Translations under genes and position numbers: made by a program
IMG/VR virus record: IMGVR_UViG_2511231170_000001
Direction: 5' to 3' (one strand)
Source of the DNA: a virus
Lineage: Duplodnaviria > Heunggongvirae > Uroviricota > Caudoviricetes
DNA: 23,325 nt
In this document: positions 1 through 23,325 of the stretch, piece after piece
Position numbering within the stretch: the first letter of the stretch is position 1
Layout: each line of letters begins with the position of its first letter
Notes under the pieces: generated by a model
Told to the model about the DNA's origin: nothing
What the model saw: the letters and a program-made list of their open reading frames with translations, nothing else
Database searches by the model: none

Positions 1-858
1 TCACTCACCTCTCATCTCGCTGGCAGTGCTCCCGGATTGGTGTCGGGCGATGATGTTGTTCAGCTTATCAATCAGCTCAGGTCGCTTGAATACGATTTGT
101 GCAGTTCCCTTCTGAAAATACTTAATCACAAACATCTCATCCTCATAGTGGTTGCTGTGCCGGTTTTCATGAATATGGTCTCCCAGCCGACGGGTAACGT
201 CAGCGCGGTTGTCGGGAACAGGCTTCCCGTCAAGGATCATCAGCATTCGCTCAAGGTCTGCTAACCGGTCACGCTGTCAGCCATGGTTAAGCCCGAATCC
301 CCACCGGTCGAATTTGACCAGTCCCGTCACAATGATTTTCGCTCCAAACCCGCAGGGCGAATTCGTCTTAAAATTCCAGCTTAATCCTTTGAAAACGTTA
401 ATGACGCCACGCTAAAACACCTCACCCTTGTTCAAATGCAGTTGCTTAAAGGTGCTCAGAATATTCGCTTCGCTGACCACCGGAATATCATCCTTTTCTA
501 GGCTGTTGTACCACTGGTTACGGGCCTGAGCGTCCATAATCGACAGCATCCCTGAGCGTTTCATTAAATCCCGCCATTTACCGCGATCGAGATTGCGGGT
601 AATGGCTTTCATCGCTGTTTCAGGCTTCTCCATAAGCCAGCAACCACAGCGAAAATCCTGTTTCATGACCCAGTCCAGGGCGGTTTTTCCGCCGATACTG
701 AGGGTTTGTGTCGAAATATCGTTAATCTGGTGGAGCAATGCTTCAATCTGTGTCAGCGCCGCATTACGTCCGGTGACGATGCGTTCAATACTGGTGGAGC
801 AAATCACATCGGTATGATCGGTTAATACTTCGGGGTTGGTGAGAGTAGGTTCTGACAT
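1..858 (-). pseudogene. Hypothetical gene disrupted by two in-frame stops (TAG at 412-414, TGA at 277-279); ORFs 412..858 and 1..246 are in the same frame
   Basis: Hand translation of 247-411 on the minus strand shows the 148-aa and 81-aa ORFs share a frame and are separated only by two stop codons; the intervening 44 codons read protein-like. Confidence 0.4.
412..858 (-). CDS. Hypothetical protein, 148-aa N-terminal segment of the disrupted gene
   Basis: ATG at 856-858 preceded by AGGAAAT Shine-Dalgarno on the minus strand; no family recognised. Confidence 0.5.
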   Translation of the reverse strand: MSEPTLTNPEVLTDHTDVICSTSIERIVTGRNAALTQIEALLHQINDISTQTLSIGGKTALDWVMKQDFRCGCWLMEKPETAMKAITRNLDRGKWRDLMKRSGMLSIMDAQARNQWYNSLEKDDIPVVSEANILSTFKQLHLNKGEVF

Positions 859-1082
859 TATTTATTTCCTTTATACAAAGCAAAGCGCCAGCCGGTGGGG
901 GCTGGCACGTGTATGTGTGTAATGAGTACGGACAGGGAGTTAATCTGTACGGGTCTTTTGCAGACGTTGAAACTGACACAGCTCGCGAACGTCCTGACAT
1001 GCACGTTCAATCCAGGGAAACAGTACTGCCGAATCTGTTTTATCCTCATCGTTGTCAAAGATAATTCCCGATTCGCAGTCGA

Positions 1083-1090
1083 TATTGTTC
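1083..1090. repeat. Target-site duplication TATTGTTC, left copy, of the IS66-family element
   Basis: Identical 8-mer at 15765-15772 immediately outside the other terminal inverted repeat; 8 bp is the IS66-family duplication length. Confidence 0.75.
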
Positions 1091-1172
1091 GTAAGCGTAA
1101 AGCCAATGCCGTCTGTAACTCCTGATCCTTGCAGACTAAATTAGAGCTCCTTCTAAATTAGACGGAGTTCTA

Positions 1173-1394
1173 TTGATGGATAAACCTACAGACTGGCGCT
1201 CTGGGACGCGCCGGATATTTTCTAATGAATTTAAGCTTCATATGGTTGAACTGGCTTCGAAACCAAATGCCAATGTTGCACAACTGGCCCGGGAACATGG
1301 CGTTGATAACAACCTGATTTTTAAATGGCTACGTCTCTGGCAAAGAGAAGGACGTATTTCTCGTAGAATGCCTCCAACTATTCCATTACGGTAA
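1173..1394 (+). CDS. tnpA: IS66-family accessory protein (orfA/TnpA-like), possibly truncated
   Basis: First gene of the IS66 unit, 70 bp upstream of tnpB; helix-turn-helix-like N-terminus. Confidence 0.55.
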   Translation: MMDKPTDWRSGTRRIFSNEFKLHMVELASKPNANVAQLAREHGVDNNLIFKWLRLWQREGRISRRMPPTIPLR

Positions 1395-1463
1395 AATGAC
1401 ACTGGGAAATCCTTCACCAGAGCTGCTCACGGTGTTGATCCGTGAACTGACCGGGAGGGGAAG

Positions 1464-1814
1464 ATGATCTCACTCCCATCAGGTACCCGCATCTGGCTCG
1501 TGGCCGGCGTTACCGATATGCGTAAATCCTTCAACGGTCTGGGAGAACAGGTACAACATGTGCTGGATGAGACCCCCTTCTCAGGTCACCTGTTTATCTT
1601 TCGTGGCCGACGGGGTGACACTGTTAAAATACTCTGGGCCGATGCTGATGGTCTGTGCCTGTTCACCAAACGCCTGGAGGAAGGCCAGTTTATCTGGCCT
1701 GCGGTGCGTGACGGTAAGGTATCCATTACCCGCTCGCAACTGGCAATGCTCCTCGATAAGCTGGACTGGCGTCAGCCAAAAACATTCCGCCTTAACTCAC
1801 TGACAATGTTGTAA
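1464..1814 (+). CDS. tnpB: IS66-family accessory protein TnpB
   Basis: 116-aa ORF beginning MISLPSGTRIWLVAGVTDMRKSFNGL, recalled as characteristic of IS66 TnpB. Confidence 0.9.
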   Translation: MISLPSGTRIWLVAGVTDMRKSFNGLGEQVQHVLDETPFSGHLFIFRGRRGDTVKILWADADGLCLFTKRLEEGQFIWPAVRDGKVSITRSQLAMLLDKLDWRQPKTFRLNSLTML

Positions 1815-1817
1815 AAA

Positions 1818-3250
1818 ATGCCTGGCCGCATTATAAAAACGGCCATGAGTCAGAAATACCTCATTCGCATTGCAGAACTGGAAAGCCAGCTCCGTCAGAA
1901 AGACCAGCAACTGAGTCTGGTTGAAGAGACGAAGACCTTCCTGCGCTCTGCACTGGCACGTGCCGAAGAAAAGATCGAAGAAGATGAACGGGAAATAGAA
2001 CATCTGCGGGCTCAGATAGAAAAACTGCGCCGGATGCTGTTCGGTACCTGTTCTGAAAAACTGCGTCGTGAAGTTGAACAGGCTGAGGCCCTGCTGAAAC
2101 AACGCGAACAGGACAGCGATCGTTACAGTGGGCGGGAAGACGATCCACAGGTTCCCCGCCAGTTGCGGCAGTCGCGCCATCGTCGTCCGTTCCCGGCACA
2201 CCTTCCCCGTGAAATACACCGTCTGGAGTCTGAAGAAAGCTGTTGCCCGGAGTGTGGCGGTGAGCTGGATTATCTGGGGGAAGTCAGTGCAGAACAACTG
2301 GAACTGGTGAGCAGCGCTCTGAAAGTGATCCGCACAGAACGGGTAAAAAAAGCCTGTACAAAATGTGACTGCATCGTTGAAGCACCGGCGCCGTCCCGCC
2401 GCGATAGAGCGTGGTATCGCGGGCCCCGGATTACTTGCCCGCGTGTTTACGGGAAAATACTGCGAACACCTGCCACTGTATCGTCAGAGTGAAATCTTTG
2501 CCCGACAGGGTGTCGAACTGAGCCGTGCATTACTCTCCAACTGGGTTGACGCGTGCTGCCAGTTAATGACGCCGCTGAATGATGCCCTGTATCGTTATGT
2601 GATGAATACCCGCAAGCTTCACACTGACGACACACCGGTAAAGGTACTGGCACCGGGCCTGAAAAAGACGAAAACAGGGCGCATCTGGACGTATGTCCGG
2701 GATGATCGCAATGCGGGTTCGTCATCTCCTCCGGCGGTCTGGTTCGCGTACTCACCGAACAGGCAGGGGAAACACCCGGAGCAACACCTCCGCCCCTTCC
2801 GGGGTATCCTGCAGGCGGATGCGTTCACAGGTTACGACAGGCTGTTCAGTGCAGAACGCGAAGGTGGTGCGCTGACAGAAGTTGCGTGCTGTGCTCATGC
2901 CCGGAGAAAAATCCACGATGTATACATCAGCAGCAAAAGTGCGATGGCAGAAGAAGCCCTGAAGCGAATCAGTGAACTGTACGCCATCGAGGATGAAATA
3001 CGGGGATTACCAGAGTCAGAGCGTCTTGCAGTCAGGCAGCAGCGAAGCAAAGCGTTACTGACGTCGCTGCATGAATGGATGGTGGAGAAGAATGGCACGC
3101 TGTCGAAAAAATCCAGACTGGGCGAAGCGTTCAGCTATGTACTGAATCAGTGGGACGCCCTCTGTTATTACCGTGATGACGGTCTGGCGGAGGCGGACAA
3201 TAACACAGCGGAAAGAGCGCTTCGTGCAGTCTGTCTCGGAAAGAAAAATT
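1818..3250 (+). pseudogene. tnpC: IS66-family transposase TnpC, frameshifted near 2395-2410 and cut at 3250 by the IS110-family insertion
   Basis: N-terminal coiled-coil and CPECGG...CTKCD zinc-finger region in one frame (1818..2492), the ...GPGLLA...HLPLYRQ core in another (2365..); the ...RALRAVCLGKKN end is followed by unrelated sequence. Confidence 0.85.
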
Positions 3251-4393
3251 CTTATGACCTTTGTCAAATATTAAGCCCAAAAAGACCTTACGCAGCTCCG
3301 GGAGCTTCGTTATATCGCGGATTAAAGAACCTGAAACAGTCAGACTGTATCTTGGATTTTACAAACTCTTATTCGGGGATTTTAGCCCCATGACGATTTA
3401 CGCAGTGAGCTGGCCTCTTTCTACGTGCAGGTATTAGCGCATTCTGGCTTCCCTGAATTCTTTTACGAGGATCACTCATTCCGTGTCTGACTGCTTCAGG
3501 GTTTAATTTTGCTTCTGCTGACTGAATGATGATTGGGCAGCAAGTGCAATATCCCACATAAATCCAGTCAACTCACGAGCCACCGCCGTAATGGCTACTT
3601 GTGATTTTTTCCCTTTTGCTGTCAGACTTCGGTAACGAGAACACAATCGTTGTTGAGCTTTCCATGCAATATCTTTGGAATATTGTGTTACAGAGTCCGG
3701 TCGGTAATATATAAGCCATGCCCCAACTTTTGCAGGTGTACGATAAGACCAGGCGGCTTCGTAAAGCAGACGTCTCAGTTCGCTGTTTCCAACTTTTGTT
3801 ATTCCTCTGGGACGAATACTGTTTCCACTGGAATATTCACCTGGCACCAGTCCCAGAAAAGCCATGAGCTGTTTGGGATTGGAAAATCGCGAAAAATCAC
3901 CCAGTTCAGCAACCAGAGTTATTGCAATTAGCTGACCAACACCTTTAAGAGCCTGCAACTGGCAGACCAGATTGCACAGAGACCACTCAGGTAACAGGCG
4001 AGATATTTCCTGGTCGAGTTGAAGTATGCGATCTTCAATCTGCTCCAGACTTTGACAATAGTGTTGAAAAGCAATCTGTTGAGATGGCTGACTAAATGAT
4101 TGATTAGCTAACCAGGTTCGATGTTTTCCTGTCCAGTGCTTTCCTGCATAATGTTTGTCTGTTCGCAATAGCATGCTCAGAATTCGCTGTCGGGCAACTC
4201 TGCTGTCTCGTTTAGCTGCTGCACGGGCTCTGATTAGATCCCGCATAGCTTCATGAGTCAGGTCAGGGATCCAGACAGGGGTAAGTTCTCCAGCCCGCAG
4301 TAACCTGGCGAGAGAAATTGCGTCCCGATGATCATTTTTGATTCTGTCTGTCGGTGATTTTGGTATGCGGGAAGGGGCAATAACCTGGCATTT
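3251..4393 (-). mobile_element. IS110/IS1111-family element, 3' portion (C-terminal part of transposase plus 250-bp 3' noncoding end)
   Basis: DEDD-type IS110-family transposase similarity; subterminal TATGACC at 3252-3258 is the inverted partner of GGTCATA at 15534-15540; the two parts sum to about 1.45 kb, a typical IS110-family size. Confidence 0.65.
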
Positions 4394-4441
4394 TATATTC
4401 ATCGCTGTGATTTTATAAATTAGTGTTTTTTGCTGTTTCAT
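3503..4441 (-). pseudogene. IS110-family transposase, C-terminal about 300 aa; the ATG at 4441 and first ~16 codons lie on the island side of the junction
   Basis: ...IKCQVIAPSRIPKSPTDRIKNDHRDAISLARLLRAGEL matches the IS110-family consensus; the N-terminal 77 aa of the same protein are at 15237-15485. Confidence 0.8.
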
Positions 4442-4537
4442 AATGTGCCACGTTGTTCATTATGTTTTTGATTTTTAAGCTCATTGCAATTTTTCTTGTT
4501 CCAACTTGTTCCACGTTGTACCCCCTTGTGCAATGAT

Positions 4538-4563
4538 CGGTGTAGTTAATGGTGTAGTTAATT
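4538..4563 (+). repeat. Left terminal 26-bp direct repeat CGGTGTAGTTAATGGTGTAGTTAATT (two tandem GGTGTAGTTAAT units); candidate integrase arm-type site or att core
   Basis: Perfect 26/26 match to 15154-15179; preceded by 10-bp-phased CTTGTTCCA repeats at 4495-4513. Confidence 0.85.
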
Positions 4564-4584
4564 GTGATGACCGGATTCAAAATT

Positions 4585-5814
4585 ATGAGCAGAGCACTTA
4601 ACAAACTGAGCGATACACAGCTAAGAAAAATCAACGGCACACCAGCCCCAAAAACCACATTTCTTAATGACGGTGGAAACCTGAGCGTCAGGCATTCCAC
4701 CAGCGGCTTATTAACCTGGTATTTCACCTACAGAGCAGGAGCTGGACGCCAGGTATCACCGGAACGCCTGAAGCTGGGAAATTATCCTGATCTGAGCCTG
4801 AAAGCAGCCAGGGAAAAAGCGGCACAGTGTCGCGCATGGCTGGCAGAAGGAAAAAATCCACGCCATGAGCTTAATTACTCCATACAGGAAGCACTAAAGC
4901 CGGTAACGGTGGGTGATGCGATCAGCTACTGGCTGGAAATGCACGTAAAGGAAAACCGTGTCGATTACGTATGCCTGAAAAGCCGCCTGAATAATCACGT
5001 CATACAGCATATTGGCAATATGCCACTGGATAAATGCGAGTTACGTCACTGGCTGGCCTGTTTTGACCGGATACGCAAAAAATCCCCTGTAACGTCTGGT
5101 CACATGATGCAGGCGTGTAAACAGGCGCTTAAGTTCTGCCGTAAACGTCGCTACGCAGTCAGTAACGTTCTGGATGATCTTAACGTGGTGGACGTTGGCA
5201 AAAAACCAGGCATAAGCGAACGCGTGCTGAGCAACAAAGAACTTGGCGAATTATTACAGGCGCTGGATAAAAAAATATTCCCGCCCTACTACAGCGCACT
5301 AATCCGCCTCCTGATTGTGTTCGGCTGCCGAACCGGAGAACTGAGATTATCGGAGATCAGGGAGTGGGATTTTAAGGAAATGCTCTGGACAGTACCGAAA
5401 GAGCACAGCAAAACGAAGGTCGCCATATTCAGGCCAATACCGGAAAGCATTTTACCGTTCGTCACGCAGCTGGTGGAGCAGAACAGACACACAGGGCTAT
5501 TACTCGGGGAACTGAAACAGGAAGCCAGTGTGTCGCAATACGGCAGATTCATGCACAAAAAATTAAACCATCCGCACTGGTCACTACACGATATACGGCG
5601 CACGTTTACCACGATGCTGAACGATTTAGGCGTGGATCCGCATATTGTCGAACAACTCACCGCTCACCAGATGCCAGGGATGCAGCGAGTCTATAACCAC
5701 TCCCGTTATCTCGATGCGAAACGTAATGCGCTGGACATGTGGACAGAGCGGTTAGAGATACTGGCGGGTACTCACAAAAACGTAACCACACTGCCAATAG
5801 CCAGAGAAATATAA
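4585..5814 (+). CDS. int: Tyrosine site-specific integrase (P4-type, N-terminal arm-binding domain)
   Basis: N-terminus LSDTQLRK...DGGNLSV...WYFTYR and C-terminal HDIRRTF...Y catalytic region; start uncertain (GTG 4564, ATG 4567 or ATG 4585). Confidence 0.9.
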   Translation: MSRALNKLSDTQLRKINGTPAPKTTFLNDGGNLSVRHSTSGLLTWYFTYRAGAGRQVSPERLKLGNYPDLSLKAAREKAAQCRAWLAEGKNPRHELNYSIQEALKPVTVGDAISYWLEMHVKENRVDYVCLKSRLNNHVIQHIGNMPLDKCELRHWLACFDRIRKKSPVTSGHMMQACKQALKFCRKRRYAVSNVLDDLNVVDVGKKPGISERVLSNKELGELLQALDKKIFPPYYSALIRLLIVFGCRTGELRLSEIREWDFKEMLWTVPKEHSKTKVAIFRPIPESILPFVTQLVEQNRHTGLLLGELKQEASVSQYGRFMHKKLNHPHWSLHDIRRTFTTMLNDLGVDPHIVEQLTAHQMPGMQRVYNHSRYLDAKRNALDMWTERLEILAGTHKNVTTLPIAREI

Positions 5815-6181
5815 TTTTTTTTGCGATTTTTTAGAACTGACACAACGTGAAACAACGAGACACCACGACGAACAACGGCGAACAATCTGGAACAAACTTG
5901 ATTAACATCTGACTGACACCCTAAAAAGTTGATTTTCAGTCGTTTTACTGGCTTTTTGTACATTGGCGAATCACTCTTAAAAACATGTAAAAAAGGCGTA
6001 AAAACAGAATTTTATGCCTTTGCACCACAATGAATTAAAAGAGTTTTTATTCTCATTACCACACTTCTGTAAAATGACCGCCGCCAGTGTTTGCCATTCC
6101 ATAAACACCCTGACACAATCCGACGCACCACAACACAATAGGACACCAAATAACTCTTTAAGAAATATCAAAGGGGGAATT

Positions 6182-6370
6182 GTGTTAAGCACAGATCGCT
6201 TTATACGTGAAAAAGAATGTCAGCAACTTACAGGCCTGAGCCGTTCATGTCGGTACCGCCTGGAAAAAACCGGACAATTCCCATCACGGCGTAAGCTCGG
6301 CGGTCGTTCCGTTGGCTGGTCTTTATCCGAAGTTCTGGCATGGAAGGAAAGCTGCGAGGCAGTTCACTAA
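6182..6370 (+). CDS. alpA: AlpA-family transcriptional regulator / excisionase-like protein
   Basis: GTG start after AAGGGGGAA Shine-Dalgarno; ...GLSRSCRYRLEKTGQFPSRRKLGGRSVGWSLSEVLAWKE resembles AlpA. Confidence 0.8.
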   Translation: MLSTDRFIREKECQQLTGLSRSCRYRLEKTGQFPSRRKLGGRSVGWSLSEVLAWKESCEAVH

Positions 6371-6898
6371 TCAGGCTGGCGGCACACAGCCGCCACCCAT
6401 CCACTAATACAGAGATCTAACCATGAATACTGGATATTCTCCCGAACAAGGGCGGGGCTTCGTTCGTCCTGAAAAACAGAATCTGCAAAATTTTGCCGAA
6501 ATTATTCCGGTTATTTCCGGCCTTACTGGCGGGAGTGAAACCAATATTGTTAACGCCAGAGCGTTGCAGATGTTTGATGATAAAAAGGGAGTAAATTTAA
6601 CTTACACCCCTGACGGCAATCAGAATATGAGCATTATCTCTGAGTCAGGTTTCTACAAACTAATAAAAACAAAAAGCGCCCCGTTGCCGGAGCGCCTTTG
6701 TGAACAATTAACCTACTGCGCAAAAAATGAATCTGAGCAGTGGGATTATATCAACCGTGTGGCGAAGCGCCACAATTGCCGGATAACAGGCAAAACAAAG
6801 GCCACCCGCTACGGTGGCCCCTCGACACAAGCTACACGTTATCCCCAACGCATGAGCATCACCAACAATGCCACATTTGCGGCTGGTGGGCAATGTGA

Positions 6899-7087
6899 TC
6901 AGTCAGATTTGGTTCGTTCCAAGGTTTGCAACGAGAGCTTTTTCCTGTGCTCTTTAAGGAATTTCTCAAGAGCAAAAGCACATGGCGCGAATCTTTCTGA
7001 TTCATGCTCTATCTTTCTGCGCCGTCTTTTCCGTGCCGGTGATAATGTTTTGGTCAATTCTTTATCGGTCATTGTGTTGTCCTGCAT
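6899..7087 (-). CDS. Small basic hypothetical protein, second gene of the leftward operon
   Basis: 62-aa ORF downstream of the RHH-like gene; hairpin plus T-run terminator on the minus strand near 6790-6820. Confidence 0.3.
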   Translation of the reverse strand: MQDNTMTDKELTKTLSPARKRRRRKIEHESERFAPCAFALEKFLKEHRKKLSLQTLERTKSD

Positions 7088-7129
7088 AGCAATGCGCCGT
7101 AATACCTTACACCACGGCGCTGATGGTGA

Positions 7130-7435
7130 TTACTCTGGTTCTTTGGTCTTGCGACGCTGGAGTTCTTCGCGTGCAACGGTGACAAGCTGCCCGATTTCTT
7201 CCGCTGCTTTGATGCCGATTTGTTCGACCTTAGCCAGGGCATCCAGTGACGACACAAGGGGATTTTCTCCGCTGCCTTCTGCTTGGCGGCGGGCTATTTC
7301 TCCGCGCATGGCGGTTACGATAAATCCGGCATTGCTTTCGCCGTCCAGCTTAACGGATTCCATCCCTTGCATAACATCTAGTGGGACTCTGACAGTTGTC
7401 AGTTGTGATTTTGCGTTTTTGTTAGCCGTTGCCAT
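7130..7435 (-). CDS. Putative ribbon-helix-helix DNA-binding protein; candidate island repressor
   Basis: AGGAG Shine-Dalgarno 7 nt before ATG; N-terminal beta-strand then two helices (TTVRVPLDVMQGMESVKLDGESNAGFIVTAMRGEIARR); divergent from the rightward operon. Confidence 0.55.
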   Translation of the reverse strand: MATANKNAKSQLTTVRVPLDVMQGMESVKLDGESNAGFIVTAMRGEIARRQAEGSGENPLVSSLDALAKVEQIGIKAAEEIGQLVTVAREELQRRKTKEPE

Positions 7436-7496
7436 TTCTGAAACTCCTAATCATCGGTGTGTTTCAGTATACACAAAAAAAGAAATACAAAAAGCC

Positions 7497-7534
7497 TTGA
7501 CGTGTGTTTCATGCGCTCATAACATGAAACACAC
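7497..7534 (+). promoter_or_regulatory. Rightward promoter (-35 TTGACG 7497-7502, 17-bp spacer, -10 TAACAT 7520-7525) overlapped by a perfect 12-bp inverted repeat GTGTGTTTCATG-N9-CATGAAACACAC
   Basis: Read directly; a further half-site GTGTGTTTCA at 7457-7466. Confidence 0.5.
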
Positions 7535-7632
7535 CAAAAGAATTGTTGAAATACAAAGAGCAACGCCCCGCAGTGCCGGAAACACATACGGGGCGTCTAA
7601 CCACCAACGATAGCAAGATTATCGAGGCTGCT

Positions 7633-7839
7633 ATGAGAAATCATACCATACACCCGCAAGGGCGGGACTCGCACAACCTGAATAAATACATCTGGCGTTT
7701 TATCGCCCTGAGTACGGCACAACCGCGCGTGATTACCATTGAGGCCACCAGCGAACAGGAAGCCCGTCAGCAATCACCGGCTGGCTGCGTGATGGTATTC
7801 GCCGCCCGTATTCGTCAGGGGGTGCACCATGTGCAATAA
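7633..7839 (+). CDS. Small protein resembling Icd-like (host cell division inhibitor-like) proteins of P4-like islands
   Basis: GAGG Shine-Dalgarno; motif WRFIA...IEATSEQEARQ...FAARI recalled from Icd-like annotations; uncertain. Confidence 0.45.
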   Translation: MRNHTIHPQGRDSHNLNKYIWRFIALSTAQPRVITIEATSEQEARQQSPAGCVMVFAARIRQGVHHVQ

Positions 7840-8065
7840 CACCCGTCCGGACGCAGCCGCCGAAGCAATCAAAACACTGATTGATGCGCTGATTGATATT
7901 TCTGTTATCGCGGACAGGGCGCATAAGCACGCTACCAGTGAAACAGAATATGCCGGGGCTTTCGTTCCTCATTCACTGGCTGTAATGCAACTTAGTGCTG
8001 ATATGGCACTGAATGAGGCCAGCAAAATTATCATGGCTGATATGGAGGTGGTGAGCCATGAATAA
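7829..8065 (+). CDS. Hypothetical protein
   Basis: 78-aa ORF, start overlaps the preceding gene's end. Confidence 0.4.
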   Translation: MCNNTRPDAAAEAIKTLIDALIDISVIADRAHKHATSETEYAGAFVPHSLAVMQLSADMALNEASKIIMADMEVVSHE

Positions 8066-8270
8066 TAATGAAGCGCACTTATCTGTAGTGCTGAATGTGC
8101 CGTCAGATTATACGGGGCGCGTACTGGTGTATCTGGAAAAAGGCCGGGTTAAATGCCAGTGCCGTTTAATGGAAAACGAATTTATCAGCACTCTTGCGGG
8201 ATTTTCTGAAATGCTCACTAAATCGGGTGTTAGTGCAGACCAGTTACGCGGGGGCGATTATGCGAAATAA
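8058..8270 (+). CDS. Hypothetical protein
   Basis: 70-aa ORF overlapping its neighbours by a few nucleotides. Confidence 0.4.
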   Translation: MNNNEAHLSVVLNVPSDYTGRVLVYLEKGRVKCQCRLMENEFISTLAGFSEMLTKSGVSADQLRGGDYAK

Positions 8271-8478
8271 ACATGATATTGAAGACCTGGCATTTGAAGC
8301 CCTGCACTCTGCGAAAAAAATCAGGGAAGTCGTCAATATGTGGATGAACAGCCTTAGCACCGATGAATCCGATAGCAGAGAGGAAATTCTTATTTCTTTG
8401 TTGTTAGACCTGGCAAATACACAGGTTTCTCTGACATCTGATATTGAACTCGCCGCTAAAAATCTGCCTCTGGAGTAA
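8260..8478 (+). CDS. Hypothetical protein
   Basis: ATG at 8260 overlaps the upstream stop (ATGCGAAATAA); acidic 72-aa product. Confidence 0.4.
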   Translation: MRNKHDIEDLAFEALHSAKKIREVVNMWMNSLSTDESDSREEILISLLLDLANTQVSLTSDIELAAKNLPLE

Positions 8479-8484
8479 AAAAAC

Positions 8485-8784
8485 ATGAAACAGAAAAATT
8501 CTGGCTTTACTGCCAGTGGTCTCCCTCGGCCTGAAATCCGCCCCGGCGATATTTTCCGGGATAACTACGGTGGCACGGTAACGATTAAAAGCGTGGCGGG
8601 GCGGTGCGTTACTTACCGCCGTGATGGGTACGGCTATGACTGCGTGATGCCTGCTTATCAGTTCCGGCGTGATTTTTCACTGATACAGGCCACACCACGC
8701 AAACAGCCCACCAGCAACGCAAAGGCACGGGCAAATATTCAGAAAATGAAAAACATGATTAACGCATTCAGGGGCAAAAAATGA
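8485..8784 (+). CDS. Hypothetical protein
   Basis: 99-aa ORF directly upstream of, and overlapping by 4 nt, the replication gene. Confidence 0.45.
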   Translation: MKQKNSGFTASGLPRPEIRPGDIFRDNYGGTVTIKSVAGRCVTYRRDGYGYDCVMPAYQFRRDFSLIQATPRKQPTSNAKARANIQKMKNMINAFRGKK

Positions 8785-15778: not shown

Positions 15779-16892
15779 TAAATAGCTGCGCGGAATAGTA
15801 GATCACTTTGAGGGAACTCAGCCCGGATTGTGCGATCTGATCAATCGCCAAATCAAAACAAATCACCAACCGGACTGAGCAATGCCGATCATAGCACCAA
15901 TTTCCCGTGACGAACGACGCCTGATGCAGAAAGCCATCCATAAAACACACGATAAAAATTATGCCCGCAGACTGACTGCCATGCTGATGCTGCACCGGGG
16001 CGACCGTGTCAGCGACGTTGCCAGAACGCTCTGCTGCGCCCGTTCCTCTGTTGGACGCTGGATTAACTGGTTCACGCAGTCGGGTGTTGAGGGACTGAAA
16101 TCATTACCTGCCGGGCGTGCCCGTCGCTGGCCGTTTGAGCATATCTGCACACTGTTACGTGAGCTGGTAAAACATTCTCCCGGCGACTTTGGCTACCAGC
16201 GTTCACGCTGGAGTACAGAACTGCTGGCAATAAAAATCAATGAGATAACCGGTTGCCAGTTAAATGCCGGAACCGTTCGCCGCTGGTTGCCGTCTGCGGG
16301 GATTGTGTGGCGAAGGGCTGCGCCAACTCTGCGTATCCGTGACCCGCATAAAGATGAAAAGATGGCAGCAATCCATAAAGCACTGGACGAATGCTGCGCA
16401 GAGCATCCGGTCTTTTATGAAGATGAAGTGGATATCCATCTTAATCCCAAAATCGGTGCGGACTGGCAACTGCGCGGACAGCAAAAACGGGTGGTCACGC
16501 CGGGACAGGTAAAGCCAGCTATGTGGGCGGCAACAGCAAAAGTTCGGCGCTGTTCATCAGCCTGCTGAAACGGCTTAAAGCGACATACCGTCGGGCGAAA
16601 ACCATCACGCTGATCGTGGACAACTACATTATCCACAAAAGCCGGGAAACACAGAGCTGGCTGAAGGAGAACCCGAAGTTCAGGGTCATTTATCAGCCGG
16701 TTTACTCGCCATGGGTGAATCATGTTGAACGGCTATGGCAGGCACTTCACGACACAATAACGCGTAATCATCAGTGCCGCTCAATGTGGCAACTGTTGAA
16801 AAAAGTTCGCCATTTTATGGAAACCGTTAGCCCATTCCCCGGAGGCAAACATGGGCTGGCAAAAGTGTAGCGGTATTAAGCGCAGCTATTTA
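15779..16892 (+). mobile_element. IS630-family insertion sequence with a disrupted transposase
   Basis: Terminal inverted repeats CTAAATAGCTGCGC (15778-15791) and its complement (16880-16893); IS66 sits 5 bp from its left end. Confidence 0.75.
15882..16870 (+). pseudogene. IS630-family transposase, two frames (15882..16568 and 16523..16870) joined across a short internal deletion near 16500
   Basis: N-terminal helix-turn-helix region and C-terminal catalytic region are both IS630-like; the frame changes between ...VVTPGQ and GKASYVGGNSKSS. Confidence 0.8.
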
Positions 16893-17162
16893 GGCAATCA
16901 GAATTTCCAGCGCCGTTTCCGTGATTAATGATGTCATGTCGTTCCTAGTTACCAGTCGAAAGTGGGCAGGCCCGGCAGACATCCTGCACTGGCAGCCAGA
17001 TGAATGAGACCGACGCCATAACACCGGATGAGAGTGACAACCAGACGACGGAACGTTTTTGACAGGCCAAGACGTTTAAGCCGCAGAACCGGATACGACC
17101 ACGCATCAGTACGTAACAGATAACCGGTACCTGTAAAATGAATCCATTCTGATTCGCCGAAG

Positions 17163-17441
17163 TCATTCGTCTGATGTGACAGTGAGTACAGCCAGGCGTT
17201 GTCCTTTTCCGTGATATGTGCGGTACTGCAACGAACGTATGTCGGTAAGGGCAGTAAACGGTGGTGGAGAGTCGGTTGTCTGCTGTTCGGGAGCATCCAC
17301 CACGCGGAGTGAATAACCGTTTTCAGCGACCTTATTATTCAACTCAGCGGGGTCAATACCATCGACGTCAACGACAATTCGCCCCATGTTCAGTGCCTGC
17401 ACGTTAACGCTGTCTGCTTCGAGCGTCAGAGTCAGTTTCAT
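17163..17441 (-). CDS. YeeW-like small protein, translationally coupled downstream of the toxin
   Basis: ATG 17441-17439 overlaps the toxin stop (ATGA); same position as yeeW in CP4-type islands. Confidence 0.55.
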
Positions 17442-17815
17442 CGTTTCGCCTCCGAATGTTCACCCCGGATGATGTCGTTCACCATTCTGTAGTTGCTGCG
17501 GGTCATCAGGCCGGTTGCCCGGCGGGCCCGGAGGATATCAATACTGTTTATTAACTGAGAACGGGTACAAGCGCTGAATCCTGGCTGGTCGGTACGTACC
17601 AGTGCGTATTTTTCAACGAGAAAGTTCACCGCATCGCACAGTGAAATGCCTGCCTCAATATGCTGCTCAATCACACGTTCATCAGCGAACGGTGTGTCAT
17701 TCAGTGTGAGGCCGTAATGCTGGTCCAACAGTTGGGTGAGCAGTGTCTGCCAGATGGTGACGGGAGACGGGCAGCGCGATGCCTCCCGTACGTGTGTGTC
17801 AGGTAATGTTTTCAT
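17438..17815 (-). CDS. CbtA/YkfI/YpjF-family toxin (type IV toxin-antitoxin, cytoskeleton-targeting)
   Basis: [76 protein letters not shown]... closely resembles CbtA-family toxins; start is the internal ATG at 17815. Confidence 0.85.
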
Positions 17816-17861
17816 CTTAAGTTCTCTGTAACTGGTAGTGCTAAAGGTGAGATATTCGGGG

Positions 17862-18236
17862 TTATGAGGTGGTTGCGGGTGCCAGTGTCGGATAAACAGC
17901 CATATAAACGTAACCACAGCTGCCGAGGGTGTCGGCTTCGCAGGTCAGCCCTCTGGCATACAGCGTGACGGTATGCTGATGGCGGGGATTCAGTTCACCG
18001 ATGGTGAGCATGAGTTCCAGTTGTTTCATCAGCAGTGGAAAAGCCTGGTCCAGATGGTATGCATCCGCGTCGCTGAACTGCCCTCTGATACCGGCGCGGT
18101 CGGCAAGGTAATGCAACTGATTGCCCTCCTGCACCAGACGTGCCCCGAAACAGGGCGTCACGGTGCAGGGTAGCCCCCACCAGGGGCGGTCGTTGTTGTC
18201 GTCGGGATAATTTGTTTCATGGAGCGTGTCTGACAC
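17862..18236 (-). CDS. CbeA/YeeU/YfjZ-family antitoxin
   Basis: ...[64 protein letters not shown]...; GTG start at 18236 (VSDTL) inferred by alignment. Confidence 0.85.
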
Positions 18237-18285
18237 GATAAAGTCCTCACAGAAAATCGGTGAATGATAGTTTAACGATGACGGG

Positions 18286-18930
18286 TCAGCCGGTGCACAG
18301 ACCGGCTTCGGTGAAGGTGTATTCGTTGATGAGCAGGGCCTCATCCACAGCGGCGTCTGAGGTCAGCCAGTCGTACTCGTTTTCCAGTTGACGGTACAAC
18401 CAGAAGGCCAGGTCGCGCAGGGCTTCGCTGACAGCGGCTTCCGCATCGGCTGTCAGTGCCTGACCAGTCGGACTGTTCCGGGTGACGGTGATATCCATGC
18501 TGTACGGATGGCAGTAACGTCCCCGGTGACTGATTTCAGCCTGTAACTGCCAGAAGTTACGCTTCTGTACCGCCTGCAGGGCATCCGCGATACGATGAAG
18601 CTCACGGTCCTGAGGGGCATATTCCCTGATTTTCCGGGGTGTCGCTGGCTGCCAGTGCCAGCGCCCTTCAAAACAGGCTCCGTCCCCCTGGCTGCAGAAT
18701 CCGCTGAACCAGATGCACGGCTCTTCCATAAACCTGCCGTTGCTGAGCCGGAAAACGCGCTGGCGGAGGTCAATTCCGAAAATGCCACAGACCTCCCTGA
18801 AGTCCTCATACACGTTTTCATACCAGTTGCTGTCAGCATGATGCTGACGGTACCAGTCGCGGGCTTTTTCCTGTGCGGTGGAGGATAGCTCATGCAGTGT
18901 ATACACGGTGGTGGTGATAATTCTGCTCAT
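18286..18930 (-). CDS. Hypothetical protein (214 aa) between the DUF987 gene and the antitoxin
   Basis: Gene-like ORF tightly packed in the operon; no family recognised. Confidence 0.55.
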   Translation of the reverse strand: MSRIITTTVYTLHELSSTAQEKARDWYRQHHADSNWYENVYEDFREVCGIFGIDLRQRVFRLSNGRFMEEPCIWFSGFCSQGDGACFEGRWHWQPATPRKIREYAPQDRELHRIADALQAVQKRNFWQLQAEISHRGRYCHPYSMDITVTRNSPTGQALTADAEAAVSEALRDLAFWLYRQLENEYDWLTSDAAVDEALLINEYTFTEAGLCTG

Positions 18931-18948
18931 CAGAATGCCCTTACTGAC

Positions 18949-19170
18949 TCAGTTCAGAGTGACGCTCATCAGCCGGACATACGGGCCAAAACTGTCCTTA
19001 CGGCGTTCAGCAAACACGGCCAGCACACCGGGAATATCCTGCACTTCACGACCGGTATACGTTTCAGTGCTGCCGTGCCAGCGGTATTTGCCGGTACAGA
19101 ACGGAAAAAGACGGGATGCAGGATGCTGTTGGTGAATACGCATGGCTTCACCACGGGTGATGATTTTCAT
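18949..19170 (-). CDS. DUF987 / YeeT-YkfF family protein
   Basis: MKIITRGEAMRIHQQHP.SRLFPFCTGKYRWHGS...YTGREVQDIPGVLAVFAERRKDSFGPYVRLMSVTLN is near-identical to recalled YeeT. Confidence 0.85.
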   Translation of the reverse strand: MKIITRGEAMRIHQQHPASRLFPFCTGKYRWHGSTETYTGREVQDIPGVLAVFAERRKDSFGPYVRLMSVTLN

Positions 19171-19232
19171 AATGGGATACCTCTGAAGACAGAAGATAAA
19201 AGTGAAAACAGGTGTGATGTGGTTGTGACGGG

Positions 19233-19709
19233 TTAAAGCAGACCATGTTCGGCAAAGGAGAAAACCTGGCTGCCACCGACTATCAGATGGTCCGGCACCC
19301 GGATATCCACCAGGCCCAGTGCCTGTACCAGACGTTCCGTGATAAGCCGGTCTGCCTTGCTGGGTGTGACTTCACCGGACGGGTGATTATGTGCCAGCAC
19401 CACGGCTGCGGCATTGTGATACAGGGCGCGTTTAATCACTTCCCGGGGATGGACTTCCGTGCGGTTGATGGTGCCGGTGAAGAGGGTTTCACCGGCAATC
19501 AGCTGATTCTGGTTATTCAGATACAGCACCCGGAACTCTTCACGCTCCAGTCCCGCCATGTTCAGAATCAGCCATTCCCGTGCCGCACGGGTGGAGGTGA
19601 AGGCCACGCCGGGTTCATGAAGATGGCGGTCCAGGGTTTTCAGGGCCCGCAGAATGAGACTGCGCTCGCCGGGCGTCATTTCTCCGGGCAGAAAGGAAAT
19701 CTGTTGCAT
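19233..19709 (-). CDS. RadC-like JAB-domain protein (YeeS/YkfG/YfjY family)
   Basis: JAMM motif ...VVLAHNHPSGEVTPSKADRLIT... Confidence 0.85.
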   Translation of the reverse strand: MQQISFLPGEMTPGERSLILRALKTLDRHLHEPGVAFTSTRAAREWLILNMAGLEREEFRVLYLNNQNQLIAGETLFTGTINRTEVHPREVIKRALYHNAAAVVLAHNHPSGEVTPSKADRLITERLVQALGLVDIRVPDHLIVGGSQVFSFAEHGLL

Positions 19710-19724
19710 TGTTCCTGCCCCCTT

Positions 19725-20198
19725 TCAGTCAATAATGCGCATAATGGCGCTGCATTCCGGATGCTGCAGGGCGTAATCCCGCAGACGGTAATAATGAACC
19801 GTCATGGCATAACACTCCGTACGGCAGGCGTGATGACTGTACGTCATCAGACAGGCGGCAATGCCGGCGGCTTCCGGGCTCATTTCAGCGCGGTTACCGT
19901 TCATGACGTTAAACAGCACCCATGTTTCGTCATCATCGTCATCCGGTTCGGGTGCCATAAATGCGCCACCGTTGTTCAGGGTGTACAGATTCCAGATACC
20001 ACCGCAGTAGTCTTCATACAGACGGTCCATCCAGCCGAAGACCCGGGGCTCCAGGGTCACCCACTGTGGAATGAGGCCAAAATGCTGCGGCCAGAAGCTG
20101 ATGCGCTGTTCATCAGGGACTATGGTGGCAACCAGTTGTTGCAGGCCAGTCTCCGGTGCACAGGCCGAAGAGGTGGTGTTCTGAGACAATGTTTTCAT
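19725..20198 (-). CDS. Antirestriction protein, KlcA/ArdB-like (YfjX/YafX family)
   Basis: Start at ATG 20198 after AAGGA; MKTLSQNTTSSACAPE... and an acidic DDDDDE patch. Confidence 0.8.
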   Translation of the reverse strand: MKTLSQNTTSSACAPETGLQQLVATIVPDEQRISFWPQHFGLIPQWVTLEPRVFGWMDRLYEDYCGGIWNLYTLNNGGAFMAPEPDDDDDETWVLFNVMNGNRAEMSPEAAGIAACLMTYSHHACRTECYAMTVHYYRLRDYALQHPECSAIMRIID

Positions 20199-20291
20199 GT
20201 ATGAAATCCTTGTAATGTGAATAAATGAGAGGGAGTAAAGGTCGGGAGCTGGCAACATCACGTTCATCACTGACCGTGAGACCCGGTAATA

Positions 20292-20537
20292 TCAGGGATG
20301 AATGATATTCGGCTGAAATTCCGGACAGCCGTACGCGTAACCGTTCCGGTCACAGACGGATGGCCAGATGCCATTGCCTGTACTCAGTCTGCACAGACTG
20401 ATTTCTCCGGGACGGTAAAGCAGACGGGTACACCAGGCGCACAGGTCATCATCAGAAATGGAACGACACCCCGGCAGCGCCTCCGGGGCGTCGGGTGATT
20501 CTGGTGCCTGAATCACGCCTTCAGGGACATGCTGCAT
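20292..20537 (-). CDS. Hypothetical small Cys-rich protein, translationally coupled to the DUF932 gene
   Basis: ATG at 20537 overlaps the DUF932 stop (ATGA). Confidence 0.4.
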   Translation of the reverse strand: MQHVPEGVIQAPESPDAPEALPGCRSISDDDLCAWCTRLLYRPGEISLCRLSTGNGIWPSVCDRNGYAYGCPEFQPNIIHP

Positions 20538-21358
20538 CAGCGCTGGCTCTCCAGCAGCGTTTCTGCCATTACCCACAATGCGCGGTTGAGCTTAATATCG
20601 GTGTCGATGCTGTGAATGGCACGGGTGTGGATACGTTTTCCTTTTGCACTGCGACCGGAAATCCCGCCTTTCAGCATATTCTCCTGGATGGTCTGATAAG
20701 TACTCCACAGGTCCTTACCGTAATCCTCCCGGCGTCGTGGCGTCAGAATGTCGGCGGTGGTGACGGGCCGATGTTCGTCACCATAACGGTAAGTCAGTGC
20801 CGCCTGTGCCAGCGCCTGGCGTGCCGGTGGCGGCAGAATCAGCGACTGCATGGCATCACGCATCTCCTCTATCCGGTCAAACACGCCCACCACCTCGTAA
20901 GCCCCTTCAATGACTCTGTCCACCACATTTCCCCGGTGCGGAACACGCACTTCCCCCAGAGACTGACCACAGACGCATCCGTTCTGGCAGACGAACCTGA
21001 AGTAACCCGGCAGCATCTGGTAGCTGGAGGTACCGTCATGAGAGTTGAGCAGAATAATTTCAGGGACATGTTCTCCGTTTATCTCTCCGTTACGGCGCAG
21101 GCGCAGCATGTGTTTTGTGTATCCCCGGCGGCCCGGGTCGCGCACACAGGTCTGGCAGGCGAAGAATGGCTGAAAGCCTTCCCGCTGCAGGCTTTCCAGT
21201 ACGGTGATGGTGGGGATGTACGTATAGTTCTGGCTTCGGGACGTGTGTTTCTCTTCCCCGAAAATCCCCGGCACATGGTGCATCAGCTCTTCATGTGTCA
21301 GTGGACGGTCACGGCGTATCTGGTTCGCAGCATAACCAAAACAACTGGCTAATCGCAT
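20537..21358 (-). CDS. DUF932-domain protein (YfjQ-like)
   Basis: 273 aa; MRLAS.FG...IRR.RPLT..ELM..VP..F...KH.SRS..YTYIPTI...L...GFQPFFACQ pattern recalled from YfjQ. Confidence 0.8.
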   Translation of the reverse strand: MRLASCFGYAANQIRRDRPLTHEELMHHVPGIFGEEKHTSRSQNYTYIPTITVLESLQREGFQPFFACQTCVRDPGRRGYTKHMLRLRRNGEINGEHVPEIILLNSHDGTSSYQMLPGYFRFVCQNGCVCGQSLGEVRVPHRGNVVDRVIEGAYEVVGVFDRIEEMRDAMQSLILPPPARQALAQAALTYRYGDEHRPVTTADILTPRRREDYGKDLWSTYQTIQENMLKGGISGRSAKGKRIHTRAIHSIDTDIKLNRALWVMAETLLESQR

Positions 21359-21394
21359 ACTTTGCTCCTTATCGGTGGTTAAGATTTACTGGTG

Positions 21395-21425
21395 TAATAA
21401 ATGAAAAAGCCACGTCTCCCGGAGA
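21395..21425 (-). terminator. Possible rho-independent terminator on the minus strand
   Basis: Reverse complement reads GCGTCTTCTCCGGGAGACG followed by TTTTTCATTT. Confidence 0.3.
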
Positions 21426-21457
21426 AGACGCAGCCTGATGGGTGAAATGAATGACGT

Positions 21458-21691
21458 TTATTGTCTTAGAGGACCGTCACTGGCGAGCCGCGTATTAAGC
21501 ACCTTTCCGGCATCGGGTTCAGAATTCCGGCAGCGCCAGCGTCGCTGACCTTCCGCGTTGCGGATAACCCAACGGAAATGCATTCCCGGGTCATCCTGGA
21601 TAAACACATTGCGGTAAGCTGTTATGACAGCAACCTCCTGTTCGCGTAAGAAAGGGGCTTCGGAAAATAAGAGTAATGTACAGCCCCTCAT
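21458..21691 (-). CDS. Hypothetical protein, possibly a gene remnant
   Basis: ORF only. Confidence 0.3.
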
Positions 21692-21808
21692 GTGTTTTCA
21701 CCTGAAAATAAAAAGCCCCAGCCATAATGGCAGGAGCGAATTTACTATTGATTTTAATAATGCGCAGATAAGACGCATAATTCCTTTAATAGTTTTGTTC
21801 GTTATGGA

Positions 21809-22261
21809 TTATTCGAGTGGATAGTCGCGATAGTGCCAGTATTTACCATCAACATAAAAGGTCACCTTACCGCGACGTTTACCCTCCCTATAAAACGTAT
21901 CGAAATTCCAGGTAACATTCTTGCCAGTTGAATAGCTGCCACCAACGACAACATCACCAACCATTATTGCATGAACAACCACGCCATAAGCGTTAAGTCT
22001 GCCTTTACCATTGGGGGAATTGAAAGGGATTCGGACAACGCTTGCTGCACCCCAGGGGTCAGTTTGTTCAACAAAGCAGAGACCTTTAAAGCGTAAACGT
22101 GCATTACATGGGAACTGGTTACGGTTTTGCGCGAACTCCACATATTCCGGGAACGGTGCACGACCTTTCTCAGGACGCTTTACTAATGCGGCGTCGCTAT
22201 CAGGTACGATAGTCATGAACAGGAAAGCAACAAAGAACGTTAAAATGTGTCGGTGTTTCAT
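21809..22261 (-). CDS. Putative secreted protein with N-terminal signal peptide
   Basis: Start at ATG 22261 after AAGGA; MKHRHILTFFVAFLFMTIVPDSDA signal-like N-terminus; AT-rich gene. Confidence 0.6.
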   Translation of the reverse strand: MKHRHILTFFVAFLFMTIVPDSDAALVKRPEKGRAPFPEYVEFAQNRNQFPCNARLRFKGLCFVEQTDPWGAASVVRIPFNSPNGKGRLNAYGVVVHAIMVGDVVVGGSYSTGKNVTWNFDTFYREGKRRGKVTFYVDGKYWHYRDYPLE

Positions 22262-22416
22262 GATAAAAATCCTTCTTAAATTATTCGATACCACGGCTTA
22301 CGGAATACGACCGATTAATTCGGCGTTATGGCAGAAATCCATGGTCGTATAATTATCCGCGGCCAGTAGATGAATGCTGGCAGACATGACTTCTGGCGGT
22401 TCGCAAGCGATGTCCA

Positions 22417-22665
22417 TTAAACGTGGACAGGCTTTGGCTTTTTATCGCTAATAACTAGCCCAGTGCAGGTATCCCCCTGCATCAGTTTATACACTTCGTG
22501 TTTACTGAAGCTATATATTAACACCGGTGACTCGTCCGGGTTAATAATTACAGATTCTTCAGTTGGTTCGCAGTGACGGATATCCGAACCACCGAGTGCA
22601 TAAGTGTCGGTGATGCCAATTTCACAGAAAAGAATGATAGTATAAAGTATAGTTTTGATTTTCAT
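22417..22665 (-). CDS. Putative small secreted protein
   Basis: MKIKTILYTIILFCEIGITDTYA signal-like N-terminus; start at ATG 22665. Confidence 0.5.
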   Translation of the reverse strand: MKIKTILYTIILFCEIGITDTYALGGSDIRHCEPTEESVIINPDESPVLIYSFSKHEVYKLMQGDTCTGLVISDKKPKPVHV

Positions 22666-22695
22666 TTCACTCACAGTTGCGAAAAGGTTGAATAC

Positions 22696-23325
22696 TTACA
22701 GCTCCATTCTGGCAAGATATTGTTTGAAATCTTCTTGCGCTTTCATTAGATCACGACGTTCGGACTTATTCATTCTGCTGAGGATCGCATCATTCACACA
22801 TTGCGCAGGCAGGCGGAGTAAGACATGAGTCTTATGTTTTTGTCTGATCTCTTTTACTTTACGATCCGATTCACCAACACCATGAGTATCGAGCACCCCG
22901 GTTCGAAAGAACTCGTCAAGTTCGTTACTTTGCGCAAGGTATTGAGTATCGACAAAGACGTAGTGACACGAGTTTTTGTTCTCAGCCCAATACCCGATCT
23001 GAATATCAGACCATAAGGCGTCCTTGTTGTTTAGCAAGTAGAAAGTCCTGGTTTCGTTGTCAGCGACGAAAATTATGCTGCTGTTTTTACTACGGTAAAT
23101 CGTGTATCTGTTACCCGGATAATTCGCAATTTCTTCGGCCTTATAGAGGAGACTGTTTAAATATTCTTTTTTATACCCGGTTTCGTTTTTCCAGCCTGCT
23201 TTTTCTTTGTAAAACCATACTCCCTGCGGAAAACCGGTGATATCCTCTTCAAACTGACCCAGCGATTCGGCAGTCGCGGTGATGGAAATGAGTAAACCGA
23301 TAACCAGAATTAAAAAATGTTTCAT
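22696..23325 (-). CDS. Putative secreted protein (209 aa); start codon at the window edge
   Basis: MKHFLILVIGLLISITATA signal peptide; AT-rich. Confidence 0.6.
   Translation of the reverse strand: MKHFLILVIGLLISITATAESLGQFEEDITGFPQGVWFYKEKAGWKNETGYKKEYLNSLLYKAEEIANYPGNRYTIYRSKNSSIIFVADNETRTFYLLNNKDALWSDIQIGYWAENKNSCHYVFVDTQYLAQSNELDEFFRTGVLDTHGVGESDRKVKEIRQKHKTHVLLRLPAQCVNDAILSRMNKSERRDLMKAQEDFKQYLARMEL

Follow-up and report, generated by a model that had tools for sequence, protein, structure and literature searches.

Which protein reads a short repeat that recurs in 10-bp phase at both ends of an integrated phage satellite and again between its int and alpA genes? The question is raised by a virus sequence of 23,325 nucleotides (IMG/VR record IMGVR_UViG_2511231170_000001; this whole stretch of DNA is the window referred to below), for which a preliminary description had proposed that one protein, either the arm-binding domain of the integrase or AlpA, occupies both att arms and the region upstream of alpA and couples excision to alpA expression. 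In Gram-negative phage satellites the master inducer is AlpA. The available literature leaves undefined which DNA it targets and still debates whether it is a regulator, an excisionase or both. Genetics on the islands EcCICFT073 and EcCIEDL933 has revealed that alpA auto-activates, that induction requires it, and that over-expressed AlpA leads to excision in an Int-dependent manner; no AlpA or Int binding sites were found reported for these islands in the available literature.

Results

The window carries an island of 10.85 kb (attL to attR) that is an EcCICFT073-type phage-inducible chromosomal island (PICI) and a close relative of EcCICFT073. As in other Gram-negative PICIs, int and alpA lie at the left end, followed by a rightward unidirectional operon and a replication module with ori, the size falls in the 10–15 kb class, and there are no tail or lysis genes. 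The annotated genes comprise int, alpA, an Icd-like gene, DUF4222, a RepA helicase, SSB, capsid and decoration homologues and a Nu1-like TerS, with the capsid/decoration/TerS module corresponding to that of EcCICFT073. tRNA and Rfam scans of the window returned no matches. A scan of genome contigs with Int gave one locus only; relatives were taken instead from E. coli RefSeq matches and IMG/VR contigs, and ~90 related islands were compared.

Comparison with two empty sites fixes the true island ends at ~4410 and 15250–15259. On the left, the attL crossover TGTGA (4406–4410, plus strand) marks the first island DNA, the host flank being the C-terminal part of the ISEc45 transposase, whose interrupted gene (3503–4417) lies on the minus strand: intact ISEc45 reads ...ttcatcgcTGTGAgttgatgat, the window attL ...ttcatcgcTGTGAttttataaa, and in other genomes homology with the same island begins at 4407–4411. 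On the right, the attR core AATATCGTGA (15250–15259, plus strand) includes the secondary-site crossover, within GTGA at 15256–15259; the empty abgR-smrA site, which reads ...attattAATATCGTGAatgaataatc, was aligned with L002 attL, L002 attR and the window attR. The insertion in the window occupies a secondary site within the ISEc45 transposase gene, with a core of the abgR-smrA type. The ends had previously been placed at a 26-bp direct repeat, that is, ~130 bp off on the left and ~100 bp off on the right, and the two empty sites rule this repeat out as att core or island boundary. This is of use for annotation, since the repeat is conspicuous and yet does not mark the boundary. The idea that a second island lies in tandem with this one, leftward of 4540, is ruled out as well, the same 130 bp accompanying the island to every integration site. 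Because the true ends lie at ~4410 and 15250–15259 and not at the 26-bp repeat, both arm arrays described below lie inside attP, 22–124 bp from the left end and 110–139 bp from the right end.

Each arm carries a phased TTGT array and then a 12-bp doublet. The left arm runs from the core through two plus-strand arrays, A and B, to the doublet. Core-proximal array A (4432–4461; 22–51 bp from the crossover) reads GCTGTTTCAT AATGTGCCAC GTTGTTCATT and is kept in relatives. Array B (4495–4534) is composed of four 10-bp units with a TTGT core, CTTGTTCCAA CTTGTTCCAC GTTGTACCCC CTTGTGCAAT, with TTGT at 4496, 4506, 4516 and 4526; it forms the left part of the direct repeat D1 and is kept at six integration sites. 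The right-arm array, distal to its doublet, has three phased units, CTTGTGTCTA TTTGTTCCGC ATTGTTGCAT (15111–15140, plus strand), with TTGT at 15112, 15122 and 15132; it lies within D1 and is likewise kept in relatives. D1 itself is 69 nt long, combines array and doublet, and recurs as a direct repeat from one arm to the other. The int-alpA intergenic array (5837–5899, minus strand) has the opposite orientation to the arm arrays and comprises six 10-bp units, which on the plus strand read ACACAAC, AAACAAC, ACACCAC, GAACAAC, GAACAAT and GAACAAA. All motif copies named in the preliminary description were found at their positions (CTTGTTCCA at 4495–4503 and 4505–4513, TTTGTTCC at 15121–15128, and GAACAA(C/T/A) at 5870, 5880 and 5890), and the arrays proved longer than described, with four left units plus 4432–4461, three right units and six intergenic ones. 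Published rules for the sites of recombination directionality factors (RDFs) call for direct repeats one helix turn apart and at least three adjacent sites; array B, the right-arm array and the intergenic array offer 4, 3 and 6 adjacent head-to-tail repeats at this distance.

The arrays are non-random and helically phased, and it is their exact arrangement, not the count of a 7-mer, that departs from chance. Expectations were taken from first-order Markov simulations of the window, in which dinucleotide content is approximately kept. Seven chains of at least three identical 4-mers at exact 10-bp spacing were observed against 0.44 expected (~16-fold), in keeping with the phase claimed earlier, and three chains of at least four units against none in the simulations, these solely at spacing 10. 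Within the window no chain of at least three units occurs at spacings 6–9 or 11–13, with one at 14 and two at 15. All spacing-10 chains fall in 4495–4534, 15111–15140, 5837–5899 or 14629–14668, the last being a separate GTGAC ×4 array at 10-bp spacing that is unrelated to TTGT/ACAA. The enrichment check suggested previously is the wrong statistic and yields a false negative: GGAACAA occurs six times in the window versus 3.8 expected, a number reached in 17 of 100 shuffles, and is not enriched. We then scored the window with a matrix built from the arm units alone, significance being set by the best score in shuffles (95th percentile 16.4). The two halves of the intergenic array score 25.3 and 24.6 and are the best non-training matches in the 23-kb window, and array A, also outside the training set, scores 21.2. 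Repeats alike in sequence and arrangement occur both at att and, at a distance from it, in a promoter region; the top rank given to the intergenic array by an arm-only matrix, and the retention of the arrays in relatives, bear out the view that one motif is common to the att arms and the int-alpA region. A scan for the IHF consensus gave 24 matches versus 20.9 expected window-wide, without enrichment; IHF-like matches adjoin the arrays at 4461–4473, 5922–5934 and 15221–15233, which we note as a lead only.

Among 39 distinct intergenic sequences, the AACAA columns are 97–100% conserved versus 51–97% for the spacers, and L062 has a clean insertion of one 10-bp unit. Relatives integrated at five other chromosomal sites retain the arrays, their 10-bp phase and the ACAA cores, with drift in the spacer bases. 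The intergenic array lies 280–340 bp from the alpA start codon, and between the two is a conserved terminator-like hairpin (5994–6022, both strands), which folds at -13 kcal/mol (z -3.5) on the plus strand, is followed by a T6 run after the stem on the minus strand and shows pair-preserving changes in L004, L006 and L007. A sigma-70 scan found no convincing plus-strand promoter for int and weak candidates only for alpA, at 6091–6139.

The doublets, GGTGTAGTTAAT ×2 at 12-bp spacing, are located at 4539–4562 (doublet L, plus strand, P' arm) and 15155–15178 (doublet R, plus strand, P arm), spanning ~77–99 bp upstream and 134–157 bp downstream of the core centre. The int gene (4585–5814, plus strand) encodes a tyrosine integrase (PF13356, 2.8e-18; PF00589, 7.4e-17) that has an N-terminal Arm-DNA-bind_3 domain and is 87% identical to EcCICFT073 Int. 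Across the ~90 related islands, half-site type matches Int N-terminal type in 114 half-sites with 0 exceptions. Int type A (..SVRHST..GLL) always goes with GTGTAGT(T/C)AAT (70 half-sites), type B (..SVKYLTSGKL) always with GTGTAGT(C/T)A(C/T)T (40 half-sites; type B doublet GGTGTAGTCACT) and type C, in L010, with GTGTGGTCAGT (4 half-sites). In every island doublets L and R are of one type, and both switch with the Int N-terminal type. The clearest case of a domain swap is the natural recombinant L004, whose Int is 98% identical to window Int over residues 101–409 and 80% identical over residues 1–100, and in which both doublets are of type B and the left array is window-like. Covariation with the Int N-terminal domain, as looked for in arm-type sites, is thus a property of the doublets and not of the TTGT arrays. 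On the strength of this covariation and of their presence on both arms, we propose that the integrase N-terminal domain uses the doublets as its arm-type sites.

The array unit, by comparison, is constant across integrase types and varies with the AlpA allele (TTGTnnC versus TTGTTCG). In the recognition helix and wing, allele 1 reads RSCRYRLEK...RRKL and allele 2 RTTRYELEK...RLNL. Islands of Int types A and B can have identical arrays, and identical AlpA was found with doublet A and with doublet B. At unit position 7, islands with AlpA allele 1 have C (135) or A (25), never G, and those with allele 2 have G (31) or T (3), never C, a covariation that rests on few independent events because there are just two AlpA alleles. 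Among the islands that follow this rule are L010 (Int C with AlpA 2) as well as L011 and L012 (Int A-like with AlpA 2). In this set allele is partly confounded with lineage. In the window intergenic array position 7 does not discriminate, two units being TTGTTCG and one TTGTTCC. The array ahead of alpA ranks first among non-training matches in allele-2 islands, yet is borderline (L012 15.3 versus a 95th percentile of 18.0; L011 14.5 versus 14.7), and is for this reason not counted as independent proof; L010 has no array upstream of alpA. With the arm-only matrix, capsid-forming relatives show a further array that scores as significant and precedes the capsid operon (L006, 21729–21760). This is a place expected for a regulator and not for an integrase.

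AlpA (6182–6370, plus strand; PF05930, Phage_AlpA, 2.7e-18), which we propose as the array binder, is a 62-aa winged-helix protein that differs from EcCICFT073 AlpA in 2 of 62 residues (97% identity) and is the sole DNA-binding protein recognised in every island examined. Its predicted structure (pLDDT 89.9) has the GIsul2 excisionase (8c3t, TM 0.79/0.85) as top PDB match and also resembles the solved excisionases RdfS, TorI and Pukovnik Xis; the island accordingly encodes a small winged-helix protein of RDF type.

Discussion

Taken together, the data make it probable that the doublets serve integrase as arm-type sites and that AlpA, as excisionase and auto-activator, has the arrays as its operators. 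Binding of AlpA to the arrays we infer from sequence comparison and from the published genetics on the near-identical EcCICFT073 island, in which AlpA switches on its own promoter and, when over-expressed, sets off excision that depends on Int. The four doublet half-sites would hold the integrase N-terminal domain on both attP arms. AlpA would bind the 3–4-unit head-to-tail TTGT(T)C arrays cooperatively, as a head-to-tail filament like other excisionases. Following a rise in alpA transcription brought about by a helper phage, AlpA would fill the six-unit intergenic array, reinforcing its own promoter, and the arm arrays, bending attL and attR such that doublet-held integrase reaches the core and the island is excised; both the bending and the sign of regulation at the intergenic array are presumed here. 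The earlier proposal that a single protein occupies the two att arms as well as the region ahead of alpA, coupling excision to alpA expression, is in this way partly supported by comparative evidence. As to the binder, AlpA fits the arrays, whereas the integrase arm domain, the other candidate then named, tracks the 12-bp doublet. Several observations count against this assignment of the arrays to AlpA. RDF sites are usually found on one arm only and the window arrays are on both, with the right-arm array distal to its doublet, and array B lies just upstream of int, despite the finding that EcCICFT073 AlpA causes no change in Pint-reporter activity. The intergenic array is separated from the alpA start codon by 280–340 bp and a terminator-like hairpin, and the sigma-70 scan gave no clear promoter. 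To these are added the partial confounding of allele and lineage, the mixed position 7 within the intergenic array, the borderline scores ahead of alpA in L011 and L012, and the lack of such an array in L010.

Could the integrase itself occupy the TTGT arrays as arm-type sites, with the intergenic copy letting it regulate alpA or the int 3' end? Lambda P'1–P'3 are likewise ~10 bp apart, Int has an Arm-DNA-bind_3 domain, and arrays on both arms are typical of arm-type sites and unusual for RDF sites. The same arrays are present, however, despite differing Int N-terminal recognition segments (types A and B), a change of that segment is invariably accompanied by a change of the neighbouring doublets, and one arm-binding domain is unlikely to recognise two unrelated sequences; together with the array upstream of the capsid operon in capsid-forming relatives, this renders the account quite improbable. 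We also think it unlikely that another island or host factor, such as an OmpR/PhoB-type response regulator, binds the arrays while AlpA acts elsewhere. Winged-helix response regulators do recognise 10–11-bp direct repeats, function is unassigned for several island ORFs and IHF-like matches flank the arrays. A host factor is nonetheless disfavoured because the unit follows the island AlpA allele within the same host species. Arrays of 4–6 units are typical of RDF filaments; moreover, no other DNA-binding protein is recognised throughout the islands examined, and for AlpA an effect on excision and on the promoter region of alpA has already been established. That the likeness is functionless, the arm copies stemming from an old duplication (D1) and the intergenic units being a periodic A/C-rich stretch that arose by chance, is very hard to credit: counts of the plain 7-mer show no enrichment in the window and D1, as a single 69-nt repeat, is compatible with one duplication event, but exact 10-bp chains exceed expectation ~16-fold with chains of at least four units at spacing 10 only, the cores are 97–100% conserved against variable spacers with a clean 10-bp unit indel, and the layout is kept in islands with 68–87% Int identity at six integration sites.

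Returning to AlpA as reader of the arrays, one may go further and regard AlpA of E. coli PICIs as a single filament-forming master switch with a small operator-defined regulon, to which the two att arms and the alpA promoter would belong, joined in capsid-forming PICIs by the capsid operon; as a whole we consider this reading unlikely. Arrays on both arms, unusual for an excisionase, could provide a symmetric excisive complex and a block on re-integration of the excised circle. The order array, promoter, conserved hairpin, alpA could also reflect antitermination by AlpA loaded onto RNA polymerase, as is reportedly the case for Pseudomonas aeruginosa AlpA.

Comparison with Known Systems

The layout is known already from phages 186, P2 and P4, and the kin of the present system are 186 Apl, P2 Cox, P4 Vis and KplE1 TorI. 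Phage 186 Apl, P2/HP1 Cox and P4 Vis are dual-purpose proteins, excisionase and transcription regulator in one, and reuse the same repeats at distant promoters. For 186 Apl, direct-repeat sites 10–11 bp apart (five at att, seven at pR-pL) are of a type common to att and a distant promoter and at least three adjacent sites are needed. These proteins repress their target promoters, whereas the alpA promoter is activated by EcCICFT073 AlpA; their sites are confined to a single att arm, whereas the window has arrays on both. AlpA falls in Pfam PF05930 and not in the Cox/Apl family; P4 Vis belongs to PF05930 (Fillol-Salom 2018).

KplE1 (CPS-53) shares with the window the domains of its integrase IntS (Arm-DNA-bind_3, Phage_int_M, Phage_integrase) and, in footprinted attL, the order core, two blocks of short RDF sites, Int P' arm sites, int. 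TorI sites are GTTCG, 10-bp phased in the int-proximal block, and this core is contained in the allele-2 unit TTGTTCG. TorI and AlpA are distant (26% identity over 42 aa), and scanning TorI to E 0.01 gave no Phage_AlpA match, only a sub-threshold HTH_17 match. TorI sites are confined to attL, with torI at the far end of the KplE1 prophage, and both TorI and IntS repress Pint, whereas EcCICFT073 AlpA is without effect on EcCICFT073 Pint.

Helper-embedded PICIs have a doubled attP motif (tgTGTATTGCa ×2) in two co-oriented tandem doublets ~81 bp upstream and ~132 bp downstream of the attP centre, similar to the window doublets, whose sequence GGTGTAGTTAAT is nevertheless different; phased TTGT arrays are not described for them (PMC10111431). 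That motif is reported to be absent from other PICIs, with integrase arm domains, AlpA or an unknown protein as candidate binders (PMC10111431), and the covariation described here offers an answer, for which we propose the integrase arm domain. EcCICFT073 (PICI) and EcCIEDL933 (cf-PICI) are the E. coli islands that have been studied by experiment. Their site is roxA-phoQ, as opposed to the abgR-smrA type core and secondary site in ISEc45 of the window island, and they have the same gene order, arrays and doublets as the window; AlpA of the EcCIEDL933-type island L006 is 90% identical to window AlpA. The arrays are thus candidate AlpA operators for the EcCICFT073/EcCIEDL933 family.

Results

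The window is E. coli chromosomal DNA with 100% identity to strain GABEEC132, and its island carries int (4585-5814) and alpA (6182-6370) besides genes for an Icd-like protein, a DUF4222 protein, a RepA-type helicase, SSB, capsid and head-decoration homologues and a Nu1-like small terminase. The same gene set is found in the experimentally studied phage-inducible chromosomal island (PICI) EcCICFT073, located in CFT073 (L097, 15700-27220), with Int 87% identical and AlpA different at 2 of 62 residues. Directly 3' of the helicase gene, iteron-like repeats (AAAAAGTGGGTAGTAAAAGTGGGGAG and variants, ~84 bp apart) and an inverted repeat (10194-10388) probably mark the island's replication origin.

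The preliminary description placed the island ends at a 26-bp direct repeat (4539-4563 and 15155-15179), which does not mark them. Other strains carry the same island between abgR and smrA, and its match to the window spans 4407 to 15259; the junctions are fixed by two empty sites, abgR-smrA (attattAATATCGTGAatgaataatc) and intact ISEc45 (ttcatcgcTGTGAgttgatgat), comparison of which therefore gives the core as AATATCGTGA, with attR at 15250-15259. The abgR-smrA intergenic region is the normal site of this integrase; in the window the island occupies a secondary site inside the ISEc45 (IS110-like) transposase gene (3503-4417 and 15255-15485, minus strand), which has only (T)GTGA in common with the core (junctions 4406-4410 and 15256-15259). 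The identical ISEc45 insertion occurs in six RefSeq genomes. In the reconstructed attP, array R (15111-15140) and doublet R (15155-15178) precede the core, with 71 bp between this doublet and the core; after the core, a gap of 21 bp leads to array A (4432-4461), followed by array B (4495-4534), doublet L (4539-4562) and the int ATG (4585), an array being a run of 10-bp-phased TTGT/ACAA units and a doublet two tandem 12-bp half-sites. Array and doublet together form a 69-nt module (repeat D1), one per arm in direct orientation. IHF-consensus matches lie at 4461-4473 (minus strand, between arrays A and B), 5922-5934 (minus strand, perfect, just downstream of the intergenic array) and 15221-15233 (plus strand, between doublet R and core), and are a lead only because the consensus is without window-wide enrichment.

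All GGAACAA-type copies of the preliminary description (4495-4503, 4505-4513, 15121 and 5870-5899) were found, and the arrays prove longer than described there: array B has four units (CTTGTTCCAA CTTGTTCCAC GTTGTACCCC CTTGTGCAAT), the right-arm array three (CTTGTGTCTA TTTGTTCCGC ATTGTTGCAT), and the intergenic array between int and alpA (5837-5899) six in plus-strand reading (ACACAACGTG AAACAACGAG ACACCACGAC GAACAACGGC GAACAATCTG GAACAAACTT). Motif enrichment, proposed there as a check, is uninformative as a count alone (7-mer 6 observed versus 3.8 expected); the non-random signal is the arrangement of the units rather than 7-mer frequency. Simulating the window as a first-order Markov sequence gave 0.44 chains of three or more identical 4-mers at exactly 10 bp, against 7 observed, and 0 chains of four or more, against 3 observed. 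Spacings 6-9 and 11-13 are free of chains of three or more units; one such chain is seen at spacing 14 and two at spacing 15, all of them shorter than four units. The spacing-10 chains are confined to the three TTGT/ACAA places and a separate array of four GTGAC copies (14629-14668), directly 3' of the last island ORF (14341-14622). GTGAC arrays are also present in the related islands L004 (five copies) and L010 (four copies), both with a different packaging module, and are possibly a packaging or replication site.

A weight matrix built from the arm units alone was used to scan both strands of the 23-kb window for three-unit phased arrays. The intergenic array supplies the top non-training matches, its two halves scoring 25.3 and 24.6, above the shuffle-control 95th percentile of 16.4 (mean best score 12.1), which upholds the earlier proposal of one motif shared by the att arms and the int-alpA gap; array A comes next (21.2). 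Across 39 distinct allele-1 sequences of the intergenic array, conservation is 97-100% in the AACAA columns and 51-97% in the spacer columns, and island L062 has gained exactly one 10-bp unit.

The array lies 280-340 bp from the alpA start codon. Between the two stands a conserved hairpin (GGCGTAAAA...TTTTATGCC, 5994-6022) that resembles a terminator on either strand; the minus strand has a T6 run, and relatives carry pair-preserving substitutions. The hairpin could serve to terminate int transcripts or a leftward transcript, or to attenuate alpA. The promoter search returned no clear promoter, and phased ACACAAT-like units (6112-6141) overlapping the sole promoter-like matches score 5.9 with the arm matrix, which is not significant. 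Directly 3' of alpA lies a 396-aa ORF (6423-7613, plus strand) with no Pfam match. The RefSeq record identical to the window annotates no gene for it, and in relatives the hypothetical genes at this position are shorter or truncated.

Which protein reads which element was addressed by comparison with islands at five other sites (preA, roxA-phoQ, tqsA, rcnR-thiM and cspD-clpS) and 80 IMG/VR contigs, all of which have the module on both arms. Doublet type tracks integrase N-terminal type with zero exceptions: Int type A (..NLSVRHSTSGLL..) always accompanies GTGTAGT(T/C)AAT (70 half-sites), type B (..NLSVKYLTSGKL..) always GTGTAGT(C/T)A(C/T)T (40 half-sites), and type C (L010, ..LEIKHSKGGKL..) GTGTGGTCAGT. 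The L004 integrase is 98% identical to that of the window over residues 101-409 and 80% over residues 1-100. L004 is a natural domain swap, with type B doublets on both arms and a window-like left array. The same AlpA sequence is found beside doublets A and B. Taken together, these observations assign the doublets to the arm-binding domain of the integrase (Pfam Arm-DNA-bind_3), as its predicted sites.

The TTGT arrays are unchanged between Int types A and B and vary with the AlpA allele. With allele 1 (LTGLSRSCRYRLEK..RRKLGGRSVGW) the units are TTGTnnC, with 135 C, 25 A and no G at position 7; with allele 2 (LTGVCRTTRYELEKK..RLNLGGRSVGW), which accompanies Int type C in L010 and A-like Int with A-type doublets in L011 and L012, they are TTGTTCG, with 31 G, 3 T and no C at position 7. 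Sites, phase and covariation are direct observations; the two covariations amount to a double dissociation, with few independent events behind it because there are just two AlpA alleles. Of the two binders put forward for the repeats in the preliminary description, AlpA would thus be retained, since the arrays vary with its allele, and the integrase arm domain set aside, since it tracks the doublets.

In relatives with an HK97-type head module the arm matrix detects a fourth significant array, of phased TTGTTC units, 5' of the major capsid gene: in L006 (EcCIEDL933-type) at 21729-21760 (score 28.2 versus a 95th percentile of 20.4), in L004 at 21805-21836 (22.1), in L008 at 21892-21923 (22.5) and in L010 at 21588-21619 (31.0, allele-2 matrix). 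A position ahead of a late operon fits the sites of a transcription factor and does not fit those of an integrase. The extra array in these capsid-forming relatives suggests that the array-binding protein controls the head operon directly. L006 and L008 have a second, minus-strand array ~300 bp upstream. In allele-2 islands an inverted array 5' of alpA (TTTGTTCG, GGTTCG, GCTCG) is the top non-training match, with borderline significance; L010 has no array upstream of alpA. Some allele-2 islands (L010, 15210-16004; L068) have an extra gene between int and alpA and lack the array upstream of alpA, where only a short segment that includes a GTTCG-containing hairpin is found.

AlpA matches Pfam Phage_AlpA (2.7e-18), and its structure model (pLDDT 89.9) has as best PDB match the solved GIsul2 excisionase 8c3t (TM 0.79/0.85, 39% identity), followed by RdfS, TorI, Pukovnik Xis and filament-forming BldC.

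Discussion

Recombination directionality factors (RDFs, excisionases) are reported to bind head-to-tail on direct repeats one helix turn apart and to require at least three adjacent sites. EcCICFT073 AlpA is reported to activate its own promoter; its over-expression causes int-dependent excision, and the protein leaves a Pint reporter unaffected, and a Vibrio satellite AlpA has been proposed to be a TorI-like excisionase. Most likely, the helper phage would increase alpA transcription, upon which AlpA would polymerise on the six-unit intergenic array, reinforcing PalpA. On the arm arrays it would polymerise likewise and bend attL and attR, allowing integrase, anchored on the doublets, to synapse the cores. 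Here we infer AlpA binding, DNA bending and the dependence of auto-activation on the intergenic array.

A literature search found no paper mapping AlpA sites in PICIs, and we consider the finding real and useful. A 2023 study of helper-embedded PICIs (PMC10111431) reported a doubled motif, tgTGTATTGCa x2, at positions -81 and +132 relative to the attP centre, and named no single binder for it. The window doublets have the same geometry and are assigned by covariation to the arm domain of the integrase. For an RDF it is unusual to have arrays on both arms, and the right-arm array lies beyond doublet R as seen from the core. The left-arm order equals that of the footprinted KplE1 attL: core, two blocks of short TorI sites, IntS P' sites and intS. 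Apl, Cox and Vis use the same kind of repeats at att and at distant promoters. The present module, with a protein that is an AlpA family member, would probably work like these dual RDF/regulators and the KplE1 IntS/TorI module.

Follow-up and report, generated by a model that had tools for sequence, protein, structure and literature searches.

Control by a ribbon-helix-helix (RHH) repressor that acts on repeated operators at divergent promoters is of a well-known kind. RHH proteins are obligate dimers that insert a two-stranded antiparallel sheet into the major groove. Mnt and Arc of phage P22 repress in this manner at Pant/Pmnt and omega does so at its heptad arrays, and phased multi-site arrays with mixed orientations are typical of omega- and ParG-type RHH proteins. 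The organisation of Gram-negative phage-inducible chromosomal islands (PICIs) like the island studied here was set out by Fillol-Salom et al. 2018 (PMC6092414). In the model island EcCICFT073, AlpA is the activator, and helper phages turn on alpA; over-expression of AlpA without a helper is sufficient for excision and pri-dependent replication (PMC6092414). In the same work, a repressor in Gram-negative PICIs was called 'unclear' (PMC6092414).

Here we analysed a divergent junction in a DNA stretch of 23,325 bases, the whole of which is referred to as the window. The leftward gene at this junction encodes a 101-aa protein of the YlcI/YnfO family, a family that is named but has no described function, and no mention of the gene as a regulator was found in the openly searchable literature. 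The sequence comparisons suggest, with a probability of about 0.7, that the 101-aa protein is an Arc/Mnt-class RHH protein that acts on a phased array of sites, represses the rightward promoter PR, and autoregulates its own promoter PL, with induction occurring via AlpA. This protein is probably the off-switch that was thought to be missing from Gram-negative PICIs.

The window originates from an E. coli chromosome, and identical copies occur in several complete genomes. It contains a PICI of ~10 kb at roughly 4,450-15,200, with the described genes spanning 4585-14622. The gene order, int - alpA - ... - replication module - capsid/decoration/small terminase, is that of a Gram-negative PICI of the EcCICFT073 type, and the window island and EcCICFT073 share this order and many genes. 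Relatives of the window stretch were found in 1,760 of 5,426 complete E. coli genomes, including that of the model EcCICFT073. The island genes and the terminators of the leftward operon are as follows:

4585-5814, plus strand: integrase gene (int)
6182-6370, plus strand: alpA, the published activator of this island class, convergent with the leftward operon (Pfam PF05930, E=1e-17; annotation; PMC6092414)
6797-6822 and, second, 6672-6699, minus strand: intrinsic terminators of the leftward operon (10-12-bp stems followed by T runs)
6899-7087, minus strand: 62-aa very basic ORF, second gene of the leftward operon (phrog_21027 match, E=2e-14)
7130-7435, minus strand: gene of the 101-aa YlcI/YnfO-family protein, with a predicted RHH head (residues ~10-53) and a long conserved C-terminal helix (59-98)
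7382-7435, minus strand: codons 1-18 of this gene, N-terminal arm and beta-strand (MATANKNAKSQLTTVRVP), the putative specificity head
7633-7839, plus strand: Icd-like gene, first gene of the PR operon
8485-8784, 8781-10196, and 10646-11068, plus strand: DUF4222, RepA-type helicase, and SSB genes, which follow the Icd-like gene after small ORFs
beyond ssb, rightward: genes of the major capsid, head decoration, a 137-aa protein, and the small terminase subunit (13713-14267)

The leftward 101-aa gene and the rightward icd-helicase-ssb operon are thus divergent, with 197 bp between them. The 62-aa ORF (…SPARKRRRRKIEHESERF…) is unannotated in the identical E. coli chromosomes, and its homologue in CFT073, which is 85% identical, has an annotation. 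Downstream of the helicase gene, direct repeats at 10194-10388 comprise two exact copies of AAAAAGTGGGTAGTAAAAGTGGGGAG and a third 19-nt copy between them, spaced by 83-85 bp; these are probably the iterons of the island's replication origin. Between ssb and the capsid gene, a strong hairpin at 11277-11329 with 21-nt arms (AAAAAGCCCGATAAG…CTTATCGGGCTTTT) is flanked by A and T runs on both sides and looks like a bidirectional terminator that separates the replication and packaging modules. PR transcription therefore probably stops short of the head genes, which PR had been thought to drive according to the first-pass annotation.

The island sits inside an IS110-like ISEc45 transposase gene, the halves of which flank it at ~3500-4425 and ~15230-15480 (21003-21923 and 32734-32982 in the sequence L109). 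An IS66 copy in turn surrounds the split ISEc45 gene, and both belong to a larger island that carries CbtA/YeeU-type genes and is located downstream of a tRNA-Asp gene. Integration into an insertion-sequence gene is uncommon. A full related island with int, alpA, YlcI/YnfO, Icd-like, DUF4222, primase, and protease-capsid fusion genes has been deposited as a circular 10.8-kb non-mobilizable 'plasmid' (L110, NZ_CP148328.1), suggesting that this record represents the assembled excised, replicating form of an island. Two more small 'plasmids' with a match are from Klebsiella pneumoniae (H32) and Klebsiella aerogenes (H33).

The ORF of the 101-aa protein runs from 7435 to 7130 on the minus strand and is preceded, at a distance of 8 nt, by the Shine-Dalgarno sequence AGGAG. 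The NCBI pipeline names it 'YlcI/YnfO family protein' in the identical E. coli chromosomes, and residues 9-50 matched NCBIfam NF041551 at 63.2 bits (cutoff 30). AlphaFold2, applied to the monomer, predicted the first ~17 residues to be extended, with no assigned helix, and to be followed by helices at 19-28 and 35-52/53, with a pLDDT of about 90 over the domain, while the C-terminal part was predicted to form a single long helix (59-98, pLDDT ~95). Structural matches to the N-terminal 55 residues were nearly all RHH repressors (AmrZ, omega, Arc, NikR, CopG). Omega was the joint top match, and the RHH antitoxins RelB, TacA, HicB, and Rv0298 were also among the matches. The G-x-S/T/N turn that caps helix B is present as G32-E33-S34 right before helix 35-52, with E33 being nearly invariant; the counterpart of this turn in Arc and Mnt is NGRS. 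The strand could be placed in register, with weak alignment scores, with QFNLRWP of Arc and HFNFRMP of Mnt, which would direct L12, T14, and R16 towards the DNA, and R16 is invariant. None of the Pfam RHH models scored above threshold (best PF07704, E=0.02, 16 bits vs a cutoff of 28), and the hhalign match to Arc was weak (E=0.0035, 9% probability). Two homologues are labelled 'Arc-like DNA binding domain-containing protein' in UniRef. On the strength of the structure prediction, the protein most likely has an RHH head of the Arc/Mnt class; the RHH-like N-terminus that had been proposed from the letters of the gene is borne out by the predicted strand-helix-helix fold and its RHH structural matches.

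Conservation is far higher in the C-terminal domain than in the head, with L60, S62-L64, L67, E71, I73, and G74 being invariant. A Pfam search with this part gave no match, and neither did a tblastn search of 50,697 phage genomes with the full-length protein. A profile search of 1.84 billion representative proteins yielded only 72 clusters, comprising long and short forms. Among these 72 clusters, the C-terminal domain did not occur on a different head, and modularity of the domain can therefore not be claimed. Residues 45-86 (7130-7300) gave a marginal PDB profile match to the helix-hairpin-helix of Hef (E=0.004), and LDALAKVEQIGIKAAEEI resembles the motif L..L..hpGIG…A..I in a region that contains the invariant G74. 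A Hef-like helix-hairpin-helix conflicts with the one uninterrupted helix predicted by AlphaFold2 (pLDDT ~95) and was not adopted for these residues.

The intergenic region contains a perfect 12-bp inverted repeat, GTGTGTTTCATG at 7502-7513 and CATGAAACACAC at 7523-7534 with a 9-nt gap, exactly to the base as had been reported in the first-pass annotation. This repeat belongs to a candidate array of four to five sites of 9-10 bp with the consensus GTGTGTTTCA, which spans 7457-7555. The sites, the promoter elements, and the leader of the PR transcript are arranged as follows:

7457-7466, plus strand: O4, GTGTGTTTCA, 10/10, directly downstream of the PL -10
7466-7471, minus strand: putative PL -10, TATACT (TATAMT conserved in most of 17 loci)
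7481-7490, minus strand: O3, degenerate copy, AGAAATACAA on the plus strand, 7/10, in the PL spacer
7497-7502, plus strand: PR -35, TTGACG (consensus scan; TTGAC conserved in 17 loci)
7502-7513, plus strand: O2, left arm of the palindrome, in the PR spacer
7520-7525, plus strand: PR -10, TAACAT (consensus scan; TAnnnT conserved)
7523-7534, minus strand: O1, right arm of the palindrome, over the end of the PR -10 and the putative transcription start
7547-7555, minus strand: O0, weaker fifth copy, TGAAATACA, about 15-23 nt into the PR transcript
7560-7632, plus strand: conserved structured leader with two hairpins, the second of which abuts the Shine-Dalgarno sequence

The five sites are spaced by 23, 22, 22, and 22 bp, which corresponds to about two helical turns and places all candidate sites on one face of the DNA; none of 300 shuffles gave five copies. 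The exact 10-mer occurs three times in the window, each time inside the same 78 bp. With one mismatch allowed, seven matches were obtained (2.2 expected; none of 100 shuffles reached seven), and the 8-mer core had six matches in the window compared to 0.97 expected, a count that was not reached in shuffles. The 10-mer search of the window revealed no further site matches elsewhere inside the island. The core of O3, GAAATACA, is invariant in all nine aligned sequences of type A, the type of the window, which represent four genera. O0 is less conserved in other genera. The sixth exact copy of the 8-mer core (GAAACACA, 7579-7586) is located in a hairpin loop of the leader and is probably due to chance, since the remaining loci of this type do not have it there.

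The hexamers of PR are 17 nt apart, and the same spacing was found in the loci that were read by eye. Matches to 9 of the 12 promoter positions were no rarer in this region than expected by chance (6 found, 3.4 expected), and the assignment of PR is based on TTGAC and TAnnnT being fixed in position across 17 loci rather than on the 9-of-12 match. The proposal that the repeat overlaps a rightward promoter with these two hexamers thus held up in the comparison. PL was not recovered by the consensus promoter scan and has no recognisable -35, the sequence at the corresponding position (7489-7494) being poor (CTTTTT). TATACT (7471 to 7466 on the minus strand), located ~30 nt upstream of the start codon of the leftward gene, would represent the -10 of this gene's own promoter. 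The arrangement has its mirror axis at ~7495; to either side, a first site lies in the spacer by the -35 and a second one right after the -10, and the two perfect sites fall on the PR core. The additional half-site that had been noted at 7457-7466 is real and exact, but the arrangement is a mirror-symmetric array over two promoters rather than a palindrome with a spare half-site.

In the leader of the PR transcript, the first hairpin is GC-rich and contains an inner AGTG/CACT stem; an unpaired TCTAACCA and the second hairpin follow. RNAalifold on 15 loci revealed compensatory changes in 7 of 12 predicted pairs, and the single-sequence fold had a z-score of -2.15. On the opposite strand, a T-rich run follows the first hairpin. 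No Rfam family matched the leader; there was no Rfam match in the whole window at gathering score, nor any at E up to 10 over 6300-8300 (C4 and isrK included). RNA immunity of the P1/P4 type was accordingly excluded for the known families.

Related loci were collected from species-representative genomes (12 loci), from viral contigs (mostly near-identical copies), and from individual protein variants, which were the source of diversity. They were reduced to 53 distinct protein/upstream pairs, of which 17 representatives from at least seven genera were compared. All 17 share one architecture. When the loci were anchored on the -35, an A-tract with TTGAC, TAnnnT, and TATAMT on the other strand were conserved while the segments between them were variable, and these variable segments contained a short motif in three to five copies at the same 22-23-bp phase. 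In 11 of the 17 loci, no more than 2 of 300 shuffles reached the motif copy number; in four type-D and type-F loci, 8-14 of 300 shuffles did. The automatic repeat count failed for C_L016 and EcCICFT073, and the repeats in these two were read by eye. In the type-A footprint (four genera), 30 of 49 columns were invariant in the sites compared to 13 of 47 in the spacers.

About nine site sequences occur across the 17 loci, and each is paired with one version of residues 1-18 of the protein. The following strands and site motifs go together:

strand KSQLTTVRVP: site motif GTGTGTTTC
strand KSKQISIRIP: site motif TGTGATTCA
strand KSQMTTIRVP: site motif GTGATATAC
strand KSQSLTARIP: site motif GTGTAAGAC
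strand K-N-[IV]-R types: site motif GTGTGTAT
strand KSQQLNARFP: site motif TGGTATTCA
strand KSQMISTRVP: site motif GTGTAGTC
strand KSQALKARVP: site motif GTGTGGCCCAC

The site type tracks residues 1-18 and not residues 19-101, AlpA, the Icd-like protein, or the small downstream ORF. Compared to the window protein, three E. coli loci are 94%, 94%, and 90% identical over the rest of the protein and 67%, 71%, and 39% identical over the head (L073, which is of type D, L075, and L014, respectively), and their sites are GTGTAAGAC, GTGATATAC, and TGTGATTCA. Conversely, the proteins of Xenorhabdus (71% over the rest, 89% over the head) and Serratia (63% and 88%, respectively) are still accompanied by GTGTGTTTC. 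EcCICFT073 served as a control, as its AlpA (97%), Icd-like protein (97%), and small ORF (85%) are highly identical to those of the window, while the head differs and the sites, GGTGTGGCCCAC, are entirely different. A change in the first 18 residues is accompanied by a change in the site sequence, from which we concluded that protein and repeats are a cognate pair. Because the head codons adjoin the sites, all within 175 bp, linkage alone would keep them together; however, it does not account for one and the same substitution at all of the phased sites next to unchanged promoter hexamers in between. The orientation of the sites varies between types, which is unusual for a simple palindromic operator. 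Two cases with two copies were found, L009/L010 on one Xenorhabdus contig and L073/L074 in one genome, and within each pair both copies were of the same specificity type. These few cases thus lend no support to an avoidance of shared types by co-resident islands. L009 and L010 (Xenorhabdus vietnamensis, NZ_MUBJ01000038.1) are in opposite orientation about 4.3 kb apart, and one copy has point changes in two sites.

This co-variation also bears on the possibility that the repeats are read by AlpA, the Icd-like protein, or a host protein, and that the association with the RHH head is due to linkage only. The short distance between head codons and sites is compatible with such a reading, and the Icd-like family is labelled 'transcriptional repressor' in PHROGs. 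However, AlpA and the Icd-like protein of EcCICFT073 are ~97% identical to those of the window while the sites are wholly unlike, by which both were rejected as readers of the repeats, and a host factor would have no need of a set of about nine site sequences within one species; we consider an origin of this kind to be the least probable of all. Almost as improbable is that the protein is a type II antitoxin paired with the 62-aa basic ORF and that the repeats only serve the autoregulation of the pair. The order of the genes, with the RHH gene first, the small gene 43-58 nt downstream, and the repeats at the promoter of the pair, would be in line with this, as would the RHH antitoxins among the structural matches. 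However, the small ORF occurs in just 5 of the 17 loci, the full-length RHH protein persists without a partner ORF, and in EcCICFT073 the small ORF is present although the C-terminal domain, which would have to neutralise a toxin, is missing. In addition, the 62-aa ORF has no match in Pfam or NCBIfam and hence none to a toxin family, and both perfect sites are located on the PR core and not on the pair's own promoter. A toxin-antitoxin pair was rejected because of the occurrence of the ORF in 5 of 17 loci and its independence of the C-terminal domain.

Somewhat less remote, but still improbable, is a role as an architectural or copy-control protein (as omega, ParG, or CopG) or as a packaging accessory (as YlcI by cos), in which case the array would be a centromere, an origin, or another nucleoprotein site and any effect on the promoters would be secondary. 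The phased array with mixed orientations and the joint top structural match to omega point in this direction, and ylcI of the DLP12 prophage adjoins cos and nohD. Against this, the sites coincide exactly with the -35/-10 spacers and start points of two conserved promoters, the likely iterons are located elsewhere (10194-10388), the gene is far from the small-terminase gene (13713-14267), and an island that is normally integrated has no need of partition. The strongest of the competing explanations, although an unlikely one, is that the gene is the Gram-negative counterpart of Stl, i.e. a master repressor the C-terminal domain of which is targeted by a helper-phage protein or by a Bro/Ant-type antirepressor of the island, inactivation being obligatory for induction. 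It is consistent with the position of the gene at a divergent junction facing the replication operon, with a C-terminal domain that is more conserved than the head, as expected of a partner-binding surface, and with Bro-N or AntA genes between alpA and the RHH gene in several islands. However, the EcCICFT073 version has 59 aa and no C-terminal domain, yet the island is helper-inducible; over-expression of AlpA without any helper induces excision and replication; and in the window the Bro gene is merely a remnant. The start of a spurious 396-aa ORF (6423-6700, plus strand) gave a weak Bro-N match (E=0.011), and this segment is probably the remnant of a Bro/Ant-type gene that is found at this place, co-oriented with alpA, in the related islands L020, L021, L024, and L025.

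We thus favour an RHH repressor that acts on the phased array at PR and PL. Dimers of the protein would occupy the 9-10-bp phased sites and, in the long form, associate through the C-terminal helix. Occupancy of the sites would block RNA polymerase at PR and keep the icd-like/DUF4222/helicase/ssb replication operon off, and the same protein would autoregulate its own weak promoter PL. The first ~18 residues together with the sites may constitute a swappable specificity cassette that exists in about nine versions in enterobacterial islands. Induction would begin with helper-triggered AlpA and probably not with a helper protein attacking the repressor. The sequence analysis shows the phased sites, their overlap with conserved promoter elements, the predicted RHH fold, and the co-variation of head and sites; binding, repression, autoregulation, oligomerisation, and the way in which AlpA gets past the repressor are what we infer.

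EcCICFT073 possesses the same module in a 59-aa head-only version, encoded at 1380473-1380652 of NC_004431.1, with its own repeats and without the C-terminal domain. As AlpA alone starts the cycle of this island (PMC6092414) despite the module, repression, if real, is not dominant, and the RHH protein would be at most a basal silencer that is bypassed or overridden by the AlpA pathway. The idea of a master repressor that a helper phage must derepress, as put forward in the first-pass annotation, was therefore not supported in that form. The alpA gene, as well as the Bro-N or AntA genes in other islands, is transcribed towards the repressor operon, and the scan revealed no convincing plus-strand terminator between alpA and this operon. 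Read-through from alpA or convergent interference is therefore a candidate route past the repressor. In the other direction, the two strong minus-strand terminators end the leftward operon and insulate alpA from it. A more far-reaching version of the proposal is that Gram-negative PICIs have a dedicated RHH repressor, that the cassette of head and operator sets about nine or more 'immunity groups', and that the C-terminal helix of the long form is a sensor for release by a helper-phage or Bro/Ant-type protein or by AlpA-driven convergent transcription; this we regard as a tentative possibility.

If the protein silences the replication operon, it would provide the 'off' half that the switch has lacked so far, the role of AlpA could be addressed with a concrete target, and a question on satellite control would become directly testable in the existing model island EcCICFT073. 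The natural swaps of head and operator are a ready data set on how RHH strands read DNA, and the head/operator pairs could serve as an orthogonal repressor-operator set for engineered PICI vectors. Should the far-reaching version be true, a dedicated RHH repressor with immunity groups would unify the control of Gram-positive and Gram-negative PICIs, and the immunity groups would explain the coexistence of several islands in one cell.

Several described systems share individual traits with this locus. The immI region of P1 (c4 RNA-icd-ant) and the CI RNA of P4 are similar in that an Icd-like gene is the first gene after a conserved structured leader; however, P1 and P4 use RNA immunity, while control here appears to be protein-based, with no match to C4, isrK, or other Rfam families. 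The heptads of omega (pSM19035) are contiguous, in contrast to the 9-10-bp sites two helical turns apart, and omega, ParG, and CopG-type proteins belong to plasmids while the island is an integrated satellite. YlcI (DLP12) and YnfO (Qin) of the cryptic prophages of E. coli K-12 are members of the same NCBIfam family by virtue of the N-terminal 42 residues, but YlcI has 64 aa, lacks the C-terminal helix, and is encoded next to cos and nohD and not before a replication operon. The DLP12 ylcI gene (L108, 7252-7835) reads as a short RHH protein (…TTTRNIRFPNQMIEQI…), adjoins the lambda-type cos, and faces nohD. Mnt and Arc of P22 immI have no significant homology to the 101-aa protein beyond the strand (hhalign probability 1-9%), act on a single operator of 17-21 bp rather than on four or five sites 22-23 bp apart, and control an antirepressor gene instead of a satellite replication operon. 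Stl is a helix-turn-helix protein, as opposed to the RHH fold found here, and int lies to the same side as the repressor gene and is oriented like it (PMC6092414), while in the window int (4585-5814) and alpA (6182-6370) are plus-strand genes that run towards the leftward gene. Unlike the Stl systems, in which a helper-phage protein lifts repression by binding the repressor and deletion of the repressor leads to uncontrolled induction, the island has an AlpA activator layer and no known interaction with a helper-phage protein. Nevertheless, Stl/Rpr of Gram-positive PICIs (SaPIs) and the gene described here are both located at a divergent junction facing the satellite replication module, and both occur with many allelic specificities.

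Follow-up and report, generated by a model that had tools for sequence, protein, structure and literature searches.

We analyzed a 23,325-nucleotide stretch of DNA catalogued as a Caudoviricetes virus (IMG/VR record IMGVR_UViG_2511231170_000001; the whole stretch is referred to as the window). The window is 99.6–100% identical to the tRNA-Asp-adjoining island of Escherichia coli ATCC 25922, save one 10.8-kb insertion, and contains on its minus strand a co-oriented block of genes with a 214-amino-acid (aa) reading frame near its downstream end. The features of this block are given in the order in which they would be read:

20537..21358, minus strand: DUF932 gene (YafZ/YfjQ family), upstream end of the co-oriented block (Pfam PF06067, E 5.8e-51)
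19725..20198, minus strand: KlcA/ArdB-type antirestriction gene (Antirestrict; Pfam PF03230, E 7.5e-37; start as in PGAP)
19233..19709, minus strand: RadC-like JAB domain gene (Pfam PF04002, E 1.4e-44)
18949..19170, minus strand: DUF987 gene (YeeT/YkfH/YpjJ family), directly upstream of the 214-aa gene (Pfam PF06174, E 3.7e-39)
18931..18948, minus strand: 18-nt spacer from the DUF987 stop to the ATG of the 214-aa gene, with AAGGG (from the sequence)
18286..18930, minus strand: 214-aa gene, ATG-initiated open reading frame (PHROG 5162, E 1.4e-36)
17862..18236, minus strand: CbeA/YeeU-family type IV antitoxin gene with a GTG start at 18236 (Pfam PF06154, E 1.2e-53; PGAP coordinates in ATCC 25922)
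17438..17815, minus strand: CbtA-family toxin gene (Pfam PF06755, E 3e-62; PGAP)

The genes thus run in one orientation from DUF932 through a small open reading frame (ORF), the KlcA-like antirestriction gene, RadC, DUF987, the 214-aa gene, CbeA and CbtA to a DUF5983 gene cut by an IS630 element. The 214-aa gene starts 18 nt past the DUF987 stop (18949), and 49 nt separate its end from the GTG of CbeA (18236); these distances bear out the tight packing between DUF987 and antitoxin noted in a first-pass annotation of this DNA. An AAGGG ribosome-binding site lies 9 nt 5' of its ATG, and we found no convincing promoter or terminator between the gene and its neighbors. It seems to share a transcript with DUF987 and cbeA/cbtA, in an apparent operon that extends from DUF932 to CbtA. 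The protein contains 3.7% Trp, 3.3% His and 2.8% Cys and has a net charge of −9 and a pI of 5.3; its earlier description as Cys/His/Trp-rich holds loosely, and that of an acidic C-terminus applies to the C-terminal third. The exact protein of the window is present at NCBI (AER82864.1 and AER87783.1), and PGAP names the gene of ATCC 25922 'hypothetical protein' (WP_000086761.1). The small ORF between the DUF932 and antirestriction genes (20292-20576; PGAP equivalent 20292-20537) encodes 82–94 aa, overlaps the DUF932 stop, is Cys-rich (CAWC...C...C...C) and has no Pfam match.

Several other parts of the window are disrupted or foreign to the ATCC 25922 island. The DUF5983 (YeeW-like) gene after cbtA is frameshifted in the ATCC 25922 annotation, and just downstream of it lies a frameshifted IS630-family transposase (the two features span 15882-16870 and 16949-17441). 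A DUF4942 gene near the start of the window (412-858) is broken as well. The 10.8-kb segment missing from the ATCC 25922 island (4411-15255) is inserted inside an IS110-like ISEc45 transposase gene, with flanks that overlap by 4 bp. Besides small ORFs, it encodes:

4564-5814: tyrosine integrase
8781-10196: AAA_25 primase/helicase-like protein
11690-12745: Phage_cap_E major capsid protein

The segment looks like a capsid-encoding phage satellite.

The 214-aa ORF is a real gene under purifying selection, since its sequence is conserved, its substitution pattern is constrained, and its product is modeled with confidence. The N-terminus (MSRIITTTVY) is kept in alphaproteobacterial homologues, and conservation extends over the whole length at ∼60% identity. 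Among enterobacterial alleles dN/dS is 0.12–0.24, including alleles that are just 64% identical; pairs with a fusion allele of the gene to cbeA (214::CbeA, locus L008, see below) were left out as invalid, because they place an indel in an ungapped comparison. An AlphaFold2 model calculated from a 132-sequence alignment has a pLDDT of 95.7 and a pTM of 0.88. Two shadow ORFs that overlap the gene (18453-18893 on the minus strand and 18595-18888 on the plus strand) are without such conservation, dN/dS or model support.

A presence/absence survey, which the first-pass annotation had proposed, was carried out by megablast against 5,426 complete E. coli genomes and returned the gene in more than half of them:

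214-aa gene: 4,274 places in 2,826 genomes
214-aa gene, copies with a query coverage of 80% or more: 1,941 genomes
DUF987 gene: 12,892 places in 4,798 genomes
cbeA gene: 13,149 places in 4,823 genomes
CP4-44-type deletion scar, identical in each case (see below): 2,806 places in 2,530 genomes
in-frame 214::CbeA allele: 29 places in 29 genomes

Comparing its places with those of DUF987 and cbeA, roughly one third of the E. coli CbeA/CbtA modules contain the 214-aa gene and about two thirds do not. In the modules of E. coli K-12, DUF987 is directly followed by the antitoxin and the 214-aa gene is absent, as the first-pass annotation stated for CP4-type modules; this order holds for K-12 but not for E. 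coli in general. The yeeT-cbeA spacer of CP4-44 in K-12 MG1655 is 73 nt long and unannotated (L011 2540-2612). It retains the 18-nt spacer with the ribosome-binding site, followed by the start codon and the opening eight codons (MSRIIATT) of the 214-aa gene, and these run directly into the sequence downstream of its stop codon; a spacer alignment defines the scar as a clean loss of ∼640 nt of the gene. The spacers of CP4-6 and CP4-57 measure 18 and 37 nt and show no trace of it. The start of the gene fused to its 3' flank in CP4-44 shows that this K-12 module is a deletion derivative and that the K-12 arrangement is a derived state.

The 214-aa gene is a standard component of the module, ancestral at least in the CP4-44 lineage, and it is dispensable, since its loss is repeated and widespread, as seen in the deletion scar. 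Its occurrence at thousands of places and the clean scar in K-12 CP4-44 speak against an inserted accessory or cargo gene, as had been proposed. The gene arrangement of the window is of an already known kind, because it is common and, at least in the CP4-44 lineage, ancestral. The gene could alternatively be a functionless remnant in E. coli that drifts toward loss: the island is decayed, with IS630, IS66 and IS110 insertions and frameshifted DUF5983 and DUF4942 genes, the clean deletion has occurred in a lineage that now accounts for 2,530 genomes, and many truncated copies of the gene exist. We consider this improbable in view of the low dN/dS, which also holds for the alleles of 64% identity, of full-length copies in at least 1,941 genomes, and of a reading frame that is intact together with all family motifs.

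We next describe the protein family. The 214-aa protein has no match in Pfam (E ≤ 0.01) or NCBIfam, and none of the PADLOC-DB 2.0 defence models match it at E ≤ 1. The single profile match is PHROG 5162, a family of unknown function, and it is full-length (residues 2-210 of 214 versus profile positions 2-195 of 201). The gene is thus an ordinary member of this catalogued but uncharacterized family, and the earlier statement that it is uncharacterized stands; it is a standard member of its module without being a characterized one. The structure prediction called for by the first-pass annotation gave the confident model described above, which has no relative among solved structures, and a search of PDB sequences, run both with the protein alone and with the family profile, returned nothing. 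A Pfam scan of 132 family members produced scattered noise matches and no consistent family. Literature searches by label, by accession, and with DUF987/CbtA and DUF932/RadC retrieved no study of the protein.

The family is very large. A word-seeded search located 2,938 clusters at 90% identity, and an exhaustive profile search located 6,366 clusters at 50% identity with E ≤ 1e-3, 1,102 of them with E ≤ 1e-30; thousands of identical or near-identical entries exist in databases. Nearly all members are single-domain proteins of ∼200–220 aa, and the rare longer ones (P0143, P0252 and others) have no recognizable extra domain. One NCBI copy (P0001, 283 aa, from a single contig) contains an internal tandem duplication of the first ∼70 residues, which could be real or an assembly artefact. 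The family is acidic (median pI 4.75, median net charge −16), and the product of the 214-aa gene is predicted to be a single-domain, acidic α/β protein of ∼210 aa.

When we scored conservation over 132 members that share ∼40% identity, a Gly-rich β-hairpin (G77-x3-Q81-G-D-G-A-x-F87-x-G89) was conserved at 90% or more, and its motif S-Q-G-D-G-A-x-F-x-G is nearly invariant in the family. The same level is reached by Glu-14, Asp-108, His-141, Trp-177, Tyr-179, Asn-202, Phe-206, and Gly-210, and His-112 is conserved at 81%. The window protein contains the hairpin, Glu-14, Asp-108, His-141, Trp-177, Asn-202, Phe-206 and Gly-210, and carries all family motifs (SQGDGA-F-G, D-x2-L-H-x-I, H-x-G-x-Y-x-H, and N-E-Y-x-F-T-E-x-G). 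Cysteines are not conserved, except Cys-86 at 65%, and therefore do not point to a metal cluster.

The closest non-enterobacterial relatives, with 60–64% identity, are encoded on alphaproteobacterial conjugative plasmids and integrative and conjugative elements (ICEs). Their neighbors are ArdC, DUF2958, ParB-like, DUF736, Toprim, relaxase, and coupling protein genes. Across 79 alphaproteobacterial loci, the gene directly downstream encodes a 1,440–1,470-aa methyltransferase/Strawberry-notch (Sno) helicase in 43 cases, DUF4326 in 9 and other proteins in the rest, and not a toxin. The order in Pleomorphomonas is ArdC, DUF2958, the family gene, methylase-Sno helicase, and Toprim, and a Rhodobacterales plasmid has ParB, SSB, DUF932, two RadC genes, DUF6878, the family gene, and an Xre/RES toxin-antitoxin pair. 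In Tistrella, the gene is located 1.9 kb upstream of a nikA-like/relaxase operon, co-oriented with it and next to ParB_N and DUF736 genes; this gene order would fit a leading-region gene in position and orientation. The relaxase of other plasmids is located more than 14 kb from the gene. A long co-oriented block of this kind, with antirestriction/ArdC, DUF932, and Sno helicase genes nearby, is present on conjugative MOBQ and MOBP plasmids. In total, 112 plasmids match the family, 41 of which are typed as conjugative, and on conjugative plasmids and ICEs the gene is found beside anti-restriction, SSB or methylase genes.

A conserved ORF of ∼136 aa (MADYYTHFSCLLDVG...GGDPYA) runs 8 nt into the start of the family gene in 66 of the 79 alphaproteobacterial loci. 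It is found in the ∼410 nt upstream of the family gene (for example L013 5598-6008 and L003 7592-8008) and has no Pfam match. We considered whether it could be a hidden CbeA or DUF987 and rejected this on hhalign probabilities below 1%. The ORF is probably a functional partner of the family gene.

The family is also present in phages. We located 92 matching phage records, 23 of which have two copies; the carriers are Caulobacter, Brevundimonas, Acinetobacter and Pseudomonas phages, enterobacterial jumbo phages, and Bacillus Herelleviridae. The gene is annotated within the terminal repeats of Caulobacter Bertelyvirus and of Klebsiella phage fENko-Kae01, and is 3.4 kb from the genome end in Bacillus phage Hobo. 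In such phages, genes for early host takeover are located in the terminal repeats. Among large phages, the family is thus seen in terminal repeats and in putative early regions. Two phage annotations of family members are unsupported: the label 'RNA polymerase binding protein' in Acinetobacter phage CP14 (L094 3992-4591), where nearby tiny ORFs have implausible replication-protein names, and the label 'YeeU-like antitoxin' in Klebsiella phage K64-1 (gp417, L103 3501-4112), which sits on the family member itself.

These locations bear on the suggestion of the first-pass annotation that the gene is defence-related. A cargo gene that protects the host from phages would not be out of place, as islands at tRNA genes often have defence genes, AbiE and other systems are found near related modules in Klebsiella, and the 214-aa gene is uncharacterized. 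We give this reading very little chance, because the protein is a small, single one without a recognizable effector domain or a PADLOC match, the gene has a fixed position in a conserved operon rather than in a variable cargo slot, and the family also occurs in the terminal repeats of lytic jumbo phages and in transfer-associated plasmid blocks. Its homes in the anti-restriction blocks of plasmids and ICEs and in phage terminal repeats argue for a function that serves the incoming element, not the host, and the label 'defence-related' is unsupported.

In Enterobacterales, the gene is linked to the CbeA/CbtA module. It abuts CbeA in every enterobacterial locus that we read, in three gene orders: DUF987-[214]-CbeA-CbtA in the window and in a second E. 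coli allele of 64% identity, DUF987-CbeA-[214]-CbtA in Klebsiella, and DUF987-CbeA-CbeA-[214]-CbtA in Salmonella, there with a 4-nt overlap. A natural E. coli read-through allele (L008/L009 4001-5032), in which the TGA stop is changed to TTA and 34 bp are deleted, encodes a 343-aa 214::CbeA protein. The 29 complete genomes with this allele (0.5%) come from chicken, cattle, boar, human, and water isolates. The allele retains the cbeA Shine-Dalgarno sequence and GTG, so that CbeA can still be made separately. An AlphaFold2 model of the fusion, calculated to look for docking between the two halves, has a pTM of 0.60 and a pLDDT below 50 in the CbeA half, because the alignment is shallow there, and is thus uninformative about an interface.

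The main rival explanation starts from this linkage, and holds that the protein belongs to the CbtA/CbeA type IV toxin-antitoxin module of Enterobacterales as its third component, acting with CbeA, for example as a regulator, adaptor or sensor. The constant neighborhood of CbeA in three gene orders and the in-frame fusion in genomes of varied origin would be explained by such a role, and the Rhodobacterales plasmid has a different toxin-antitoxin pair (Xre/RES) right after the gene. However, most of the family is encoded without CbeA/CbtA nearby (the 79 alphaproteobacterial loci, the plasmids and the phages), and about two thirds of the E. coli modules lack the 214-aa gene. K-12 CbeA/CbtA-type pairs work without it, according to two published reports (PMC5371832 and PMC5624674). 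The fusion is rare and leaves CbeA separately makeable, and the family is not homologous to CbeA (hhalign probability 0.2%; no PF06154 domain in the 214-aa protein at Pfam E ≤ 0.01). We regard a role as third component as unlikely, while still a serious contender.

It is far less credible that the 214-aa protein is itself the antitoxin. A RelB-type antitoxin label stands in NCBI and UniRef records, and toxin-antitoxin genes adjoin the gene in Enterobacterales and in one plasmid. Yet the label is a generic RelB description, many copies are now named 'hypothetical protein' by PGAP, and in none of 132 members did we detect a domain of the RelB/PHD, CbeA or any other antitoxin type. An antitoxin is already encoded in the module, most family members (79 alphaproteobacterial loci) have no adjoining toxin gene, and a compact α/β fold of 214 aa is unlike the known small antitoxins.

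Taken together, the 214-aa gene fits best as a conserved backbone gene of mobile DNA, not as island cargo, because the DUF932, RadC, antirestriction, ParB-like, SSB, and methylase genes recur with it on conjugative plasmids, and a reduced set of them is found in E. coli. The E. coli CP4-type island would thus keep a remnant of the establishment block of a conjugative element. Leading regions of conjugative plasmids are enriched in anti-defence genes, methyltransferases, SSBs, toxin-antitoxin genes, and many uncharacterized families (PMC11541004). From its context, we infer for the 214-aa protein, with a confidence just short of an even chance, an early-expressed factor that aids newly entered DNA and whose action on a conserved partner would depend on the invariant hairpin and on Asp/His residues. 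In this mechanism, the protein would be made early from DNA that has just entered the cell, and would act on a well conserved component of the host or of the element itself. Its action would proceed through the Gly-rich hairpin (S-Q-G-D-G-A-x-F-x-G) together with Glu-14, Asp-108, His-112, His-141, and Asn-202. The presumed result would be establishment of the element, by counter-defence or by host takeover.

Several observations speak against an establishment factor of this kind. Copies from Alpha- and Gammaproteobacteria share 60% identity, an unusually high value for a typical, fast-evolving anti-defence inhibitor; conservation above that of such inhibitors suggests that the target is conserved, or that the protein acts in catalysis or ligand binding. 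The linkage with CbeA/CbtA in Enterobacterales is left unexplained by a general role in establishment. The locus stretches that we examined in E. coli islands contain no conjugation genes; any function in establishment would be a vestige there, although the 214-aa gene is under purifying selection. The repeated loss of the gene, seen in the deletion scar, shows that it is dispensable. The 214-aa protein has no detectable homology to any protein of established activity.

In its widest form, the establishment reading would turn the family into a novel class of proteins for early establishment or counter-defence, whose fold is unseen in solved structures and which is common to conjugative elements of Alpha- and Gammaproteobacteria and to jumbo, SPO1-like and phiCbK-like phages. 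Its members would engage a conserved cellular target via the Gly-rich hairpin and a putative Asp/His pocket, and would have been recruited beside CbeA, and at times fused to it, in Enterobacterales. We put this broad proposal forward tentatively, as one that is somewhat unlikely to hold in all its parts.

Our analysis corrects the K-12-centred picture of CP4-type CbeA/CbtA modules, in that the fuller module includes the 214-aa gene. It also draws attention to a large family, with thousands of clusters, that has neither a Pfam model nor a solved fold. The family is a reasonable candidate for anti-defence or host-takeover screens, because it sits in plasmid and phage regions that appear to be the first to enter a cell.

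Compared with known systems, the 214-aa protein has the ∼210-aa length and the motifs of the PHROG 5162 family, from which we found no difference. To the CbeA/YeeU antitoxin (PF06154) it is tied by its position in the operon and at times by an in-frame fusion, but it is unrelated in sequence, twice the size of CbeA, and mostly found without CbeA outside Enterobacterales. With regard to the leading-region genes (ArdA, ArdB/KlcA, ArdC, PsiB and SSB; Samuel et al. 2024, PMC11541004), we found no sequence or fold similarity to any of their products or to the further known anti-restriction protein Ocr, and the 214-aa family is far more conserved than typical inhibitors. The likeness to leading-region genes is one of context: like them, the members of the family are small and acidic, lie in the same genomic surroundings, co-oriented with antirestriction, SSB and methylase genes, and occur in both phages and plasmids.

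Follow-up and report, generated by a model that had tools for sequence, protein, structure and literature searches.

Small exported-protein genes in a CP4-type island of Escherichia coli and their resemblance to jumbo-phage arrays

What is the origin of a compact group of signal-peptide genes within a CP4-type island of Escherichia coli, and what might their products do? The question is raised by three minus-strand open reading frames at positions 21809-23325 of a 23,325-nucleotide stretch of DNA (IMG/VR virus record IMGVR_UViG_2511231170_000001; the whole of it is called the window here). Their predicted products are referred to as P1 (150 aa), P2 (82 aa), and P3 (209 aa). In our assessment the leading explanation, with a probability of roughly 0.5, is that the cluster is a captured fragment of the exported-protein array of an SPN3US/Asesino-like jumbo myovirus, and an accessory role for the proteins at the cell envelope is included in the same explanation.

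Composition and export signals of the cluster

The initial annotation placed here three minus-strand genes with signal peptides (150, 82, and 209 aa), in DNA that is AT-richer than the rest of the window. The positions of the reading frames proved exact and the difference in composition is clear, with a GC content of 43.3% in the cluster compared with 50.1% in the window and 54.5% in the flanking island module (17428-21808). No other 1.5-kb stretch of the window is as AT-rich as the cluster; just 0.7% of 1517-bp segments are equally low, and all of these overlap it. Values of GC3 are 0.42-0.47 in the cluster genes and 0.64 in the DUF932, antirestriction, and RadC genes.

The description as three genes stands for P1 (21809-22261, minus strand; WP_000682723.1, UniProt Q8VR96) and P3 (22696-23325, minus strand; WP_000680181.1, UniProt Q8VR94), which are both intact and called as coding sequences in the PGAP annotation. 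The middle ‘gene’, which PGAP does not call, is instead the 5′ part of a frameshifted pseudogene. Its 82-aa open reading frame (22417-22665) consists of the signal peptide and residues 24-78 of a protein that matches phrog_9424 with an E-value of 2.7e-15, over profile positions 1-79 of 128. Residues 82-121 were detected by tblastn in frame -3, with the C-terminal remainder at 22304-22423 in another frame, and alignment with intact phage genes at the DNA level identified two 1-nt deletions. The apparently intergenic DNA at 22262-22416 is thus the decayed 3′ end of the same gene. Because the match is partial and the remainder is out of frame, P2 (22281-22665, minus strand) is a pseudogene of the 128-aa phage family phrog_9424, and membership as a full-length protein was rejected. 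Scans of P2 with Pfam and NCBIfam gave nothing significant.

Signal peptides were assessed by a heuristic rule that combines a positive n-region, a best 10-aa Kyte-Doolittle window of at least 2.0, and the -3/-1 rule; the criterion for Sec export and signal peptidase I was an h-region of ~10-15 residues followed by small residues at -3/-1 within ~35 residues of the start. All three sequences pass, with predicted cleavage of P1 between MKHRHILTFFVAFLFMTIVPDSDA and ALV, of P2 between MKIKTILYTIILFCEIGITDTYA and LGG, and of P3 between MKHFLILVIGLLISITATA and ESL, and the neighboring DUF905, DUF932, antirestriction, and RadC proteins, which are cytoplasmic, fail. The hydrophobic scores of P3 (3.53) and of P1 from its true start (2.86) are the top two among the passing sequences of the window, with P2 next (2.37). 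Diverged homologues retain the n/h/c layout as well as the A-x-A site. Bacterial lipoproteins, processed by signal peptidase II, were also considered and rejected: the lipobox [LVI][ASTVI][GAS]C is absent from P1, P2, and P3, and the ILFC of P2 is off-pattern.

Since A-x-A sites are present and a lipobox is absent, we infer that P1 and P3 would be exported via Sec and cut by signal peptidase I. In P1 a signal peptide (residues 1-24) precedes a beta-rich mature part of 126 aa with two conserved cysteines; in P3 it comprises residues 1-19 and is followed by a beta-rich N-terminal half and a helical C-terminus, again with two cysteines. Two cysteines per mature protein suggest that each would fold in the periplasm with one disulfide. 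Both cysteines of P1 are invariant in its homologue, and one of the two in P3 is invariant in a 180-aa homologue. Structure models of P1 and P3 were poor.

The CP4-type island and its variable slot

The carrier is a CP4-type island, with a backbone of DUF932, antirestriction, RadC/JAB, DUF987, YeeU/CbtA, DUF5983, DUF957, and DUF4942 genes; Pfam matches for DUF932 and DUF905 lie in the window. In strain CFT073 it is located beside tRNA-Asp, as the aspV pathogenicity island, and in strain Santai at the CP4-44 site. The cassette occupies a slot between a patatin gene, part of a dynamin-RdcB-patatin operon, and the DUF905/DUF932 genes. It extends further than the three genes originally described, by one more gene for a signal-peptide protein (P4) just past the end of the window. 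Next downstream of the cassette is a 77-aa DUF905 gene (21458-21691, minus strand; Pfam DUF905, E 4.8e-17). Homology of the backbone to other islands stops at 21510, inside the 3′ end of this gene, and resumes ~45 bp upstream of P4.

The initial annotation suggested a separately acquired cassette for exported proteins, and this idea has been strengthened: backbone homology is interrupted, the DNA in between matches jumbo-phage arrays at 66-76% identity and has a phage-like GC content, and the cassette is rare. Part of the original argument was that the cluster sits where CP4-type islands usually have a GTPase gene. The premise is correct for CP4-57 of strain K-12, where the GTPase gene yfjP does adjoin the DUF932 gene yfjQ. 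However, the GTPase gene has not been replaced here but is found ~5-6 kb upstream, separated from the DUF932 gene by the dynamin-RdcB-patatin operon and the cassette. It is intact in Santai and is a frameshifted fragment with a GKSGAGKSS motif in CFT073, where the upstream dynamin gene is frameshifted as well.

Among 5426 complete E. coli genomes, about 200 carry the cassette, at no fewer than two chromosomal sites, and all copies are at least 99.8% identical, so that selection within E. coli is not measurable. Carriers include CFT073, Nissle 1917, ABU 83972, avian pathogenic strains, and other extraintestinal lineages, along with commensal isolates from ducks, pigs, mice, and wild animals. 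Five or more variants of the slot were found across islands. Most islands have signal-peptide proteins there, one common variant is present in 2375 of the 5426 genomes, and another is nearly empty. A 180-aa protein that fills the same slot in other islands is 27% identical to P3, and relatives of P3 are frequently frameshifted fragments or, in the common variant, fused to the next gene.

Relationship to jumbo-phage arrays

In contigs of SPN3US/Asesino-like phages, 4-5 signal-peptide genes form an array, and the order P4 - [P3] - P2 - P1 - fifth-gene stub in the island is collinear with it. One such contig, L010, encodes an SLT endolysin together with baseplate and SbcC-like proteins, and is similar to jumbo phages of Erwinia and Salmonella. 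The DNA of P1 and P2 aligns with L010 over 878 bp at 65.6% identity (window positions 21807-22674, E 3e-50), and that of P4 with its spacer over 532 bp at 76.3%. At the protein level, identity to the phage copies is 57% for P1, 63% for P2, and 75% for P4. The GC content of L010 is 43.7%, close to the 43.3% of the cassette, and GC content is the only basis for the suggested direction of transfer, from phage to island.

Downstream of P1 the cassette retains a stub of a fifth array gene (21755-21790, minus strand), which consists of a ribosome-binding site and the first 8 codons (MRLICALL) of a gene of a 129-aa family, phrog_5248. The sequence of the stub, ATGCGTCTTATCTGCGC, matches the beginning of the 129-aa gene in an E. 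ludwigii phage-like element at every position, and similarity ends after ~24 nt; the stub marks the downstream end of what appears to be phage-derived DNA. Relative to L010, P3 is an insertion at the start codon of P2, and the junction GTGAGTGAAATGAA is duplicated at 22661-22674. The ATG of P1 is preceded by a strong ribosome-binding site (AAGAAGGA).

The closest known systems are thus the arrays of Seoulvirus SPN3US-like and Erwinia Asesino-like jumbo phages (PHROGs 9424, 3429, 8968, and 5248, all annotated as function unknown), which share with the island the order P4 - P2 - P1 - 129-aa gene, with identities of 57-75% for proteins and 66-76% for DNA, and have the same spacers, ribosome-binding sites, and GC content. 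The island copy differs in that it is a fragment within a bacterial chromosome, with P2 frameshifted and the last gene truncated, and in having P3, which is not present in the sampled phage arrays. The P1 family itself is represented neither in PHROGs nor in deposited phage genomes, and its relatives are known from phage-like assembly contigs only.

These two intact proteins have few relatives of any kind. A k-mer search of 5.8 billion proteins matched P1 and P3 only to near-identical E. coli copies; the P3 family forms 8 clusters in this collection, and every named one comes from E. coli. When 1.84 billion cluster representatives were scanned in full with HMMER, P1 had one true distant homologue, P0015, which is of equal length, 57% identical, and located in jumbo-phage contigs; a 289-aa match, P0019, looks like low-complexity sequence and was disregarded. 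P1, P3, and the 180-aa relative of P3 had no tblastn match among 50,697 phage genomes, and scans of IMG/VR with the P1 and P3 families gave no relatives. Neither P1 nor P3 matched Pfam, NCBIfam, PHROG, PADLOC, or PDB sequences, and searches of PDB sequences with single sequences and with profiles returned chance-level matches only; a match of P1 to aspartate decarboxylase (E 0.37) did not recur when a profile was used. P1 has evolved under purifying selection, with pN of 0.29 compared with pS of 0.77, and pN is also far below pS for the N-terminal part of P2, for P4, and for two other array families.

P4 belongs to the YfjT family (PF27224), with 35% identity to K-12 YfjT (E 1e-30), and is the sole member in the cluster; hhalign of the P1, P2, and P3 families with a YfjT-family alignment gave probabilities of at most 1.1%. 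YfjT and YfjS/YafY, from CP4-57 and CP4-6 of K-12, are likewise small exported proteins encoded near a DUF932 gene in islands of this type. Genes for exported proteins are found downstream of DUF932 in CP4-57, whereas here they are upstream.

Possible roles at the cell envelope

The proposal is that a CP4-type island of E. coli captured a fragment of a jumbo-phage array, and that P1 and P3 would pass through Sec to the periplasm. Their function is the least certain part of the proposal: by analogy with the periplasmic proteins encoded by phage accessory (‘moron’) genes, they probably act at the cell envelope in phage-phage or phage-host conflict, and a role as such periplasmic accessory proteins is the most likely one for P1 and P3. 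Possible activities are the exclusion of superinfecting phages, or the binding and inhibition of cell-wall hydrolases or of the entry machinery; a metabolic or structural role in the cell is not expected. The island may retain the genes because the proteins protect its host. Phage-encoded proteins of the envelope that exclude superinfecting phages include Sp and Imm of T4, Sim of P1, Llp of T5, and Cor of phi80. These are likewise small, targeted to the envelope, encoded by variable accessory genes, and useful to a host that retains them. Unlike P1 and P3, which look soluble, they are mostly membrane-anchored or lipoproteins, and no similarity in sequence or fold connects them. In PADLOC-DB 2.0, P1, P3, and P4 match no defense family at E-values up to 0.001, and the upstream patatin, dynamin, and GTPase proteins have weak matches only (E 1e-5 to 2e-4).

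A different reading is that the cluster is a decaying hitchhiker of the island with no current function in E. coli, whose reading frames survive because they were acquired recently. The two frameshifts in P2, the fifth gene reduced to 8 codons, the broken or fused relatives of P3, the almost empty slot of one island variant, the frameshifted dynamin gene of CFT073, and the recent spread indicated by copies at least 99.8% identical are all consistent with this. We consider it unlikely, given that ~200 genomes from a variety of hosts carry P1, P3, and P4 in intact form, at no fewer than two chromosomal sites, that P1 retains its strong ribosome-binding site, and that signal-peptide proteins fill the slot in most islands, with the common variant alone in 2375 of 5426 genomes. 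Proteins of this type could also be orphan immunity proteins against periplasm-acting toxins of competitors, such as amidases and lipases of type VI secretion systems (T6SS) or colicin-like and lysozyme-like effectors. A variable array of genes for small periplasmic proteins, carried by a mobile element, is a typical arrangement for immunity genes, and the protein at the equivalent position in other slot variants is weakly Ivy-like. Immunity is nevertheless improbable, since no T6SS, effector, colicin, toxin, VgrG, or PAAR gene lies in or beside the island at any locus examined, no known immunity family is matched, and the homologues occur in jumbo phages, to which interbacterial immunity would be of no obvious use.

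The strains that carry the cassette, with CFT073, Nissle 1917, ABU 83972, and avian pathogenic and other extraintestinal lineages among them, and its place in the aspV pathogenicity island of uropathogenic strains might point to secreted or envelope factors for virulence or colonization of an animal host. The same cassette in commensal isolates of ducks, pigs, mice, and wild animals, and relatives in phages of Enterobacter, Erwinia, and Salmonella, make this a poor candidate; no dedicated secretion system is nearby and no papers mention the cluster proteins. Searches of the literature by accession, for YfjT, for SPN3US with signal peptides, and for dynamin, patatin, and the island found nothing on the cluster genes. 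Least probable of all, and in our view very improbable, is that the proteins form one system with the dynamin-RdcB-patatin operon, as its partners or sensors in the periplasm. The genes have the same orientation and follow the patatin gene directly with short spacers, and cassette and one particular patatin allele occur together (a patatin gene at least 99% identical is present in 205 genomes, and the cassette in ~200). Against this, the operon is conserved at 92-96% identity across islands in which the slot content is swapped or nearly empty, backbone homology breaks between the patatin gene and P4, and neither a dynamin nor a patatin gene lies close to the phage arrays.

The capture of a jumbo-phage array, with a role of the proteins at the envelope, which we favor over these alternatives, is also in line with signs of an arms race: the slot has at least five variants, all composed of signal-peptide proteins, the phage arrays vary likewise between conserved flanks, and P1 is exchanged in other variants for a protein, X, which has the same signal peptide at the same position in the array, an unrelated mature domain, and a resemblance to Ivy, an inhibitor of C-type lysozyme and lytic transglycosylases. 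On a more speculative and rather doubtful view, jumbo phages and CP4-type islands may share a hypervariable locus in which unrelated mature domains are swapped behind a conserved signal peptide and ribosome-binding site; P1 and P3 could then be founders of new families of periplasmic anti-phage (superinfection exclusion) proteins or cell-wall-hydrolase inhibitors, taken over from the phages by E. coli islands for their own protection.

Ivy is a periplasmic protein with a Sec signal peptide and ~130-140 mature residues, and X aligns weakly with it across the inhibitory loop (CKAHACG compared with CKPHDCG). Four of five members of X have a sub-threshold match to Pfam Ivy (PF08816; 16.8 bits, with a cut-off of 21), and hhalign of X and Ivy gave an E-value of 4e-4 at a probability of 35%; no Ivy structure was recovered when an X profile was searched against PDB sequences. 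The mature part of P1 is similar to neither X nor Ivy. P1, P2, and P3 were rejected as Ivy inhibitors, with no Ivy match at E-values up to 1 and no CKPHDC loop in P1.

To our knowledge, gene flow between jumbo phages and chromosomal islands is not commonly reported, and it is documented here. Q8VR96 and Q8VR94 have been in the genomes of uropathogenic CFT073 and probiotic Nissle 1917 for more than 20 years as unannotated proteins, and now have an origin and a testable hypothesis. Close to half of all E. coli genomes have a version of the slot, and variable loci of this type, whose products are targeted to the envelope, are promising sources of new phage-exclusion factors or enzyme inhibitors. 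Should phage entry indeed be blocked by the proteins, this would be relevant to phage therapy against extraintestinal pathogenic E. coli (ExPEC) and to the phage resistance of Nissle 1917.

Scans of the window with Rfam and for tRNAs found no RNA genes, and a promoter scan gave sites no more numerous than in shuffled sequence. Tests of paralogy rejected a common descent of P1, P2, P3, X, and YfjT, which are mutually unrelated; among the array families, only the 136-aa and 129-aa proteins are related (probability 91%). After the DUF905 gene, a terminator-like hairpin with a 13-bp stem and a T-run (21407-21436, minus strand), recognized by consensus match only, could be where the cassette's transcription unit ends.

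Composition and predicted export of the cassette

The window is an E. coli genomic island of the CP4 type and the CFT073/Nissle variety, located next to tRNA-Asp (aspV), and its closest complete genome is that of strain GABEEC132, with 99.9% identity across the whole window. Three minus-strand ORFs lie exactly where the initial annotation placed them: P1 (21809-22261; 150 aa, PGAP hypothetical protein WP_000682723.1), P2 (22417-22665; 82 aa, uncalled by PGAP), and P3 (22696-23325; 209 aa, PGAP hypothetical protein WP_000680181.1). UniProt holds the three as uncharacterised proteins (Q8VR96, Q8VR95, Q8VR94). Downstream of P1 on the same strand are the DUF905 gene (21458-21691) and then the DUF932 gene (20537-21358), with an antirestriction gene and the RadC/JAB, DUF987, and YeeU/CbtA genes further downstream of the cassette. 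A strong terminator-like hairpin (21407-21436, minus strand; 13-bp stem and T-run) is located between DUF905 and DUF932, and this prediction suggests that the cassette and DUF905 may be a transcription unit apart from DUF932. An 81-aa ORF (20292-20537, minus strand) overlaps the DUF932 stop codon; it is a ‘hypothetical protein’ in most genomes, and its counterpart in strain 2018-06-4CC, under a different accession, is annotated ‘antirestriction protein’.

The AT-richness originally ascribed to the cluster is evident in its GC content of 43.3%, compared with 50.1% for the window and 54.5% for the adjacent island module; it is the lowest-GC 1.5-kb stretch of the window, with GC3 of 0.42-0.47 in the cassette ORFs versus ∼0.64 in neighbouring genes. 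The proposal that all three proteins start with signal peptides is likewise borne out by a rule-based heuristic (n/h/c layout and A-x-A type site), which P1, P2, and P3 all satisfy and four flanking cytoplasmic proteins do not. Among window sequences passing the test, P3 (3.53) and P1 from its true start (2.86) have the two highest hydrophobic-core scores, followed by P2 (2.37). A lipobox is absent from all three. Mature P1 and mature P3 each contain two cysteines; both P1 cysteines are invariant in its homologue, as is one P3 cysteine in a 180-aa homologue, a pattern that fits disulfide formation in the periplasm. Export of the cassette proteins is strongly indicated by their predicted features.

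An origin in jumbo-phage gene arrays

A word-indexed search of 5.8 billion proteins with P1 returned near-identical E. coli copies only, and a full HMMER scan of 1.84 billion cluster representatives identified one true homologue, P0015, of equal length and 57% identity. This protein is encoded on five assembly contigs (43.7% GC) within a run of five consecutive signal-peptide genes: two of the YfjT family (151 aa, and 156 aa with 75% identity to P4, which in CFT073 lies just past the end of the window), a 128-aa homologue of P2 that is intact (63% identity), the homologue of P1, and a 129-aa gene. The contigs are jumbo-phage genomes; they encode a baseplate gene, an SbcC-like gene, and an SLT endolysin, and match Erwinia phages Asesino and phiEaH2 and Seoulvirus (SPN3US-type) phages of Salmonella and Escherichia. 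A further resemblance is to a 222-kb ‘plasmid’ from Enterobacter ludwigii in which nearly all genes are hypothetical. An equivalent array of four signal-peptide genes occupies the same place in Escherichia phage vB_EcoM_EC001. The E. ludwigii record (NZ_CP134650.1), labelled ‘non-mobilizable plasmid’, has 77% identity to the jumbo-phage contigs over 12 kb, taking in the SbcC-like and SLT genes. Instead of a plasmid it is probably the genome of a jumbo phage, which either is mislabelled or exists in a carrier state.

The relationship extends to the DNA. Window positions 21807-22674 (P1 and P2) align with one phage contig (L010) at 65.6% identity (878 bp, E 3e-50), and P4 with its following spacer aligns at 76.3% over 532 bp, with conservation of this spacer and of its hairpin and RBS. 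Right after the P1 stop codon, an RBS and eight codons (MRLICALL) are left from the start of the 129-aa gene, beyond which similarity ends. Taken together, the alignments and this stub delimit phage-like DNA spanning from the P4 start codon, past the window end, to ∼21755, and with these boundaries the suggestion that the cassette was separately acquired holds. The match in GC content suggests that transfer was from phage to island. Synonymous differences between island and phage copies greatly exceed non-synonymous ones (pS/pN of 0.77/0.29 for P1, 0.70/0.12 for P4, and 0.63/0.24 for the N-terminal part of P2), which indicates genes that encode, or once encoded, real proteins. The spacer after P4 (L001, another compared locus, 13927-13981; L010 7540-7595) contains a conserved GC-rich hairpin (GGGGGACTTCCTGGCCCCC) and then AAGGAGTGC(A/G)TGAAATGAA; part of this RBS/start motif is found again before P2, and the array genes may share a modular junction that aids gene insertion or swapping.

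Judged from its alignments, P2 is a pseudogene. It matches phage family phrog_9424 (E 2.7e-15) at positions 1-79 of 128 only, tblastn with intact 128-aa homologues recovers residues 82-121 in a different frame (22423-22304), and DNA alignment locates two single-base deletions. The 155 bp that seem ‘intergenic’ between the P2 and P1 ORFs accordingly belong to the P2 gene, as its decayed 3′ end.

P3 does not fit this pattern. Compared with L010, it is inserted precisely at the P2 start codon and is flanked on both sides by the motif GTG(A/C)(G/A)TGAAATGAA. Searches of 50,697 phage genomes and of IMG/VR found no relatives, and its family consists of eight clusters in which every named member is from E. 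coli. Even so, other island variants have a 180-aa relative (27% identity) upstream of remnants that resemble P2. The adjacency of P3 and P2 is accordingly old, and its donor may simply be unsampled.

A variable slot in genomic islands

The initial annotation placed the cassette where CP4-type islands usually carry a GTPase gene. In CP4-57 of K-12, yfjP, which encodes the GTPase, is indeed the gene directly upstream of yfjQ (DUF932), but islands with the cassette keep their GTPase, as in strain Santai (GTPase, dynamin, RdcB, patatin, P4, P3, the P2 pseudogene, P1, DUF905, DUF932); the cassette has been added and does not take the place of the GTPase. Upstream of the cassette is a dynamin-RdcB-patatin operon, found in 48% of complete E. 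coli genomes (2590 of 5426). This operon of dynamin-family, RdcB-family, and patatin-like phospholipase genes (L001 14578-18944; L019, a further locus, 18169-23624) is beyond the window end, between a YeeP/YfjP-type GTPase and the cassette; PADLOC gives it weak matches only (LeoBC, phospholipase effector), and its dynamin gene is frameshifted in CFT073.

Backbone homology among island variants stops at window position 21510 and resumes ∼45 bp upstream of P4, and every protein in this slot has a signal peptide by the rule-based test. The cassette of the window is present in ∼200 of the 5426 genomes, far from a ubiquitous core distribution, with all copies at least 99.8% identical, and at different sites (aspV in CFT073, the CP4-44 site in O157:H16 strain Santai). 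The common variant (2375 genomes) encodes a 136-aa signal-peptide protein, assigned to phrog_8968 and 90% identical to the copy in the E. ludwigii element, and a 227-aa ORF in which a P3-like N-terminus is fused to protein X. Further variants have the 180-aa P3-like protein and X, or fragments of these, and one is almost empty. The fusion (L005 4184-4867, L007 4188-4865), annotated ‘hypothetical protein’, joins in-frame a P3-like signal peptide and ∼45 residues to a complete X precursor that retains its own internal signal peptide, and its real product may start at an internal Met. PGAP marks stand-alone X genes in L002 and L003 as ‘missing N-terminus’, possibly because it compares them with the longer fusion form.

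X holds the position of P1 in islands as well as in the phage-like array of E. ludwigii. Their signal peptides are alike (44% identity over the first 32 residues), and no similarity was found between the mature parts. X (160 aa; positions 12710-13192 of L015, the E. ludwigii locus, and also in L003, L002, and L005) has a near-identical signal peptide in common with P1, MKRLHTLM...A|A, and its gene is unannotated in the E. ludwigii record NZ_CP134650.1. Four of five X members give sub-threshold Pfam matches to Ivy, an hhalign alignment with E. coli Ivy spans the inhibitory loop (E 4e-4, probability 35%), and X carries a CKAxxCGW loop; a PDB sequence search with the X profile did not recover Ivy. 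The likeness to Ivy may serve as a lead only.

Possible functions and a separate element in the window

Searches of Pfam, NCBIfam, PADLOC, and PDB sequences gave no function for either P1 or P3. Their AlphaFold models have low confidence (pLDDT 63 for P1, with a short helix and then all-beta structure, and 51 for P3), and fold searches gave generic matches only. The array families are mutually unrelated, save for the 136-aa and 129-aa families. While the origin and anatomy of the cassette are well supported, its function is a tentative proposal, to which we give a probability of about 0.3: P1- and P3-type proteins would be soluble periplasmic accessory proteins of phage origin that act at the envelope in conflicts between phages or between phage and host, with exclusion of superinfecting phages or inhibition of cell-wall hydrolases as candidate actions. 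This proposal draws on phage origin, predicted periplasmic export, the variability of the locus in phages and islands alike, and the exchange of unrelated mature domains behind a common signal peptide, with an Ivy-like occupant at the same position. The chief alternative sees the cassette as a decaying hitchhiker; it is favoured by the death of P2, the reduction of the last array gene to a stub, and the often broken state of P3 relatives.

The cassette is a phage-derived accessory cassette in a genomic island, a kind of element already known. Databases have listed its genes as hypothetical proteins from the early 2000s on, and the literature searched yielded no mention of them. New here are the connection with jumbo-phage arrays, the finding that P2 is a pseudogene, the insert boundaries, and the recognition of a variable exported-protein slot.

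Elsewhere in the window, a 10.8-kb element (4410-15256) missing from CFT073 interrupts the transposase gene of ISEc45 (IS110 family), whose halves are at 3503-4417 and 15255-15485. The element codes for an integrase, AlpA, an Icd-like protein, RepA helicase, SSB, major capsid protein, head decoration protein, and small terminase, a gene set that we take to be that of a capsid-forming phage satellite (cf-PICI type).
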